A stretch of DNA of 64,000 bases from a virus. Taxonomy: Duplodnaviria; Caudoviricetes. Under the pieces are notes generated by a model. The model worked only from the letters and a program-made list of their open reading frames with translations, did not search any database and was not told the origin of the DNA. Positions 1 through 64,000 of the stretch are shown piece by piece. Within the stretch, counting starts at the first letter, position 1. Each line of letters begins with the position of its first letter. The stretch covers positions 32,001 through 96,000 of the IMG/VR virus record IMGVR_UViG_3300006851_000007. One strand, written 5' to 3'. The position numbers and the translations under genes are program-made.

Positions 1-58
1 TGTCCTGTCTGGCTACCTTAACTAAAACGCTCATCTCTAACACCAAGGTGAAATTAAA

Positions 59-1276
59 GTGATTACTTCAATTGGAGAATATATTATATCAAAAGCTATC
101 GTAGATCGCTCTAAAATACCATTTGAAGCTTACTCTAAAGTGGCGCCCCTTACTAAAGAATTTTATGAAATCGGGTCAGCCCTGTCGAAGATAAACACAG
201 ACGAGCCCTTTTCCTGGATAGAAGCAGTCAGCAAGTTGTCCGATAGATTTATAGAGAAGGCACCGTCTGGGCTGCAGAATGATCCTCTGTTTGAATACCT
301 GGAGGATAGAGGGTATGTAATGATTAGCGATCCTGCGACTGATTGGTATGAAGAATTTTTGCTTCGCAATACTGATATGGTGGTCGAGATAAAGGATGGG
401 GATGATTATGTTGCATCGATCAGTCTTCCTGGAGGCGTTGTTTACGTCATGGGTGATAGTAAAAAAGATTCGAGGGGTAAAAACCCGATGGTTGGGAAGA
501 GGTTTTACTATCCAGAGGATGAGGATGCTCGCAAAAAGGTGTATGAATCAATCGGCGACCTTGTATGGAGAGATAAAACTGGTCTGTTTTTCGATGTTGA
601 CGATGAGGATTATATTGTCGAGAACTACAAGGCTCGCAACAATGAGTACTATGGCGAAGGGAGGGCCTTTGCTGATACATGGGGCAAGTATGTCGATGCC
701 GGAGTACGCAGGGTGGTTGTACTTCAAGGTGCCCCGGGCACTGGCAAGTCGACCCTGTGTTCATATGTTGCCAGGCAGATAAATTCCAGGATTGTTCATG
801 CAAGTCTAAATTTTATTAAAAATTGTCATGAGGGGAGCTGGTTTAGAATCATGGATGTTCTGAAGCCCAATCTTGTCATTGTAGATGATATTGACAGGAT
901 CCCGACACTATCACTTGAGAGAAAGTTGTATATGTTCGAGGAGGGTGTTTACGATGTACCTTTAACGATCTTTACAACAAATGACGACACAAAACTTCCA
1001 GATGCAATGAGGAGGCCTGGAAGGATCGATCAAATCATTGACATGCCAGAACCTCCGCGACAAGGAAAGATCAGCCTTATCGAAGGGTTTGCAAGAGATG
1101 TTGGCATAGAGGGAGATATACCCAAGGACAAAATGGACTATCTTATAAATGTTTTTGAAGTAGTAAGGTCTGGAGCTTATGTAAAGGAGTTACTAAAGAG
1201 ATATAAAGTTGAAGGGTGGGACTACGAGCTGGGCGTGTATGACAAGTCTTTCTGGGAAGTCGTGGAGAATAAGTGA
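59..1276 (+). CDS. AAA+ ATPase (classical AAA clade) with N-terminal domain of unknown function
   Basis: Walker A GAPGTGKST, Walker B VIVDDID, sensor TTN, second region of homology DAMRRPGRID. Confidence 0.85.
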   Translation: MITSIGEYIISKAIVDRSKIPFEAYSKVAPLTKEFYEIGSALSKINTDEPFSWIEAVSKLSDRFIEKAPSGLQNDPLFEYLEDRGYVMISDPATDWYEEFLLRNTDMVVEIKDGDDYVASISLPGGVVYVMGDSKKDSRGKNPMVGKRFYYPEDEDARKKVYESIGDLVWRDKTGLFFDVDDEDYIVENYKARNNEYYGEGRAFADTWGKYVDAGVRRVVVLQGAPGTGKSTLCSYVARQINSRIVHASLNFIKNCHEGSWFRIMDVLKPNLVIVDDIDRIPTLSLERKLYMFEEGVYDVPLTIFTTNDDTKLPDAMRRPGRIDQIIDMPEPPRQGKISLIEGFARDVGIEGDIPKDKMDYLINVFEVVRSGAYVKELLKRYKVEGWDYELGVYDKSFWEVVENK

Positions 1277-1277
1277 T

Positions 1278-4200
1278 ATGAGCATCATAGAGCTACACCT
1301 TCATACCAGGTATTCGGTAGGTGATGCCCTGCCATCATCGTGGGACTATGCCAGGGCGGCCGGAAGGGGGAGTGTTTTAGCTATCGTCGACCATGATAAT
1401 ATGGGGGGTATATACGCGCACAAGGCGGCGTGCGAGAAGTATGGTGTTAAGCCTATATATGGGGTTGAGATAACACTCGATGGTGGATACAGCCTGGTTC
1501 TTTTGGCTATGACAAACCGCGGCCTGGAGAACCTGTACGCCCTTCTAGGCACAGACAGGACCACCAAAGATTTACATAGGTACAGCAAGGACGTTATTGC
1601 CCTTAGCGGAAACATGACCTCTGCTCTTGCTGTACACTTTCTTAATGAAGATATGGAGGAGTTTCACGAAACCTTTGGTATATACAAGGATATTTTTGGT
1701 GACAGGTTTTTCCTTGAGATTATTGATCATAATATTGAGGAGCAGGGAAGGTATAACAAGTACCTGAAGAGCCTGGGATGGCAGACAGTAAAGACTAACG
1801 ATGTCCATTATCTTAATAAAGGTGATCACCCAAAACAGGCGGTATTGATATGCGACAGGCTGTCAAGAGTTGCTCTTGATCCGGAGGTGTTGGGTACAGG
1901 TATTGATGAGGCTTATCTGAAGCCACTACCTGATAACCCCAATGCTCAGAAAATCGCTGACATGTGCAATGTTACTCTTAGAGACTCTGGTATATTTTTG
2001 CCAGCATTTGAGATCCCCGAAGGGTTTAAAGATGAGGGGTCGTTTTTAAAGCACCTTGTCTGGAAGGGCTTAAAAGAGAGAGGATGCACCTCAAAAGAAT
2101 ACATAGATAGAGCAGCTCATGAAATTAGAGTTATCGAGGACATGGGCTTTATTGGGTACTTTCTTATTGTGTGGGACTTTATCGAGTTTGCCCACAAAAG
2201 CAATATACCTGTTGGCCCAGGCAGGGGATCTGGAGCAGGAAGCCTTGTGGCCTATGCTTTATATATAACAAATGTTGACCCCATAGAAGGCGGCCTCCTA
2301 TTTGAAAGGTTTTTAAATCCTGACCGCGTCTCAATGCCCGACTTTGATATCGACTTTTGTAGAGACGGCAGGTCCAGGGTTATTGAGTATGTCACAAGCA
2401 AGTACGGAGAGGATTGCGTTAGCGCCATTGGCACATATGGAGAACTAAAGCCGAGAGCTGCATGGAAGAGCGTGGCTAGAGTGCTGGGGATGCCTTTTGA
2501 TAGGCAAAACATGCTGTCAGGAGATCTTCCTGATCCTGTTGTAGATGACGCTAAATTAAAAGATATTTTTGACGATAGTGGCAATATCAGGGAGGAGTTG
2601 AAAGATAAGTACCCTGTGATGTATAGGGAGTCAAAAGATGATGATAAAGTCAGGCTCGTCAACAGGCTATCCACAGGTGTGGAGGGGGCTTATAAGAACA
2701 TAGGTCGCCATGCTGCAGGAATCCTCATCTCTGATGGTCCGGCAGAAAAATATATACCTGTGTGGCACATGGGCAAATACTCACCCATTGAATCTTCGGA
2801 TGATGGGATCAAGACAATGTCTCAGCTGGATATGCGAGATGCCGAAAGGGCGGGTCTTGTAAAGTTTGACTTCCTGGGGCTTATGGAATTAACAGTAATC
2901 GATTACGCAATCATGCTTATTAAGGAGGAGTATGGAATAGATATAAATATAAACGATATACCTAAGGACGATCCAAAGGTCTTCAAAATGCTGGCAGAGG
3001 GGGATACTCTTGGCACTTTCCAGATTGCAAGCCAGGGCATGACTGAATTTGTTAAAATACTTAAACCTGAAAGCCTCAACGACATCATCGCTGTAGTGGC
3101 TCTATACAGACCTGGCCCCATGGATTATGGCGATGGTATGCATCTTGAATACGCCAGAAGGAAAAACGGAGAAGCTCCGGTGACCTTCCTTCATGAGAAC
3201 CTCCGAGAAATTCTTGACGAGACATATGGGGTTATCGTCTATCAGGAACAGATTATGGAAATTGCCCGTAAGGTTGCAGGGTATAGTCTTGGGAAGGCTG
3301 ATATCCTAAGAAGGGCTATGGGTAAGAAGCATAAAGACGAGATGGACAGGGAGAAGGCAAACTTTTTAAGCGGAGCAAGGAGAAATGGCTATAGTGATGA
3401 TATAACCGAGGATCTGTGGGAGCAGATTTCTACCTTCAGTAGATATGGGTTTAACAAGTCTCATGCCGCTTCTTATGGGCTTATCACCTATCAAACAGCA
3501 TGGCTGAAAGCTAATTTCCCTGAGGAGTTGATGGCCGCTCAGATGCAGGTGAGGTCAAATAAGCTGGCTGTGGTAGCTGAATTTATACACAGCTCTGAAG
3601 GTGCGGGGCTGGAGGTTATGTATCCAGATGTTCAGATAGGTAATAAGAACTTTACAACAAAAAACAAGAAGATATATGCAGGCCTTAAATGCATCAGGGG
3701 TATTACGGAGGATGTTTGTGACCGCATAGAGAGGGAGGGGCCGTTCAAAAACCTTACTGAGTTTTTCACTAAAGTTAAGATTGGCAGGGGTGCTCTTAAG
3801 ACGTTGCTATACTCTGGAGCTCTGGATTCTCTTGTTGGGGCGACAACGCTAGAGAAGAAGGCTCAGTTCAGGTCTGATTTGTATAATCAGGCTGACAAAT
3901 TCCTTAACATCGGGAAGAGTGTAAACCCCGATCAGATGACGTTATTTCCGATGGACTTGACTCTACAGTACCGTTCGTGCGAACCAATGAGCATCGGTGA
4001 GATGCTTAAGAGGGAGAGGCATTACATGGGGCTGTATAGAAGCGCCCACCCTATTGAATTTAAGCGGAAGAGGTTGACAGACAGAGGTGGTATAACTATA
4101 AGTGAGGCCCTCTCTGGAGAAAAAGGGTCAGAGATCGAGGTGTGTGGGGTCATCATAGATATCAATGTCATAATTACAAAATCTAATGAATCTATGTGTT

Positions 4201-4376
4201 TTATAACCCTTGAGGATGAGACAGGACGGATGGATGTCACAGTCTTTCCAGACACATACTCGATGACCAACTTTCAGGAGGGCGACATATTAATGGCTGA
4301 AGTTAAACAAGAGCTGTACGAGGGTGATCTTAGCGCTCACCTCGTTAACTGGGAGGTTTTAGAATGGGATTTCTAG
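1278..4376 (+). CDS. dnaE: DNA polymerase III alpha subunit (family C)
   Basis: PHP start HLHTRYS, GPGRGSGAGSLVAY, RFLNPDRVSMPDFDIDF, KFDFLGL, YGFNKSHA, C-terminal OB fold; start moved to ATG 1278, just after the upstream stop. Confidence 0.97.
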   Translation: MSIIELHLHTRYSVGDALPSSWDYARAAGRGSVLAIVDHDNMGGIYAHKAACEKYGVKPIYGVEITLDGGYSLVLLAMTNRGLENLYALLGTDRTTKDLHRYSKDVIALSGNMTSALAVHFLNEDMEEFHETFGIYKDIFGDRFFLEIIDHNIEEQGRYNKYLKSLGWQTVKTNDVHYLNKGDHPKQAVLICDRLSRVALDPEVLGTGIDEAYLKPLPDNPNAQKIADMCNVTLRDSGIFLPAFEIPEGFKDEGSFLKHLVWKGLKERGCTSKEYIDRAAHEIRVIEDMGFIGYFLIVWDFIEFAHKSNIPVGPGRGSGAGSLVAYALYITNVDPIEGGLLFERFLNPDRVSMPDFDIDFCRDGRSRVIEYVTSKYGEDCVSAIGTYGELKPRAAWKSVARVLGMPFDRQNMLSGDLPDPVVDDAKLKDIFDDSGNIREELKDKYPVMYRESKDDDKVRLVNRLSTGVEGAYKNIGRHAAGILISDGPAEKYIPVWHMGKYSPIESSDDGIKTMSQLDMRDAERAGLVKFDFLGLMELTVIDYAIMLIKEEYGIDININDIPKDDPKVFKMLAEGDTLGTFQIASQGMTEFVKILKPESLNDIIAVVALYRPGPMDYGDGMHLEYARRKNGEAPVTFLHENLREILDETYGVIVYQEQIMEIARKVAGYSLGKADILRRAMGKKHKDEMDREKANFLSGARRNGYSDDITEDLWEQISTFSRYGFNKSHAASYGLITYQTAWLKANFPEELMAAQMQVRSNKLAVVAEFIHSSEGAGLEVMYPDVQIGNKNFTTKNKKIYAGLKCIRGITEDVCDRIEREGPFKNLTEFFTKVKIGRGALKTLLYSGALDSLVGATTLEKKAQFRSDLYNQADKFLNIGKSVNPDQMTLFPMDLTLQYRSCEPMSIGEMLKRERHYMGLYRSAHPIEFKRKRLTDRGGITISEALSGEKGSEIEVCGVIIDINVIITKSNESMCFITLEDETGRMDVTVFPDTYSMTNFQEGDILMAEVKQELYEGDLSAHLVNWEVLEWDF

Positions 4377-4951
4377 ATGGGTTGGATGAGGTTGATGAGG
4401 AGGGGGTATTGTCGTCAGTTATTGTGGAGGAGGTGTCCGGCAAGACGGTCAATGCTTCTGCAAGCAGGAGTTCAATTATTACATCCGACGAATCTATTTC
4501 AGTCACATTTGACAGAGAGGATATTGATAAGGATTTGATGGAATATGTCCGCAAGGGGTGTGTAAATATCGTAAAAGACCTGGAGGAGCTTAAGGGTATT
4601 GATTTGGAGATGGTGTTTATCGAGAAGGGTGATCCGATATACAATCTGGATAGAAGCGCTATGTTCCTAAAGAGCATAAGGATGGCTAATAGTAGCGGTC
4701 AGGAAGTTGAGGTACACCCGATCGTTGTCGCCAACCTGGCTCAGGCATTTGGCGCAGAGTCGCCAATACTAAAACCAGTGCCGGTATCAATGGTGAAGGC
4801 TATCGTATCTGATGACAAGGAGACGATTTCCCTGATAAGGGATAAAATTAAAGGGGAGATGTCGTTGTATGGAAGTGTTGACCACACCCCCACCTTCAAG
4901 TTTGTTTGGGGAACCCTTAAAAATAATGAGGTAATGGAATGGACTATTTAG
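4364..4951 (+). CDS. hypothetical protein
   Basis: 195-aa ORF overlapping both neighbours in the operon; no motif recognised. Confidence 0.7.
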   Translation: MGFLDGLDEVDEEGVLSSVIVEEVSGKTVNASASRSSIITSDESISVTFDREDIDKDLMEYVRKGCVNIVKDLEELKGIDLEMVFIEKGDPIYNLDRSAMFLKSIRMANSSGQEVEVHPIVVANLAQAFGAESPILKPVPVSMVKAIVSDDKETISLIRDKIKGEMSLYGSVDHTPTFKFVWGTLKNNEVMEWTI

Positions 4952-5808
4952 TAAAAGGTTTTATTAGACCTCAATACTTTGATGTTAAGTTTGGGAGGAA
5001 AAGGTGTGAATGGTTTGAAGAGGTGGTAAAAGCTAGCTCTAGGGATGAGGCAAGGGAGTTGGCCAGGTTTAGGGTCCAACAATCAAGCCTATCTCTCGTC
5101 ACAGTAGAGTCGGTGGAACCGCTGGGTGGAGAGGAGGTTAAGATTGCTTCCAGTAGTGTCCATATCCCAAATCTTGACTTGCCATGGTACGAGAACGAGA
5201 TCACCTTTTTTGATACTGAAACGACTGGTCTTAACCCAGAGACAGACCGAATAGTTGAGATCGGTTTTACAAGATACGACCGCGAGAAGAGAGCGTTCAT
5301 CGAATCTGAGTCGTATTTTATTAATGACGGAAAAGAGATACCTGCAGAGGCCACTAATATCCATGGTATAACGAATGAAATGATTGCAGACGCTCCGACT
5401 TTCGCGGAGGTGTTTGAGGAAGTATATCCGAAGTTAATTAGAGGGAGGCTGTTTATTGGATCTCACAACAGGGGTTTTGACATAGCCCACCTTCTGGCGT
5501 CTATGTTCAGGCACGATATAAGCGCCCACATCCCTCCAGTTCTATGCACCATGGAGATGGCTTTAAATAACAAGGATATAAGGACGAGAAACCACAGGCT
5601 GGAGACCTTGATTAATTATTTCAATCTGGATAATGTCAACTCTCACAGGGCTGGGGATGATGCACTATCTTCAGGTAGCGTATTTCTGGAGATGGCCCGT
5701 ATGAGCGGCTCTCCTTTTAGGAAAAAGGGGGCCACAGGACGAGATATCGTGGAGTATATCGATAGCTTTAGTTGGTCTGGTGATGAGCAGTCTAGAGGGG
5801 TTGTGTGA
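4939..5808 (+). CDS. DEDDh 3'-5' exonuclease (DnaQ/epsilon-like) with N-terminal extension
   Basis: ExoI FFDTETTG, ExoII HNRGFD, ExoIII HRAGDDA. Confidence 0.92.
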   Translation: MDYLVKGFIRPQYFDVKFGRKRCEWFEEVVKASSRDEARELARFRVQQSSLSLVTVESVEPLGGEEVKIASSSVHIPNLDLPWYENEITFFDTETTGLNPETDRIVEIGFTRYDREKRAFIESESYFINDGKEIPAEATNIHGITNEMIADAPTFAEVFEEVYPKLIRGRLFIGSHNRGFDIAHLLASMFRHDISAHIPPVLCTMEMALNNKDIRTRNHRLETLINYFNLDNVNSHRAGDDALSSGSVFLEMARMSGSPFRKKGATGRDIVEYIDSFSWSGDEQSRGVV

Positions 5809-6434
5809 ATATAATAACATGGGACCTTGAAACTGGAGGACTATCCCCTGATAGTGATGATATTGTTGAGATAGGTATGGTTATATCAGACGGTTTCGAT
5901 ATAACCAAAAGGGCAGGATGTTTTGTAGTACCAACAAAGGATATCCCCTCTGAAGCGGTTCGTATCCACGGGATTACAACAAAGATGGCTACGGACGAGG
6001 GGTTTAAGTGGAGTCAGGCTGGACCAAGATTTGCTAAGAGGCTTCACGATGCAGATGTGTGGTGCGGTTTCAATCTTGACTTCGATATAATGTTCGCAAG
6101 ACATTGCCTGAGGAAGATAGGCATTGATCTTGAAGACAGGCCTGTGATAGACCTATTTAAGATTGTCCAAAGGTACGTTCCGGCAGCAGTCTTACCGAGG
6201 AAAAATCTCGGCAAGGTTGCAGAATTCCTGGACGTACCTCTGGATAATGCTCATAGGGCTGTTGACGACTCAGTTGCAACACTGTATTCATTGCAGTCCC
6301 TGCTTGGTAAGCTGGGGATAACTCTGGATGATATTTTGTCTGGAAGGAGGTATCTTGGACCCTTAAATTATGGATCAGACCCATTCGAGAGTTTCTTTAA
6401 CGGTTTAATCGGTGGCATTAGGATGCGAGGATAA
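5805..6434 (+). CDS. second DEDDh 3'-5' exonuclease (DnaQ-like)
   Basis: WDLETGG, GFNLDFD, HRAVDDS. Confidence 0.92.
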   Translation: MNIITWDLETGGLSPDSDDIVEIGMVISDGFDITKRAGCFVVPTKDIPSEAVRIHGITTKMATDEGFKWSQAGPRFAKRLHDADVWCGFNLDFDIMFARHCLRKIGIDLEDRPVIDLFKIVQRYVPAAVLPRKNLGKVAEFLDVPLDNAHRAVDDSVATLYSLQSLLGKLGITLDDILSGRRYLGPLNYGSDPFESFFNGLIGGIRMRG

Positions 6435-6435
6435 T

Positions 6436-6822
6436 ATGAACAAAGCTATTATTATGGGTAATCTTGGCCAGGATGTTGAGCTGAAATCTGTTGGCGATAC
6501 CCAAGTGGCCAATTTCAGCGTGGCGACGAATGAGAGGTGGGTAGGAAAAGACGGAAAGCCTCAAGAGAGAACAGAGTGGCACTCGATTGTTGTCTGGGGG
6601 AAACAGGCTGAAAACTGTGCAAAGTTTTTAAGCAAGGGAAGCAAGGTGCTGGTTGAAGGCAATATCCAGACTCGCACATGGGATGACGCTGGAAGCAAGA
6701 GGTATAGAACCGAAATCAGGGCTCAGAATGTCCAATTCATCTCTACAGATAGAGGAGGAGGTTCTGGCGGCAATAAGGGTGGCGGGGGGACAGAGTTCTC
6801 TGATGATGATATCCCCTTTTAA
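6436..6822 (+). CDS. ssb: single-stranded DNA-binding protein
   Basis: MNKAIIMGNLGQD, ERTEWH, Gly-rich linker, acidic tail DDDIPF; ATG 6436 follows GAGG. Confidence 0.97.
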   Translation: MNKAIIMGNLGQDVELKSVGDTQVANFSVATNERWVGKDGKPQERTEWHSIVVWGKQAENCAKFLSKGSKVLVEGNIQTRTWDDAGSKRYRTEIRAQNVQFISTDRGGGSGGNKGGGGTEFSDDDIPF

Positions 6823-6839
6823 CAAAAAATAAATTACTA

Positions 6840-6848
6840 TGGTAAAAT
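6840..6848 (+). promoter_or_regulatory. extended -10-like element TGGTAAAAT
   Basis: Lies in an AT-rich intergenic gap; same or similar element recurs at 12463, 17707, 32745, 35584 and 57916 ahead of + strand units. Confidence 0.45.
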
Positions 6849-6876
6849 GCTCCCAGGATAAGAATGGGAGCTTACT

Positions 6877-7557
6877 GTGAAACTTAAAGCATCAGATAGG
6901 CCTCGTGCTGGCTTTATTTATGAGGACTCTACGGCGAGAAGCCTTAAAAGAAGAGGTCACAAAGTAAAGCAGATGCCGAGGAATGCTAAATACGATTTAA
7001 ATGTAAATGGAACTAAGGTGGAAGTTAAAGCCGCCGTAAAAACTAAATACAAAGGGTCGGACGGATACCCTATAGAGGGGTATGTTTTTAGTAATATGAA
7101 GAAGAACCCTAAGAATGATAAATATATTCTTAAGTGTCTGTCTCCAGACAGGAAAAGAACATTAAAAACCTATGAGATACCGTCAAGACTCGTTAAGCAG
7201 AAAACATTAACAATAACAGACAATGGAAAGTATGAGAAATTCAGAAAGTCTGCCTCACTCCGCAGGGCGGCCAGGAGGCTTAAATACGAGACCGTCGGTA
7301 GTCTAACTGGAGCTGCGCTTGCGATGGGTCCAGAGGGAATTGTGGAAGCGGGTAGGTCGTTTTTAGGCTTGCCGTACCGAGAGGAGTCTGTTAACTTCAG
7401 CCTTATCGTCCGAGGAGCAGTAGGGGCGACAATTGGAAGATATATTAGTTCTAATATTTTAAGGAGAAAGCAGCATGAAGAACGTCGTAGGGAAAATCAG
7501 CAGAGAAGAGGGATTAGAGCGGGATACGGTGCTCCGGGTCATCTCGGGGCTTTTTGA
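6877..7557 (+). CDS. putative PD-(D/E)xK nuclease-like domain followed by a Gly-rich hydrophobic tail
   Basis: E...YDLNVNGTKVEVK pattern; after RKSA comes GSLTGAALAMG..GAVGATIG. Confidence 0.5.
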   Translation: MKLKASDRPRAGFIYEDSTARSLKRRGHKVKQMPRNAKYDLNVNGTKVEVKAAVKTKYKGSDGYPIEGYVFSNMKKNPKNDKYILKCLSPDRKRTLKTYEIPSRLVKQKTLTITDNGKYEKFRKSASLRRAARRLKYETVGSLTGAALAMGPEGIVEAGRSFLGLPYREESVNFSLIVRGAVGATIGRYISSNILRRKQHEERRRENQQRRGIRAGYGAPGHLGAF

Positions 7558-7735
7558 AGCAATCGCCGATGCGGCCCATAAAGGAGAGGATTTCCGTGTG
7601 GGTAAATTTGGGCGATTCTCCCCGAGGGTCACTCCGGAGAAAGAGTACCGAAACCCCAGAACTGGAGAGATGGTGAGCGGCGGCGGCAATCTCAAGATTA
7701 GGTTCACCGCCTTTAAAGCTATGCTTGATCGCTAA
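7475..7735 (+). CDS. HU/IHF-family DNA-binding protein
   Basis: [24 protein letters not shown] signature, 86 aa. Confidence 0.9.
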
Positions 7736-7742
7736 TAAAAAC

Positions 7743-7758
7743 GGGGGCGCGAGCCCCC
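7743..7758. terminator. GC hairpin, possible terminator
   Basis: GGGGGC-GCGA-GCCCCC preceded by an A-run. Confidence 0.5.
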
Positions 7759-7773
7759 TTCGTAAGGATTAAC

Positions 7774-8550
7774 GTGAAGGAATATCTGGAGTTATTGGAA
7801 GATGTTCTAAACACCGGCGAAAAAAAAGAAGACCGGACCGGCACAGGTACTATAAGTAAATTTGGAGTGAGGGCAGAGTACGATCTGCAAAAAGGTTTTC
7901 CGGCGGTAACCACTAAATCTCTTTTTTTTAAGGGTGTCGTGGTGGAGCTCCTCTGGTTTCTAAGAGGGGACACAAATATTAAATTTCTAAAAGACAATAA
8001 TGTTAAAATTTGGGACGAATGGGCCGACCATAGAGGTAACCTTGGGCCTGTGTATGGACACCAATGGAGAAGTTGGGGCGATGACCAGATATATAAGGTC
8101 ATAAGGTCGATCAAAGAAAACCCCGACAGTAGAAGGCATATAGTTAGTGCCTGGAATGTGTCACAATTGCATCTCATGGCCTTACCTCCGTGCCACGTGA
8201 TGTTTCAGTTCTACGTCAGGGGAGGTGAATATCTTGACTGTCAAATGTACCAGAGAAGCGGAGACCTTTTTTTAGGAGTTCCGTTCAACGTCGCTTCGTA
8301 CAGTCTTTTAACCCACATGATTGCGTCTGTAACAGGCCTTACTCCAGGCCGATTTATCCACGTGATAGGAGATGCTCACATTTATAACAATCATATCGAC
8401 CAGGTAAAAACCCAGCTAGGAAGAAGCCCTATGGGTTTGCCAGAATTGCGCATGACTCACAGGGAGCATATAGATGAATTTACTGTTGATGATTTTTCTC
8501 TAATTGGTTACAAGCATCATCCCGCCATCAAGGCGCCAATTGCTGTATAA
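7774..8550 (+). CDS. thyA: thymidylate synthase
   Basis: [44 protein letters not shown]. Confidence 0.98.
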
Positions 8551-8559
8551 GGAGCTAAA

Positions 8560-9021
8560 ATGTCTTATTCGATTATTGTGGCAAAGTCAGAAAATGGGGT
8601 AATTGGTAAAGACAACACCTTACCGTGGCACATCCCTGTGGACCTGTTGAGGTTTAAGGAAATTACGTCAGGTAAGACTGTTATCATGGGCAGAAAAACT
8701 TATGAGTCTATTGGACAACCCCTACCCGGCAGGAGGAATGTTGTTATAAGTAAGACTATGGGTGACACTGAAGGGGTAGAGGTTGTGCGCTCATTCGAGG
8801 AGGCTGTAAATCTCACAAAGGGGGAAAAAGAGGTATTTTTGTGTGGTGGGGAAGATGTGTACAGAAGAGGTCTTGATGTTTCCAATAAGATTTATATGAC
8901 CACTGTCGATGGTGAGTTTGACGGAGATAGGAAATTCCCAGATATTAATCCACATGACTGGAACGTTACCTATTGGGAGAACCAGGCTGATCATAGCTTC
9001 TTTATTCTCGAAAGGGTGTGA
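8560..9021 (+). CDS. folA: dihydrofolate reductase
   Basis: NGVIGKDNTLPWHIPVDL, VIMGRKTYESIG, PLPGRRNVV, GG motif. Confidence 0.97.
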   Translation: MSYSIIVAKSENGVIGKDNTLPWHIPVDLLRFKEITSGKTVIMGRKTYESIGQPLPGRRNVVISKTMGDTEGVEVVRSFEEAVNLTKGEKEVFLCGGEDVYRRGLDVSNKIYMTTVDGEFDGDRKFPDINPHDWNVTYWENQADHSFFILERV

Positions 9022-9022
9022 C

Positions 9023-9478
9023 ATGTATATCGGAATTGTAGGAAAGTCAGGTGTAGGCAAAACGACTGCTGCCAGGTTTATCGAGGATATGTATGAGGTC
9101 ACCAGGGCTGTATTCTCCGACTTAATGTCGGACACACACCCTGCGACCATCAGTCTTACCTCTGGTTTTACTCGCTCAGATTGCGCACCCGGATATATAA
9201 AAGTTGATGAGGGCATCTGGGTTGACGGTGCGACCCATAATCTTTTCAAGGTTGCTGGAGGGGTTGTGATAGATGGCTGCAGGTCTGACAGAGAGGTTGA
9301 ATACATCAAGAAAATGGGGGGCGTCGTAATAGGTATTACAAGGCCGGGGGTATCAACATATGATTGCAGTATCCCAACCCCCGCTGGGTGTGAGCTAAAT
9401 CATGACATTCTTAACTTTGGGACAAAAGAAGACCTGTATCTTGCGATTGAAGGGATAGTAGATGAGCATTATGGATGA
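9023..9478 (+). CDS. deoxynucleoside monophosphate kinase-like P-loop protein
   Basis: IGIVGKSGVGKTT, VVIDGCR..EVEYIKKMGG; start moved to ATG 9023. Confidence 0.75.
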   Translation: MYIGIVGKSGVGKTTAARFIEDMYEVTRAVFSDLMSDTHPATISLTSGFTRSDCAPGYIKVDEGIWVDGATHNLFKVAGGVVIDGCRSDREVEYIKKMGGVVIGITRPGVSTYDCSIPTPAGCELNHDILNFGTKEDLYLAIEGIVDEHYG

Positions 9479-10019
9479 GGTAAAAAAGGAGGGTGTAGTG
9501 ATTGCCAGAAAGGGGGACTGGCAGGTATGGTGGCACTATATTGTTCCTGTATTCTGGGCTATTGCAGGACTTTTATTCCCTCGGGAGAAAAAGAATTTCG
9601 AGGAAAGGGCTATTATTAATCTTGGTAAACATATTTATTTTAATGACCCAGACCATGTGAATGCTAACCTACCAAGATACAGGCCAACATTCGTGCATGA
9701 GTTGGTACATATCAAGGACAACAAGAGGAGGCCACTGTTTTACAAGATTACATACGTGTTGTCTAAAAAATGGAGGTGCTACTGGGAGTTTAGAGCCTAT
9801 AGCCAAGAGATGGTCTTTCGCTATAAGGACGGAGAGATACCTCCAGATTATATTGATTTCCTGGTCGAGGTTTTTAGAGATAGTTTTTATTTTAAAATGC
9901 ACGACAATATCAGGCCGGCATTTGAAAGGGTGGCCGATCTTGCCAGTAATGGTAAAATATCTCTTTTCGAGTTCCCCGAAGAGTTTGAAGTAATTGCAAA
10001 AGAGGAAATATTCTCATGA
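9462..10019 (+). CDS. putative zinc metallopeptidase with a hydrophobic N-terminal segment
   Basis: HELVH (HExxH) followed by WEFRAY. Confidence 0.6.
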   Translation: MSIMDEVKKEGVVIARKGDWQVWWHYIVPVFWAIAGLLFPREKKNFEERAIINLGKHIYFNDPDHVNANLPRYRPTFVHELVHIKDNKRRPLFYKITYVLSKKWRCYWEFRAYSQEMVFRYKDGEIPPDYIDFLVEVFRDSFYFKMHDNIRPAFERVADLASNGKISLFEFPEEFEVIAKEEIFS

Positions 10020-11977
10020 TGTCCGCAGTCTCCGAAATTAGAAAGTTTAAGCTATCACCTGTTTTTTTATCCCAATATGCAACCAGGGAGGTTGACTGGG
10101 GCTTTGGTGACTTTTCATACGTTGTTTACAAGAGGACTTATGCGAGAAGGGTCGAGGGTGAGGATAGGACGGAGGAGTGGTGGGAGACCTGCCGGAGAGT
10201 CATAGAGGGTATGTTCACAACCCAGAAGGCTCATTGTCACCAGTTAAGATTACCGTGGTGTAATCGTAAGGCCCAGAGGTCTGCTCAGGAGGCCTACGAC
10301 AGGATGTTTAACTTCAAGTGGACGCCATCAGGTAGAGGTCTATGGATGATGGGCACCGATTTTGTTTGGGAGAGATCGGGTGCCGGTCTGAACAATTGTG
10401 CGTTCGTCACCACGGAAAACATTACCGGGGGGTACTCATCTCCATTTACATGGATGTTTGAGATGAGCATGCTAGGAGTGGGCGTCGGGTACGACACAAA
10501 GGGTGCGGGAACTATAGAGATTGCAGAACCTAGAAGAACTGATGAGGTTCATTATGTGGAAGATTCTAGAGAAGGGTGGGCAGAATCTTTAAGAATTCTC
10601 CTCGATGCTTTTGTGGGCAAGGGGGCGATCCCAGTGTGGGATTTTAGTCTAGTTAGAGAGAGAGGAGCAAAAATAAAAGGGTTTGGTGGTGTGGCTTCTG
10701 GCCCAGCACCTTTAAAAGAGATGCTCAAAAGGGTGGATGAAATTCACATGAACAGTGTAGGAGAAAAGATTAGCTCCACCCTTATATCAGACACAATGAA
10801 CCTTATCGCAAAGTGTGTGGTGTCTGGAGGGGTGAGGCGTAGCGCGCTTATCGCTCTTGGAGATAAGGATGATGAGGAGTTTGCAAACCTTAAGGCTGAC
10901 CATGAAAAATTAATGGACTACAGGTGGGCGTCAAATAACTCTATCTTCGCCTCCATAGGCATGGACTATAGCTATCATGCACCCCTGGCCGCAAGAAACG
11001 GGGAGCCGAATTTTGTCTTTATGGAAAATGTGCACCGGTTTGGCAGGACTGGTGACCCTGAAGATAACCGTGATGCTGGAGCAATGGGCTTTAACCCATG
11101 TGCGGAACAACCTCTGTGGGATAAGGAGTTGTGCAACCTTGTAGAAACATATCCAGCCAGACACGACTCGGTGGAGGATTACCTTAGGACTCTTAAGTTT
11201 GCATATCTTTACGGCAAAACCGTGTCTCTTATTCCAACACACTCGCCAGAAACCAATGCGATTATGATGCGCAATCGGCGTATTGGGTTGTCGATGAGCG
11301 GTGTTGTACAAAACATTGAGAAGGTCGGATTAAGAAACCACCTCGAGATGTGTGATGTCGGATATAAGTACGTCAAAGAGTTGGATAAGACCTATAGCGA
11401 CTGGCTGTGTGTCCCCAGGAGCATAAGAATGACTACCGTAAAACCCAGCGGTACAGTGTCTCTTTTGCCGGGAGCCACCCCTGGAATCCACCACCCAATC
11501 TCCGAGTTCTATATAAGGAGAATGCGTATAGCAAACACCTCCGATCTCTGGGGTAAACTAAAAGATGCTGGATATCATGTGGAGGATTGTGTTAACGCTC
11601 CAGATACAAAGGTTGTGGAATTTCCCATTAGGGTCGAGAATTTTGGGAGGGCAGAAACGGATGTATCTATGTGGGAGCAGGTTAATCTTGTCTCTCTCAT
11701 GCAACAATACTGGAGTGATAACTCGGTTAGCTGCACAGTGAAGATCACAAAAGAGGAGGGTGAGGAGCTGGATAGGGTGATTGAGGCATACGAAGACAGG
11801 CTCAAGAGTATCTCATTTCTCCCTCACAGCGACCACGGATATGAGCAGGCTCCGTATGAACCTATCACGCAGGAAGAATACGAAAGCCTCCGCAAAAACA
11901 TATCTCCGATCAATATAGGTGACGCAAAGCACGAGGTAACCGAGAAGTTCTGCGACGGGGATACGTGCATGGTTTAA
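10016..11977 (+). CDS. nrdJ: class II (adenosylcobalamin-dependent) ribonucleotide reductase
   Basis: PSGRGLW, NNCAF, NPCAEQ, TTVKPSGTVS, C-terminal CDGDTC; no small subunit nearby. Confidence 0.93.
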   Translation: MMSAVSEIRKFKLSPVFLSQYATREVDWGFGDFSYVVYKRTYARRVEGEDRTEEWWETCRRVIEGMFTTQKAHCHQLRLPWCNRKAQRSAQEAYDRMFNFKWTPSGRGLWMMGTDFVWERSGAGLNNCAFVTTENITGGYSSPFTWMFEMSMLGVGVGYDTKGAGTIEIAEPRRTDEVHYVEDSREGWAESLRILLDAFVGKGAIPVWDFSLVRERGAKIKGFGGVASGPAPLKEMLKRVDEIHMNSVGEKISSTLISDTMNLIAKCVVSGGVRRSALIALGDKDDEEFANLKADHEKLMDYRWASNNSIFASIGMDYSYHAPLAARNGEPNFVFMENVHRFGRTGDPEDNRDAGAMGFNPCAEQPLWDKELCNLVETYPARHDSVEDYLRTLKFAYLYGKTVSLIPTHSPETNAIMMRNRRIGLSMSGVVQNIEKVGLRNHLEMCDVGYKYVKELDKTYSDWLCVPRSIRMTTVKPSGTVSLLPGATPGIHHPISEFYIRRMRIANTSDLWGKLKDAGYHVEDCVNAPDTKVVEFPIRVENFGRAETDVSMWEQVNLVSLMQQYWSDNSVSCTVKITKEEGEELDRVIEAYEDRLKSISFLPHSDHGYEQAPYEPITQEEYESLRKNISPINIGDAKHEVTEKFCDGDTCMV

Positions 11978-11996
11978 TAAAACCTAGATAGCGAGT

Positions 11997-12028
11997 AAAA
12001 AAAAGACCCCACCGAAGTGGGGTCTCTT
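11997..12028 (-). terminator. intrinsic terminator between convergent genes
   Basis: AGACCCCAC-CGAA-GTGGGGTCT with an 8-A run (U-tract on the minus strand). Confidence 0.85.
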
Positions 12029-12035
12029 GGGCACA

Positions 12036-12308
12036 TCAAGAGTAACCCTCGATGTACCCTCGGATGAGAGCTAGTTTGGTTAACCGGCTTTCGATCATCT
12101 GGTTATCTACATCCCCCCTCTTGAAGAGGGGGGTTTTTCCACTCTCTCGGTCTTCTCGACCTCTCTGCTTTCCCTTCTCATACGCCCGGAGAATCTCCGG
12201 GCGTACGCGGTTTTGCAGGTAGTCCTGCAACGCCTCCCCGTACTTATCGTCGTATAAAACCGACAGGAAGAACAATCTTTTAACCTGTTTCTCGAAGCTT
12301 ACGCTCAT
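12036..12308 (-). CDS. hypothetical protein
   Basis: MSVSFEKQ start preceded by AAGGAG; has its own promoter and terminator. Confidence 0.7.
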   Translation of the reverse strand: MSVSFEKQVKRLFFLSVLYDDKYGEALQDYLQNRVRPEILRAYEKGKQRGREDRESGKTPLFKRGDVDNQMIESRLTKLALIRGYIEGYS

Positions 12309-12314
12309 ATCTCT

Positions 12315-12361
12315 CTCCTTCATATATATGGAGTAACCCACTGTTACTCCTTCATATATAT
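12315..12361. repeat. 15-bp direct repeat flanking an 8-bp hairpin in a 5' UTR
   Basis: CTCCTTCATATATAT at 12315-12329 and 12347-12361; GGAGTAAC/GTTACTCC at 12330-12350. Confidence 0.85.
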
Positions 12362-12390
12362 TATTACGTAAACAGGCTCTATAATTTAGC
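12360..12390 (-). promoter_or_regulatory. GCTAAAT-class promoter
   Basis: Minus strand reads GCTAAATT..CGTAATAAT; same motif at 53845, 57491 and 57915. Confidence 0.65.
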
Positions 12391-12487
12391 ATTTTGATCG
12401 ACACATAAACCATCCTTACTTTTGTCATGATGGTTAAATGTGGTATTATTTGGTTGAACTATTGGTAAAATCAGGTATGGTGCTAGC

Positions 12488-12658
12488 ATGGAAAAGTATG
12501 GAGTAATGACTGACCCTGAAATCAAAACCGCTTCTGGTAGGATGCACTGCCCTGAATGTGGGGCGGTAGCGGAAGATCATGGCGTATTAATTTGCCCAAA
12601 TCATGGATCGGAGCCATTTGAGTATGATAAATGTGACGCCAAGGAAGTACAAGATTAA
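12488..12658 (+). CDS. small zinc-ribbon protein (56 aa, not in ORF track)
   Basis: MEKYGVMTDPEIKTASGRMHCPECG..CPNHGSEPFE; CxxC and CxxH. Confidence 0.75.
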   Translation: MEKYGVMTDPEIKTASGRMHCPECGAVAEDHGVLICPNHGSEPFEYDKCDAKEVQD

Positions 12659-12959
12659 TAGAGTTTATGTGTCCTCTGAAGGTCTGTTTGACAACGATAA
12701 GGAGAGGGTGTTTTTTTTAGGTGTATTTACAAGAAATGTCACAGAAGAGGACATTAGAAACAGTCTTACAGAATTTGGCCTATGGTCGATGGTTTTAACT
12801 CCTAACTTTTTCGCCCAGGGTAAGAGTACTATAAGTATGATACCAGGATTTATAACCGAGGGTCCTATTTTTGAAAACGCGATAGAGTTCGCAATCAATC
12901 TCAAGGGCGGCACAACATACCAGGATATTTGCAGAGGAAGCGATTATGTGGAAATTTGA
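12624..12959 (+). CDS. hypothetical protein
   Basis: ORF overlapping both neighbours; start uncertain (12603 or 12624). Confidence 0.55.
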   Translation: MINVTPRKYKINRVYVSSEGLFDNDKERVFFLGVFTRNVTEEDIRNSLTEFGLWSMVLTPNFFAQGKSTISMIPGFITEGPIFENAIEFAINLKGGTTYQDICRGSDYVEI

Positions 12960-13968
12960 AAAAAGGGCTGGACTAATTTTAGATCAACAAGATGATCCTG
13001 GGTTTGGGTGGGATAAGATAGCCTCATTTTGGCCCGATGATATGGATAGGCCTGACATCGGAATCGACCTGTCTGAAGCCAACTGTATCGCAGAGCTCTC
13101 TGATGGTCATACAAAATTGGCAAAATACCCAACCGACTCCCCGGAGAATACCTTAGCCAGCTCTATGTACTTTCTGATGTATGGGATCGACTCCATAGAA
13201 AAGAGAGCACATAAGCATATTGCCCAGGGTCTCAAGAATGCGCGAGTGGCGTGGGATGTAAGCATTCCGGATGGCTTTGTGGATTATGTTAGGAGCACCT
13301 CATTTGAGAAAGAGGCCTCTGTTGAAGATGATGTTTTTGCTGACTCTGAAGGCAACCTTCCCGTAACAACTGAGAATCAATGTAGGAGAAGCATTGATGT
13401 GTTTGAGAAGCACGCTAGCAGGTGGAATGCGTCAGAGAGAATGATTATCGGGAGAAGTCTCCAGGAGGCTGCAGATTATCACGGCCTTGGTATAAATGTC
13501 AGGTACGCTGGCATGGAAATGTCGAAAAATGCGTCCGGGGCGATAAACGTAAGAGAGAGGGTTATGAAGAACATGTATGATCATCCGGGCAGGGTGCAGT
13601 ACTTGTCCAGCCTTGATGAGTTCAGAACCCGTCTCGCTAACCTGGAAGATTACAATGATTTAGTCGCAGCAGCTAATGAGCTCGAGCATCTCGATAAGGA
13701 GGCTGGCATGGATATTGGCTGGGGGGATTTCTTTCCAGATCCTGTGGAATCTCTGCTGGAGGGGGTTTCCGAAGACCTGTTCCCAGATCTGACAAAACAT
13801 GCCGAGCGTGATTACGATGCGATAGACTGGAGCGGGCTGGCAAACTACTTTGATGAAGACATCGCCAACCAGATCGCAGCCGACCCTCAGGGCGTTATCC
13901 CGACACTTCCAACTCCCCAAAGAAACATAGTCGAGGACTATATTAATGAGAGAATTCGATCCAAGTAG
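12946..13968 (+). CDS. hypothetical acidic head-associated protein, K-x-A rich
   Basis: About 10 K-x-A motifs (EKRA x2, DKIA, TKLA, LKNA, EKEA, EKHA, SKNA, DKEA, TKHA). Confidence 0.6.
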   Translation: MWKFEKRAGLILDQQDDPGFGWDKIASFWPDDMDRPDIGIDLSEANCIAELSDGHTKLAKYPTDSPENTLASSMYFLMYGIDSIEKRAHKHIAQGLKNARVAWDVSIPDGFVDYVRSTSFEKEASVEDDVFADSEGNLPVTTENQCRRSIDVFEKHASRWNASERMIIGRSLQEAADYHGLGINVRYAGMEMSKNASGAINVRERVMKNMYDHPGRVQYLSSLDEFRTRLANLEDYNDLVAAANELEHLDKEAGMDIGWGDFFPDPVESLLEGVSEDLFPDLTKHAERDYDAIDWSGLANYFDEDIANQIAADPQGVIPTLPTPQRNIVEDYINERIRSK

Positions 13969-15091
13969 AGCGCAAATCGGTGCCATAGCCTACCTCAGTG
14001 GAAAAGAGGGGGTTGTCGACCCTTCTTTATTCTCCAACAGTAAGAGGAATCATGTTGTAAATGATGGTTCCTACGCCGACCATCATGTGGCATCATACGA
14101 GCACGACGATGAGGATTATACTCTATCTAAGGAAGCTCGGAGTTTGCCCCCGAGATCGCATGTAGAACAGCCGGACTTTAGCGGGTTTGACGGCGATGAT
14201 TCTATAGAGAGTGGGCCGTCCATCAAAGAGGTTCCTGTTGGTCTTAATCAGAGGTCCTTTGATGGTAAGGACGATATGTCCCTGAAGGAGTTTGTTCGCG
14301 CAAGATTGTCTTCTCTCAGAGCTGAGGTGCAGAATAAGGAGAAGGCTTTCCTGGCAAGACAGATTGATAACCAGAAAAGTAGGTATGAACAAAGCCTCAC
14401 CATTCCCACCGACACGTCAATAGATAGAAATTTAATATTGCAGGAAAACCCCAGCGTATTTAAAAGTGCTGAGAACGCTCTTGCGATACTGGCTGATGAT
14501 GACGCCAACCCTGTCGTGATAATGCTCATTCTAAGTCGTAGCTGGGGAGACGAGTGGTATGACTGGGAGATAGAAACAATCATACAGACTGCAAGGATGG
14601 ATGCGGGGGTGGAGATAAGTAGGCTAAACCAAGATAAGGTAATGGCTTTAAAGGTTCTGAAAAATACTGACAGGTTTTTTAAAGACCCGAGAGTTTTTGA
14701 GAAGGTGTGTACAGCGCTATCTGGCAAACAGGTTGATTGGGGTCATATACAAGAGCCCTGCACTCATGAAATAGCCGCATGTGTTGGTCTGGTTGAAAGG
14801 TATATCAAGGAGGATAGCTTCTCTGACGATGTGGCCGCGTATGTGGCCGCTGCTGCCGTGAGGGATGGCTTCATCTTGCTGCCTTCTGTTTTAAGTTTTG
14901 CAGAGTATCCTTTCTCAAGCCAGCTTGCATCAAATATTGGCGATGAAGCTATAGATAAGCAACAGAGACTCATGGACGCTCTAGAGGGGGATGATCCCGA
15001 AGGGTTGACCCCCGACGATGTCGTGCAGTATATGAGACTATTGAGATGCCAATACCACATGCAAGAAATGATTGATGAGGTGCGTTCATGA
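13946..15091 (+). CDS. hypothetical protein upstream of portal
   Basis: 381-aa coupled ORF; SKEA and FKSA motifs. Confidence 0.65.
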   Translation: MREFDPSRAQIGAIAYLSGKEGVVDPSLFSNSKRNHVVNDGSYADHHVASYEHDDEDYTLSKEARSLPPRSHVEQPDFSGFDGDDSIESGPSIKEVPVGLNQRSFDGKDDMSLKEFVRARLSSLRAEVQNKEKAFLARQIDNQKSRYEQSLTIPTDTSIDRNLILQENPSVFKSAENALAILADDDANPVVIMLILSRSWGDEWYDWEIETIIQTARMDAGVEISRLNQDKVMALKVLKNTDRFFKDPRVFEKVCTALSGKQVDWGHIQEPCTHEIAACVGLVERYIKEDSFSDDVAAYVAAAAVRDGFILLPSVLSFAEYPFSSQLASNIGDEAIDKQQRLMDALEGDDPEGLTPDDVVQYMRLLRCQYHMQEMIDEVRS

Positions 15092-17292
15092 TAAGGTCTG
15101 CTAGCCCACTATCGCTTGCCAGGCAGCAGTATCCGGATCCATTTCTGGACATTGCCAGCACAAAACTCCCCAAGACACAAAAGAAGCTGTTTGAGCTTCT
15201 ATGGCTCTTTGCGACAACACATCCCCAGATATCGCCGATTGTGAAAAAACTGGCGAAATACCCCATTACTAAAATCATTGTTAATGCGGACAATCCCAAA
15301 CTCACAGCAATCGAGAATAAGTGGAAGAGCACGATCGAGAATGATCTAAACTTTTATGAAGCTGCGGAAGCCATGGGTTTGGATTTTTTCGGTTTGGGTA
15401 ACTGCTTCATAGTTGTGCACAGGCCTTTTATCAGGATGTATACTTGCAACAGATGCAAGGAAAGAAATACTGCCGGTACCGTTAAATACAATATTTCTGG
15501 AAAATCAGTTGTTGGGATATGCCCCAAATGCAAGCAGAAAACAACCTTTACTCCCACTGATGAGAAAATCAGGAATCCCAAGGGAATCAGGATAGTACGG
15601 ATACCTCCGCAAGATATGTATATCAAACAGGTTGAGACCACAGGAGAGCATTTTTACTACAGGGAGGTTCCATCGTCTTTAAAAAGGGCGGTTAGCAAGA
15701 CCAGGCCAGATAGGGAGATTATTGACAACACTCCGTGGGATTATGTCAGGGCCGCTCTTGAAGGAAAAAAAATAAGGTTTAGGGAGGGTAAAATACTTCA
15801 TCTTAAAGAACCCTCCGTTTCGGGAAAGAGTTCTGAGTGGGGGACTCCGATCATCATGGCCGGACTAAAAGATGCGTACTTAAATCAAATATATAAGAAG
15901 GCCGACGAGTCGGTGGCCAATGAAAGGTCTGTTCCAGCCAGATTTGTGTACCCTCAGCCAACATCAGATAACCCGCTCGGGACGATATCTTTAGCAAAGT
16001 TTTCCAACTTTATGGGGCAATCTCTAAGGCGGTGGAGGCATGACAAGAATGCTGTGATGGTGTCCCCATTCCCTGTTGGGGTGGCTGAAGTGGGGGGTGA
16101 CGCACAGAGGCTGAATACAGCGAACCTCCGCCAACTCACAATAAGGGAGATTATTGGATCCACCGGGGTTCCTGAGGGTTTTCTTGCAGACGGGATGACC
16201 TGGAGCGGCGGGTCTGTACAGTTAAGAATGCTCGAAAACATGATCATGGGGTACAAAAGAGCTCTTGACAGGATGCTTTGGTTCGTCGTCTCTGAGGTTG
16301 AGAAGATAACCGAGTGGCCTCATGTGGACGTTCACATGAAACCATTCAGGATGGCTGACGACATCCAGATGCTTCAAATTTTATTGCAGTTGGCACAACT
16401 TAAGCATGTCTCGTTTGAGGAAATACTTGAGAGGATTGATCTTGATTGGGAAGAAGAACATAAAAAGGTGCTAAGAGAGACCGAGAAGGTCATGGACATC
16501 AATCTCAAAGAGTCCCTACTCGAGGTTAAGTCGATGCTTCAGGCGGTTGATTACCAAGTGGAGGTCCAGGGTAGAGAATCGTCAGTAACAGAATTGATAC
16601 AAGAGAAGAACAAGTCTGAGGAGGCCACAACCTCTCACCTCAAGAGGATACAGTCCTTTGATGAGTATAAGGACAGTATTGAGGAGCGGGATGCCGAGGC
16701 TGGTCAGGAAGAGGCTCAGGAGCAACAACAGGCCGCTAATGTCAAACAAACCTTAGATGCTGCAAGGGCGGAGAAATACAAGGCTGAGGCGGCAAGAACA
16801 GAGTCTCGCATAGCTCCAATAGTTCAGAATCTGACGGATAGGCTTATGAGAATGAGTGAGGGTGAGCGAAACAACAGACTTCAAGCCTTGGTGGAGTCGG
16901 CACCAGTAATAGCAGAGCAGGTCCAGGAGCAACTTGAATTGAGAATGTCTGGTAGCGGGCAGCAAGCTGAGGAGGGCGAAGAGCAAGTTGAGGGAGGCGG
17001 GGATCACACTGAGGAGCCTGCTGAAACTCAAGGTGGATCCAGTGAGGATCCTTCCGAGGTGCTTAACAGACTCAGGACGGAAAGCAAGAGTCCCGCAGAT
17101 ATGGCAAATTCCATCATAATGCTCCCAGGTAACATCAGACAGGCTGTGTTTGCACAACTTCGACAAGAGGATCCCCAGCTTGCCATAACCGTTATGCGAG
17201 AACTTGTGGGTAGCAGAAAAAAAGGTAGAGGTGGAGGTGGGTCGATAAGCCCACCCCAGCCCGAACAAAGACCTCCGAGGAGTAACCAATGA
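15088..17292 (+). CDS. probable portal protein with Zn-ribbon insertion and long acidic C-terminal extension
   Basis: Size and portal-like segments (KILHLKEP..EWGTPII, IIGSTGVPEGFL), CNRC..CPKC; assignment by pattern and context. Confidence 0.6.
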   Translation: MIRSASPLSLARQQYPDPFLDIASTKLPKTQKKLFELLWLFATTHPQISPIVKKLAKYPITKIIVNADNPKLTAIENKWKSTIENDLNFYEAAEAMGLDFFGLGNCFIVVHRPFIRMYTCNRCKERNTAGTVKYNISGKSVVGICPKCKQKTTFTPTDEKIRNPKGIRIVRIPPQDMYIKQVETTGEHFYYREVPSSLKRAVSKTRPDREIIDNTPWDYVRAALEGKKIRFREGKILHLKEPSVSGKSSEWGTPIIMAGLKDAYLNQIYKKADESVANERSVPARFVYPQPTSDNPLGTISLAKFSNFMGQSLRRWRHDKNAVMVSPFPVGVAEVGGDAQRLNTANLRQLTIREIIGSTGVPEGFLADGMTWSGGSVQLRMLENMIMGYKRALDRMLWFVVSEVEKITEWPHVDVHMKPFRMADDIQMLQILLQLAQLKHVSFEEILERIDLDWEEEHKKVLRETEKVMDINLKESLLEVKSMLQAVDYQVEVQGRESSVTELIQEKNKSEEATTSHLKRIQSFDEYKDSIEERDAEAGQEEAQEQQQAANVKQTLDAARAEKYKAEAARTESRIAPIVQNLTDRLMRMSEGERNNRLQALVESAPVIAEQVQEQLELRMSGSGQQAEEGEEQVEGGGDHTEEPAETQGGSSEDPSEVLNRLRTESKSPADMANSIIMLPGNIRQAVFAQLRQEDPQLAITVMRELVGSRKKGRGGGGSISPPQPEQRPPRSNQ

Positions 17293-17684
17293 GTGCCAAG
17301 TCAACCCCAATGGGTAATCCCTTTTTTATCAATGAGACAGATCTTGCTTTCTCCGACAGGAGGACCAAGTTCCACTCGAGAATCTTTGTGCTCTCAAAGC
17401 ATGGTGGGGATAATGAAGAATATGAAGAGCTTATGAATTCTCTACATCCGTTTGACCAGGAGTCAAACATGATAGTTAACCCCTACAGTAAGATCATAAG
17501 ATCTATTGACAGTGAGGGTAATATCGTAGTCCATGTCGAATATCTAGAGCTTCTCGAGGATGAGCCCGACTACCTGGCAATGGCTAGAAGTATGGCTGAA
17601 AGGGAGGGTAGAGCCGGGGACGAGGAATTTATTAAATATCTAGAAAGAAGCCTGAGGTCTAGCGCCAACTCTATCAACTGGTGA
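17289..17684 (+). CDS. hypothetical protein
   Basis: 131-aa ORF coupled to the portal stop. Confidence 0.65.
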   Translation: MSAKSTPMGNPFFINETDLAFSDRRTKFHSRIFVLSKHGGDNEEYEELMNSLHPFDQESNMIVNPYSKIIRSIDSEGNIVVHVEYLELLEDEPDYLAMARSMAEREGRAGDEEFIKYLERSLRSSANSINW

Positions 17685-17702
17685 GCATCATTAGCTTAAT
17701 AG

Positions 17703-17731
17703 CCTCCGGTATAATATAATATCACCGGAGG
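17703..17731 (+). promoter_or_regulatory. inverted repeat enclosing tandem TATAAT boxes and ending in the RNAP RBS
   Basis: CCTCCGGT-ATAATATAATATC-ACCGGAGG. Confidence 0.65.
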
Positions 17732-17736
17732 TGCTC

Positions 17737-20700
17737 ATGAACTTTGAAATATCTTTTGAAACCCACAAAAATCTTTTAAAAAATCTTGAATCTGAGATCA
17801 AGAAGGTGTTGGCTGTCTCAGACGGCAACAGATCTCTTGAGGTTGAGAGTGTTGATATTCCCACTCTTGATACAACAGAAAATCTTGCCGCTGAAAAAGC
17901 GGCCAAAGTACAGGGAATTTCTTATACTGAGCCATTAAGGGCGACACTTGTCCTTAAGGAGGACGGGAAGGTTATCAACAGAGGCAAGGTGAAGATAATG
18001 GACCTTCCCCGAATAACCTCTCGCGGATCCTATATAGTGAGTGGCGGAGAATATACGTTCCCCTTGCAGAAGCGCCTAATCCCCGGGGTGTACGTCCAAG
18101 AAAAGGATGACGGCACTATATCAGGATGGATGAACTCCGGGAAGGGGGTCAATATGACCATAATCCTCAGAGAGGGTGGGGATTTTTTATTGAAAGTCGG
18201 CACTGGCCATATAAACCTGACCGCATTCCTGTTAGGTATGGGTGCACCTGCCGATACTCTACGAAAGGTGTGGGGGAGAGAGGTATATGAAACAAATATA
18301 GCATCCAGAGGGGCAAATGACCCTCTGGGGGCGCTTAAAAGTTTCTATAGCAGGGTGAAGTATCCTACAGACGAACCTTTTGTCACGGATGATATTCCTG
18401 GGTACAGGAAGTGGATTAGTGATTATTTTAGGGACAAGTCTGAATTCGATGCAGATAATGTGGAGATAACCCTGGGGGTAAAACATTCGAGCAACGGCAT
18501 CGGTCTCATGCTGGACACCACCAGGAAAATCCTGGCTGTATCCAGGGGTGAAAAGGAGGAGGATAACAGAGAATCGCTTATCCATAACCATATATATGAC
18601 CTGTCCGACTTTATCATAGAAAGGATAAATCAAAGGCAATACAAAAGTCGTATAACCAGGACTATTAGAAGAAATATAAAACGATATAACAAAGTTTCGG
18701 ATATATACTCAAAAGATTTACTGCAAACCCCGGTAGAATCTACATTCACACAGACAAGCCTGAGTCGTATGCCGAAGCAGACAAACCCTATGGACGTCAT
18801 ATCTTCATTTACGGAGATAACGGTCATGGGGGAGGGTGGAATTCGCGATGTTCATGCGATTCAATCCGATACAAGGGCTATCGACCCATCCCACCTGGCA
18901 TTTCTTGATCTCGCCCACACGCCAGAAGGGATAAATATCGGTACCAGCCTCCACATAGCTCATGGTGTTAGAAAAAAGGGGAAAAATCTTGTCAATAAAT
19001 TTTACGATGTCAAGACTGGCAAGTCTGTCGACCTGACGCCAAGAGAAGCGTTTAGTAAGTATATAATTTTTGCGGAGAGTTATAACAAGGACACTAAAAG
19101 AATAAAAACGGAAAAAGATGGCAGGGTTAAAGCCACGCACAAGGGTGAGATAAAGAAAATACCCCCATCAAAAGCTCAGTATGCTATTCGTACTACTACT
19201 GACATGTTTGATGTTAATACTATGGCGATCCCGTTTCTGTCTCACAACAACGGAACCAGGGTCATGACTGCCGCAAAAATGCAGACTCAGGCAAAGCCCT
19301 TGAAGTACCGCGAAGAGCCTGTAGTCAGATGTGCTATTCATGAAAGGTCTGACAAGACCGTAGAAGAGATTATGGGGAGAAGGAGTGCTCAAGAGTCTCC
19401 TGTGGACGGAGTGGTGAAAAAGGTTGGTAGAGACGAAGTTATAATCACCGACTCCTCTGGTAAAGATCACCGCGTGGGGATATTCCACAACTTTTGGATG
19501 AATGAGAACAACTATATCTCTTCAGAGGTTAAGGTAAAAAAGGGGGATAAAGTCAAGAAAGGTCAGATTATTGCTGACAACAATTACACCAAGAATGGTG
19601 TCATGGCTTTGGGCACAAATCTGAACGTCGCATATGTGGCCTATAAGGGTCTGAATCATGAGGACGGGGTGGTGGTATCCGAGACGGGAGCCAAGAAATT
19701 AACATCCCTCCACTCGTACCAGAAATCATGCCCCATAAACGACAATGACGTGACAGATAAGAGGAGGTATATAGCCTTTTTCCCCGCCATATTTACAAGA
19801 GAACAGCTTGATATGGTGGATGACAACGGTGTCGTTAAGCCTGGACAGACGGTGAAAAAGGGTGATCCCCTTTTATTGAAAATGAGAAAGGTGGAGGAGG
19901 AGGCTGTATCCAAGCAGTTGCAAAATATATCCAGACTCCTTGTTCAAGACTTCAGGGACACCTCAGTTATATGGGATATGGATGTTCCTGGGGAAGTCGC
20001 GGAAGTCCATGTTCGCAAGAAAGACATCCTTATCGTTGTCAAGACGGAAGAAGTGGCGAGAGTCGGAGATAAACTTGTAGGCAGGTACGGAAACAAAGGC
20101 ACCATTGTTACAATCTTGCCTGATAATGAAATGCCTAAGAATGAGGACGGCACCCCCATGGATATTCTTCTTAACCCGGATGGAGTTCCCGGAAGAATGA
20201 ATATGGGACAGATACTGGAAACCACAGCCTCCAGGATAGCTGATAAGACAGGCAAGCCCTACATAGCCAAACCGTTTGGTGGAGATTATACAAGAACCCT
20301 GGAGAAAGAGCTTAAGAGTCATAACCTTAAGGATCACGGAAGATTGATAGATGGGGATAGGTCCATTGATGGGGTTCTTCATGGCAAGCAGTACTTTTTC
20401 AAACTTGAGCACCAGGTTGATGTTAAAATGTCAGCAAGGGGAGCTGGCCCTGGATACTCCTATACGTCAGACGGCCAACCAGGACAGGGTGGGGGTCAAT
20501 CTGGAAGATCTATAGGTTTGGGTGAAATGTATGCCCTGCTTGCCCACGGGGCAGATATAAACATTAAGGAGATGTACACCTTTAAGGGGGATAAACAGCT
20601 GGAGATATGGAGGGCTATCGAAAGTGGTACATTTGTCCCCCCTCCGGATATGCCATACTCATCCAAAAAGTTTGCTGAGATGTTGAGGGGGATGGGGATT

Positions 20701-23700
20701 AACCTACAGGAGAGTTCTGGAGAGGTTAAGATGGTCCCCTTCTTAGACAGAGATGTGAAAAAAATCTCCAGCGGTGCTATTAAGGATGCTACGGCCCTCA
20801 GAGCGAAAGACCTTAAAGAGGAGGATGGTGGCATCTTTGATCTCAACACCACCGGTGGGCTGATAGGGACTAAGTGGTCTCACGTCAATCTTGCCGAACC
20901 AATACCTCACCCAACTTTTGAGGATTCTATTTTAGCTGTAACGGGCTTAAGTAGAAAGGATTTCTTGGGGGTGGTATCTGGGACCAGGGGTGTGGTTAAA
21001 GGGGAGGTTGTAGACCCGGACACACCAGGAGCCCTGGTTGGAGGTGAGGCTATAAAAAAGATGCTTGGTGACATCGATATAGACAAGAGATTGAAAGAGA
21101 TAGCCGAAATAGCTCCAACAAAAAGAGGCTCTGACCTCAACAAGCTACACAGAGAAGCGAGGGTTCTAAAAAACTTTCGTGACAACAAAATAAAACTCAC
21201 CGAGATGGTCGTTGAAACCATGCCTGTTATCCCCCCTCAATACAGGCCCGTTCTGGAGCTCCCCAACGGAGATATTTCTGTTGCCGATATAAACGAGCAT
21301 TATAGGGCGACTATACTGGTCAACAATCAGCTTAAAGAGTACAGAAATAGGCCAGGATTAAGAGATGAGGCGAGTAGAATTAGAAGGGATTTGTACGACT
21401 CGTATGCGGGAGTACTTGGATTTTCTGCCGGGCTTGTAGACAAGCCTGACGTAAAAGGTATTGCCAGCACCATATCGGGGTCGAGTCCTAAGTATGGCTA
21501 TTACCAGTCCAGACTAATGAAGAGGAGACAAGACACCTCCGGAACAGGTGTTATTGGGGTGGACCCCAAACTCAGCATGGACGAGATAGGTATCCCCGAG
21601 AATATGGCATGGGAGATATTTAAGCCATACACGCTTAAAGAATTAAGGTCCATGGGATTCACATCCATTAAAGCAAGAGAGGAGATCGAAGAGAGAAGTA
21701 AGGTGGCAAAGGACGCTCTTATACGCGTCATGGACAAAAGGCTTGTAATTGCTAACAGAGCCCCTACCCTACACAAGTTCTCCATTATGGCATTTAAGCC
21801 TAAGCTGATTCCAGGTTCGGCTATCCACCTGCCTGTTGAGGTTCTGGGAGGCTTTAATGCTGACCTTGATGGAGACACTTTTGGTATACACGTGCCATCT
21901 TCGCAGGAGGCGATAGAGGAGGCCAAGACTATGCTTCCTTCTAATAATATCTACGCTCCAGGGAGCGGTAGGGATAAGGTTGTGCCTGGCCTTAGCAAAG
22001 AATATATGGTCGGTATCTATAAGCTGACTAGGTCTATAAAAAGGAAAAATGTAACCTACAATTCCCCATCTGAGGCTGTCAGGGATGCTGAGGGTGAGAG
22101 GTTGGAGTGGACAGATAATATCAACGTCAAGGGGATAGGCAGGACAACTCCAGGAAGGATTAAGATCAATAGCTATATTCCTGAGAAACTCAGAGATTAT
22201 AATGCTGAGTTTGACAAAAGCAAGATCAATAGCACTCTCGATGAGATCTATAGAGAGTACGGGAAGAACGCTTTTCTCAAAGCTATTGAGGGGTGGAAGC
22301 ATGCCGGTAGAGAGTTTGTCTACACCTCAGGATCAAGCTTGTTGCTGTCAGACCTAAGGGCTTTTACTAAAGAGAAGGATGCTCTTTACGATGAGGCTGA
22401 CAAAAAGGTTGATAAAATAAGGAAAATGAAAACCCTGTCAGACAAAGAAAAAGAAAAGAGGATTATCGAAGTCTACTCTGAGGTTGATAAAAAGATTGCA
22501 AAAAGATCTACAGTCTTGGGGGATAATGCATCCGGCAGATCCAACAATATGAATAATATGGTTTCTGCTGGAATGTCAAAACCAGGGGTAGTTCAGATGA
22601 AACAGATAGTCGGAGCTGTTGGGCTTATGACTGACCACAGACAAAGAATTATCCCCGAGCCTGTTCGTGGTAACTATGCTGACGGGTTATCATCTTCAGA
22701 TTTTTACTCCCATATGTTCTCCCAGAGGAAGGGGATGATCGACAAATCAAGATCTGTTTCCGGGCCTGGGCAACTATCTAAAGAGCTAACAAATACAGCT
22801 GCGAGATATAAGGTGGTCCAGGTCGATTGTGGGACTAATAATGGCAGAGAGGTCCCCGTTGATAGGCACGCCTTGGATAGGGTTATACAGGAGACCGTTT
22901 CTGGGGTGAGAAAAGGTAGCGTGATCGATACCGATGCTCTCGAGAAGATAAAGAAGTCCGGCAAAGCCAGCATTAAGGTGAGAACCGTGTTTGATTGTGA
23001 GTCTGCCGGAGGCGTATGTGCAAAATGTTTTGGCTATGACGAGAGTGGGGGCTTTCCTGATGTGGGTAAGAACATCGGAGTTTCTGAGATTCAGTCTATT
23101 ACCGAAAGGTCGGTGCAGCTGCCTATGAAGGCATTTCATACTGGAGGTGTCGCCTCTGGAGGTGGGGTGTCTGGTAGTGCGTTTGAGCGCGCTCTTGAGG
23201 TGTTCAGAATGCCAGAAAATGTAAAAAACAAAGCGATACTGGCAGAGAGTGATGGAATCGTGTCAAAGGTGAGAAAATCCGGTTATGGGGGATATTTTGT
23301 TACAGTAGGGGCTAAGGAGTATCGTGTACCCAAGAGTGTCGAAGTGTCTGTTAAGGTTGGAGACAGGGTTAAAAAGGGTGACAGGCTTACCACCGGGTCT
23401 ATTAAGCATCAGGAATTATTGAAACTAAAAGGAGTGTCTGCCGTACAGGATCAGATGGCTCAAGACCTTCATGAGACCTTCTTAAGCGCAGGGGTGAAGG
23501 CTCAGAAAAAAACATTTGAGATGGCTGCAAAAATGTACACCGAACAGGTGAGGGTCATAGACCCCGGGGATTGTAAAGATTTTGTGACTGGAGACTATTC
23601 AACCATCTCGAAGGTTGAGGGGTGGAACAGAAAGAATCCATCAAAAAGGAGAATTAAGTACATGAATATTCTGCCGGGGTCTCTATCCACACCACAGAGG

Positions 23701-23862
23701 AGTGACGACTGGGCCCAGAGAATGGCTCTTGGGAGAATCAAGAAAACTCTTCGAGACTCTGCGGGACAGGGGGCGTCAAGTATGCGTGATGGTACAGGGT
23801 CTCCGTTTGCAGATATTGTTCTGGGCCCGGGCACTCGCCTCACAGCTCCAGGAGAAGTGTGA
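17737..23862 (+). CDS. single-polypeptide fused beta-beta' DNA-dependent RNA polymerase
   Basis: beta motifs GDKLVGRYGNKG, LNPDGVPGRMNMGQ, KLEHQV..KMSARG; beta' motifs VIPPQYRP, NRAPTLHK, catalytic NADLDGD, trigger loop QLPMKAFHTGG; one uninterrupted ORF; GGAGG precedes ATG 17737. Confidence 0.95.
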   Translation: MNFEISFETHKNLLKNLESEIKKVLAVSDGNRSLEVESVDIPTLDTTENLAAEKAAKVQGISYTEPLRATLVLKEDGKVINRGKVKIMDLPRITSRGSYIVSGGEYTFPLQKRLIPGVYVQEKDDGTISGWMNSGKGVNMTIILREGGDFLLKVGTGHINLTAFLLGMGAPADTLRKVWGREVYETNIASRGANDPLGALKSFYSRVKYPTDEPFVTDDIPGYRKWISDYFRDKSEFDADNVEITLGVKHSSNGIGLMLDTTRKILAVSRGEKEEDNRESLIHNHIYDLSDFIIERINQRQYKSRITRTIRRNIKRYNKVSDIYSKDLLQTPVESTFTQTSLSRMPKQTNPMDVISSFTEITVMGEGGIRDVHAIQSDTRAIDPSHLAFLDLAHTPEGINIGTSLHIAHGVRKKGKNLVNKFYDVKTGKSVDLTPREAFSKYIIFAESYNKDTKRIKTEKDGRVKATHKGEIKKIPPSKAQYAIRTTTDMFDVNTMAIPFLSHNNGTRVMTAAKMQTQAKPLKYREEPVVRCAIHERSDKTVEEIMGRRSAQESPVDGVVKKVGRDEVIITDSSGKDHRVGIFHNFWMNENNYISSEVKVKKGDKVKKGQIIADNNYTKNGVMALGTNLNVAYVAYKGLNHEDGVVVSETGAKKLTSLHSYQKSCPINDNDVTDKRRYIAFFPAIFTREQLDMVDDNGVVKPGQTVKKGDPLLLKMRKVEEEAVSKQLQNISRLLVQDFRDTSVIWDMDVPGEVAEVHVRKKDILIVVKTEEVARVGDKLVGRYGNKGTIVTILPDNEMPKNEDGTPMDILLNPDGVPGRMNMGQILETTASRIADKTGKPYIAKPFGGDYTRTLEKELKSHNLKDHGRLIDGDRSIDGVLHGKQYFFKLEHQVDVKMSARGAGPGYSYTSDGQPGQGGGQSGRSIGLGEMYALLAHGADINIKEMYTFKGDKQLEIWRAIESGTFVPPPDMPYSSKKFAEMLRGMGINLQESSGEVKMVPFLDRDVKKISSGAIKDATALRAKDLKEEDGGIFDLNTTGGLIGTKWSHVNLAEPIPHPTFEDSILAVTGLSRKDFLGVVSGTRGVVKGEVVDPDTPGALVGGEAIKKMLGDIDIDKRLKEIAEIAPTKRGSDLNKLHREARVLKNFRDNKIKLTEMVVETMPVIPPQYRPVLELPNGDISVADINEHYRATILVNNQLKEYRNRPGLRDEASRIRRDLYDSYAGVLGFSAGLVDKPDVKGIASTISGSSPKYGYYQSRLMKRRQDTSGTGVIGVDPKLSMDEIGIPENMAWEIFKPYTLKELRSMGFTSIKAREEIEERSKVAKDALIRVMDKRLVIANRAPTLHKFSIMAFKPKLIPGSAIHLPVEVLGGFNADLDGDTFGIHVPSSQEAIEEAKTMLPSNNIYAPGSGRDKVVPGLSKEYMVGIYKLTRSIKRKNVTYNSPSEAVRDAEGERLEWTDNINVKGIGRTTPGRIKINSYIPEKLRDYNAEFDKSKINSTLDEIYREYGKNAFLKAIEGWKHAGREFVYTSGSSLLLSDLRAFTKEKDALYDEADKKVDKIRKMKTLSDKEKEKRIIEVYSEVDKKIAKRSTVLGDNASGRSNNMNNMVSAGMSKPGVVQMKQIVGAVGLMTDHRQRIIPEPVRGNYADGLSSSDFYSHMFSQRKGMIDKSRSVSGPGQLSKELTNTAARYKVVQVDCGTNNGREVPVDRHALDRVIQETVSGVRKGSVIDTDALEKIKKSGKASIKVRTVFDCESAGGVCAKCFGYDESGGFPDVGKNIGVSEIQSITERSVQLPMKAFHTGGVASGGGVSGSAFERALEVFRMPENVKNKAILAESDGIVSKVRKSGYGGYFVTVGAKEYRVPKSVEVSVKVGDRVKKGDRLTTGSIKHQELLKLKGVSAVQDQMAQDLHETFLSAGVKAQKKTFEMAAKMYTEQVRVIDPGDCKDFVTGDYSTISKVEGWNRKNPSKRRIKYMNILPGSLSTPQRSDDWAQRMALGRIKKTLRDSAGQGASSMRDGTGSPFADIVLGPGTRLTAPGEV

Positions 23863-24371
23863 TGACAGTACTAATGAAAGTTGCATCCTCTACTGCTTTT
23901 AGCAAGAAGGTGGAGGGGTATAACGGTGCTGACCCTATTAATGTATATCAAAAAGTGGGATACAGCCTTCACGAGAAAGGCAGAATGATGAAGAGGGCGG
24001 CTGTTGAGCACAGGTTTAATAGAGCGAAGAGAGACCTGGAAGAAAGAGGTGTCAGGGCGTATAGTCTGCATAAGAGGATAGCTATACCCAAAAAAGAATT
24101 ATCACTAAAGGACTTAAGGAGGCTTGGATTTAGGTCAAGCTACACAGGAATACCGGAACCAGGTCAGGTTAGATTTGTTTCATACAGACACAGGGACGGG
24201 TACCATATTCATGATCATGGAGACCATTGGGTAATGCATAAGGATGCCTACAATCCCCTCAATGTCGGAATTAAGGGGCTAATCATGCACGGAAAGGAGG
24301 AGGCCCTCCCGGCCTTTAAAGATTTTGTCAACTGGGATAAGGGAGCTATAATGAAGTACATTCCGGTATGA
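23859..24371 (+). CDS. leader-bearing protein with His-rich C-terminal domain
   Basis: Leader MMTVLMKVA; YHIHDHGDHWVMHKDAYNP. Confidence 0.65.
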   Translation: MMTVLMKVASSTAFSKKVEGYNGADPINVYQKVGYSLHEKGRMMKRAAVEHRFNRAKRDLEERGVRAYSLHKRIAIPKKELSLKDLRRLGFRSSYTGIPEPGQVRFVSYRHRDGYHIHDHGDHWVMHKDAYNPLNVGIKGLIMHGKEEALPAFKDFVNWDKGAIMKYIPV

Positions 24372-24383
24372 TGTGAGATCTTC

Positions 24384-24869
24384 ATGAGTGCACTTATAAA
24401 GGTTGCTTTCCTGTTTAAGAGGGAGAGGGAGAATATAAATCAGGCCCTGGCGGATGTTTCTGCTGCATCCAGAGGGATAGGCAACCTGTCTGGAGACTTG
24501 TCTCAAACATCGAAGGACATCCGTATGGGTGTAGGACACTTGAGCGATAGGGTCACCAACCTTGACGAGAATATTGGATTGATGGTGTCTAGAGTTAGAG
24601 ATAGCCAACAGCAGGCATCGCAAGCTCTGCATGGAACAATTGTCGGGGCTGGAGCTCTTGCTGCCCTGAGGGGGGCCAGACATGACGATGACTTCTTAAG
24701 GAGGGTGTCTAGAGGGTATTTAGGAGGAGCTGCAATCGGCGGGGTTTCTGGATACCTGAAACACAGGTCTGGGTCTGGAGATGATTTACTAACAGACATC
24801 CTAAGGGGTAGTAATGTCGGTGGAATAACAGGCGCCGTCGCAGGCGGCGCCTATCATAATATAAGGTGA
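24384..24869 (+). CDS. leader-bearing glycine-zipper protein
   Basis: MSALIKVA; GTIVGAGALA, GYLGGAAIGGVSG, GSNVGGITGAVAGG. Confidence 0.7.
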   Translation: MSALIKVAFLFKRERENINQALADVSAASRGIGNLSGDLSQTSKDIRMGVGHLSDRVTNLDENIGLMVSRVRDSQQQASQALHGTIVGAGALAALRGARHDDDFLRRVSRGYLGGAAIGGVSGYLKHRSGSGDDLLTDILRGSNVGGITGAVAGGAYHNIR

Positions 24870-24872
24870 AGT

Positions 24873-25466
24873 ATGACTATTTTGTTAGAAAACAACAACC
24901 GGGGTGCGAGCCTATCCGGTGGAAATGTTGGCTCAGCATTGATAATGAAGCTGGCAAGTCTTAGTGACTACAACTCTCTTGACCCTGAGTCTAAGAAAGT
25001 TCTCGGTCTTGGGACCAGGCTTAAGTATGAGGCTCAAAACAAGATAAGAGGGTTAAGGGAGTCTGCATCAAAAAGAATTGCTCCCAAAAGTGGGTCCGCG
25101 GCCAGGAATATAACCCCAGCCGGGATTGGTACGACTGGTGCTATTAGTGGTGGTTCTGTTAGCCCTGCTGGCCCCACAGCTCTTGCCACTACCTCCAAAA
25201 CTAAGCCTATATCTGGCAGTGTTAGCGCTGCTGGGTCTGGACCCATGAAGGTTCCTGGTGGAGTCAGCGCTGCTGGCGTCAATACCCCGAAATCTCCAGG
25301 AAGGCTGTCCAGTCTGGCGAACAGAGCCAAGCCCTTTTTAAACAAACATAAAAAAGCAATAGGTATTGGGGCGGGGTCGCTAGCTGTGGGTGCAGGAGCC
25401 ATGCATTTGATGAACAAAAGGAGGCAGAGACGGCAGGAGCAGCAAGAATCTCAACAGAGGAGGTAG
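24873..25466 (+). CDS. low-complexity protein with C-terminal Gly-rich TM-like helix and basic tail
   Basis: MTILL..LIMKLA; SVSAAG-like repeats; KKAIGIGAGSLAVGAGAMHLMNKRRQRR. Confidence 0.7.
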   Translation: MTILLENNNRGASLSGGNVGSALIMKLASLSDYNSLDPESKKVLGLGTRLKYEAQNKIRGLRESASKRIAPKSGSAARNITPAGIGTTGAISGGSVSPAGPTALATTSKTKPISGSVSAAGSGPMKVPGGVSAAGVNTPKSPGRLSSLANRAKPFLNKHKKAIGIGAGSLAVGAGAMHLMNKRRQRRQEQQESQQRR

Positions 25467-25532
25467 TCACCATGAAAGGTCAGCTACAACCTTTATGGGC
25501 GGTCGGGTTAAACAAGAATTGGGGGCCGAATC

Positions 25533-26084
25533 ATGATTGCTGACTATTATCATAAATATAATACCCATCCGATAAAGTGGGTAATAATGAAGTATTCTCA
25601 CGGCCCCCTGTCTAAGGATACCTCTACATCAGAGATAGATTGGGTAAGCGATGATGATCAGATATTGTGTTGCCAGGCAATAGAAGAAATTACAGGAATA
25701 AGTATTCCCGATAATGACATAGAGCGTTTTTTTTACGGAGATATCACTATCGGTGAGATTATCAGCATGTGTGATGAGCTGGAAAAGCTTGGTGCTATAA
25801 CGACACCAGAGCAGAGGGCCAGGCAGAGGCAGTACTACATGGCCAATAAAGCGAAGATAGCAAGAAGAGCTCGTCGCAGAAGGCAGCAGCAAAAAAGCGG
25901 TATGAAGATTAAGAAGAGGAGGGTTGGTAGTGCGGCTACGGGATACACATTTATATACGATTCTTCTGGATCTAGAAAAGGATCTGGGGTATCGAGGGCG
26001 AGTAAGGTAAGAGCCACTAGAGGTGAGTATGAACCGACCCCAACAGGTAGTGTACATAGGAATGTTACATTAAAAGGGCACTGA
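25533..26084 (+). CDS. hypothetical protein: acidic ACP-like N-terminal part plus Arg/Lys-rich C-terminal part
   Basis: AIEEITGISIPDNDIE..ITIGEII; then KIARRARRRRQQQK. Confidence 0.55.
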   Translation: MIADYYHKYNTHPIKWVIMKYSHGPLSKDTSTSEIDWVSDDDQILCCQAIEEITGISIPDNDIERFFYGDITIGEIISMCDELEKLGAITTPEQRARQRQYYMANKAKIARRARRRRQQQKSGMKIKKRRVGSAATGYTFIYDSSGSRKGSGVSRASKVRATRGEYEPTPTGSVHRNVTLKGH

Positions 26085-26085
26085 A

Positions 26086-26421
26086 ATGTCAAAAAAAAGA
26101 TCAAATGAAAATTTTGAAGTTACACCACATGACGCCATGTTGGAGCTGTTTAACAGAACTGGAGCCCTTAAAGGAAAAATGACAGATAGGGGGGCTAAAT
26201 TTATACACTATTTGTTTGTTGAGTCTGGCGTTAAATTGAGGGATGGTGCGGTGAATATGATCAGGGAGGGTAAGGATGTGCGCTCTTATATGTCTCCTGA
26301 GGGCAGGAGGTCTTTAGATATTAAACGAAAAAAAATGAAAATGTATAATAACGATGGATTAAAAGCAATCGCCAGGCGAAATGAAATATATTCACGCCTA
26401 ATCCCCAGGGTGTTTAAATGA
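26086..26421 (+). CDS. hypothetical basic protein
   Basis: 111-aa coupled ORF. Confidence 0.6.
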   Translation: MSKKRSNENFEVTPHDAMLELFNRTGALKGKMTDRGAKFIHYLFVESGVKLRDGAVNMIREGKDVRSYMSPEGRRSLDIKRKKMKMYNNDGLKAIARRNEIYSRLIPRVFK

Positions 26422-26786
26422 ATAGTACATTAAAGTTTGCGTCTCTAAACCCATTTAAAGGAAGAGGGAAGAGGGGGGGGTTTCTAACGGCTACGAAAAA
26501 AGATGTAGCCAGGACGTTGGGTGCTGCATACCGACATAAGGGGAGGGTCGGGATGGGCATTGTGGGTGCGGGTACAGCCGCGATGGCTGCCAATAAGTAT
26601 AACAACTACGCAGGAGTTGATAACCCAGAGGAGAGGAAGAGGAATATTGGTAGGGGGGTTTTGGCTGGCACCGCAATAGGTGCGATAGCCGGACCGAAGG
26701 CGCCAGGTAGGGTAATCAGAGGTGCAGTCAAGGCTAACCGTGGTCTCAGGAATATTGGACGCAGAATCGGAGGCGCTCTGGGGTAA
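26418..26786 (+). CDS. leader-bearing basic glycine-zipper protein
   Basis: MNSTLKFA; GMGIVGAGTAA, GVLAGTAIGAIAG. Confidence 0.7.
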   Translation: MNSTLKFASLNPFKGRGKRGGFLTATKKDVARTLGAAYRHKGRVGMGIVGAGTAAMAANKYNNYAGVDNPEERKRNIGRGVLAGTAIGAIAGPKAPGRVIRGAVKANRGLRNIGRRIGGALG

Positions 26787-26810
26787 GCCACATGACTGCT
26801 GCGCATACCA

Positions 26811-28382
26811 ATGAGTTACACGAATAGTGTTGAGGTTAAGATGAAAACCACGATGTCAAACTGGATAGCCAATGCTGTTATGGTGAATAGCCAGAATAGG
26901 TTTTCATTCAATGGTAGAATGTGGATGCCCGCCCTGTTTGACACCAAGGCAACAAGAAGGGTTTGGAAAATGTCTCGCCAGGTGGGTAAGAGTACGGGCG
27001 GGGCCGCGGAAGGCACAGCTAGATCTTGCATGATAGATAACTTTAATATCCTATACGTTGCTCCAGAACAAGATCAGGCAAGGAAATTCTCTCAGGATAA
27101 ATTAAAGCCGATGATAGAGCAGTCTCCTATCATTCGCAGCCAGCTGGGCAGGTACAATAACGTTCACGAAAAAGAGTTCAGAAGGGGGGGGAAGTATTAT
27201 CTTAAATACGCCAAGCATAACCCAGACTCATGTCGTGGTATAACCGCAGATATGATCCACTTCGATGAGGTTCAGGACCAAAATCTTGAAGATACTGAGT
27301 CTGTGATCGAAGAGTCTCTCTTCACCTCAAAATACAAACTTAGGCTATATAGCGGCACACCTAAGTCATTTGCCAACCCTATCCATAAGAAGTGGGAAGA
27401 TTCAGACCAGAGGGAGTGGTTGGTCAAGTGTGTGGGGTGCAACAAGTACAACAGGCTTGGCATAAAAAATATCGGCAAGAGGGGGCCGTGTTGTAGTGGG
27501 TGTGGTAAGGATCTTGATGTCGACCATGGGGTGTGGGTTAGACATAACCTGTCGTCGTCCATAGCTGGATTCCACGTGAATCAGCTTCACTGTAAGATAT
27601 CTCATGACACACAGGAGTCGTGGGATGAAATATTGTATAAGCTGGAAAACTACGACTACGGGAAGTTCCTTAATGAGGTTCTGGGAGAGTCTGCCGATAC
27701 TGCGGAGTCTCCAATCACAGAAGAGATGCTTATGGCTATCTCCGACAAGAACCTGACCAATGCAGTACCTCCGCCTCCAGAATATATGAACAGCCCTAAT
27801 TTTGCAGGGATAGATTGGGGGCACATGGGTGCAAGCACGGTCCTGGTTATTGGCAACATGGGGCCTGATGGAACTTTCAGGAATGTATTTATGAAAAAAT
27901 ACTCCGACAGTCAGTGTGATCCTGACTATTGTATACCTGATATGGCTAGGATCATGAAGAGGTTGCAGGTAATGCGGATTCACTGCGATTATGGCGGGGG
28001 TTTCGGGCTTAACAGCAGGCTTGCTAAATATTTTGACAAAGGTCTCGTGACATCCAATGTGTGGTCAGCTTCTGCGATTGCTGCAGACCAGAGATGGACG
28101 ACAAAGAATGTCGAAGTGCCAAGATTAACCCTGAACCGCACAAGGGCTATAAGCGACTATATTAACCAGATAAGGACTGGAAAGATCTCGGTGCCTAGCT
28201 GGAAAAAATTCCACCCCGAGTTCAGCTCTGACTTTTTGAATATTAGAGCTGAGCTCAGGGGTGATGATTCTGTACACTTCGTGAGGGTTGGGAGCGATGA
28301 CGCCCTTCATGCTGCCATTTATGCTTATGTAATTTGCAAAATTTACTTCGCCTCATCAGGGGCTGGCTACTCCCTGTTTTGA
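26811..28382 (+). CDS. terL: terminase large subunit
   Basis: Walker A MSRQVGKST, Walker B IHFDEVQD, coupling motif SGTP, CxxC pairs, RNase H-like nuclease FAGIDWG..DDALHA. Confidence 0.9.
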   Translation: MSYTNSVEVKMKTTMSNWIANAVMVNSQNRFSFNGRMWMPALFDTKATRRVWKMSRQVGKSTGGAAEGTARSCMIDNFNILYVAPEQDQARKFSQDKLKPMIEQSPIIRSQLGRYNNVHEKEFRRGGKYYLKYAKHNPDSCRGITADMIHFDEVQDQNLEDTESVIEESLFTSKYKLRLYSGTPKSFANPIHKKWEDSDQREWLVKCVGCNKYNRLGIKNIGKRGPCCSGCGKDLDVDHGVWVRHNLSSSIAGFHVNQLHCKISHDTQESWDEILYKLENYDYGKFLNEVLGESADTAESPITEEMLMAISDKNLTNAVPPPPEYMNSPNFAGIDWGHMGASTVLVIGNMGPDGTFRNVFMKKYSDSQCDPDYCIPDMARIMKRLQVMRIHCDYGGGFGLNSRLAKYFDKGLVTSNVWSASAIAADQRWTTKNVEVPRLTLNRTRAISDYINQIRTGKISVPSWKKFHPEFSSDFLNIRAELRGDDSVHFVRVGSDDALHAAIYAYVICKIYFASSGAGYSLF

Positions 28383-28738
28383 AATTCTGCTATTTTCCCT
28401 TGTATTTCAACTAATATATCTCTCATTTCGCTAAACGGGGGATCCTCATACTCACCTTCTCGAAGCTTGTTGAGTAAAACATCCACCCTGTTCGCGATAT
28501 AGTCAAGCATCTGCTCCACGCTTGATATTTTACCCTTGAACACATCCTGCTGCTCTTCTAGAGACTTAACTCTGGCTGTAAGCTTTTCGTTATCCTCCCT
28601 AAGTTCTTTTCTTAAGACTTCGGCAGCCCCAAATACAGTACTATTGGATTTTTCTTTGAATGCCAGAAGTGAAGTAATGATAGTTCCCAGCAAACTGAGC
28701 GCCGCCATAGCAATGGCTATTAATGTTTCTCCCTCCAT
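28367..28738 (-). CDS. membrane-anchored coiled-coil protein (holin- or spanin-like candidate)
   Basis: N-terminal TM segment LIAIAMAALSLLGTIITSLLAF followed by a heptad-rich region. Confidence 0.5.
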   Translation of the reverse strand: MEGETLIAIAMAALSLLGTIITSLLAFKEKSNSTVFGAAEVLRKELREDNEKLTARVKSLEEQQDVFKGKISSVEQMLDYIANRVDVLLNKLREGEYEDPPFSEMRDILVEIQGKIAEFQNRE

Positions 28739-28739
28739 G

Positions 28740-28919
28740 TCAATCTCCTACCTCTATATAATCATCCAGTCCATCACTTGAATCCGTATTTGTGGGCGGG
28801 GTGCCATGATTTAAAAAATCATCAAACTCTGTATCGTTGATATCAACATCCAGGAGGTCGTCAAGAGTCTTCTTCACTCCTCCGGGAAGACCTATTCCGC
28901 TAAGATAATCATTGTTCAT
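28740..28919 (-). CDS. small acidic hypothetical protein
   Basis: Fills the gap between coupled minus-strand genes. Confidence 0.5.
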   Translation of the reverse strand: MNNDYLSGIGLPGGVKKTLDDLLDVDINDTEFDDFLNHGTPPTNTDSSDGLDDYIEVGD

Positions 28920-29646
28920 TGGGGTCCTCATTCGGGTCATAATCTATCTGATCATAGTCAATAGAGGTCATCTCGGGATAAAATATCTCCTGGCGGAAGG
29001 CCTCAGGGAGATCTACTACGCCATCCCTGTTGGCATCCATTAACGTTTTGTATGCATCCAGAGCTAATCTGTGGTACTGTATTTTCTTACCATCCCCCCT
29101 CCAGCCATACTCACCGAGCTCAGCTGCCCTAAAAATAGAATCCAACAACATAAATTTTATAGCATCGTTGGGATCTATTTCGGCGTCTCCACCCTCCTTA
29201 TAGAGAGTGTATGACTCCCTCCACCTACCCGGAACAGGGGGAGCATTCTCGGGTATTGGGGAGAATGTGGGTCTATCTTCATAATATTTGGCTATGTCCA
29301 CATTGGATATGCTGTCTACATCAAAAAACAGCTTTCTGTAAACATTTATATCTTTGATTGTAATCGGCATCTTGAATCGATAATATATGACATCTCTTAT
29401 CTTTTTATTGTCACACCTTTCTGCCATTAATTTTTCCAATACCCTCCTTATAGGATAAGTCTCCCTCATTTTGACAGCGGTGGAAAAATGTTCGGAGCTA
29501 TCATCTACTGAGATATCTATCCCCTCTTCTTCGATGTACCTCTGAAGCTGGAGAAGCTCTTCTGTGTGTTGAGATTCGTCGCCAAACAATAATCTCCAGC
29601 GCCAATCTGGTATTGGGGGAATTCTTTCCTTTGGAATATTAGACAT
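28909..29646 (-). CDS. hypothetical protein
   Basis: 245-aa coupled ORF. Confidence 0.65.
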   Translation of the reverse strand: MSNIPKERIPPIPDWRWRLLFGDESQHTEELLQLQRYIEEEGIDISVDDSSEHFSTAVKMRETYPIRRVLEKLMAERCDNKKIRDVIYYRFKMPITIKDINVYRKLFFDVDSISNVDIAKYYEDRPTFSPIPENAPPVPGRWRESYTLYKEGGDAEIDPNDAIKFMLLDSIFRAAELGEYGWRGDGKKIQYHRLALDAYKTLMDANRDGVVDLPEAFRQEIFYPEMTSIDYDQIDYDPNEDPNEQ

Positions 29647-31624
29647 TTCTTTCCTGGAGTTCTATTTTTAATGCTTGTAGACTTCTTCTGACCTCCCCCA
29701 GCCCTGACAACGCCTTCTCTGCACCCTTTTCGTGTACTGAGGGCTCTCCCTGTCTGGATGCTAGCAATAGCTTGGCGATCTTGTCCTCCACATCGATAAA
29801 CAACCCCTCAGATTCAACAATCTCGGAAAGTGTGTCATCATTGATGAACTGCAAACTAAGTATGGCGTCGAGAGTTTTTTGATCTCCGGATGGATTCTTG
29901 GTCCCGGCCATCTCCTCTACCCCGTCAATAACTTTGTCGGCAGCTGTCTTGAGCCTTCCTAAATGAAAGTTGCTGACCCTAACCTTCCTTTTTGTAGATG
30001 CTGTCTTAATCGACACAGGTCTGACAAGCCCCCACATCTCCATCTCCGAACCGTTGTCCAGCTTGCAAGCCTTCTCGATATCATCGTCATTAACCCTATA
30101 ATGAGCAAGTTTTAGGCGCATATCTTCTTCGCTCATCATTTGATAGTCTACCGGACCATTAAGTGTCTCCCCGTGAAGAAAAAACATATTAGCATTCTTC
30201 CTCAGTACTGCTTTATGGCGCTCGTTTGAAGCAATCTTTGTAAAAGTGTGGGGTTTAGCTTTATCTACAAGGATTATCGGGGATGAGGTTTCAATAAAGC
30301 TCATATGGGATGGAATATAGTAAGACTCCTTCGGCATTATCGCCGAGTCGTACCGATTCACATTTATTCTCTGAGGTCTAGATATACCATCGACTATCAT
30401 TACCCCAATAGGACCTCCGGTGTCTGTTCTTACACCAATGATAAGGTCTGGCTCCCCGGGTATGCCAATAATCTGCTTGATTATAACGTCAGGAGTGCAT
30501 GAGGGGGAATAGCTTTCGTCGACAAAGCACCCCTTGACTCCAATATTTACACAACCTATGGGGAAATTGTCATGATTCAGACTTACCCTTACCCCAGAAA
30601 AAGCAATACCTTCTGCTGACTCTCCAGAGTCGAGAACGGCCTTTTGCCTCTTGATGCGAGATCCATCAAAATCAATCATCTGAGAAAAGACGTACCCGTG
30701 GCAGACGTCGCCATTTGGAGTCATAAGCCTGTATCTGCCGCTATGCTGCACAGGAGAAGGGATATTATTAACCAGGGGTTGCTCTACAGACCTAAGGGTT
30801 GGAAAATCACGTATAATACACCACCCCCTCTGCATTACTTTTCGCATACACTTTTTGAAATCTGGACCCAGGCCGCCCTGAAGATCCGAGATCGAAACAA
30901 CCCTGGTATCCCCATTACCAAATGCGACTGCAAAACTGCCGTCAGACCTCCGCATTATATGGGCCAGATTACTGTCTTTCTCCCTCTCGACCATCCCGGT
31001 GCTGAGGTGTTGTAGCGAGTCATTTAGCCCGACAACTTCAGCGATGGAGTTTATTCCTGGGTATGATACAAGCAGTGATCTGAGTGCGCTAATATCGTTA
31101 TCGCTTCTGATAACTCTGGACAGAAGGCCAGATCCGGCAGTGTTGATCATTCCCCCTCCAGTTCCTGCGGTGGGGTATCCGGAATATTCAAGAGGTGTAA
31201 CGTCCCCAGTCCTGTCTCCTATATATCTATTCTGTGGAGGCAGGCTGCCATAGTCATTCTTCGAGTGGGGTTTAATATTTGAGTCTGAATCAAGAGACCT
31301 CTTAATCGAGTACTCATTAAGGTGCATAAACCTTTCGCCGTCGAATAATATATCAAGCTTGTCTAACTCTAGGTGTTTTGTTTTTGGGTTCTCTCTGATT
31401 GAGAAAGGAATAGCCACCTTATTTTCGACAATTATTTTACCTACAGTCTCGTCAGACTCTGGCTCGACCTTGCTAAATGTTATTTTGGTGCTCGCTGTGT
31501 CAATGTATGGATGCTCTGTAACTAAAGTTTTTAGAACCTCAGAGGCCCACATCTTGGGGTCTTTGGGCAGCCTGATACCAGCGGATTTGATCATATCTTT
31601 GTATTTCTTTCTGTATAGCTTCAT
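29639..31624 (-). CDS. large hypothetical protein, K-x-A rich (probably virion or head)
   Basis: IKSA, NKVA, TKIA, RKNA, LKLA, IKTA, LKTA, DKIA. Confidence 0.65.
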   Translation of the reverse strand: MKLYRKKYKDMIKSAGIRLPKDPKMWASEVLKTLVTEHPYIDTASTKITFSKVEPESDETVGKIIVENKVAIPFSIRENPKTKHLELDKLDILFDGERFMHLNEYSIKRSLDSDSNIKPHSKNDYGSLPPQNRYIGDRTGDVTPLEYSGYPTAGTGGGMINTAGSGLLSRVIRSDNDISALRSLLVSYPGINSIAEVVGLNDSLQHLSTGMVEREKDSNLAHIMRRSDGSFAVAFGNGDTRVVSISDLQGGLGPDFKKCMRKVMQRGWCIIRDFPTLRSVEQPLVNNIPSPVQHSGRYRLMTPNGDVCHGYVFSQMIDFDGSRIKRQKAVLDSGESAEGIAFSGVRVSLNHDNFPIGCVNIGVKGCFVDESYSPSCTPDVIIKQIIGIPGEPDLIIGVRTDTGGPIGVMIVDGISRPQRINVNRYDSAIMPKESYYIPSHMSFIETSSPIILVDKAKPHTFTKIASNERHKAVLRKNANMFFLHGETLNGPVDYQMMSEEDMRLKLAHYRVNDDDIEKACKLDNGSEMEMWGLVRPVSIKTASTKRKVRVSNFHLGRLKTAADKVIDGVEEMAGTKNPSGDQKTLDAILSLQFINDDTLSEIVESEGLFIDVEDKIAKLLLASRQGEPSVHEKGAEKALSGLGEVRRSLQALKIELQERNV

Positions 31625-31686
31625 TCACTTCTCCATATGGTGTCAAGAATATTCTAATATAAGTGAAAATATAACCCAATTATCGC

Positions 31687-32718
31687 TTATATGCCCTTGA
31701 ATGCTGATAATTGAGGATCAATTATGGTTTTAACTGGAGCATTTAGTAGTGGGTATGTGCCCAACGGTGTAACCGTAGTGCATAACGCAAGGCTGTCTAC
31801 GACAGCCCCTACGATGTCGGCTATATCCACCCCGCGGCCTTTGATCGACACACCCCCAAAAGTGGACTCTATCTCCACCTTACCTTCGGCCTTCATTTCT
31901 ATCTTACCAGAGCTAGATATAGACAGATTGCTACCGTCCACATCTACATCTCCACCGCTTACACTCAATTCGTCGAACTCGAGAGAGGATGATCCAGTAT
32001 TCACGTCGAGGCTAGCGTCCCTCATATCGATATTTACAGAACCATCCTCTTTTATATGGACAACATTTTTAACCTTCCCGTCTTTAAGCACTTTTATTTC
32101 AATAAAGTTTTCCCCGTCTGTAATATTCACACTGAGAGAGTTGCCCTTCGTACCGCCTTTTGGTGGCGTTCTGTTGACGGCTTCCTCGAAAGCATCATAA
32201 TCAACCCTAGACCTCCAATGGTATGTAGAGCTGCATACACCATCATCGAAACTCAACTCTTGATGGTGAGGTATTGTTACCTGCTCGTACCTTTCAGACA
32301 GATCTGTCTTAACTGATCGCTCGGCATCCATATGGGTTACAGCCCCTCCCCCAGAATCAATAATAACGCCCGAAGGTAAGGCTACCACCTTGCCCTGATT
32401 CCCAAACTCGTCCGAAGACTCTAGGATCTTAGCCCCTTCCAGTTCAGCCAGGTCTGATTTGGCATTTTTAATGCTCATTTCTCCCTGGTCATTCACCTTC
32501 GGGTTGCGCATCTTTCCGAGTACAACCTTTTGGGCTCCATCTGATATTAAAATACACTGATCGCCCTCTTGGTATGAGTCTTCGGCTCCGAGAAACATTA
32601 TATTGACATACTCGAACCTTCTGCCCCTACTGCTGGTTACATCTAACATTCCCGACCCGTAGACTTTATCAACGGTGCAAATATGCATCTGCATGCCTGC
32701 TGAGGTTTGATTGTTCAT
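31687..32718 (-). CDS. probable baseplate spike (gpV/gp5-like)
   Basis: N-terminal OB-like segment (CTVDKV..EGDQCILI), C-terminal short beta-repeat region (VSGGDVDVDGSNLSISSSGKIEMKAEGKVEI). Confidence 0.55.
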   Translation of the reverse strand: MNNQTSAGMQMHICTVDKVYGSGMLDVTSSRGRRFEYVNIMFLGAEDSYQEGDQCILISDGAQKVVLGKMRNPKVNDQGEMSIKNAKSDLAELEGAKILESSDEFGNQGKVVALPSGVIIDSGGGAVTHMDAERSVKTDLSERYEQVTIPHHQELSFDDGVCSSTYHWRSRVDYDAFEEAVNRTPPKGGTKGNSLSVNITDGENFIEIKVLKDGKVKNVVHIKEDGSVNIDMRDASLDVNTGSSSLEFDELSVSGGDVDVDGSNLSISSSGKIEMKAEGKVEIESTFGGVSIKGRGVDIADIVGAVVDSLALCTTVTPLGTYPLLNAPVKTIIDPQLSAFKGI

Positions 32719-32771
32719 GAGTTTTTGGAACCTCTTATAAAGTGTGGTAAATTTATTTAATTGGAGGACTT

Positions 32772-33572
32772 ATGAATAAATTATCCAGCCTGGCCGATGT
32801 GGTTGCAAGCGATTTTATCAGAAATTCCGCTAATCCCACAGAATCTTTAACTAAGATAGCTCAAGAAAATAATCTAAACGCTCAAGAAATAGAACGAATT
32901 GCAAATAGAGCTAACCGAAAGATAGCAGTCGAGCTAACCAAGCGGGCTGCCAGGGGTGACTCTGATCCCCACTTCACATTTCCTGTCATCAAGACTGCGG
33001 ATGTAATCTTTGCCCTAAAACCCAAAGAAAAGGCATTATCACCAAAACCCCCGTCAGTGGCGACAAGTGATGGCATTTCCAGGGTTTTTGAGTTTGAGCC
33101 ATCCTACAATAGAGACCTCAGGTGCACCATTAACGATGACCCTGTATTGTTGGCTGATAACGTCAGATCTATAGACCCCCCGTCTAAAGAGATAGCGATA
33201 CAGGCCTTAAATATTCTAAAGAGCAGGGCCAGGATAGCTCAGGCAAAATTAAGACAGTCTGAAATAAGAATAGAAAATCTTATAAGCAACATCGAAAAAA
33301 GAGCATCGCACGAATTATTGTCGGGCACCCCAATTGAAGTTATGATGTCTCTTCCAGAAACATGCCACGAACATATTGAAAAGGTGGCGAACAAGCTGAG
33401 GGAGTGGGGACATCAAATAAATAGGTCTGACGATGAGTACGAGATCAATGGGGCACACCCTTTGGTTAAGATGGCTCAAGATATAGCTTTTTATGAGATG
33501 GATGCACACGAAGCTCGGATGTCGCTTGCTGAAATTGAAGGTGATATCCGCCACCTTAGGAGGAAAATGTGA
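32772..33572 (+). CDS. head-associated helical protein, K-x-A rich
   Basis: TKIA, RKIA, TKRA, IKTA, EKRA, EKVA, VKMA; GGAGG RBS. Confidence 0.65.
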   Translation: MNKLSSLADVVASDFIRNSANPTESLTKIAQENNLNAQEIERIANRANRKIAVELTKRAARGDSDPHFTFPVIKTADVIFALKPKEKALSPKPPSVATSDGISRVFEFEPSYNRDLRCTINDDPVLLADNVRSIDPPSKEIAIQALNILKSRARIAQAKLRQSEIRIENLISNIEKRASHELLSGTPIEVMMSLPETCHEHIEKVANKLREWGHQINRSDDEYEINGAHPLVKMAQDIAFYEMDAHEARMSLAEIEGDIRHLRRKM

Positions 33573-34414
33573 GCATCATAGGTATGGCCTCAAAGGACGT
33601 TAGGGCTGAAAAGAAAAAAGCGGCAAAAAAAATAAAAAATGTTGAAGGTAACCAACAGCCCCCAGTTCGCAGCGAGAGTCTGGAGGAGGAGAAGCTGGCA
33701 TTTTTGGCAGCTAGCGTGCTCAAGACCGGGCTGACTGCCGCCTCCAAGGGTACCCAGGCTTTAGCTGTAGGATCCAGCATAGCTGGGGCGAAGGGGGCCG
33801 CCTCAGACATAAGAGCTGGCAGAGCGCCTGCGCAAGCAAGGAACTCTATGGGAAGATATGGCAGGCCCGTCTCACCTCCGAGACCACCAAACCCGCCAAA
33901 CCCGCCAAACCCACCAATGCCTCCAAAAGTGGCATCATTAGTTAAAACAACTTACAAAAACATGCTGGAGATGGAAAAAATGGCAAATAAGAACGCAAAC
34001 CTGGCCTCAACCCTGGGGACGGGTCTGGCAACAGGGCTAGGACTAGCCGCTGCTACAACAGGAGTGACTGCGGCGGCTCTTGGGGCCAAAAAGCTCCACT
34101 CTACCATTAAAACTGAGGCTGCATGGGACGCCTTGAAGAAAAGAAGGCCAGACCTAACACGATCCAGGAGAGATAGAGAGAATTTCGAGGTTTTGCAACA
34201 ATTTTCCCCCGGGATTGCTTCAAACGTGACCACACTAGAGAGCTATATGGAGCGTATGAAGCACCAGGTGATGACGCCTCATGAATTTGTCGGCGATCTT
34301 GCGAGAATACAAAACGATTTAACATCTAGAGACCCGTCGGGTGATCTTGCCTTCTCCGCAGGAAGGTCTGTGGGCGGCGGGATAGAGGCCGCATTGAAAA
34401 GGAATAGAGGGTAA
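33569..34414 (+). CDS. K-x-A-rich protein with Pro-rich linker and Gly/Ala-rich hydrophobic segment
   Basis: EKLA, PKVA, EKMA, NKNA; LGTGLATGLGLAAATTGVTAAALG. Confidence 0.65.
   Translation: MSIIGMASKDVRAEKKKAAKKIKNVEGNQQPPVRSESLEEEKLAFLAASVLKTGLTAASKGTQALAVGSSIAGAKGAASDIRAGRAPAQARNSMGRYGRPVSPPRPPNPPNPPNPPMPPKVASLVKTTYKNMLEMEKMANKNANLASTLGTGLATGLGLAAATTGVTAAALGAKKLHSTIKTEAAWDALKKRRPDLTRSRRDRENFEVLQQFSPGIASNVTTLESYMERMKHQVMTPHEFVGDLARIQNDLTSRDPSGDLAFSAGRSVGGGIEAALKRNRG
33884..33916 (+). repeat. 9-bp tandem repeat encoding (PPN)n
   Basis: CCACCAAAC CCGCCAAAC CCGCCAAAC CCACCA. Confidence 0.85.
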
Positions 34415-34416
34415 GC

Positions 34417-35547
34417 ATGTTTTACAAAGAACTGCCAGCAGGTGGTAACTTAAGTGGGGTTGGCGGGGTGGAGGTTATCGACTTCCATGAGTCCGGACTA
34501 AATAAACTCGCCAGCGTAGGCACCTACATTCCTCCACACCTTATAAGGGTTATAAGGGAAATTAAGCAATCTCCAGACCCCAGATTTGCATATCTTTATG
34601 ATAGGGCTTTGGGGGCTGGGGAGGTCTATGGGCCAAATAATAACGGAGACTGGTTTGGCAGAGATGAGCTTATCCGCAAGCATCAAACCTTCGTTACCGA
34701 CGCTCATCTTTTTAGGCATCACAAAAATAGGGATCCGAGGAACAAAATTGGTGATGTCCTCGCATCTGCGTACAACGACAGGATTGACACAGTCGATCTA
34801 ATCATTAGGGCTCCTATTGACAATATCAGGGAGGATCTAAAGAGGCTTGAAGCTGGCAATGTTCTTGCCACCTCCATGGGAGCCAGGGTTAAGCATGACC
34901 AGTGCTCCATATGCGGAAATAAGGCCAGCAGAAGAATTGCATATTGCAATCACCTCCGGTCAGAAATGTTAAAAATATATCCTGACGGTAGGCAAGTCTT
35001 TGCGATCAACCCTGACCCCAGATTCGTAGACATCTCTATTGTGGTGATTCCTGCTGACCCGTCGTCGGCAGTGTTGAGAAAGATTGCAAGTCATGATTCT
35101 GGGTATGCTAAATCAGCAAATATGCACAAGAGAGATGAAGGCTTTATCGAGCATGACTCCAGGTTAGTGGAGGGTGAGGGTAGAAATGTAATAAGACCGG
35201 AGTTGATAAAAGCAACGATGGGGTTTGACAGGCCAGATGTGGTGAAAACTCTAGACCATGCTTATGGACCTCTCAGGCCAGATGAATTCCAGGCGATCAT
35301 GAAAAAGGATGCGTCCATTATCAATCCGGATATCATACCTTATGTCCAGTTTGAAGGTGTCGACCCTACAGATATTGGTGGAGAGGTTATATCCGATCTT
35401 GTACCCCACATACAAAAGATTGCAAATCTGCAGGTACCAGTGCAAGCAAAGCCTGTTAATTTTGGAGAAATGAGCCATCATGATAAGATTGCTTATCTAA
35501 ACTATAGAATGTCGTGCGGTCCATTCTCCAAGATGTTTATAAGGTGA
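34417..35547 (+). CDS. prohead maturation protease (HK97/assemblin-like fold) with Zn-finger insertion
   Basis: FRHH..KIGDV, catalytic-like TSMG, CSICG..YCNH, FVDISIVVIPADP; lies upstream of scaffold and MCP. Confidence 0.75.
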   Translation: MFYKELPAGGNLSGVGGVEVIDFHESGLNKLASVGTYIPPHLIRVIREIKQSPDPRFAYLYDRALGAGEVYGPNNNGDWFGRDELIRKHQTFVTDAHLFRHHKNRDPRNKIGDVLASAYNDRIDTVDLIIRAPIDNIREDLKRLEAGNVLATSMGARVKHDQCSICGNKASRRIAYCNHLRSEMLKIYPDGRQVFAINPDPRFVDISIVVIPADPSSAVLRKIASHDSGYAKSANMHKRDEGFIEHDSRLVEGEGRNVIRPELIKATMGFDRPDVVKTLDHAYGPLRPDEFQAIMKKDASIINPDIIPYVQFEGVDPTDIGGEVISDLVPHIQKIANLQVPVQAKPVNFGEMSHHDKIAYLNYRMSCGPFSKMFIR

Positions 35548-35649
35548 GGATATACGACTTAAAATTTTGCAGACCTTTTTTATTGGTATAAAATGAATTC
35601 ATGACAACTAGTAGTCCTGAATTCAGGTTAACAAAACAAACAACCACAT

Positions 35650-36735
35650 GTGATTGAGGAAATTATGAGTTATTTCAATGAAGGGCAGTCCGATGCTTTT
35701 GATCAGCTTGTCGATCTTGCTAATGCTGGATACGGAGTTTCTGAAAGCTTAAGTATTATCAATAACACTCTCGGCGAAGGGATTGGTAAGCACGCTTCAC
35801 AGTCTGATATTAGCTATGCTCTTGGTGTGGAGGATGTCTGTTATGAGTTTCTGAAGACAGCCTCCGATATTGCCGGGGCTTACGATATTGATGATGATCA
35901 TGAATATATGGTGAGCGTTCTTGATAGCATGTATGAGAATGTCGACCATGGTGGTACTTATGCGTTCAGAATGGGCAAGACGGCAGCTCTTGAGGATCTA
36001 ATGGGGTTGGCTAACTACCATGGGGACGTTAGCGTGTGCATTGATGCCGCAATGAATACTGTATCCCAAGGTATTGGTAAATACGCCTCCGAAGAGGATG
36101 TAGATTACAGGCTGGGTGTGGAGTCGGCGTGTTATGAGTTCATGAAGACCGCTTCAGAGGTTTATGGGACGTATGATGTGTCCTATGCTGATGATTTAGA
36201 TATTTTGGGTGAAGTTTTCAACAAAATCGCCTATGTTTTAGAACCTGAATATTACGGCACCCCTGAATTTTTCGTAAAATCTGAGGACCGCGCTAAAGTG
36301 GAAGAGCTACCCAAGCCCAAGCGCAACATTAGGCCCTTGTCAGAAGAAGGTAGGAAGAAACAAAAAGCTAGAATCCAGAAGATAAAAGATAACCATGCTC
36401 TGGCAGAAGCGCAAGACACCATCAAAAGGCTGGGTGGGGAGGGTAAAAAAGACCCAGGCTTGTTAAGTAGGGCTGGGTCCAGAATCAAAGGTGTTGGCTC
36501 TGGGGCTAAGCGCCATCTGTGGGATAACAGAACTGGTCTGCAAAGGGCTGGTATTGGTGTGGGTGCCGCAACCCTGACCGCCGGAGGTGCTTATGGTGCG
36601 AAGAAACTTCGCGACAGGCGTAGGCGTAAACAGGAAGAGGAAGGTCAAGGCCACAGGAAGGCGGCCTCTCTCGGGTACCACAGCGATGTAGAGCAAGCTC
36701 TTGACGTTCTTTATGCTGAAGGTCTTCTCGACTGA
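35650..36735 (+). CDS. acidic scaffold/core-like protein with 97-aa internal repeat and C-terminal TM-like helix
   Basis: GIGKHAS..YEFLKTAS (35779) versus GIGKYAS..YEFMKTAS (36070); AGIGVGAATLTAGGAYGAKKLRDRRRR. Confidence 0.65.
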   Translation: MIEEIMSYFNEGQSDAFDQLVDLANAGYGVSESLSIINNTLGEGIGKHASQSDISYALGVEDVCYEFLKTASDIAGAYDIDDDHEYMVSVLDSMYENVDHGGTYAFRMGKTAALEDLMGLANYHGDVSVCIDAAMNTVSQGIGKYASEEDVDYRLGVESACYEFMKTASEVYGTYDVSYADDLDILGEVFNKIAYVLEPEYYGTPEFFVKSEDRAKVEELPKPKRNIRPLSEEGRKKQKARIQKIKDNHALAEAQDTIKRLGGEGKKDPGLLSRAGSRIKGVGSGAKRHLWDNRTGLQRAGIGVGAATLTAGGAYGAKKLRDRRRRKQEEEGQGHRKAASLGYHSDVEQALDVLYAEGLLD

Positions 36736-36920
36736 TGTTTGAGGAGATCGAAGACATCCTGTCCGAACTCATGCTTAGAGAGCGATACTCGGCGCAGGAT
36801 GTCTTTTTAGCATACATAGTTATGGAACCATTTATAAGAAGGTTTCGATTACAGGGAATGTCAAATAGAGATATACTCGAACTTTGCAGGAAAATAGACG
36901 AGGCAAATCAAGATGAATGA
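36735..36920 (+). CDS. small hypothetical protein
   Basis: 61-aa ORF coupled on both sides. Confidence 0.5.
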   Translation: MFEEIEDILSELMLRERYSAQDVFLAYIVMEPFIRRFRLQGMSNRDILELCRKIDEANQDE

Positions 36921-37272
36921 TTTGGAAAAGCTGGCTCATGGTTTCATGAGGATTAAAGAAAGATATGAAGAGCTTCTCAAGGAGGCCAACCGTCTTTCTG
37001 AAGAAAATGAGGAGTACCGACGGCGAGACAGAGCTGAAGAAATCCTCATGATGGCGCAAGACAAAAACTGTAGCCTTAAAACTGCAAGCGTGGAAGATTT
37101 TATCACCCAGAGACAAAAGCTGGAACAGCAGAGTTTTGACGAGCTTGAGAAGATTGCAAGCGCTATCGAGTATATTGATGAGGATGGTGCCATATTTGTC
37201 TCTGAAATGAAAGATGGTCACGCACGCACAGACTTTACCGGATGGTTAAACACAATTAGTGAGGAATTATAA
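36913..37272 (+). CDS. coiled-coil scaffold-like protein
   Basis: Glu/Arg-rich helix; EKLA, LKTA, EKIA; position before the capsid genes. Confidence 0.55.
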   Translation: MNDLEKLAHGFMRIKERYEELLKEANRLSEENEEYRRRDRAEEILMMAQDKNCSLKTASVEDFITQRQKLEQQSFDELEKIASAIEYIDEDGAIFVSEMKDGHARTDFTGWLNTISEEL

Positions 37273-37742
37273 TGACTGCAACTATTAGCAAAAATAAGAT
37301 CAGACCGATCCTTCCTCGTGATATATCCAATATCACACGAGAGGGTAGGACGGATGAACAGCTTGAAGCCGGAACGCTTGTTGTTAGAGAAGATAACAAG
37401 CTGGTTCCTGTGGACACCACAAACCCCCTTCATACATACGCCCCAGTGGAGGTTGTATGGACGGACGGAACGCTTAGACAGGATATCAAACGCATAGAGC
37501 TTGACGGCACTGAGGTTATTGAGGTCACAACTTTCGCATTTGACTTTATAGCCGAGGTTGACGTGAGTCTATTTACCAATACTCCTGATGAGGGCGACTT
37601 CGTTATGCGTAGTGCCACAGCAGGAAAAATGACCTGTGGAGACTTGGTTGCTCTGGATGGCGACTTCAACCTTGTCGTCGGGCAAGTCGTTTCTGCTGGC
37701 ACCTCTACCGGTAAGTGGGTTGTCAAGTTTAGGCTATCCTAA
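37272..37742 (+). CDS. probable head decoration/cement protein
   Basis: 156-aa beta-rich ORF directly before the MCP. Confidence 0.5.
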   Translation: MTATISKNKIRPILPRDISNITREGRTDEQLEAGTLVVREDNKLVPVDTTNPLHTYAPVEVVWTDGTLRQDIKRIELDGTEVIEVTTFAFDFIAEVDVSLFTNTPDEGDFVMRSATAGKMTCGDLVALDGDFNLVVGQVVSAGTSTGKWVVKFRLS

Positions 37743-37764
37743 CAATTACACAATGGAGTAAAAA

Positions 37765-38727
37765 ATGTTCGATTTTCATGCAACACAGTTAAACGAGGTC
37801 TTCCTTGAGGCTCTAGGTAGCGAGGAGATGAGAAAGGAGGCCGAACAAAAAGGGGCGGAGTTTCTTCGTATGCAGATTTACGAAGATTCGTTCATGGAGA
37901 GAATTATGCCCGCCCAAACTATCTCTCCACAGATGTGCGATAGGGATATCCATTCCCCCAACTTGCAGGTGGTGATTGACAAAGAATTCACGGACGTCAA
38001 AGCCACGACTGCAACTTTCAGAGGTAAGGCAGACTACGAGTACGTGGAAACCGAGCGCTATGCTGTTCAATTCCACAAGATCGAGTCTCCTGAGTATGGT
38101 CTCTATGAGGGCGAGCTCATGTCTATGAGAATGCCCGTCCAGAATCTTATCAGGCAGCATATCGCTTACCATATCCGAAAGAAGATGGATGAAGTCTTTA
38201 TTGGTATGGTCAACAAGGCTATCGCTGACTCTGGTAACGTTCTCACTCTTTCCAATGAGAAAAGAATCACACCCGAAGTCTTGGTGGCTCTGAGAAACAT
38301 CCTTGATGCCCAGGGTGGTGATAATGGGTCTTACCGTCAAGCAGCTACACTGCTTATGACTCGAGCCCAATTTAACAACATTTATACCTGGATTCAGACG
38401 AATAGCCAGTCCGGCGTTGCAACGATGCCTGGTATCACCAGTGGTCTTACCACCGACTTTTGGCGTGATGGCTACAAGTACGAAATGCTCAATGGTCTAA
38501 GAGTGGTCACCTCTGTCAAGTCCGACCTTGTAAAGCACAATGAAATCTATGTCTTTACTGAGCCCGAGCAGCTTGGACACCACTTTACATTCAATGACGA
38601 TAAATTCTCTATTGAGAAGCGTCATGACGAGATTAAGTGGAAGGGGTACAGATCTTTTGGTGCCGCGATCGGTAACAACCTGGCTTGCGGAAAGGTTGTT
38701 CTCGGCCAAGACTCGTATGTCGACTAA
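37765..38727 (+). CDS. major capsid protein (HK97 fold, probable)
   Basis: 320 aa, GGAG RBS, followed by a strong terminator; long helix QHIAYHIRKKMDEVFIGMV; gene order protease-scaffold-decoration-MCP. Confidence 0.75.
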   Translation: MFDFHATQLNEVFLEALGSEEMRKEAEQKGAEFLRMQIYEDSFMERIMPAQTISPQMCDRDIHSPNLQVVIDKEFTDVKATTATFRGKADYEYVETERYAVQFHKIESPEYGLYEGELMSMRMPVQNLIRQHIAYHIRKKMDEVFIGMVNKAIADSGNVLTLSNEKRITPEVLVALRNILDAQGGDNGSYRQAATLLMTRAQFNNIYTWIQTNSQSGVATMPGITSGLTTDFWRDGYKYEMLNGLRVVTSVKSDLVKHNEIYVFTEPEQLGHHFTFNDDKFSIEKRHDEIKWKGYRSFGAAIGNNLACGKVVLGQDSYVD

Positions 38728-38750
38728 GATTCACAGTAATTATTAACACA

Positions 38751-38792
38751 AAATAGCACCTCATGTTAATATCAAGAGGTGCTATTTTTTTT
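38751..38792 (+). terminator. intrinsic terminator after the MCP
   Basis: AAATAGCACCTC..GAGGTGCTATTT followed by a T-run. Confidence 0.85.
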
Positions 38793-38803
38793 AAGGAGGT
38801 AAT

Positions 38804-39271
38804 ATGTTTCCTTTTATAGATCCGGTTAAGATAAGGGTAAAAAACAACTCTAATAAGATTATCAAAGTTGGTTTCACCACTCTAGACCCAGGCGCTGAGG
38901 GGGACGTCGACTGCAGGAGTGCGTACGGACCCCCACTTCGCTCAGCTAGAGATTTAGGTGTAGAATACGTGGGCATTGTAATTGATGACAGGTTATACAA
39001 TCTGGTTCTTGCGGACAAATGTCCTAAAGGGTGTGGGTGTGATCCCGGGCTTTGCAACATGGAGGACACCCTAGATGTCAACACCACCTCTGAAGAGCCT
39101 TTGGCGGATGACGCCCCGGAGGTTGCTCTGGAGCAAGACGCCAGGGTGGACGACCTCATGGCCCACACTAAGGCCGAACTTGTGGCGATCGCAGAAGATT
39201 TGGGCCTGTCAACCACCGGAAACAAATCTGATTTAGTAGAGAGGATAGTGGCAAATGACGATACTACTTAA
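38804..39271 (+). CDS. protein with C-terminal SAP/Rho-N (HeH) domain
   Basis: TKAELVAIAEDLGLSTTGNKSDLVERI. Confidence 0.75.
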   Translation: MFPFIDPVKIRVKNNSNKIIKVGFTTLDPGAEGDVDCRSAYGPPLRSARDLGVEYVGIVIDDRLYNLVLADKCPKGCGCDPGLCNMEDTLDVNTTSEEPLADDAPEVALEQDARVDDLMAHTKAELVAIAEDLGLSTTGNKSDLVERIVANDDTT

Positions 39272-39620
39272 GGTTGCGACATCATTTGAAAAAGATGTTT
39301 CAAATCTGATTACCCATGGCACCACCAGGCCGAAAAAACCAGTCTCCAGACTGCGAGCTGGAGTCAGAAGCGGTCTGGTTGGGGCTATTGGTGGTGCTGC
39401 CCAAGGGTATATTTCTAGCCAGGCATTAAACATCGCTGCTGACTCTCTTGCGGGCAAGGGTCCGAAGATTAGTCTTGTTACCCCCCAGCATAAAATCTTT
39501 ACCGCTCTAGGCGGAGCAATTGGGGGAGCGAGAGGCTTTCATAGAGGGATGAGAGGGCTTGGTCCTGCCAGAGGGGCCAGAGTTAGGGTTCATGGACTCA
39601 ATTCTAGTTATGATCGATAA
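39255..39620 (+). CDS. leader-bearing glycine-zipper protein
   Basis: MTILLKVA; GVRSGLVGAIGGAAQG, ALGGAIGGARG. Confidence 0.7.
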   Translation: MTILLKVATSFEKDVSNLITHGTTRPKKPVSRLRAGVRSGLVGAIGGAAQGYISSQALNIAADSLAGKGPKISLVTPQHKIFTALGGAIGGARGFHRGMRGLGPARGARVRVHGLNSSYDR

Positions 39621-39647
39621 ATACCAATATAAGGAGAGTGCAACATC

Positions 39648-40055
39648 ATGGCTGTCTTACTGAAAATTGCGCGTAAAAAGAAGAAGGGTTCAGAAAAATT
39701 TAAGCCAGGCCTGCTTACGAGGATTGACGATGCAATAGTTGATATGGGTAGCAAGAAACGGCTAGCCCTCAGTACAGCTGCAGGAGCCACCGTAGGAACG
39801 ATGATCGGCTCGACTGTACCTACTCTTCTCGGGGATAACAGAGGTACAGCCGCCGCATTGGGCGGTGCCCTGGGTGCAGCCGTTGGGGGCTTGGAGGGGT
39901 ACATGACTCAAGCCTACAGCGAGCCATACTGGGACAAAATGAGGGAAGAGAGGGATGAAAGGGTGCGCAAGGGTGAGCCGTACAGCTATAATACTTTTAG
40001 CAAGCACAGCATAAACCCTGTGAGACACTACTTGCCATTCCGGTGGAGGAGTTAA
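39648..40055 (+). CDS. leader-bearing glycine-zipper protein
   Basis: MAVLLKIA; AAGATVGTMIG, ALGGALGAAVGGLEG. Confidence 0.7.
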   Translation: MAVLLKIARKKKKGSEKFKPGLLTRIDDAIVDMGSKKRLALSTAAGATVGTMIGSTVPTLLGDNRGTAAALGGALGAAVGGLEGYMTQAYSEPYWDKMREERDERVRKGEPYSYNTFSKHSINPVRHYLPFRWRS

Positions 40056-40060
40056 GTAAA

Positions 40061-40204
40061 ATGAGCTTAGTACTAAAGGTTGCAAAACAGAATATAGACC
40101 TACAAACTAGGAAAATAGACAAAATCCTAGATATGAGTGATGAGGATAGGGTAAGGAGGGGTACCATTTCGGGCGCCGCATCGGGTGGCACTGTACCTGG
40201 TTAA
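40061..40204 (+). CDS. short (47 aa), possibly truncated member of the leader/glycine-zipper family (not in ORF track)
   Basis: MSLVLKVAKQNIDLQTRKIDKILDMSDEDRVRRGTISGAASGGTVPG*. Confidence 0.6.
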   Translation: MSLVLKVAKQNIDLQTRKIDKILDMSDEDRVRRGTISGAASGGTVPG

Positions 40205-40230
40205 TTATAGCAGGCAAAAAAGGAGAATGA

Positions 40231-40713
40231 GTGAGCCAAAGACTGTCTTATGAAATAGAAGTCCCAGAGCGAATAGTTGATCACATCCGCATATATATTG
40301 GGGATTTGCCTGAACTAAACCGTCTAATAGAAGGTACAGAGCTTAGTAATGAGCGAATCACATTGGCAGTCCAGCTGTGGATTCAATCATTTAATGCAAC
40401 ACCTCCGAAAACAATAACTAAATACAATGTTTTTAATTTCCCCGATCATTTAACTCTGTTTCACGGTGTTGTCATTGAGCTGCTAAAGATGGCTGGCATT
40501 GTCCAGACTAGAAATCACCTGAATTTCAGCGACAGTGGGGCAAGCTTTAGTGTCTCGGACAAGGGGAGTGCGTATATGGGTTGGATACAAAACTTTATGC
40601 AAACCCACCTAAATCAGGTAAGATCGCTAAAGATAGGAATCAATGCTGACGAGGGCTTCAAGCACATTGATAGCCCGGATGGCTATTGGCCATACACAGG
40701 AGAAGGGATATGA
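40231..40713 (+). CDS. probable head-tail adaptor/neck protein
   Basis: IRIYIGD..ELSNERI pattern; position between head and tail genes. Confidence 0.55.
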   Translation: MSQRLSYEIEVPERIVDHIRIYIGDLPELNRLIEGTELSNERITLAVQLWIQSFNATPPKTITKYNVFNFPDHLTLFHGVVIELLKMAGIVQTRNHLNFSDSGASFSVSDKGSAYMGWIQNFMQTHLNQVRSLKIGINADEGFKHIDSPDGYWPYTGEGI

Positions 40714-41330
40714 CTGTATTGTTTACAACAGCAAATAATGATTTTTTCATCAAGACAGCAAGAAAAAGAACCAGGAAAAGGAAACTCAGAACGCGAGGTG
40801 AAGAGTCCTGGCACCAAGCTAAGCGGCATGCAAAAATGGGGCTTGTTAGAGGAGGGCTTTTGGGGACTGTCGGTGGTGCTCTGGCTGGCGGGGTTACAGG
40901 TTCGCAGGCTGGTGTTGGTGGCGCCCTGGCTGGCGCTGCGGGGGGAGCTGCGCTCGGTGGTATGGCTGGTGCGTCCGGTGGTGCTTTAGGGGGGGGTATG
41001 CTAGGGGCGGCTGGTGGCGCCGCCAGGAGAGATGAAGGGAGAGTATTGGAAACACCATCAAGCATAATACTGGATGACGCTAAAAGGGGAGCTGTTGGGG
41101 GCAGTTTGGTGTCGGGAACATTAGGCGCCTTAGGGGGAGCTGCGGTTGGTGGGCTTGTAGGTTCGCAGGCTGGTGGTACTCCTGGCGCCATGGCTGGCAT
41201 CTTAGGGGGAGCTGCGCTCGGTGGTGTGTCTAGTGCGGCTAGTGGTGCTGTAAGCGGCGGGATCAACAGTGCTATCGATAGTTCTATATATCAGGGTGTT
41301 AAACATCTTCGATCTAAGAGAAAGCGCTGA
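40710..41330 (+). CDS. long glycine-zipper protein with leader
   Basis: MTVLF..FFIKTA, then two blocks of GxxxG repeats; duplicated DNA segments (GGTTCGCAGGCTGGTG, GGGGGAGCTGCGCTCGGTGGT). Confidence 0.7.
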   Translation: MTVLFTTANNDFFIKTARKRTRKRKLRTRGEESWHQAKRHAKMGLVRGGLLGTVGGALAGGVTGSQAGVGGALAGAAGGAALGGMAGASGGALGGGMLGAAGGAARRDEGRVLETPSSIILDDAKRGAVGGSLVSGTLGALGGAAVGGLVGSQAGGTPGAMAGILGGAALGGVSSAASGAVSGGINSAIDSSIYQGVKHLRSKRKR

Positions 41331-41333
41331 CTA

Positions 41334-42095
41334 ATGGCGGTACACGTTAGGTACATAAAGGCGATACCGTGGCCAGGTAAGGGCTGGAGGATACAGTGGT
41401 CTGTTGGCGGTCTTGAACCCACCGACGAGATCGTTCTTGAGAGATCCTCTAGCCCGGAGGGTCCGTGGGATGAGGTCGCACTTCTGCCATATAATGTGAT
41501 ATCTTTTGAGGATGAGTGGCCAACAAATAGGAGTTTTTTTAGCGAGTGGTATTACCGAATACGGGTTGGCAGCACAGAGTCTGTGCCTGTGTGCAGCAAG
41601 GAGTCGGGCAGCCTTGTAACAAACGAGATTATCAGACAGCACGAGGCTATTTTAAAGGGGATGAATGGCCGTCCCGGGTATATGTCTGCGCATTTTGCGT
41701 GCTATAAACGAACTCTACAAGGCACGAAGTGTCACTACTGTAGAGACAAAGTGACTGGCGAAATCATTATCAGCAAATGTGACGTGTGCAAGGGTGTTGG
41801 GTATATAGAGGGGTGGTCAAATCCGGTTAAATTTTACGGAAGATGGCTTACTCCTATTCACAGGGTTACCCAGCTGTCCAATTTTGAGAATGAGGAAGAA
41901 GGCAGAACTATGGCTATGGCTGCATACCCAATAATAGAACCTGGAGATGTCCTGGCTGAAAAGGGTACGGGGAAGGTGTACAGGGTCCGTCAGGTAACTT
42001 CCGTTGAGCCTAACAACATAGTGATCAGTCAAAATATCGTCTGTTCTCTCATAAATAGAGACTTTATTGAGAGCAAGCTGGAGTTTCCAGAATAA
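41334..42095 (+). CDS. probable neck/head-closure protein with FN3-like N-terminus and Zn ribbon
   Basis: WRIQWS..LERSSSPEGPW..WYYRI; CHYC..CDVCKGVG; IIEPGDVL..VYRV. Confidence 0.55.
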   Translation: MAVHVRYIKAIPWPGKGWRIQWSVGGLEPTDEIVLERSSSPEGPWDEVALLPYNVISFEDEWPTNRSFFSEWYYRIRVGSTESVPVCSKESGSLVTNEIIRQHEAILKGMNGRPGYMSAHFACYKRTLQGTKCHYCRDKVTGEIIISKCDVCKGVGYIEGWSNPVKFYGRWLTPIHRVTQLSNFENEEEGRTMAMAAYPIIEPGDVLAEKGTGKVYRVRQVTSVEPNNIVISQNIVCSLINRDFIESKLEFPE

Positions 42096-42751
42096 TGTTT
42101 GTTCTTGCACCAGAAAGTGTGGTTGTTGGATTCTTGAAGGCGTTTTTCTCCCAGGAAGAGCTGTACAGGGGGGTGAAAAACGAGTTTAGATATTCAGACA
42201 ACCAGACGATGAGTAAGCTAAATATCGTCATGTCGGAGACATTCAATGAGGGTTTAGAAAATATGGTTCCGGCCCTCATAGTAACCGAGGGTGGGTTCAG
42301 TGAAAACATCCAGGTTATGGATAACAGGGTACATAATAGCTATAGAACCTTTAGTCAGGCACACAGGGCGTCATTCTTCCATCCTATTACAATTCATTGT
42401 GTGGCTGCACGTAAAGGTGCTTCTAAAGTACTGCAGGCTGCGACCGCTCAGGCGTTCGTATTCTTCAGGAAAATAATATACGAACTTGGAGTTGATAGCA
42501 TTTCGCCCATCAATGGGATGCCTCCCCAAAGATTATCGTCTTCGGATGAAAAAATTCCCGGTCCTTACGATTGTGCGATACAATTTACAATGAAGATGGA
42601 CCAGGTTTGGCTGCTAGAGTCTGATGGCGATATTGAAGAGGCGGTAAAAATCAAAATATTGGCAGCAATCGATCGTATTGAATACGACGAATCTGGAAAT
42701 ATTATTACACCAAAAGATTTATGGTTGAAGCAAGACGTTTCAATCTTATAG
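42095..42751 (+). CDS. probable tail completion/terminator protein
   Basis: Position directly before the sheath. Confidence 0.5.
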   Translation: MFVLAPESVVVGFLKAFFSQEELYRGVKNEFRYSDNQTMSKLNIVMSETFNEGLENMVPALIVTEGGFSENIQVMDNRVHNSYRTFSQAHRASFFHPITIHCVAARKGASKVLQAATAQAFVFFRKIIYELGVDSISPINGMPPQRLSSSDEKIPGPYDCAIQFTMKMDQVWLLESDGDIEEAVKIKILAAIDRIEYDESGNIITPKDLWLKQDVSIL

Positions 42752-42761
42752 GAGATTAATA

Positions 42762-45443
42762 ATGCCTAACGAGCCTGGAGTAAGAGTACGACAAGAGGAG
42801 ATTGGTCAAGTTATCCAACCTGCAGAAGCCGAACTCCCCACCTGTATTGTAGGTAGGCTTTATCATGTTGTAAACAATGGTCTTGTTGAGGGGTCTACCT
42901 TCGACCCTCTGGAGGAGGATGATCAGGCGTTTTTGTGGCCAGAGAAAAAGATCGGAACAGTTGTTGATCTTGCAGGAACGAGAAATGGCCTCATTGACTC
43001 ACAAAGAAGAGATTTGGCTGACTTTGTCCCATCGTTCAACCTTGTCGTTGACGGTGACTACAGATTTCCAATCAATGACAAGGATGTTGTAGGACTCAAC
43101 CAAGATGGTTTTCTGATAAAACCTTCAGCAAAAGACCACTTACACAGAACCTCTGTCAATGCTTTTGTTGTTCAGGTTGATGGCCAGCCGATTGTTTACA
43201 ACCCGGATGGGGGACTGTCTGAGGTCCGTCCAGGTGATAGATTTAAGATCGGTCAGGACAGATTTACTGTCGTGTCATCCACAGACTCAAAGATGGTTGT
43301 CTCCGAGGACGTTAGCGGCAGCTCCAGTAACTTGGTTAGGTATGAATCTAGCGATACAGTCGATTTGTCTATCACCCCTTCGACTATCGATGGTCGTGTG
43401 ATCATAGAGATTTCCGGAGAATCTTTCATGTCCGCGGATGTCGAAGATCTTGTTGTCGTTGGAGTGCCTATGGGTGGCTTGACGTCCATGACGGGAACCT
43501 TGAACGGAACGATGGTGTCTGGCCTCAATTTTGGTACAGCCGTATCGTTTGAGGAGGTTCAAGATAATGTTGTTCGTGTCGTCAACGGCTCTGAAGTGTA
43601 CTTTAGCAAGGTTGTGGAGCTCGACTCTCTATCTGGAGTAGTTATGCTGGATGACCCGGTCGGCCAAGATGGTAATGTCAGTGTCACATTCATGCGCTCC
43701 CAAATAGGATACGTTGAATCTTATTCGCCCTACGAGATTGTGGCGGTCGTGCCAGAATCCTTCTCAGACTCGTTGGGGTTCGTGGAATTGTCATCCGATA
43801 GGATTTCATTTAACGTTTATCCGGAATTTGAAGTTGAGGCCAGCTACAGAGCTTTGAGGAAAGACCTTGTGAACGAGAGCTTTTCTGCGTCGTCGTTGTC
43901 CGAATTGCTGGAATCTGTAGGTCATACAAGTGTCGATTATAATGACGGGTTACTCTTTGCTGTAAATCTAGCCATCAACGCTCAACCTACAGAAGCTAAT
44001 GTGTATTTCATTCCCGTGGATGACGAGCCTGACGGACATTCTGGGCTATCCGAGAATAGAAGTATTGAAGAGGGGTATCAGCTTGCTCTGGAGGCTGCTG
44101 AATCGATCGACGTTTACAATATTGTAACTCTCGACAGAAGCCCTGCAATCTATTCCGCACTGGAGTCTCATGTCTTGAGTATGTCCACCGAGGAAGAAGG
44201 GGCGTGGAGGCGAGGCTTTATGTACGAGCCGGTCCCTTCGGGTAGATTTGAAAGCACCTCTGGGGAGGTTTCTCCAGGACGAGTTGTTGGGGGTATAGGC
44301 GGCAACGATAGTGGGAACAAAGTCATTCGGGATAAAAATATCGACTTTGTGACTGAGGCCGGGGTCAAAGAGGGTACGAAGGTTGTTATCACATTCCCGG
44401 AGCAGTTGGCTGGAGAATATCAAGCCTTAGGCACCACCACAGACAATGATCTTATTTTAGACGGAATCGATTTTGATATCTATAGAGAGTTTAACGTCCC
44501 TGTAATGGATGTTGAAACCATAGGTGGACTGCACCAGTTTTCCGGCGCAGCGACCGGACAGTTTTCTCACGTAGAGCCGGGTGACTATGTTGAAGCGGAA
44601 ATAGATAATAACGTATTCAGGATGAAAGTCACGCTTGTTAGTGGCGATGGAACCATGCTTGAGGCGCAAGATGAGGTGCCCACAGAGGTTTCCTTTCCAA
44701 GCGGAACCACAGCTTCAAATGTGTCGATAATTCGTAGCTGGGATACAGTTAGATATCATATTAGCCCGCTATCTAAGGAGGAACAGGTCGAGGAGCTCAT
44801 CAACAGAAAGTCGGTAGCCAATAGGAGGTTTACAGTTACTCTTGATTACTCTCCCACGATGGTTGTCGGCAGTGATGAAAGCGGAAATCCTGTAAGGAAA
44901 GAGCTGAATCCGTCCTTATCTCTATGCGGTATAGCAGCCAAGAGGTCGGGCCTCAGGGCATTTGATGAAGTCAGTAATCTTTTTGTCGGAGGTGGGGTTG
45001 AGGGTGTCAGCTACGGGTACGCCTACTTTAAAAGAAGTCAAATGAGAAGGCTGTCAGATGCGGGATTCACACTCCTGACGCAAAAATCGAGAGATGCTCA
45101 ACCTTATATCCGAGATATGATCACGTCCGACACCAGCAGCATTGTGACTCAGGAGGAGATCGTTACAGCCGGGGCTGACTGGCAATCGAAAAGCCTGACC
45201 AGGAGCTTCCAGTCACCTCCGGGACAAAGGTTTCAAATCATCGACGATTGGCTTATGGGACTCAGGGCTATTCAGGCTGATGCTATCCTCAAGTCCTGGG
45301 TTGGAGAGGGAAGACTCACCGATTATGAACTCGTGTCGGTTGGCAGAAATGATTTAAATAAAAGGCAGACCGATATTGTGTATATTGGATACTTCCCTGT
45401 AGCAGAAAAAGAAATTGAATTTACCATCCAAATAACGGTGTAA
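42762..45443 (+). CDS. contractile tail sheath protein
   Basis: N-terminal PGVRVRQE..PTCIVG, C-terminal sheath-like region (LSDAGFTLL..IRDMITSD..YFPVAEKEIEFTI). Confidence 0.8.
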   Translation: MPNEPGVRVRQEEIGQVIQPAEAELPTCIVGRLYHVVNNGLVEGSTFDPLEEDDQAFLWPEKKIGTVVDLAGTRNGLIDSQRRDLADFVPSFNLVVDGDYRFPINDKDVVGLNQDGFLIKPSAKDHLHRTSVNAFVVQVDGQPIVYNPDGGLSEVRPGDRFKIGQDRFTVVSSTDSKMVVSEDVSGSSSNLVRYESSDTVDLSITPSTIDGRVIIEISGESFMSADVEDLVVVGVPMGGLTSMTGTLNGTMVSGLNFGTAVSFEEVQDNVVRVVNGSEVYFSKVVELDSLSGVVMLDDPVGQDGNVSVTFMRSQIGYVESYSPYEIVAVVPESFSDSLGFVELSSDRISFNVYPEFEVEASYRALRKDLVNESFSASSLSELLESVGHTSVDYNDGLLFAVNLAINAQPTEANVYFIPVDDEPDGHSGLSENRSIEEGYQLALEAAESIDVYNIVTLDRSPAIYSALESHVLSMSTEEEGAWRRGFMYEPVPSGRFESTSGEVSPGRVVGGIGGNDSGNKVIRDKNIDFVTEAGVKEGTKVVITFPEQLAGEYQALGTTTDNDLILDGIDFDIYREFNVPVMDVETIGGLHQFSGAATGQFSHVEPGDYVEAEIDNNVFRMKVTLVSGDGTMLEAQDEVPTEVSFPSGTTASNVSIIRSWDTVRYHISPLSKEEQVEELINRKSVANRRFTVTLDYSPTMVVGSDESGNPVRKELNPSLSLCGIAAKRSGLRAFDEVSNLFVGGGVEGVSYGYAYFKRSQMRRLSDAGFTLLTQKSRDAQPYIRDMITSDTSSIVTQEEIVTAGADWQSKSLTRSFQSPPGQRFQIIDDWLMGLRAIQADAILKSWVGEGRLTDYELVSVGRNDLNKRQTDIVYIGYFPVAEKEIEFTIQITV

Positions 45444-45445
45444 TC

Positions 45446-46108
45446 ATGAGCTTCCAACAAAGAGAATATCCAAAATCAACTTTCGATAACTGGGACTTCA
45501 GAAACCATCATGTTGGTTTTGATCAGGGTGGCGCTAACACTAATGCAATTACGCCCGAAAACTTCTTCATTGCCGCGGGGCCTGCCAGACTACAGCAAGT
45601 TGGTGAGGATTTTTCCAACAAGGTGTTCCCTCTGGGTATGACTGAACAGGCTTCGGTGAACCAGCAAAAAGCCGTACAGCCCATCAGGGAAATTGGATCT
45701 AGAAGAAGTTACCACATTTCCAGCTACTCTACAGGACAAATAAGCCTGAGCAGGGTCATGTATAGCCAGGCCTCCCTCCTGAGAGTGTTAACCGTCGCCA
45801 ATGATGATTATGACGACCTAGATAGCCCAGCTGGAGCGAAGTCTCATAGGCCATTTTCTGGAGATGTAGGTGGAGATACAAGAGATCCATCCTTCTATAT
45901 CAACCTTCAGTCTACTATTTTTGATAGACCTATCGGTCTCCTTTTTTACATTTTAGACCAGAGGAACCAACCATATGGAGCCATGTATGCAGAAGATGTT
46001 ATGATTCAAACTCACGGGTTTGGTCTTTCTGCACAAGGTATTAGCATTTCGGAGCAAGTATCCCTCGTGTTCGATAGGATGGTTCCTGTTGCTGTTAGAG
46101 GTGCGTAA
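45446..46108 (+). CDS. tail tube protein
   Basis: Follows the sheath; VQPIREIGS, GQISLSRV, ISEQVSLVFDR. Confidence 0.75.
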   Translation: MSFQQREYPKSTFDNWDFRNHHVGFDQGGANTNAITPENFFIAAGPARLQQVGEDFSNKVFPLGMTEQASVNQQKAVQPIREIGSRRSYHISSYSTGQISLSRVMYSQASLLRVLTVANDDYDDLDSPAGAKSHRPFSGDVGGDTRDPSFYINLQSTIFDRPIGLLFYILDQRNQPYGAMYAEDVMIQTHGFGLSAQGISISEQVSLVFDRMVPVAVRGA

Positions 46109-46452
46109 TGTATAGCACATATCAAGCCACCCTGGATGCAGGTAGAGCAGGGAGGGTTGTCAGAGTCGAGAAGGTGATGAATCTTGATGGTAGTCAGGAT
46201 TCTGTGGTCGCTACAAGTAGGGGTAAGGCCTTCTTTGCGATAAAAGTTGAGGGTGCCAGTGTATCGTATGAAGTTAGAGAGAGGCCCTTCAGCGAGTCCA
46301 GCGAATGGGCCTACAGGGTTATCTCCAGCGGCACCATCGATGATGGAAATGTTGAGTTGTTGTCGTTTGACGACATCATCGGAAACTCGGTGGAGATTAT
46401 CATTTCTTCCGATGGTCCGTCCACAGTGCTTGTAGAAGGGGTGGCATACTGA
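46108..46452 (+). CDS. hypothetical virion protein
   Basis: Beta-rich coupled ORF in the tail operon. Confidence 0.55.
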   Translation: MYSTYQATLDAGRAGRVVRVEKVMNLDGSQDSVVATSRGKAFFAIKVEGASVSYEVRERPFSESSEWAYRVISSGTIDDGNVELLSFDDIIGNSVEIIISSDGPSTVLVEGVAY

Positions 46453-46937
46453 TGTTTAAATTCTTTCTCAACTCCGAAGGGGGTGCTCTCGCCTTTAAAA
46501 AAGAGGAAGATACTGTTAAATTTCCAGACACACCTATGGCAGTCGTAAGCTCAAATGCCATCCCCCCTCCTCCGGGTGTAGACGGGGACTCCCCTCCGGA
46601 TGTAGACAGGTTTTTGGATGTATCTTCGTTTCGGTCGGCACTTTTATGCGTTTCCACATCGAGCCCCTCCACGACCTACAGTCTCTCATATTTTATGGCC
46701 AAAAAAACGGGTGTTGCCAAAGATGTTCCCTTTATGTTCGATTTCGAGTTCGATTTGAGTGGGAATATTGCAAGGGGTATTGATGTCAGCCTTTTTGACA
46801 AAATATATGTCATGCCTGTAGAGGTGTCTGGGGGTTCTGTCACCGTTGAGGTGGGGGTCGCCCTGTGGGATGGAGAGAGGGGATCGCCACCTGAAGTTAA
46901 CATTACTGAGGTTACTATTCCTGGTGATAATCCCTGA
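46452..46937 (+). CDS. hypothetical virion protein
   Basis: Beta-rich coupled ORF. Confidence 0.55.
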   Translation: MFKFFLNSEGGALAFKKEEDTVKFPDTPMAVVSSNAIPPPPGVDGDSPPDVDRFLDVSSFRSALLCVSTSSPSTTYSLSYFMAKKTGVAKDVPFMFDFEFDLSGNIARGIDVSLFDKIYVMPVEVSGGSVTVEVGVALWDGERGSPPEVNITEVTIPGDNP

Positions 46938-46951
46938 CCTGGAGGTGTGCA

Positions 46952-47653
46952 TTGAAAAGTCTCGCTGGTTTAAGAAATGCAGTATTTAATATACTGAGAA
47001 TGATGATGGTTTATGTAGGATCATCTCCGGTTTGGAGTAGCTCCTCATACAGTTCTTCTCCACCTTGGACCACAAACAACGGTGTCGACCTAAGGGGTTC
47101 TGTCAAGACTATTGTGTCTGCCCATCTCAAGCAAAATCCCGACAAGTTTGGATTTCTATTTGTGGTGCAAGATGTTCCTCAGGGACAACCGCCAAATCAT
47201 AATGTATCCTTGACTATAAACGGGATAGAGATAACTAAGGCGTTTGATGAATTTGCAGATGTGTATGGGTTTTTACATGCCTTTAAATTAGAAATAGACA
47301 ATGATGCTACACTATCCTCCACCGTAGACTGTGTGATAGTATATACTGATGATGAAAATGAAGCTCTATATGTGTACAACAAAGATAGAAATGATCTGAA
47401 TATGTCTGTAGATTTGGACGCCAACGGGTCAGACATGCATATCCGAAAAGACTCCACAACTGCATCCATAAGGGTGTGGCTGCTGGCTGATGACAACAGG
47501 TGGGTTATGGCTAACGATGGTGAGTTTGAAGATATATCCCATTATGGGATGACAGAAAGGTTGTCCACAGCAGGGTTTCGGAAAATTTATATCCAAGTGT
47601 ATGATGCTGACGGGCATGTAGATGTTCGTGTTGGCCCTGCGTATATGTCATGA
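46952..47653 (+). CDS. hypothetical virion protein
   Basis: GGAGG RBS with TTG start; beta-rich. Confidence 0.55.
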   Translation: MKSLAGLRNAVFNILRMMMVYVGSSPVWSSSSYSSSPPWTTNNGVDLRGSVKTIVSAHLKQNPDKFGFLFVVQDVPQGQPPNHNVSLTINGIEITKAFDEFADVYGFLHAFKLEIDNDATLSSTVDCVIVYTDDENEALYVYNKDRNDLNMSVDLDANGSDMHIRKDSTTASIRVWLLADDNRWVMANDGEFEDISHYGMTERLSTAGFRKIYIQVYDADGHVDVRVGPAYMS

Positions 47654-47865
47654 GTATAACCGGAAGCTCTATATCTAAAAGAAGGCCAAAAAAGGGCCGT
47701 GTTGCGGGGTACGTATTTCCTATCCAGAGGTTTCTAAATGAAGGCAAGACAGCTTTAATGTCTCCCTGGAATGCTGGCAGAGAACGTTTTATTAGCAGAG
47801 AAGCTCCAACACCAATTTATGATATGTTGGAAATGGAGCCCGACCCCACAACTGACGATATTTAG
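47650..47865 (+). CDS. small hypothetical protein
   Basis: Coupled ORF. Confidence 0.45.
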   Translation: MSITGSSISKRRPKKGRVAGYVFPIQRFLNEGKTALMSPWNAGRERFISREAPTPIYDMLEMEPDPTTDDI

Positions 47866-47894
47866 GGTAAGCGGCAACAGCAAGAAGGTTTTCA

Positions 47895-48998
47895 ATGGCA
47901 AGATATATAACTGACTGGACATTTCAAGGTAGGCATAAATACGACGATGATGAGTATTGGGAGAGGTACATATCCAACCTAAGAGACGGCTTCAGGATAA
48001 AAACGCAGGGCTCGGACATTATTGTGAGCGATATTGGGTATTGGGATAACGGACTGACTAGCCAAAGCAACGGACATCCATATTGTTTTATTATAAAGAT
48101 TTCAAATATTGAGTTTGCGATAGTGGTTCATAGAAACAGATACGTCACAAGTTCGGGATCAAGAAGGATGGATAGACTGTTTGGCGGCGATGGCTATCTT
48201 GGTTTCTTTTGGGGTCGAGACATTTCAGGTAGCACGATCACCTCGAATAGTGAATCTGGTTTCTACATCTTTTTTAATAACTCCTCAGGGTCCTGGGTGA
48301 CACCTATGGGTTTTGATGACCCTGTCAATATGACGTACAGTAATGGAGACTTTCAACATACAGCAATCAACCCATACACACATTTTAGTGATTGGCATCC
48401 CGGTGCTCCCGGACAAAACATAAGCCCCGTCGTAATGAATGACCCAGGTTGGTCATCAAGTCTATCCAGGGTGTTTTTTATACTAAACGATACGACCGAG
48501 AGTGAGTTTGTAGCCATCTACACAACTGATCTTTCCAGGCCTTTTATTAAAAATATAGGTATCATCGGCAATATTTTTATAAATGACGACCCTTCTGACA
48601 CAAATCATGGTGGGCTATTTGTACAACAACTCGACTTCACCTATAATACCAATACCGCCCCACAGAGATATGTTGAAGCATTCGGTTTAAATGGTCAAAA
48701 TGGAAGCGAGGTGTTCAATATAACCCACAACACCAACGCCACAGTGTACAACAGTCCTAACACTGAAGGTCAATACCCATGGTGGCCGGTGGAGGTAACA
48801 TCGAGCTCATACTCAAAGGGTTGGATTAATACAGACATTCTCAGGGTTTGCGGGGCTAACGATATAACCCATTATGGGAAGCTCTTCAGCGGCCCGGATG
48901 GTCCGTTTCTAAAGTTGTCCGACTGGATGATCTACCCGTATGTACAAGACCATCCCATGTTGCCATTTCCTCCACAAGAAAGCGATATTATAAGGTGA
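47895..48998 (+). CDS. hypothetical virion protein (possible receptor-binding or appendage)
   Basis: Asn/Ser/Thr/aromatic-rich 367 aa in the tail operon. Confidence 0.5.
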   Translation: MARYITDWTFQGRHKYDDDEYWERYISNLRDGFRIKTQGSDIIVSDIGYWDNGLTSQSNGHPYCFIIKISNIEFAIVVHRNRYVTSSGSRRMDRLFGGDGYLGFFWGRDISGSTITSNSESGFYIFFNNSSGSWVTPMGFDDPVNMTYSNGDFQHTAINPYTHFSDWHPGAPGQNISPVVMNDPGWSSSLSRVFFILNDTTESEFVAIYTTDLSRPFIKNIGIIGNIFINDDPSDTNHGGLFVQQLDFTYNTNTAPQRYVEAFGLNGQNGSEVFNITHNTNATVYNSPNTEGQYPWWPVEVTSSSYSKGWINTDILRVCGANDITHYGKLFSGPDGPFLKLSDWMIYPYVQDHPMLPFPPQESDIIR

Positions 48999-49005
48999 TA
49001 CTGTC

Positions 49006-49425
49006 ATGAAGAAGTTGTTCGATAAGTGGGGTGTTCGGCACTTTAGCCCGGAGGAGGTCACTCTGCACAGACAATGGGGTAAGCACGTGCTTCCGCCAGA
49101 AAGTAAAAAAAATAACATACATAAAACCATTCTTCTCGCCGATACCATAAGAGAGGTTTGGGGTGACCCAGTCAGGTGTAACAGTGGATACAGGTCTCCT
49201 GAGTATAACAAGCTCGTGGGAGGGTCTGAAAAGAGTGAGCATGTTGAATTTAGAGCTATGGATTTATCACCCATAAACGGAGACATCAAGGGATTCTCTG
49301 AGGTTGTCAGAGCTGTAGTGGAGGGCGCTCGAACTGCCGGGTGGAATGTCGGTGTGGGGTTTTACAGTACGTTCTGCCACATTGATGTTGATGCGGAGGG
49401 TAAAAAAAAGAACAGGAGCTGGTAA
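49006..49425 (+). CDS. peptidase M15A (D-Ala-D-Ala Zn peptidase fold), endolysin candidate
   Basis: NSGYRSPEYNKLVGG..SEH..AMD..FCHID. Confidence 0.88.
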   Translation: MKKLFDKWGVRHFSPEEVTLHRQWGKHVLPPESKKNNIHKTILLADTIREVWGDPVRCNSGYRSPEYNKLVGGSEKSEHVEFRAMDLSPINGDIKGFSEVVRAVVEGARTAGWNVGVGFYSTFCHIDVDAEGKKKNRSW

Positions 49426-49437
49426 CCCCTGTTCTTT
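49407..49437. terminator. probable bidirectional terminator between convergent units
   Basis: AAAGAACAGG..CCTGTTCTTT with A/T flanks. Confidence 0.65.
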
Positions 49438-49443
49438 CTTAGC

Positions 49444-50616
49444 TTAGCCAGCCCTCTCGTATAATTCTTCCGACGGGTGATGGTATGCATCGGAAGCATT
49501 GTACGACTTGAGGTACTGGTCAAGACTTAGCATGACCATGGGCATGTTAAGCTCCCTTATAAAGTTCGGCACCGCCGAATTGCCCCAACAGGGGTTGCCC
49601 CCAATCCCTATATGGGGGTGTACGGCTGGAACTGTTTCGCCGTCCTCTCCCATGCTCGTGAATGATGTCTCAATATCCATACCAACAGAGTTGGTTCCCA
49701 CAATAACGTTGAATGTGCACGGCTTTATCAGCCACCCCCCCTCATCATCCTCTATAACCCTCTCTGGAATATCAAATCTCAGACGAAGGACTGAGGAGTA
49801 CTGATCTCTTCGTCGATAAAGAGCCCCTGTCAGTGTTATATCTTCCCACCTCAGATCATCTTTTGTTACCTTATAGTCATCTAAGATTAATTGTCGGGAG
49901 AGTAGAGTCTCCCTGTTTCTATATAATGACCCTAATCTGCCCCTTATCACATCTGCATAGTATGAAGCACCGCTTTGTGCGACAGGAACACTTAATCTCA
50001 TGTTCAAGTCATACGTTACGTGTGAAAGAGTTATGGATGGTATTCTGTTGAACCCCAGGTTAGACAGGGTGTCTACAATCTCTTGTAACTCCTCCTCCAT
50101 ATTCAAAGCAGTGGTGAGCAGCGATGATGAGGTTCTTAAATCCTCAATCCTATTGTCGATTGACCGCATTTCATCTCTTACCGACCTGCCGAACAGCTCA
50201 TTCGCATCTCCTGCGAATGCCATTATTTGATTAATAATGAATTGGTCTGGGTCCTCGACAAGGTTTGGAAACATTTCCTCCAAACGGTCTTCAACCCATG
50301 TCTTGATGGTTGGCCTGTAATTATTGACGAGCTCCTCATCGTCAATTTTGGCCAGAATGAAGAATGACCGATTGGCGGTCGTGCATGCCGGTATACCATC
50401 AATGATTAACACCGGCCCACCCTCAAGATCCCTCTTCATTGCTTTGGTGAAATGCCTGTCACCGTTTAGGAAAAGCGGGACACATACCATAACATCGGGA
50501 GTGATCCCCAATGATGTTACACCATCGCTGATAAACCTCGAGCTCCACCTCTCAAACCTCCTACGTACAGGGGATGTGTACGCTTGCAATTCTTCCATAA
50601 TAGCTGTTTCAAGCAT
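49444..50616 (-). CDS. E2/UBC-like protein B with long helical N-terminal region
   Basis: C-terminal VHPHIGIGGNPCWGN..SYNASDAYH, resembling the E2 HPN..C site; Ubl operon context. Confidence 0.6.
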   Translation of the reverse strand: MLETAIMEELQAYTSPVRRRFERWSSRFISDGVTSLGITPDVMVCVPLFLNGDRHFTKAMKRDLEGGPVLIIDGIPACTTANRSFFILAKIDDEELVNNYRPTIKTWVEDRLEEMFPNLVEDPDQFIINQIMAFAGDANELFGRSVRDEMRSIDNRIEDLRTSSSLLTTALNMEEELQEIVDTLSNLGFNRIPSITLSHVTYDLNMRLSVPVAQSGASYYADVIRGRLGSLYRNRETLLSRQLILDDYKVTKDDLRWEDITLTGALYRRRDQYSSVLRLRFDIPERVIEDDEGGWLIKPCTFNVIVGTNSVGMDIETSFTSMGEDGETVPAVHPHIGIGGNPCWGNSAVPNFIRELNMPMVMLSLDQYLKSYNASDAYHHPSEELYERAG

Positions 50617-51266
50617 TAGCCCTCCATACGAATATGGTCATTCGTTTTCGTGTCCATGATTGTGCAAAAGTCGTTCTTCTGCCCGTTCACATAATTAACA
50701 ACCCTGGTCGTAATCATGCTGCCGATGGTCATGGCGGTGGACATGGTTGTCCTGGCTGTACACGGAAGGTTTGCGGTCTCCCCTTCCAGTGACTCTTTGT
50801 ACGCAGATACCGCCCCTCGATCGGTCATGTCCACACAGTAGAGCATCATGGTTGTCAATCCCATTCGACCATCGATAAGAAGATCTACATTTGCATCATA
50901 CTCAATAGCATTGAAGATCTCTCTTCTGGCCTCTAGGGAGTCAACCCCCACGATGACAACCCTTCTGGCCTCCTTACCCCTCTCAAACTTCTCTCTAGCG
51001 ACCTCGATCTGCCCTTCTCCAAAATACGACAGAACATCATTGATGGAATCAACCTTGTGTTTGTTCTTGTGCCTATCCCCAAAGCTCTGATTTGACAGGT
51101 TGTGTTCCTCAACCACATCGTGATCATAAGCTTTGATATTCTTGAATCCTGTCTTAGATAGAGCAAGTATTGTCCAAGAGCCAATACCTCCAGCCCCAAT
51201 GACCGTGATGGGTAATCTTTTTGCTTGATCCGTGGGGATGTAGTCCTGTTGTCTAAGATATCTCAT
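50616..51266 (-). CDS. E1-like ThiF/MoeB-family adenylyltransferase
   Basis: RYLRQ, VIGAGGIG, DHDVVEEHNLSNQ, KVD, VGVDS..AR, IDGRMG, putative catalytic Cys in LPCTAR. Confidence 0.92.
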   Translation of the reverse strand: MRYLRQQDYIPTDQAKRLPITVIGAGGIGSWTILALSKTGFKNIKAYDHDVVEEHNLSNQSFGDRHKNKHKVDSINDVLSYFGEGQIEVAREKFERGKEARRVVIVGVDSLEARREIFNAIEYDANVDLLIDGRMGLTTMMLYCVDMTDRGAVSAYKESLEGETANLPCTARTTMSTAMTIGSMITTRVVNYVNGQKNDFCTIMDTKTNDHIRMEG

Positions 51267-51279
51267 TAGTTACTCCTTA

Positions 51280-52389
51280 TTATTCATAGATCCATGAATT
51301 AGACATGTAGAAATCATCAGAAAGATAGGCGTCCCAATAATAATGCGGAGGCTCCTCGTTGGCCGTCTCGATGTCTGCCAGGTCTACATCCACAAGAGTG
51401 CACGCATCCATAACCAGCTCCCACCTCCGCCTGTTTCGGACTGTTATGTCAAACTTTGACAGGCCTACACCCTCCAAGCACACATCTTCCTGGTAACCCC
51501 CTTCGGCCCAGGATGCCATATCTTTAATAAACTCAATCCTTTTGCTGAGGTTTCCATTTGAAGTCCCCCCCTCATCCTCAATGTCTTTCACTATTGAGGC
51601 GACTATATCCTCCTGGATCGATATACTTTCATCAAACTCCGTCTCAATTTCAGCAGACATGATCCAGTCAAAATCCTGGAGAGTGACTTCTTTTTTTTTA
51701 GAAGACGATCTCTTGTTCCTCCTGTTCCTCCTGGAGTGCAACCTCCCGTGCTTTCCTGCGGTCACTTTTCTCACCGCAGGCTTCTTCACGACCACCTTCT
51801 TTTTGTACTCGGCCTCACAGTGGCCTAGGGTATCAAACGCAATATCCAGCATCCTGATGACCTCTTTCTTCACCTCATCTCTCGGCAAGTCGTTAAACTT
51901 TTTGATGAGATCAATCACAGAGGTGATGCTTGTCAGCCCGTCAGGAACAATCTCAATTTCTATATTGTCCTGCTTGAGCTGATAGGGGGTGGAAAATGAG
52001 TCCACCCTCGTCCTGACTTCACCCTTTTTGTTGAACACGGACGAGACAAGGTAAGGATTCCCCCGGATGGTACGGATAGCCTCCTCGTCGGTAGCGGACC
52101 AGAACACATCCATATCAACATGTGAGTGCCACCACAGCCTCAGCTCTCCCAGCTCCTCCTCCCTGTCTGATAGCTCATCCATCAAATGAGCAGTCGCAAG
52201 GGCATCAATTTCTGTGGTTACAGAGGTCACCTCCTGTTCAAGGAGGAAAGCGTCAGTTACCACGAAATGGTCGTCAACAATCTTGACCGTTCCGTAGCCG
52301 CTTATTTCCTTGGGGCATAGTTGTACCCATTGTTGAATCTTCGAGTACGCTCTATCTGTATATCTGACAGGCTTCATTATTACTCCCAC
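51280..52389 (-). CDS. JAB/MPN+ (JAMM) metallo-isopeptidase with C-terminal extension
   Basis: EISGYG, then HSH-VDMDVFW-S-AT-D, an exact H-x-H-x7-S-x2-D match. Confidence 0.92.
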   Translation of the reverse strand: MGVIMKPVRYTDRAYSKIQQWVQLCPKEISGYGTVKIVDDHFVVTDAFLLEQEVTSVTTEIDALATAHLMDELSDREEELGELRLWWHSHVDMDVFWSATDEEAIRTIRGNPYLVSSVFNKKGEVRTRVDSFSTPYQLKQDNIEIEIVPDGLTSITSVIDLIKKFNDLPRDEVKKEVIRMLDIAFDTLGHCEAEYKKKVVVKKPAVRKVTAGKHGRLHSRRNRRNKRSSSKKKEVTLQDFDWIMSAEIETEFDESISIQEDIVASIVKDIEDEGGTSNGNLSKRIEFIKDMASWAEGGYQEDVCLEGVGLSKFDITVRNRRRWELVMDACTLVDVDLADIETANEEPPHYYWDAYLSDDFYMSNSWIYE

Positions 52390-53285
52390 TCAACCTGGTT
52401 CATTGACTCTGCTACTTCCAAATTTGTGTGGTAACTATCGTCCTCATTATATGAAGATGTTACCTGACTCAGGATAAACCCAATCCCCATAATATCGAAC
52501 CTGGTGACACATTCATTAAAGGCCCCACGCATATTCCCCAGGCACATTTCGGAATACCCAACCTCTGGGTGGTAGGTCGATGCGTGAGGATGAAATGCAC
52601 ACGATACTGCTGGACTCATCCCCTCTAACACCGGCGAGGCTGTCAGGTACCACACACCATCGGCGTTCAGCCCGACAGCATACTTAATGCTGTACTCATC
52701 ACCCTCGTACTCTGGTGGGCGGTATCGAACCACAAACTCCATTTCCGAACCGCGCATATTAAAATCCAGAATCGCACCACTATCGATAAGTTGTGCGACA
52801 CCTCTAAACATCCCTATAAAATCATCAGGAGCGACAAACTCACTCAAGTTTCTCACTCTTCTCTCTGCTTCGACCTTATAATCCTCAGTACGAAGGATAA
52901 GCCTCCTGAGGTCCCCTGCATTGAGGGCGATTAGAGTCTCATAGATACTATCCACACTCGATGACCCCTCACCGCCCGTGGGTGAGTCCTCTGTGCTGTC
53001 CATTAGGGTGTCTAGAATATCTTTGATTTTTGCGTAGAATGCTGGATGGGCATTATCCTCGTGATCCACATTAGCCAGCATTATCGTTTTCTCTTCACGT
53101 ATATAGAGAACCCCCTCGTCATCAGTGAACCGGTCATCGACGTTGGTAGGTCCCTCTACAGCCACCAACACCTCCCACTGATCCGTAGAAGGGTCGCTCG
53201 GAAAGTAGTTGGTTCTTAAAATCCTGCCACCTACAGGCTCCATGCGGGAGAGTAGGGCATCCTCGAGTCCTGGTACAATAAACAT
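52380..53285 (-). CDS. E2/UBC-like protein A
   Basis: FHPHAS..EMCLGN..SYNEDDSYH; C-terminus paralogous to 49444-50616. Confidence 0.6.
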   Translation of the reverse strand: MFIVPGLEDALLSRMEPVGGRILRTNYFPSDPSTDQWEVLVAVEGPTNVDDRFTDDEGVLYIREEKTIMLANVDHEDNAHPAFYAKIKDILDTLMDSTEDSPTGGEGSSSVDSIYETLIALNAGDLRRLILRTEDYKVEAERRVRNLSEFVAPDDFIGMFRGVAQLIDSGAILDFNMRGSEMEFVVRYRPPEYEGDEYSIKYAVGLNADGVWYLTASPVLEGMSPAVSCAFHPHASTYHPEVGYSEMCLGNMRGAFNECVTRFDIMGIGFILSQVTSSYNEDDSYHTNLEVAESMNQVEWE

Positions 53286-53296
53286 TCTAATCCTTT

Positions 53297-53321
53297 AAAA
53301 AAAACGGGCGCCGAAGCGCCC
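53297..53321 (-). terminator. intrinsic terminator between the Ubl gene and the enzyme genes
   Basis: Minus strand GGGCGC-TTCG-GCGCCC followed by G and eight T. Confidence 0.85.
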
Positions 53322-53349
53322 TAACCGCTACCCGTTAATCATCTACTAC

Positions 53350-53760
53350 TTACTGGCCACCCTCGACGTTCGGAGCCAGAATGATGTTATCCCCGTTTTG
53401 TAGAACCTCACCTAGGGAGGCCTCCCTACCGTTTAGAAAAACCCGAGACCCGTCCGGCTCGTGTCGGCCGAGGAGGTCCCCGAGGATCTCACCTCTTTGG
53501 AATACTACTTTCTCTTGCCCCCTCCCCAGGCGGGACAGGGTGGCCGTAAGCTCTTCTGATCCACCCTTCACGTTTGACACGATCGTGATCGTGTCTCCGT
53601 GTGCCACCTGAGCATCAAGGCTTACTTGCGCCCTCTCCCTGGTGACGATGCACCCTTCAGCTGAGAATCCGGACGCTCGGACTGCGTCCAGGACCGTGCT
53701 TCCCTCGGGGAGATTAACTGTGGTCGAGCCCTGTCCAATCTTTCTTACATCAAGCTTCAT
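53350..53760 (-). CDS. tandem ubiquitin-like (beta-grasp, ThiS/MoaD-like) precursor
   Basis: Two ~67-aa domains ending HGDTITIVSNVKGG and NGDNIILAPNVEGG-Q; GGAGG 6 nt before ATG 53760. Confidence 0.88.
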   Translation of the reverse strand: MKLDVRKIGQGSTTVNLPEGSTVLDAVRASGFSAEGCIVTRERAQVSLDAQVAHGDTITIVSNVKGGSEELTATLSRLGRGQEKVVFQRGEILGDLLGRHEPDGSRVFLNGREASLGEVLQNGDNIILAPNVEGGQ

Positions 53761-53815
53761 ATACATCCTCCATATGGATAAAATACGAGCAACACCCTAT
53801 GTGCCGCTCGTGAAT

Positions 53816-53845
53816 ATTATACCGTTATTTTTGATTAAATTTAGC
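53816..53845 (-). promoter_or_regulatory. GCTAAAT-class promoter of the Ubl operon
   Basis: GCTAAATTTAATCAAAAATAACGGTATAAT. Confidence 0.75.
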
Positions 53846-54499
53846 CTTCCCGGTGCCGTGCACCCTAAAGGCTACTACCGAGCTGCGATTCTTTCTAAAG
53901 CACAGCATGCATTCAGAGCATGAGATACCATGCGTCTGGTTAGGACAAACAACAAGCCTGGCATTTTTGCCATTAATATTAATCACGCCAGATTCAAAGT
54001 CTTCGTCGACCACGGTCGTGGCAGGCCACCCTGAGTTGACAGCATTTATGACCTCTTCTTTTGAATCGCACGAAGCATTCACGCAGAGGGATTTTTCGGC
54101 ATTCATCTTTTTAGAATCCAGCCTCTCCCAGGCGTGGGTGTATGTCCACCCTTTAAGGTCTGGTCTTTCTGAGTGTGCCTTTAGTACTGAGTCTATATAG
54201 TTAGTATCAATCATATCTCCAGGCTTCATAAAGTCGCCAGAAACATGATGTCTGAGCTTCTTACCTTCAGGCAAATTAGTAACATAGTCGTAAATAATGT
54301 CAGCATCACTCCTGCTATATTCTGACACTTTTGCGTGCATATTCACAAACGAGTATAAGGCGTAACAGCTCCTATTTTGCAGGTGTTCACAGGATTGTGG
54401 ACACGTGGGTCCAACCTCTCTGTATGTCGCTCTCACACCCCTACCGAGCTTGCGGTTGCCCGAATCCCTCTCAAGACATTTAATCATCTCTTCCTCCAA
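53825..54499 (-). CDS. Cys-rich hypothetical protein (possible Fe-S/metal-binding enzyme)
   Basis: CPQSC..CYA, RHHVSGDF, WTYTH, CPNQ..CSECMLC. Confidence 0.6.
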   Translation of the reverse strand: MEEEMIKCLERDSGNRKLGRGVRATYREVGPTCPQSCEHLQNRSCYALYSFVNMHAKVSEYSRSDADIIYDYVTNLPEGKKLRHHVSGDFMKPGDMIDTNYIDSVLKAHSERPDLKGWTYTHAWERLDSKKMNAEKSLCVNASCDSKEEVINAVNSGWPATTVVDEDFESGVININGKNARLVVCPNQTHGISCSECMLCFRKNRSSVVAFRVHGTGKAKFNQK

Positions 54500-54744
54500 A
54501 TCTCGAGGATGTCCTTAAATAAGGACGTTAGATCAATGTCTTGTGAGGTATTAAGCTTAATATCCCCCTCCGCTGTTCTGCGGAAATCAAAGTCAAGATT
54601 AGTATATCTTCCCAGGACATAGCCTATCTTTAGGAATGGGTGTCTTTCTTCAGGGATGTCCCTTATACCCTCCCTAAATCTATCCCACTCCTCATCCGGG
54701 ATGATCTCTGCTTCCAGATGTTTCAGATCTTCTAGTTTTTTCAT
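54484..54744 (-). CDS. hypothetical protein
   Basis: Coupled ORF. Confidence 0.6.
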   Translation of the reverse strand: MKKLEDLKHLEAEIIPDEEWDRFREGIRDIPEERHPFLKIGYVLGRYTNLDFDFRRTAEGDIKLNTSQDIDLTSLFKDILEIWRKR

Positions 54745-55157
54745 GTAGTGCTTGCCATATGTATCGCCTCATCCCAGGTGGGCAGCAACATATGGTAAGC
54801 GCCGACATCATCTCCGACTTGGAAGATCTTGATACCGATTTCGACCAAAGCATCGTACTGCTCCCTGCTGAATGCGATGTTGGTTATAATGGCTCTTGTT
54901 CTGCTGTTGCAAGCCACAAGAGCTCTCGTCGGGCTCTCGAACCACTCCACATCTAGCCAAGCAGGACGGTCGGTCTCTAATGAACATCCAATTATATGAT
55001 AAATATCCTCGCATACGGGCAGGCCGTTGCGAGCCACGAATTCCAATAAAACGTCTCGATGATATCCATACGGACACCTATGAACTCCTAAAGAATGAAG
55101 ACCAGTAACTGTACACTGTAGTAATCTTGCAGCTTCGGTGTCGCTTAAGAACCCCAT
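54741..55157 (-). CDS. hypothetical protein with possible N-terminal excisionase/MerR-like HTH
   Basis: FLSDTEAARLLQCT..YHRDVLLEF. Confidence 0.45.
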   Translation of the reverse strand: MGFLSDTEAARLLQCTVTGLHSLGVHRCPYGYHRDVLLEFVARNGLPVCEDIYHIIGCSLETDRPAWLDVEWFESPTRALVACNSRTRAIITNIAFSREQYDALVEIGIKIFQVGDDVGAYHMLLPTWDEAIHMASTT

Positions 55158-55753
55158 ATGATAAACTCCTGCTGATAAGGTATCTTCCTCATCTCTCGCC
55201 TGAGGTTATCAAAATACTCAATCCAAAGCCACACCATCTCTTTTGACCATCCAAGGTCAATGAGATACTGCCCTCCTAACTTTTGGTAAATTTCCCACTC
55301 AATCTTCGAGGAGATTCTTGCTATAGCCCTGTCAATATCTTTTATGATGACTCTGACAAAGCCATCTCCCCTCCAATCGTCCTTTATGTCACATACCACT
55401 CCTCCCATTTTGGCAATATTGGCCATAGCCTTAGATAGCTCACCTTTAGAGAAAGTGTGGAATTTCACATGATCCCATTCACTAACCTCCACTGCTATAC
55501 CTCCGCTACCTTCAGGCTCCCATCCGTACTCCATCATAATTAATCTTGCTACAGTTCTCCCGTAGCTGTTAAGCCTGTAAAGCATAACTTCGTTTCCCAG
55601 GACATCCCTATGAATAGACTCGTCTAAGAATTGCCTGATGCTACCCATACCCCTTTTTCTGCGGTCAATTTTTAATTTGTGCCACCCTCCTTCCATAAAC
55701 AGGTTTACTATGACCTCTTTATAGGGTATGTTAGAAGTTAGCTTTTGACTCAT
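55145..55753 (-). CDS. hypothetical protein
   Basis: 202-aa ORF; TATAAT 4 nt upstream of ATG, possibly leaderless. Confidence 0.6.
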   Translation of the reverse strand: MSQKLTSNIPYKEVIVNLFMEGGWHKLKIDRRKRGMGSIRQFLDESIHRDVLGNEVMLYRLNSYGRTVARLIMMEYGWEPEGSGGIAVEVSEWDHVKFHTFSKGELSKAMANIAKMGGVVCDIKDDWRGDGFVRVIIKDIDRAIARISSKIEWEIYQKLGGQYLIDLGWSKEMVWLWIEYFDNLRREMRKIPYQQEFIIWGS

Positions 55754-55757
55754 GATA

Positions 55758-55787
55758 ATTATACCTCAAATAAGAAGGATTTTTACC
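55758..55787 (-). promoter_or_regulatory. variant GCTAAAT-class promoter
   Basis: GGTAAAAATCCTTCTTATTTGAGGTATAAT, same spacing as 53845 and 57491. Confidence 0.55.
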
Positions 55788-55788
55788 T

Positions 55789-56361
55789 ATGAAAAGAGAA
55801 GAGTTAGACAAAATAGCCGAGGACCTCTCATATGAAGAGATCAATTACATTATGTTAAAAAAGGGTAACGACTATCTCACTCTAGCAAGAGAGAAGGTGG
55901 AACAGCAGTGTCCCAGCCATGAAGATGTTATAGCACAGCTGAGTGAAAAGCAATATGTTGAATCGTTGATTGAAATCACCCCAACCCTTAAAGCGAAATT
56001 CAGAACATTAACCCCAGCATCTTTTGACGAATCTCTCGCCTTCGCGTCAAGTGTTGCAGACGGCAGACTGTCGTACGAAAGAGTGCTGGCTAGAAGGAGA
56101 TTGTCTTACGCTCTTATTGAACTTAACGGAAGAAAAGCCTGTCCCAGAGGTATACCTAATGGATCCTATCATGACTACGCTATGGAGGTTGGTCATGATC
56201 AGCTTATGAAGGATCTAAAAGAGTATGCAGATGAAAACTACAAACTTCTGGGCAGTAATGGTCTTGCGGACAAACTCTCGGAGACTTTTGGTCTGTGGGA
56301 AGAGGTCATCAGCAACAGGCTTAACGGGATCGGCGATGTTGGAGATATACTAAAAAACTAA
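55789..56361 (+). CDS. tail assembly chaperone (gpG-like)
   Basis: Ends in slippery A-AAA-AAC before TAA; upstream of the tape measure. Confidence 0.7.
   Translation: MKREELDKIAEDLSYEEINYIMLKKGNDYLTLAREKVEQQCPSHEDVIAQLSEKQYVESLIEITPTLKAKFRTLTPASFDESLAFASSVADGRLSYERVLARRRLSYALIELNGRKACPRGIPNGSYHDYAMEVGHDQLMKDLKEYADENYKLLGSNGLADKLSETFGLWEEVISNRLNGIGDVGDILKN
56352..56358 (+). other. programmed -1 ribosomal frameshift site
   Basis: A AAA AAC; the -1 frame is open from 56358 and in frame with ORF 56397-56666. Confidence 0.75.
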
Positions 56362-56666
56362 ATAAGGATATTTACCATCGAAGTGTATCCTCTCTTATGG
56401 CAAGAGGAATACCTTTGACAGACCCAATTCGGAGGGCCAGGTTAATATCCTACGAAATTCATAATTCCGAAATTGAATTTGTCAGAACACTGCTTCTTGT
56501 TAGTGCCATGCTTGGGAAGGAGAACACCGGAAAGCTTCTTGAAGAGTATGAAAACCTCATGTTTAACACAAAGAAGTCAAAGGAGTCTGCTATCAGAGCT
56601 AATGAAGACCTTCTCAAGAGGGAGGCAGAAAGGGTTTACGAGATAACAAAAATATTAGATGACTAA
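56358..56666 (+). CDS. frameshift extension of the tail chaperone (gpGT-like)
   Basis: Stop-free LNKDIYHRSVSSL-MARGIP.. in the -1 frame. Confidence 0.65.
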   Translation, partial: LNKDIYHRSVSSLMARGIPLTDPIRRARLISYEIHNSEIEFVRTLLLVSAMLGKENTGKLLEEYENLMFNTKKSKESAIRANEDLLKREAERVYEITKILDD

Positions 56667-56691
56667 AAAAAAGGCCCCTCGGGGCCTTTTG
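56665..56691. terminator. bidirectional intrinsic terminator
   Basis: AAAAGGCCCC-TC-GGGGCCTTTT between convergent genes. Confidence 0.85.
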
Positions 56692-56693
56692 TT

Positions 56694-57029
56694 TTAATTG
56701 AAAGTTTTATGATCCATGTGCCTGTGGATCATAGAGATCAACTCCAGGTCTGGACTGATTTCATCTACACTGGGAGACCTCATTGAGGGTTTCGCATCAT
56801 CTAAAGCTCTGGACAATCTTTTTGAATTCTTTCTCTCCGCCTCATACAGGCGGGCGAATATAACCCCACCCCCCACAATACCCGATATAAAAGCCGATAT
56901 CGACGCTAAAATATAAAACTCGCGGAAAAAACACTCCGCGGAAATAACCACCAAAATAAACATTATCGGATAGTTGATCACATCTTTGTATCCGAATTTG
57001 TTTCTAAAAAAATTTACAACCTTCTTCAT
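56694..57029 (-). CDS. small membrane protein (2 TM)
   Basis: YPIMFILVVISAECFF and ILASISAFISGIVGGGVIFA; AAGGAAGG RBS. Confidence 0.65.
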   Translation of the reverse strand: MKKVVNFFRNKFGYKDVINYPIMFILVVISAECFFREFYILASISAFISGIVGGGVIFARLYEAERKNSKRLSRALDDAKPSMRSPSVDEISPDLELISMIHRHMDHKTFN

Positions 57030-57054
57030 AACCCTTCCTTTTGGTGATGAGAAT

Positions 57055-57107
57055 GCCAGGCGCCCCAATTAGGAGAGAGATGTATATATGTATACGGGGC
57101 GCCTGGC
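57055..57107. repeat. 12-bp perfect inverted repeat with 29-nt loop
   Basis: GCCAGGCGCCCC / GGGGCGCCTGGC. Confidence 0.85.
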
Positions 57108-57136
57108 TACCTGTGTTTCCACAGGATGCTTAATTA

Positions 57137-57210
57137 TCGGAATGGCAGGACTCGAACCTGCGACCTGCGGATTAGGAATCCGCCGCTCTATCCTGCTGAG
57201 CTACATCCCG
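57137..57210 (-). tRNA. tRNA-Arg (anticodon CCU), CCA not encoded
   Basis: CGGGATG/CATTCCG acceptor stem, GCGGA-TTCCTAA-TCCGC, GGTTCGAGTCC. Confidence 0.93.
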
Positions 57211-57285
57211 TGGTGGACCTACCCGGACTCGAACCGAGACATGACCTGTTATGAGCAGGTGGCTCTACCATTGAGCTATAGGTCC
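57211..57285 (-). tRNA. tRNA with anticodon CAU, most like Ile2 (lysidine), otherwise elongator Met; CCA encoded
   Basis: GGACCTA/TAGGTCC-ACCA, ACCTG-CTCATAA-CAGGT; paired 1:72 and no 3 G-C anticodon stem, so not initiator. Confidence 0.9.
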
Positions 57286-57354
57286 AGATAGAGGAGGTTT
57301 TGGTGGCCGCGCCAACAGTCACTGTCTGCCTCCTCTCTCACCCTTCAGGGTGAA

Positions 57355-57428
<74 letters not shown>

Positions 57429-57461
57429 ATAGAGAAGTTTTCACTTCTCCTGGGTGCTAAT

Positions 57462-57491
57462 ATTATACCGCTAAACCGCGGATAATTTAGC
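57462..57491 (-). promoter_or_regulatory. GCTAAAT-class promoter of the tRNA cluster
   Basis: GCTAAATTATCCGCGGTTTAGCGGTATAAT; flanked by inverted repeat GGGTGCTAA/TTAGCACCC. Confidence 0.75.
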
Positions 57492-57632
57492 ACCCTATAT
57501 AGTTAACCCTTGTGTGTCAAGGGGTTGTTTTTGAGTCCAGCGCAGGCCGGTGCTGGACTCTATCAAATAACCCCCATCTACTTTGGAGATGGGGAACCAA
57601 TTACACTTATTACACTTATGATACCGACAAGG

Positions 57633-57857
57633 CTATTTTGTCTTGTCGATATCGCCCAGGACTTTGCCCGGACGGTACCCCCTCGGATGAGGGGTAAGGA
57701 GACAGCGGTACATCGCTGCCTCCAGAGAGCTTTGGGAGCACCAGGATGGGTCACCATCCAGATACTCCCTTAGGAGAACCAATTCTTTTAGGGAGATGTT
57801 TTCAAACATCTCCCGCCTCCTGACCTCTGCATCAAAAACATCATTAAGGTCTATCAT
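57633..57857 (-). CDS. small hypothetical protein
   Basis: MIDLNDVF start after AAGGAG. Confidence 0.55.
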   Translation of the reverse strand: MIDLNDVFDAEVRRREMFENISLKELVLLREYLDGDPSWCSQSSLEAAMYRCLLTPHPRGYRPGKVLGDIDKTK

Positions 57858-57884
57858 ACATCTCTCCTTTTGGCCTGCACATAT

Positions 57885-57915
57885 ATTATCACTCATTTTC
57901 ACCCCATCATTTAGC
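57885..57915 (-). promoter_or_regulatory. GCTAAAT-class promoter, back-to-back with + strand TGGTATAAT (57916-57924)
   Basis: GCTAAATGATGGGGTGAAAATGAGTGATAAT. Confidence 0.6.
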
Positions 57916-57949
57916 TGGTATAATGAGTGTTATTCCGAGCAGGTGAACC

Positions 57950-60900
57950 ATGAATTTTGATCAATACGACAACCAACTTCAGGACAACTTTGTATCATCC
58001 CAGCAAAGCCATGGTATGGATGCGGCTGTTAGAGATATATCCAGGGCTGCTCAAAACATCACCACAAGCTCGACAAGCCAGGCTAGACATAGCCAGTCTC
58101 TAGCACAAAGCGTCCAAATGACGCAGATGCAAATATCTAGCCTGACAAACCAAATTCAAGTACTCGTCAACCAGATGAGGATGGATGGCATTAGGCAATC
58201 AACAGCCATGTCCACCCCACCTCCAATGCCCATGCCGATGAGTCCATCCCCAATGGCTGGGGCGTACCATCATGATCCTGGTGTATTCCAGTCCATGGTT
58301 ATGCCTATGGCTAGCTCATTTGCCAACCAGAGGTTCGAGAGGATTGGTGGAGCAACCGAGCTGCTCGGTCACGGGCTGCAGTCCGGATATATCGGCACTC
58401 AGCACACGAATGTCGGGTTAGGCCTGGGACCCTTGCCAGGCATGCTTGACAGCCAGTCTGGCATCATATCTTCAGCGCTTAAGGAGGGAGCCCTGTTTTG
58501 GAACCCTGCCGCATCCAGACAATATTCTCTTGGTCAGTTTCAGAGAGCCAGGAGTTTTGGCATGCAGCAAGGTATAGGCGACCTTATGTCTGGAGGAGCC
58601 TCGCTGGGGTTCAGCCTCCTGTCTGCCAGAAATCTTGCCAATATCGCTTCCTTAAAACTTGGACCACTGGGTAAGATTGCATCAATATTTGGTATACCAG
58701 GTATGTTGGCGGCTCCGCTTGATGTGGCGAACCCTTTTGCGTTCCTGGGGTCTGAGATGGAAAGATCTATGGCCTTTGAGGGCGGCGCTCAAAGGGGTGC
58801 TCACCACTTCCTCAGGGGAAGGGTTAGCGATATGCCGGGACAGTGGACCATAGCGGAGCAGAAGGAGTTGGGACAAAGACTGAGGAGGTTAACCCTCGAA
58901 GACCTCACTTACGATACAGATGAAATCGTTGATATACAGTCAAGCCTTGCTGAAAGTGGCCAAATGAGAGGTGTTCAGACTATTGAACAATACGAAAAAA
59001 GATTCAAGGAGGCGATGTCCGTTCACAGGCAGGGCATGAAGGTGTTAAACCTTTCCAATCAAGAAATGATTGAACAAATGGAGGTCATGTATCGGGACCT
59101 CGGCATGACCCACAATGAGATGGGCGGCATGATAAGTAAGCTGTATGCCGGAGCTCACGTCACCGGAATATCTCCTGAGCAAATGGCTCAAGTGATGCAG
59201 GCTGGCGCCGGAAGGTCCAGACAGATGGGTTTACTCTCCAGGACGGGAGCTCAAGCAGCCCTTCATGCCAGCATGCTTGGGTCCACGGCCGCTACCATGG
59301 GTATGAATCAGGGTTTACTCGCTACCGTTGGTGGTGAATCCGGACTTGCAGACATAATCCATGCAGCCCAAATGAATTTTCTTTCTGGCAGTGGGGGAAC
59401 GATGATGCTTCTCGGAGGATCGTACGGACAGGACATTGCCGGGGGTATAAATAGAGCTGCTGGGGGTATCCAAACCAGGGGTCAGCTACTTGATTTTGTC
59501 GCCAATAGACACACAGGTATTGACGGTATCGACAGTGTTGAAACTCAACTTCAAATGTTTTCACACATTTCGGGGGCCGTCGAGCAGATGGGTTTGGGTG
59601 GATCTCCAGACGAAAAGGCGAATGCCATGAAAATTGTGGCACAAAGCATGTTCGGGTTAGACGGCCCGTCCGCCGACGCCCTTATTCAATCGTTTGCAAG
59701 CCTTCCTGAATCTATTGAGAGCAGAATCCGTCTAGAAAATCAAGCGAGGCTGGACTATGAGCTCGATATCCATAGAGAGCAAAGATCTCCGATTAATAGA
59801 ATGAGGAGAGCGAGAAGAAGGGGTTTCGACAAGGTAGCCTCACCCACCTTAAGTTACGCAGGCAGCCTGACGTCATCTGTCTCTGGCTCGATGTCTGAAG
59901 CGATTAGAAATATGTCCGATAGGTGGCATGGTGTTGGTGGCAGATCCCATTTCAATATGGATAACATCTCCAGGATAGAGGAAGATTTTGAGGAGATGCT
60001 ATTCTCAGACCCACTCATGAACTCATCAAGCATAGGTGAGGACCTGCTGGATCTCCTGGAGCTACCATCCACGGGTAGAGATGCTGGATATCATTTTAGG
60101 GGCCTCCACATAGGAGAGGCGAGAGACCTGCAAAGAAGGCTTCGGAGAGATCTTGGCAGAGAGGTTTCCCATGAGGAGGTTGCATATTTTATAAGAGAGA
60201 GCAATCCTAATAATACCGGGGATAGTAAAGCTTCTGAATATTTAAACCTTGTCGGGGAAACTGGAATGGCGGCCGCGCTAGAGCAATCGTCTGTAAGCAA
60301 GGAAGAGGTTGTAAAAGGATTTAAAAAACAGGTCCGCAGCCTCTCCATGGCCGTACCTCTACCTAATGAGGAAAGGTTATTATCAGCACTTTCTCGAGAG
60401 AGTATGAGAGAACTGTCCGAGGCTCTAGAGTGGTTTGTAATACATAAAGGGGGAGAGAGGGCCCAGCCGCACGCAGACAAAATATTGTCATCTTATCAAA
60501 AAATAATGGACAGCGGAGACCCCGACCTCATTCAGACCGCAAAGGCAACTATGAACAACCTTGGGGTTTCAATTGATGGTGATAAGGTTGTGTATGAAGA
60601 CGGCGCAGGTAGAAAGTTTCTAGAGTTGACCACCCGGGGAGAATCTCGCACAGCAAGAGCCACCCTGTTTAGAAGATCCGCCGAGCTTGCGTCAGGAATA
60701 CTCAGCAGTGAGGCGGTATCCCACTCTATAGCTGACAGCCTTGGGAGCGTAGGCGTCACTTTAGACACGGATGAATTTTTTAAACACGGTACACCCAACA
60801 TGAGGGAGCTAAGAAGAACTATTGAAAATCTCAGTGAGGGGGATATCGAGAGGCTTAGGAGTCAAGATGATGCCATTTCTAGAGCTTTGATTACATTCCA

Positions 60901-61144
60901 TCAAAGCGATAGCGTAACTGATGAACAATATATAGACCTTGCTAAAGCTCTCGCTGTGAATAATGCCTCAGCGTCCATTGGAGACAGGGTGGGTGGTCCT
61001 GGAAGTTCTCACCTTTATGCAGGGGATAACGAAACCAACTTTATACGCCTGGCTCATGAAAATAATCAAATCAGCCAATCTCTACTCAATGCAGTACTGA
61101 GACAAAACGAATTACTTGAAGCCATTAAGAGGCGACAGCAATGA
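57950..61144 (+). CDS. tape measure protein (probable)
   Basis: 1064 aa, Ala/Gly/Gln/Met-rich helical, with a hydrophobic segment; after the tail chaperone and before baseplate genes. Confidence 0.75.
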   Translation: MNFDQYDNQLQDNFVSSQQSHGMDAAVRDISRAAQNITTSSTSQARHSQSLAQSVQMTQMQISSLTNQIQVLVNQMRMDGIRQSTAMSTPPPMPMPMSPSPMAGAYHHDPGVFQSMVMPMASSFANQRFERIGGATELLGHGLQSGYIGTQHTNVGLGLGPLPGMLDSQSGIISSALKEGALFWNPAASRQYSLGQFQRARSFGMQQGIGDLMSGGASLGFSLLSARNLANIASLKLGPLGKIASIFGIPGMLAAPLDVANPFAFLGSEMERSMAFEGGAQRGAHHFLRGRVSDMPGQWTIAEQKELGQRLRRLTLEDLTYDTDEIVDIQSSLAESGQMRGVQTIEQYEKRFKEAMSVHRQGMKVLNLSNQEMIEQMEVMYRDLGMTHNEMGGMISKLYAGAHVTGISPEQMAQVMQAGAGRSRQMGLLSRTGAQAALHASMLGSTAATMGMNQGLLATVGGESGLADIIHAAQMNFLSGSGGTMMLLGGSYGQDIAGGINRAAGGIQTRGQLLDFVANRHTGIDGIDSVETQLQMFSHISGAVEQMGLGGSPDEKANAMKIVAQSMFGLDGPSADALIQSFASLPESIESRIRLENQARLDYELDIHREQRSPINRMRRARRRGFDKVASPTLSYAGSLTSSVSGSMSEAIRNMSDRWHGVGGRSHFNMDNISRIEEDFEEMLFSDPLMNSSSIGEDLLDLLELPSTGRDAGYHFRGLHIGEARDLQRRLRRDLGREVSHEEVAYFIRESNPNNTGDSKASEYLNLVGETGMAAALEQSSVSKEEVVKGFKKQVRSLSMAVPLPNEERLLSALSRESMRELSEALEWFVIHKGGERAQPHADKILSSYQKIMDSGDPDLIQTAKATMNNLGVSIDGDKVVYEDGAGRKFLELTTRGESRTARATLFRRSAELASGILSSEAVSHSIADSLGSVGVTLDTDEFFKHGTPNMRELRRTIENLSEGDIERLRSQDDAISRALITFHQSDSVTDEQYIDLAKALAVNNASASIGDRVGGPGSSHLYAGDNETNFIRLAHENNQISQSLLNAVLRQNELLEAIKRRQQ

Positions 61145-62490
61145 GTATATTATCCAAGATATTCCCAGATTCTTCTGGAGACACTACCATATTTGGTCCT
61201 AACGAACATGTGGATACTTCAATAGCCATATCCGCCCACCAGGCAATGAAGGGTGGGATGTCTGGCGGAGGTGGTATCACGTCAGATGTGCCGACGTATG
61301 GCACCCTTGGTGGGGTCAATATAGGTAAAACAATAGCCCTGTCAGAGAGCTATAGAGCCAACCTCCTCAGGCATCATGGGAGAGATATAAGATTTACGTC
61401 AACTGGAGACTATGCAATAGATACGGGAATCAAAAAAGGGTCTAAAGTTATCGTCAAGATCGTCCCAGAGTCTGACAATCTTGATGGATCGTGGGACGAT
61501 AGAATAAGAGCTCAGGCATCCGGAGGTACTGTGGTGTTCCCACACTTTTCTGTGGCTAACATAAACCAAACAGAAAACGCAAGGATGCAAATACACGAAA
61601 CTTTTGGGGCTGACTTTATCCAGTCTTTCGGAGACAGGCCAGTCATGATCAGCCTGTCCGGGTATATCCTGAACGGAAATATAGAAGTTAGATATGGCAA
61701 CGAAATAAGGAACATGGACTGGAAAAACGCCTTCATGAGGCAATATAAAAACAGATTTTCTTTAACCAACTGTGTAAAAAATAGAGAAAAAATAAGAATA
61801 TTTGCTGAGGATACCATATGGGACGGGTACCTTATTAACCTCACATCAAACGTCACCTCAGAAATGCAGTCTGGAGCCCAGGTCTCATTCACCATGGTTC
61901 TGGCTGATGAGGGCTACTCTTCTAATATGGATCAAAATATACCAGGATTTGTTAGAAGCGATGGTTCTGGTTATATATACGACACCCTGGCTAGAGAGGT
62001 GTCGCTGGAGGAGTACTTTCAGGCAGATTACACATCGGAGGTTGAAAGAGAAATAGGGTGGCTCAATACAGAAATAGATAGATTGAAGCGTGAGATAGAG
62101 ATGGAAGCAAACAACAGTAGGCCTCTAGCATCTCTTGAAGGTATTGACACAGACTCTTATTTTACATCCGAAGGGGGCGTAGTTATGCACCAAGCCCTAA
62201 AGGGGTCTGACATAGAAGATCTTGTAACGAGCTCAGACAATCAGGTGAGAGAGTCCGCCTCAATGGTGCTGGAGTACAATAAAAAATTTCACAACTCATC
62301 AAACTCCCTGGAGCTAGAGCCCCTGCCGGGAGATGCTAGTGACGATCAGGTCGGTGAGTTTAAACGCATATCAGATTTTGTGGCCCTCGCTAATGGTAAA
62401 TCTCTCATATCCACTTTCAGGGTGGAGTTTATCAACAGTTTGTGCGAAAATTACATCAAACGGATTAATGAATTGAGGATTTTATCATGA
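61141..62490 (+). CDS. baseplate/tail-tube initiator-like protein
   Basis: Follows the TMP; tube-like segment IHETFG..FGDRPVMISLSGYIL..VSFTMV. Confidence 0.5.
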   Translation: MSILSKIFPDSSGDTTIFGPNEHVDTSIAISAHQAMKGGMSGGGGITSDVPTYGTLGGVNIGKTIALSESYRANLLRHHGRDIRFTSTGDYAIDTGIKKGSKVIVKIVPESDNLDGSWDDRIRAQASGGTVVFPHFSVANINQTENARMQIHETFGADFIQSFGDRPVMISLSGYILNGNIEVRYGNEIRNMDWKNAFMRQYKNRFSLTNCVKNREKIRIFAEDTIWDGYLINLTSNVTSEMQSGAQVSFTMVLADEGYSSNMDQNIPGFVRSDGSGYIYDTLAREVSLEEYFQADYTSEVEREIGWLNTEIDRLKREIEMEANNSRPLASLEGIDTDSYFTSEGGVVMHQALKGSDIEDLVTSSDNQVRESASMVLEYNKKFHNSSNSLELEPLPGDASDDQVGEFKRISDFVALANGKSLISTFRVEFINSLCENYIKRINELRILS

Positions 62491-63392
62491 ACGCGGTTAT
62501 GGTGACCCCTGAGTCCGGGAGTGTGAATATCAACCCTGAGACAGAAGTGGTGGTTATATTTAAATATGGCTCCATGCCTGATGTTAATATTAAGATTAAT
62601 GGTGAAGATGCTGTTATTGATGGAAAGACATGTAAAGGTTTTGTAACCCTGTCGTCTAAAGAGTTTGACGATAAGATCATATGGTCTTTGAGAAAGGTGG
62701 GAGGGTTTCCACAGGGTAGCGTTCTAGTGCAGGCGTCAACGTCTCCATTTTGCTATACCGTAAGTCAGCACTTTTTTACACAAGGGGCAAAAACTGTAGC
62801 CAACTTTTATACCCATGGCCAAAGGTGGGCACCGACAAGAAGTGGAGTTTTTGTATCAGATGGAACCCCGTCTAGATATAATGTTGATGTTGAGGCATTC
62901 GTTCCAAGGAAAGTTATCGATAAGTACCCCAAGTTTGACTTTGGCATCAGAGAAGACTCGTGGGTGTTTGTGGGATGTGCCAACAACGATGTGTTTATCA
63001 TTTCTAATGACTTTGAGACAACCATACCGTTTAGCGCCGATGCAGTTTCAGTATGTAGAGACAATATAAACCTTCACTTAAAAGATGGCTCCACCGCCCA
63101 CTTGCCATTCGGGTATCTGACTAAAAGCATGGACGACGGGTGGCTTATAAAAGAGTCTTTTGGTAAGAAGAATTCGGAATTTTACGATAACCTTGTGGTA
63201 AAATGGGATAATGACGGGTTTGTTTCATGCAGAAACATCAACCCATTGACAGGAAGGTCGGATGATATGCTTTGGACCTCCAGTGACATCGGAAGCGAAA
63301 TAAAAGCACTCAGTATTGTCTCAGACGACCTCATTCTCGTAAATGGTTCCGTCATTATTGACGCCAAGAATCCGGAGGTCTCCTACTTATGA
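62487..63392 (+). CDS. virion protein with Ig-like N-terminus
   Basis: VTPESGSVNINPETEVVVIF pattern. Confidence 0.5.
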   Translation: MNAVMVTPESGSVNINPETEVVVIFKYGSMPDVNIKINGEDAVIDGKTCKGFVTLSSKEFDDKIIWSLRKVGGFPQGSVLVQASTSPFCYTVSQHFFTQGAKTVANFYTHGQRWAPTRSGVFVSDGTPSRYNVDVEAFVPRKVIDKYPKFDFGIREDSWVFVGCANNDVFIISNDFETTIPFSADAVSVCRDNINLHLKDGSTAHLPFGYLTKSMDDGWLIKESFGKKNSEFYDNLVVKWDNDGFVSCRNINPLTGRSDDMLWTSSDIGSEIKALSIVSDDLILVNGSVIIDAKNPEVSYL

Positions 63393-64000
63393 GGAAGCCT
63401 GTATACGCAGATTTTGTAGAGGTTCGAGTTTTTATTGAGGGTGTGCTGTTTCCTTATGCCAAGAGTATATCCGTATCTAGCACAAGAAGTTCCGTGTCCT
63501 GCAGTATTGAAGTCCCTCCATCAATAAAACTAAGACCCGAGGAGTGGGCTGGTGCAACCTGTCACATATTTTACGCAAACAAAAGAGTGTATGATAAGTT
63601 CGGACCATCATCGCCGAACTCTATCTCAGACTGGCCCATTCTGTTTCAGGGGGAGCTTGTTGGATCCTCCCATCAAAATACCGTTTCTAGTGAAAATGTT
63701 GTTCTCGAGTTTACGGGACATTCTAAACACTTCGACCAAACGCTGTTATTTTACTACTCTCCTGATAGGGAAAACCCTCTCAACGTCATCAATCAGGCGA
63801 TGTTTCTTGGCAATACCCAGATAGACCTAGATTTTTCTGGCGTTATATCAAGAACATCAACCATTCTTGCGACCCTTCAGAACCGCTTAGACAAGATTGA
63901 TAGCATAGACACAAACAGGAATATAGCTTTTACGTCCATTATTCTTGATATTTTAAGACAGGCTAGAGACAGACATATAACATTTAAGATATTCGACGAT
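63389..64000 (+). CDS. partial ORF, probable baseplate hub protein (runs off the window)
   Basis: MRKPVYADFVEVRVFIEGV..SCSIEVP..ILFQGELVG; stop-free to the window end. Confidence 0.55.
   Translation, partial: MRKPVYADFVEVRVFIEGVLFPYAKSISVSSTRSSVSCSIEVPPSIKLRPEEWAGATCHIFYANKRVYDKFGPSSPNSISDWPILFQGELVGSSHQNTVSSENVVLEFTGHSKHFDQTLLFYYSPDRENPLNVINQAMFLGNTQIDLDFSGVISRTSTILATLQNRLDKIDSIDTNRNIAFTSIILDILRQARDRHITFKIFDD

Follow-up and report, generated by a model that had tools for sequence, protein, structure and literature searches.

A probable ubiquitin-like conjugation cassette encoded by a phage, with two divergent E2-type proteins

Among prokaryotes, the conjugation of ubiquitin-like proteins (Ubl) has so far been recognised as a means of bacterial antiphage defence, as in Bil, type II CBASS and probably Bub. 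Whether the same kind of chemistry can belong to a phage is the question raised by five adjoining minus-strand open reading frames (ORFs) at positions 49444-53766 of the window, i.e. the whole 64,000-nucleotide stretch of DNA analysed here. A first-pass annotation of this sequence had read them as the set Ubl-Ubl / E2 / JAB / E1 / E2, and this gene content was borne out by the ORFs, Pfam matches, motifs and profile searches. The phage setting was likewise confirmed, since the window derives from a virus record (IMG/VR, 124.8 kb, ~75% complete) and carries DNA polymerase, terminase and RNA polymerase (RNAP) genes. The minus-strand gene block itself runs on upstream as far as position 55753.

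The first gene of the set (53350..53766, minus strand) encodes a di-Ubl precursor. Its likely true start is the second ATG, at 53760, which is preceded by GGAGG and favoured by the spacing of the ribosome-binding site. The protein reached 33 bits against Pfam ThiS (cut-off 22.5; E 9.2e-8), its only match above a Pfam threshold. Its two halves were homologous to each other (BLASTP E 1e-4) and end in NVKGG (repeat 1) and NVEGG (repeat 2), a single capping Gln coming after, so that the arrangement of head-to-tail Ubl repeats with one extra capping residue resembles that of polyubiquitin precursors. Over their full length, both repeats could be aligned with the single Ubl proteins that related operons encode, the GG falling in register (eight related Ubls), and di-Ubls displaying GG after each repeat were found at five related loci. 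In most related Ubls one further residue follows the GG, implying that they are processed. The protein thus has the sequence attributes of a beta-grasp modifier whose Gly-Gly is predicted to become a free C-terminus after processing. Ubls made up of two or more beta-grasp domains are known in Bil-type operons (PMC11601603); the phage Ubl differs from Bil in that both repeats end in GG.

A strong intrinsic terminator (53306..53321, minus strand; GGGCGC-TTCG-GCGCCC followed by T8) separates the Ubl gene from the first E2 gene. The five genes are consequently not simply placed behind one promoter, as had been proposed initially, and the terminator is probably an attenuator that raises the level of the tag above that of the enzymes.

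The JAB/JAMM metallopeptidase gene (51280..52389, minus strand) encodes a peptidase region (residues ~1-160) followed by a long C-terminal extension, one stretch of which is very basic. Its zinc site, EISGYG...HSHVDMDVFWSATD, is an exact H-x-H-x7-S-x2-D motif with the upstream E. Pfam Prok-JAB gave 17.8 bits, under the cut-off of 25, and the best PDB match was 6fjv (E 2.4e-4), the archaeal Rpn11-like deubiquitinase of Caldiarchaeum, in which an ubiquitin operon with Rpn11 has been described (PMC6043591). No other protein of the cassette was as well conserved as JAB (56-73% identity versus 27-35% for the E2s), and each of the 25 JAB homologs adjoined an E1. The predicted activity of JAB is cleavage of the di-Ubl behind both GG sites, with deconjugation as a possible second one.

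The next gene (50616..51266, minus strand) encodes a minimal E1 of 216 aa with a single ThiF fold (Pfam ThiF, E 3.9e-17; 62.6 bits for a cut-off of 28.1). The GAGGIGS motif, VDSLEAR with its Asp, and a crossover-loop Cys in LPCTAR are all present. LPCTAR was aligned with RCTAK, PCTMK and LCSYK of relatives, in which the Cys is kept at that position, the exception among the aligned relatives being the E1 of a Xanthomonas phage, where it lies two residues away. These features are those of an E1 in which the crossover-loop Cys is the putative catalytic residue. In MoeB-type enzymes, the ATP phosphates are contacted by an Arg that forms part of the usual motif N-L-x-R-Q; its position is occupied by Asn in the present protein, and the Arg is missing throughout the phage E1 clade, for which reason adenylation by this enzyme is not certain. 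The protein also lacks a ubiquitin-fold domain for E2 recruitment. The best PADLOC scores of its Rossmann region were obtained with the Cap2 'E1-E2' models.

The two remaining genes were the most difficult to classify. E2a (52380..53285, minus strand) combines an unassigned N-terminal fold with a divergent UBC-like domain at the C-terminus (residues ~150-301), and E2b (49444..50616, minus strand) a long helical N-terminal part with a C-terminal UBC-like domain. E2a displays the motif FHPH...CLGN, with H232-P-H234, a candidate catalytic Cys248 and S278-Y-N...D283.Y285, and E2b the motif VHPHIGIGGNPCWGN, with HPH at 333-335, Cys343, CWGN and SYNASDAYH. The spacing in E2b is HPH-x7-C343, placing the Cys at +8 as in UBE2D2 and canonical E2s; in E2a it is HPH-x13-C248. 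The two proteins are paralogous, the C-terminal block HPH...C[L/W]GN...SYNxxDxY being common to both (E 8e-4).

Conventional searches yielded little. As single sequences, E2a and E2b matched nothing in Pfam, PHROGs, PADLOC or PDB, and no window protein reached the threshold of the Pfam UQ_con and Prok-E2 models. When E2b was run against a word index of 5.8 billion proteins, only the query itself came back; exhaustive phmmer with E2a returned a near-identical sequence, a single true homolog (P0004) and a spurious repeat protein (P0003), and neither blastn with the locus nor tblastn with E2b found a match in the phage collection. Searches for related loci starting from E1 alone or from a three-sequence E2 alignment confirmed nothing. 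E2 relatives were gathered by way of JAB and E1, the better-conserved genes. Gene order was identical around the E2a homologs P0004 and L016, and E2b matched the E2-like proteins of L021 (BLASTP E 4.7e-6), L020 and L018.

A leave-out HMM built from 10 relatives, window proteins excluded, was scored on the 144 ORFs of the window: E2a ranked first (48 bits, E 1.1e-14) and E2b second (33 bits, E 4.3e-10), the next ORF having an E-value of 0.43. Against PDB, a 12-domain profile gave 47 matches at E<=10, and every one was an E2 enzyme (best E 0.006). With a 46-domain profile there were 82 matches at E<=1, E2s accounting for 58 of 60 among the matches listed, and the best was UBE2D2 (E 0.0028). In this register HPH corresponds to HPN, the Cys to Cys85 and SYNxxDxY to PNPDDP (the PNPxDP motif). 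H, P, C and G were invariant across the 46 family members, and near-canonical active-site strings were found in some relatives (HPHINPSGNICWG, HPNVNESGGICWG). The E2 assignment is drawn from this near-exclusive list of E2 matches and from the motif register, the E-values against PDB being modest (~0.003). Because the profile matches solved E2s with the active sites in register, the two HPH proteins can be regarded as divergent UBC-type E2s; the first-pass reading of the HPH..C proteins as E2s was thereby linked to the UBC/E2 superfamily. Sequence comparison places them in a separate branch of the E2 family, which the database models tried do not recognise. Within this branch, N-terminal domains are variable and about 30% of members have Cys-rich tails. 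An interpretation of the His/Cys motif as that of a clan CD or papain-like protease was dropped, since both the list of PDB matches and the distance between His and Cys (8-16 residues) fit E2s. AlphaFold2 (AF2) models from 3-4-sequence alignments had pLDDT values of 39 (E2a) and 36 (E2b), and Foldseek on such a model was uninformative; the order of elements in these low-confidence models (pLDDT <40) was helix, four strands, HPH, Cys and three helices, an order that would fit a UBC fold if the models were reliable.

The cassette can be compared with several established systems. Like eukaryotic and archaeal UBC E2s, the phage proteins display HP[N/H]-x7/8-Cys and a downstream PNPxDP-like motif. 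They differ by a His in place of the Asn of HPN and by a Cys followed by G-N instead of L-D-I-L. The phage set also differs from UBC systems by its lack of a Pfam UQ_con score and of a RING E3, as well as by a Ubl that is ThiS-like in sequence; no recognisable E3 was found, in agreement with the first-pass annotation. The nearest named ESM Atlas cluster for both E2a and E2b was Prok-E2_D (PF14460), whose operons ([~375 aa]-E2_D-JAB-E1) have the E2-JAB-E1 order in common with the phage and whose Cys is followed by x-G-[SNT]. However, Prok-E2_D proteins keep the N of HPN and lack HPH, and their E1 retains the Arg of N-x-G-R-Q. Membership in this family was rejected (hhalign probability 1-4%; E2a 14th and E2b 32nd in an HMM rank test), and the UQ_con and Prok-E2_D HMMs found no match in the phage's own genome (Prok-E2_D at E<=10).

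The Bil systems share more of the architecture, with separate Ubl, E2, JAB/JAMM and E1 genes in the identical order (bilA-bilB-bilC-bilD; PMC10557695) and a Cys-based E1 and E2. Bil tags a phage tail protein, and its E1, BilD, is composed of IAD, AAD and CYS domains, the Cys domain being mobile (PMC11601596). In contrast, the phage E1 is one ThiF adenylation domain and not of BilD type, on which ground membership in Bil was rejected. Bil is moreover located in bacterial defence islands whereas the present set is phage-encoded, with two E2s of the HPH...C[WL]GN branch bearing large N-terminal domains. Type II CBASS and Bub likewise use E1, E2 and peptidase chemistry on a C-terminal Gly. In type II CBASS, however, Cap2 is an E2-E1 fusion; here E1 and E2 are separate genes and no PADLOC CD-NTase model matched among the six operon-region proteins scanned, so that membership was rejected. 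In Bub, oxyesters are formed on a Ser of the E2 and a Tyr of the E1, and the peptidase is a serine protease of the DUF6527 type (PMC11601596). It was also discarded, given the invariant Cys of the phage E2s, the conserved Cys of the phage E1 and the lack of a Pfam DUF6527 match among the operon proteins. None of the PADLOC defence models matched the E2s, the Ubl or JAB.

The cassette had appeared at first as a singular case; it in fact belongs to a large family found in phages, the E1 clade being present at no fewer than 334 IMG/VR loci (>=334). Surveying the gene neighbourhood in phage genomes, as had been suggested, revealed the exact order Ubl-E2-JAB-E1 at 34 of 80 sampled IMG/VR loci, the commonest layout, and an E2 with intact Cys at 65 of the 80. 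Some relatives have reduced versions consisting of Ubl-JAB-E1 or JAB-E1 only, and a second E2 downstream of E1 was seen once more, in L097. The carriers are apparently lytic large phages, in which the cassette is very common. Among cultured phages the nearest relatives, Vibrio phages D69/D181/D148 and Salmonella phage Arash, yielded no match to the E1. Where related phages carry the cassette, its neighbours are replication genes, and a significance of its position between a 'tail tube' and a 'tail chaperone' gene is not supported. Regarding these neighbours, the former label was sustained only as far as homology to a 'structural protein' identified by mass spectrometry in phage Arash, its identity as a tube protein not being upheld, and no support was found for the latter. 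As to a retron association, the record contained no reverse transcriptase (RT). A distant version of the cassette is probable in Crassvirales, whose relevant genes are presently labelled 'thiamine biosynthesis protein' and hypothetical proteins. Culturable phages with this distant module are crAss001, DAC15 and the FpV4 Flavobacterium phages. An HMM of the crAss family failed to single out the E2s of the window, and a later deep E2 profile gave an hhalign probability of 55% with the crAss family. The literature searched, in which subscription journals were thinly covered, contained no account of a Ubl-E2-JAB-E1 operon in a phage, nor of a ThiF/JAB module in crAss phages.

As judged from the sequences, the five genes probably form a phage-borne ubiquitin-like conjugation cascade. 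JAB would cleave behind each Gly-Gly, which would set free two distinct Ubl monomers and strip off the capping Gln. E1 would adenylate the exposed C-terminal Gly and take the Ubl onto its loop Cys, from which it would be handed to Cys248 of E2a or Cys343 of E2b, the terminator after the Ubl gene keeping the tag in excess of the enzymes. The E2s would then join the Ubl to lysines of target proteins, and if these are chosen by the differing N-terminal domains, each E2 would also do the work of an E3.

The same components could in principle serve a sulfur-carrier pathway, in which E1 adenylates and thiocarboxylates the Ubl (as with ThiS, MoaD or TtuB) to supply sulfur for a cofactor or for thio-modification of tRNA or DNA, JAB only maturing the carrier. 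The sole Pfam match of the Ubl to ThiS, the minimal MoeB/ThiF-like E1 and the name 'thiamine biosynthesis protein' given to E1 relatives in phage records would all agree with it. We nevertheless hold it to be very improbable: two UBC-family proteins with an invariant Cys in the operon would be superfluous for a sulfur relay, the layout of the precursor as a di-Ubl is characteristic of tags destined for conjugation, and no TtuA/NcsA-type PP-loop protein, MoaE, ThiG or rhodanese was found in the 124.8-kb record, which extends the first-pass remark that sulfur-transfer enzymes are missing nearby.

If conjugation is accepted, its purpose can still be construed differently; the first-pass annotation had proposed that the phage may tag host or competitor proteins, or jam or reverse a Ubl-based defence of the host. 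Tagging of structural proteins of competing phages, by which co-infecting rivals would be disabled, recalls the Bil gene order and the tagging of a tail protein by Bil. The patchy spread, with no E1 match in D69/D181/D148 and Arash, is also typical of accessory conflict genes. Such exclusion appears unlikely, however, in view of the single-domain E1 lacking the IAD-AAD-CYS architecture, the lack of PADLOC defence matches for E2s, Ubl and JAB, and the very common occurrence of the cassette among replication genes of apparently lytic large phages. A role in counter-defence, chiefly the undoing or saturation of a host Ubl defence, with JAB stripping host Ubl from phage proteins while the phage Ubl, E1 and E2s act as decoys or competitors, would account for JAB being far better conserved than the E2s and for the relatives reduced to Ubl-JAB-E1 or JAB-E1. 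We consider it distinctly unlikely, as a lone deubiquitinase would be enough for this task and the intact E2 Cys in 65 of 80 loci, together with the conserved E1 Cys, argues for active conjugation. Because related phages carry the cassette among early/replication genes, we favour a role of the conjugation cascade in takeover or reprogramming of the infected cell over one in the assembly of tails. It may even be, although this wider proposal is tentative, that large lytic phages, probably including diverged Crassvirales, run their own Ubl conjugation with E2s of this hitherto unrecognised branch doubling as ligases that select their substrates; in the present phage, two E2s and two different Ubls from one precursor would give up to four combinations for marking host or phage proteins in the course of infection.

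The present cassette would place ubiquitin-style chemistry on the phage side, in at least hundreds of phage genomes or contigs. If active, it would allow phages to rewrite the proteome of the infected cell by tagging, as eukaryotic viruses do by way of host ubiquitin. The E2 profile (alignment A11) could serve directly to annotate Crassvirales genes, and the probable relatives in this order would provide a function for genes that are conserved in the most abundant phages of the human gut.

The cassette lies in a 124,780-bp IMG/VR virus record, of which the window covers bases 32001-96000 (CheckV completeness about 75%). The phage setting is sound, since genes for a DNA polymerase, a ribonucleotide reductase, a large terminase and a fused beta/beta' RNA polymerase were found in the window. 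No reverse transcriptase was found in the record. Open reading frames for the five adjoining minus-strand genes of the first-pass annotation were recovered at 49444-53766; their proposed dependence on one promoter was not upheld, because a strong intrinsic terminator (GC hairpin and T8, minus strand, 53321-53306) splits the gene of the ubiquitin-like tag precursor (Ubl) from the four enzyme genes. The simplest reading of this terminator is attenuation, the tag being made in excess of the enzymes. The minus-strand block runs on upstream to 55753, via a Cys-rich gene of the DUF7227/GP88 family (53825-54499, E 7.6e-37) immediately upstream of Ubl; none of the inspected related loci showed this gene beside the cassette. 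Between this gene and the Ubl start, a TATAAT box is followed by a hairpin with an 11-bp stem and a short T-run (53785-53822), which may together mark a cassette boundary.

On the other side, the last gene of the plus-strand structural block, encoding a Peptidase_M15_3 (endolysin-like) product (49006-49425), is convergent with E2b across a gap of 18 bp. The cassette had been described as lying between tail genes. For the 220-aa 'tail tube', this stood as far as a match to a 'structural protein' of Salmonella phage Arash assigned by mass spectrometry, all other matches being Vibrio phage proteins annotated as hypothetical; neither the 893-aa 'sheath' nor the 'chaperone' had a family match. The place of the cassette beside the structural block is probably incidental.

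The first gene (Ubl, 53350-53766) encodes a 138-aa product above the Pfam ThiS threshold, or one of 136 aa if translation starts, as it probably does, at the ATG at 53760 behind GGAGG. Its halves are homologous to each other (E 1e-4) and end in NVKGG and NVEGG, the latter followed by a single Gln, in agreement with the tandem beta-grasp protein first proposed. The third gene (JAB, 51280-52389) does carry the exact JAMM motif, and its top match among solved structures was the Rpn11-like deubiquitinase of Caldiarchaeum. Among related loci, di-Ubls with GG closing both repeats and one cap residue were encoded by five of 56 Ubl genes, and single Ubls mostly finish with GG and one or two residues. 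These precursor forms argue that JAB processing is built into the working of the cassette.

The fourth gene (E1, 50616-51266) codes for a 216-aa ThiF-family E1 (E 3.9e-17), as annotated, and alignments showed the crossover-loop Cys (LPCTAR) to be kept across the E1 clade (displaced by two residues in the Xanthomonas phage E1), which is consistent with a thioester-forming enzyme. The Arg of N-L-x-R-Q has been lost in the whole phage clade (the window and loci L016-L023, L001, L002 and L006), with N, G, C, S or T at the position of Arg in MoeB, ThiF and Uba enzymes, whereas E1s of bacterial Prok-E2_D operons retain it.

The second and fifth genes (E2a, 301 aa, 52380-53285; E2b, 390 aa, 49444-50616) share a C-terminal block, HPH...C-x-G-N...SYNxxDxY[H]. 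Neither protein had a match in Pfam, PHROGs, PADLOC or PDB, the UQ_con and Prok-E2_D models retrieved nothing from their own genome, and almost no homologs were found by word index or exhaustive phmmer. Relatives were reached via better-conserved neighbour genes: a JAB domain search gave 25 homologs, and ten contigs were inspected, nine from this search and one (L004) carrying JAB homolog P0127. A ThiF gene or gene fragment lay directly downstream of JAB in all ten; in seven, a larger protein with HPH...C[LWY]G was encoded immediately or a short way upstream. Near-canonical active-site strings occur among relatives, for example HPHINPSGNICWG and HPNVNESGGICWG. A profile of 12 sequences had 47 matches at E<=10 against all PDB sequences, every one a ubiquitin-conjugating enzyme (best E 0.006); with 46 sequences there were 82 matches at E<=1, E2s making up 58 of the 60 listed (best E 0.0028, UBE2D2). 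In the alignments, HPH falls at the position of HPN, the invariant Cys matches catalytic Cys85, and SYNxxDxY lines up with PNPDDP, an E2 motif. With the window sequences left out of its construction, an HMM ranked E2a first (E 1.1e-14) and E2b second (4.3e-10) among 144 window ORFs, the next scoring 0.43. From these profile comparisons we conclude that E2a and E2b are divergent members of the UBC superfamily in which a catalytic-type Cys is intact. The earlier proposal of two E2s thus holds at superfamily level; the AF2 fold check gave models too low in pLDDT (39 and 36) to be used. In the ESM Atlas, the nearest annotated cluster to each was Prok-E2_D, a membership supported neither by hhalign nor by an HMM rank test with retrieved Prok-E2_D genes.

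An E1-clade profile detected at least 334 relatives in IMG/VR. Among the best 80 of these loci, a same-strand E2-like gene was present in 65 and Ubl-E2-JAB-E1 was the commonest layout (34/80), so the neighbourhood survey called for by the first-pass annotation found a recurrent cassette. A second E2 after E1, as in the window, had one further case (L097), and tandem E2-E2 genes were restricted to one locus (L028) of the same 80. About 30% of E2-like ORFs (20/67, loci L026-L105) have Cys-rich tails after the UBC-like domain, which are absent from E2a and E2b; others were observed at L020:5922-7004, L018:1532-2731 and L021:5739-7001. These tails are probably zinc-binding and may serve in an E3-like role or in substrate binding.

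More distant versions were also found. A triad of an HSH...C-L/I-G protein, JAB and E1 adjoins UDG and primase genes in Crassvirales (crAss001, Bacteroides phage DAC15 at L002:3302-6675, and many others), in Flavobacterium FpV4-type phages (FpV4, L001:3599-6669) and in some MAG contigs. In the Crassvirales and FpV4-type phages the triad is conserved, the HSH protein has roughly 400 aa and the motif HSH-x15-19-C-L/I-G and falls into a family that counts at least 655 members and lacks any Pfam match, the E1 is annotated as 'thiamine biosynthesis protein', and no Ubl with a GG end was seen within 12 kb of the DAC15/FpV4-type triads. The deep 46-sequence profile aligned with the crAss family at an hhalign probability of 55% (E 1.2e-4), which suggests, without proving, homology. 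Xanthomonas jumbo phage PhiXhv-12 encodes, directly before E1 (L006:3256-6630), a protein of 892 aa that matches E2a by BLASTP (E 1e-4), has an HPH-x14-CLG domain and lacks a JAMM motif; both its termini are very Cys-rich. In a contig assigned to a Saccharibacteria MAG bin (L008:2509-7639), an AAA+ ATPase (Pfam AAA 4.7e-21) directly precedes E2-like (YHP...CLG)-JAB-E1, and this pairing of Ubl and unfoldase is reminiscent of proteasome-type systems.

No published description of the phage cassette was found in the literature searched, most subscription journals being outside its coverage. Type II CBASS was rejected, as the cassette has no E1-E2 fusion and no CD-NTase match among the six operon-region proteins scanned, and so was Bub, the cassette having Cys instead of Ser/Tyr and no DUF6527. 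Prok-E2_D loci, ruled out by profile comparison, have the E2-JAB-E1 core order in common with the cassette; four of the five inspected (L012-L015 and L010, bacterial and archaeal) read [~375-aa protein]-E2_D-JAB-E1, and the archaeal locus L010 showed no JAMM motif. With Bil the cassette shares its four kinds of part, an identical gene order and Cys chemistry, but its E1 architecture and E2 family fail Bil membership. A Bil-like exclusion of competing phages is an unlikely role, and interference with host Ubl defences somewhat less likely again. Sulfur transfer, with the Ubl as carrier, is very improbable: two conserved E2s would be superfluous, and no TtuA/NcsA-type PP-loop, MoaE, ThiG or rhodanese domain was found in the 124.8 kb searched, extending to the record what had been claimed for the vicinity.

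Given the identities of the cassette genes and their conservation, both of which were demonstrated, conjugation would proceed by JAB cleavage of the precursor at both GG sites, adenylation of the Ubl by E1 and its uptake onto the E1 Cys, then transfer to Cys248 of E2a or Cys343 of E2b, whose unrelated N-terminal domains would select the targets in place of a separate E3. Cassette neighbours in relatives are D5-type primase, SNF2 helicase, PolA, UDG or topoisomerase genes. Owing to these replication-type neighbours, we favour an early or middle role of the cassette in reprogramming the host or the phage itself over one in tail assembly.

Follow-up and report, generated by a model that had tools for sequence, protein, structure and literature searches.

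The DNA analyzed here (the window, 64,000 nucleotides) covers positions 32,001–96,000 of the IMG/VR record IMGVR_UViG_3300006851_000007, which has 124,780 bp and is estimated to be 75% complete; a large terminase and a ribonucleotide reductase are encoded in this phage genome. The window contains five co-oriented genes, the first of which codes for a protein with two ubiquitin-like (Ubl) units (di-Ubl) and is followed by the genes for an E2-like protein, a JAB metallopeptidase, an E1, and a second E2-like protein. The features are:

53350..53760 (−), di-Ubl gene, candidate precursor of 136 aa plus stop
53560..53760 (−), Ubl unit 1 (aa 1–67), ThiS-like beta-grasp with the tail S-N-V-K-G-G, then S68
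53356..53559 (−), linker S68–E70 and Ubl unit 2 (aa 68–135), beta-grasp with the tail P-N-V-E-G-G
53353..53355 (−), cap codon Q136 after the terminal GG, read from the sequence; TAA at 53350–53352
53297..53321 (−), terminator-like hairpin GGGCGC-TTCG-GCGCCC and T8 run, separating the Ubl gene from the enzyme genes
52380..53285 (−), E2-like protein 1, 301 aa, HP..C.GN motif (alignment A4)
51280..52389 (−), JAB/MPN+ metallopeptidase, 369 aa, complete JAMM motif
50616..51266 (−), minimal ThiF-type E1, 216 aa, Pfam ThiF 4e-17, crossover-loop C169 (alignment A3)
49444..50616 (−), E2-like protein 2, 390 aa, motif HPHIGIGGNPCWGN

The mechanically called ORF of the di-Ubl (53350–53766, −) starts two codons before the likely ATG. 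The likely start is the third codon, the ATG at 53760, with GGAGGA located 5 nt upstream, and all homologues begin at the methionine matching this ATG. With this start the protein has 136 residues, and the span 53350–53760 given in an earlier note on this DNA proved exact to the base. The tails read in that note, NVKGG followed by S in unit 1 and NVEGG followed by Q and the stop codon in unit 2, were confirmed, and its description of the units as divergent apart from GDxI..NVxGG was fair, as they are 25% identical. The note had also called the gene polyubiquitin-style. This held for the head-to-tail arrangement of distinct Ubls, the GG tails, and the terminal blocking residue, but not for the junction, where the internal GG is followed by the three-residue linker SEE (S68–E70) and where polyubiquitin has zero residues. 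A second terminator-like hairpin was observed at 53785–53811 (−), and the Ubl gene is thus flanked by hairpins on both sides. Immediately upstream of it lies a DUF7227/GP88-like gene (53825–54499, −), a linkage also seen in the related loci L002, L003, and L004.

Pfam ThiS matched unit 1 only (residues 12–69; 33 bits against a cut-off of 22.5; 9e-8), and unit 2 was detected only by a family HMM built in this analysis. AlphaFold2, run on an alignment of 18 sequences, predicted two beta-beta-alpha-beta-beta units with a mean pLDDT of 91.4, the strands and helix of unit 1 spanning aa 2–62 (pLDDT 94–98) and those of unit 2 spanning aa 71–129 (pLDDT 88–96). The confidence dropped at residues 61–70, which comprise the internal GG and the linker, and at the C-terminus. 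As the pTM is 0.51 and the linker is of low confidence, the model does not appear to fix how the two Ubl domains are oriented to each other, which fits two domains that fold independently on a flexible string and leave both GG tails exposed. The fold, the above-threshold sequence match of unit 1, and the C-terminal Gly-Gly together place the protein among the beta-grasp Ubls of the ThiS/MoaD/SAMP type. By profile, the nearest solved single domains were SAMP2 (5LDA, 5e-10) and PF1061/1rws, which scored about the same, and MoaD and ThiS were also among them. A reading of the GGQ terminus as Pup (a disordered modifier of about 64 aa with a conserved GGQ/GGE, partnered by Dop/PafA) was rejected, since the units are folded, the Q is not conserved, and the partners are an E1 and a JAB.

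The best matches found by Foldseek in the PDB were linear di-ubiquitin, ISG15, and FAT10, with E-values of about 1e-7 to 1e-8. The family profile also aligned in register with polyubiquitin ('KGG-aeitVkv' over 'RGG-MQIFVK', the GG ending one unit), a match in which single stretches are weak and the low overall E-value is the sum over the repeats. ISG15 and FAT10, like the window protein, have two beta-grasp domains per chain, and ISG15 is made with a C-terminal extension that is later removed. The possibility exists that the JAB removes the Q cap only and that the di-Ubl is conjugated whole via G135, in which case the internal GG would be a hinge or a relic of the duplication. ISG15 and FAT10 match the fold no less well than linear di-ubiquitin does, and the two units of the window protein are divergent, as in ISG15; the inter-domain packing, however, was not confident at the above pTM. 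We regard conjugation of the whole chain as rather unlikely, though it deserves more weight than the other alternatives considered below, and the conservation of the internal GG bears on it directly.

An exhaustive phmmer search gave 48 relatives of the di-Ubl, to which 14 further di-Ubls were added from a profile search; the long repetitive phmmer matches P0011, P0013, P0014, P0023, P0024, P0036, and P0038 were discounted, being repeat proteins without relation to the family. Relatives surfaced only by this exhaustive search and by a scan with the E1 alignment. A word-indexed protein search for close homologues, as well as megablast and tblastn against INPHARED, returned the window's own protein or nothing, and no more came of pattern scans in which the Ubl, the E1, or the 301-aa protein was run against IMG/VR. 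Among 18 di-Ubl homologues of 25–42% identity, the sole invariant columns were G66, G67, G134, and G135, and the alignment lacked a conserved stretch as long as 7–10 columns. When 34 GG-type multi-unit relatives (33 two-unit proteins and one four-unit protein) were counted, GG was found at 36/36 internal junctions and 34/34 termini with the tail consensus P-K-[VI]-[KE]-G-G, these junctions being those of related sequences and hence not phylogenetically independent events. Since the glycines are the only invariant columns in the 18 homologues and are present at all 36 junctions, the pattern is not a matter of chance. The residue after the internal GG (P1') was small (A in 22, S in 6, N in 3, G in 2, Q in 2, and V in 1 of the 36 junctions). 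The terminal cap that the earlier note had pointed out is present as Q136, but the Q itself is not conserved, and relatives carry 0–4 variable residues of no fixed sequence, N, LVQ, DQ, RL, and M among them.

The earlier note had named conservation of the internal GG among homologues as a check on the precursor reading, and the GG was invariant. Judged from these alignments, the internal GG is constrained as strongly as the terminal one. ISG15 and FAT10 no longer have a GG in their N-terminal domains and are conjugated whole, whereas in this family both the internal GG and its P6–P3 context are as invariant as those of the terminus over the 36 junctions, which argues against an ISG15-like use of the chain. 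Two points nevertheless weigh against a precursor: the GG could be kept as a hinge, and its retention would be trivial in recently duplicated arrays such as P0010, where the identity between units is 93%.

The history of the units was examined in a single-unit tree (quick IQ-TREE, 68 columns, modest support). The unit-2 sequences of P0001 (the 136-aa form of the window protein), P0002, P0003, and P0005 formed one clade (SH-aLRT 90), and the unit-1 sequences of the same proteins made up two groups (91 and 82) apart from this clade. In this clade, the identity was 37–60% between unit-1 sequences, 29–40% between unit-2 sequences, and 21–35% across positions. The units of the large P0008 clade also grouped by position, unit 1 with unit 1 and unit 2 with unit 2. 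Since the units cluster by position, the duplication is old in both clades, and the GG has therefore survived a long divergence in both units. Moreover, unit 1 is better conserved than unit 2, which is unexpected if the C-terminal tail alone were used, as in ISG15. Elsewhere in the tree, units of one and the same protein clustered together in at least ten lineages. As with polyubiquitin, this suggests concerted evolution or a recent duplication, and identities of 65–93% between units were found in P0010, P0020, P0022, and P0029. The window protein, with 25% identity, does not have the (near-)identical units of polyubiquitin. These groupings suggest that tandem arrays arose repeatedly.

The number of units also varied among the cassette relatives, whose contexts were compared outside the large P0008/P0059 di-Ubl clade: Ubls of one, two, three, or four units were found. 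The loci L004 and L006 (117-kb contig) share synteny with the window, each encoding a di-Ubl; L010 has a single Ubl (GG+RS), followed by an E2-like protein and a JAB; L009 has a three-unit Ubl; and in L005 (300-kb contig) a four-unit Ubl adjoins the E1. The latter pair lies at L005:8140-9882, units 2–4 are near-identical, and TerB, TerD, and PTH2 genes are found nearby; the contig is likely a jumbo phage or a large mobile element. The scan of IMG/VR with the E1 alignment gave 217 relatives, and in the 80 E1 loci fetched most Ubls were single with 0–2 cap residues, di-Ubls being present in L026, L028, and L030. Two separate Ubl genes together with two JAB genes were found in each of L052 (Ubls at 3829-4053 and 6680-6907) and L087 (61-267 and 7386-7601). 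L087 apparently holds two complete cassettes, one with a KGN-type and the other with a GG-type Ubl. Since Ubls occur singly and as separate genes in the same type of cassette, the functional unit would be one beta-grasp with a GG tail, a point that again speaks against conjugation of the whole chain, and fusing units into one ORF appears to be a recurrent option.

A sister family of tandem Ubls has 2–4 units ending in KGN instead of KGG, and several of its members stop exactly at KGN. It includes L009:1618-2232, P0006, P0009, P0016, P0017, P0025, P0031, P0035 (EGN), P0037, P0040, P0044, and P0047, and P0033 has KGA; one KGN-type tandem Ubl adjoins a ThiF-type E1. Their C-terminal Asn recalls MccA/MccB, where such a residue is adenylated by an E1-like enzyme, and the KGN-type proteins may thus use a different chemistry.

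Related cassettes of E2-like protein, JAB, and E1 were also observed in two cultured phages, in both of which the first gene is a Ubl fusion. In gp53 of Flavobacterium phage FpV4 (L001:2658-3527), an N-terminal Ubl-like domain ending in KSGG is followed by an acidic tail of 150–200 residues, and in gp048 of the crAss-like Bacteroides phage DAC15 (L092:2498-3238) a Ubl-like domain ending in KSGA is followed by an acidic tail of the same length range. The Ubl HMM did not detect a Ubl in FpV4, DAC15, or PhiXhv-12, and the FpV4 and DAC15 domains were read by eye. These fusions are of a different kind and would also need cutting. They lend some substance to the idea that unit 1 of the window protein is the sole modifier and that unit 2 is a removable C-terminal pro-domain, carrier, or chaperone, and the idea is also in line with the higher conservation of unit 1 and with its Pfam ThiS match, which unit 2 lacks. 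However, unit 2 keeps an invariant GG, a cap, and the same tail consensus, all of which would be pointless in a pro-domain that is discarded, and we consider such a role highly improbable.

The neighboring JAB, which the earlier note had proposed to cut behind both GG motifs and to gate activation, is indeed present two genes downstream of the Ubl gene, and its JAMM motif is complete and conserved: E28, H88-x-H90, S98, and D101 are invariant in the alignment with syntenic homologues. Its profile matched Rpn11 at 2e-5, and the match to Pfam Prok-JAB was weak. The E1 is a single ThiF adenylation domain, not the multidomain IAD-AAD-CYS arrangement of the Bil type; it retains the glycines that bind the nucleotide, the catalytic residues Arg and Asp, and the invariant crossover-loop C169, and its relatives in the PDB are ThiF-type proteins, UBA5, MccB, MoeB, and BubCD. 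In the E2-like family, H239, C248, and G250 are invariant, and P240, N280, and Y285 are near-invariant. Similarity between the two E2-like proteins is confined to a C-terminal module (HPH-x7-C-x-GN ... YN...Y), which follows long N-terminal regions that are unrelated. The spacing from His to Cys is 10 residues in the 390-aa protein and 9 in the 301-aa protein; UBC enzymes have 10 residues between the HPN histidine and the catalytic cysteine. Searches of Pfam, PHROGs, and PADLOC gave no match for this family. The AlphaFold2 model of the 301-aa protein (11 sequences) had a pLDDT of 47 and was unusable, so it was left out of the fold search and the E2 status is motif-based: by the motif, both proteins are putative E2-like enzymes.

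A minimal E1 resembling ThiF and MoeB would also suit sulfur carriers. In such a pathway the E1 would thiocarboxylate the ThiS/MoaD-like units to serve the thiolation of a cofactor or nucleoside, and the JAB would only expose the GG, as in CysO/Mec+ and QbsE/QbsD. The placement of unit 1 in Pfam ThiS, the nearest solved domains (SAMP2, MoaD, and ThiS), and the label 'thiamine biosynthesis protein' carried by the E1 genes of these cassettes in phage records are in line with this alternative. On the other hand, two HP..C.G(N) proteins flank the JAB and the E1 in all syntenic cassettes, and Pfam showed no domain of a rhodanese, cysteine desulfurase, or thiolation enzyme in the cassette. A sulfur-carrier role is thus very unlikely in our estimate, and it would have no bearing on whether the internal GG is cut.

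Taken together, the protein is probably, though far from certainly, a hetero-di-Ubl precursor that heads a phage-borne ubiquitin-like conjugation cassette and is cut by the JAB into two tags. By sequence and model, one 136-residue chain is translated, in which two independently folded ThiS/SAMP-like units carry flexible tails of the form P/S-N-V-[KE]-G-G. The hairpin located between the Ubl gene and the enzyme genes could set a high Ubl:enzyme ratio and may allow the tag to be made in excess over the enzymes. The JAB/MPN+ protein of the cassette would then cut after G67 and G135, removing the Q cap and separating the units, and the minimal, homodimer-type E1 would adenylate each freed C-terminal glycine and form a thioester on C169. 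From the E1, the units would pass to the cysteine of one or both E2-like proteins and further to phage or host targets. Neither unit would be activatable until the JAB acts, and the peptidase would therefore gate the pathway.

We infer cleavage at the internal GG from the invariance of this motif and from published cases in which a JAB cuts Ubl caps or linear fusions. BilC, a JAB, removes the single residue after Gly97 of BilA (between G97 and A98), a residue that sterically blocks ATP binding and adenylation by the E1, and it also cleaves a linear BilA-GFP fusion (PMC10557695). Gating by a cap, as proposed here, would thus have a direct precedent in BilC/BilA. For the BubAB fusion, cleavage after G229 by the JAB domain of BubCD has been published (PMC11601596). 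What counts against the precursor model is that the known prokaryotic Ubls with several beta-grasps (Bil and Bub), as well as ISG15 and FAT10, are conjugated whole: Type I Bil Ubls have two beta-grasps, those of Bub and Type II Bil have up to three, and all are treated as single modifiers, which favors an ISG15-like chain.

The organization of the gene resembles that of polyubiquitin (UBB/UBC, yeast UBI4) in that head-to-tail Ubls are encoded in one ORF, each with a GG and with one to a few blocking residues after the last, that the number of units varies among relatives, and that several relatives have near-identical units. It differs in that the units are ThiS/SAMP-like and, being so dissimilar from each other, would be two different modifiers, in that 2–5 linker residues follow the internal GG, in that the gene is phage-encoded, and in that the presumed processing enzyme is a JAMM metalloprotease and not a cysteine DUB. 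With SAMP2/JAMM1 (5LDA) the cassette shares a ThiS-like GG modifier, a JAMM protease partner, and a minimal E1, but the archaeal SAMPs are encoded as single units and SAMPylation proceeds without an E2.

Among bacterial systems, tandem repeats of one to three Ubl domains were called 'reminiscent of poly-ubiquitin' already in 2006 (Iyer et al., PMC1779556), and a 2024 review gives bacterial tandem Ubl proteins, which are members of 6E/Bub operons, the name 'PolyUbl'. The cassette has the gene order Ubl-E2-JAB-E1 of Bil (BilABCD), and it shares with Bil a conserved Gly on the Ubl followed by a short non-conserved cap, which in Bil is removed by a JAB that also cleaves linear fusions (PMC10557695). 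Unlike Bil, in which BilD is a multidomain IAD-AAD-CYS E1, the two-domain Ubls are regarded as one unit, and the system serves host defense, the cassette has a 216-aa E1 with a single adenylation domain and resides in a phage genome together with a terminase and a ribonucleotide reductase. No sequence match was obtained between the cassette proteins and Bil components.

Cutting of a Ubl fusion by a JAB after a conserved Gly is also a feature of Bub (Ye et al. 2024, PMC11601596). In that system the JAB, or else the E2, is fused to the E1, the E1 and the E2 lack a catalytic cysteine (oxyester chemistry), a DUF6527 protease is present, and the multi-domain Ubl acts as one unit, of which domains 1–2 form filaments (PMC11601596). 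In the window, by contrast, the JAB and the E1 are separate genes, C169 of the E1 and C248 of the E2-like protein are invariant, DUF6527 was not found in the cassette with Pfam, and GG is present on every unit, the multi-domain Ubls of Bub and Bil being compared here by their published descriptions. The features that define Bub are absent from the cassette, and so is the multidomain E1 that defines Bil.

Full-text literature searches turned up no account of phage-encoded tandem Ubls in which each junction has a conserved GG, and none of a heterotypic Ubl precursor. We tentatively propose, at somewhat less than even odds, that phages have repeatedly evolved true polyubiquitin-type precursors and that the present one is heterotypic, giving two modifiers per transcript that are released by a JAMM protease and are possibly served by two E2-like paralogs. 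If this is true, eukaryotes would no longer be the only source of a multi-modifier precursor, and the first case outside them would be virus-borne rather than part of a host defense system. The family is small and soluble, and the phages with related cassettes include cultured ones, namely Flavobacterium phage FpV4 and crAss-like Bacteroides phages.

Prokaryotic Ubl conjugation has so far been characterized as host antiphage defense (CBASS Cap2, Bil, and Bub), whereas here the whole toolkit is found in phages, with a Ubl gene organized like the eukaryotic ubiquitin hallmark of tandem GG-terminated units and a blocking cap. If the junction is cut, the logic of the precursor, i.e. peptidase-gated and stoichiometric release of modifiers, would not be a eukaryotic invention, two distinct tags would be deliverable from one gene, and phages would use protein tagging for their own ends, such as takeover, virion maturation, or counter-defense.
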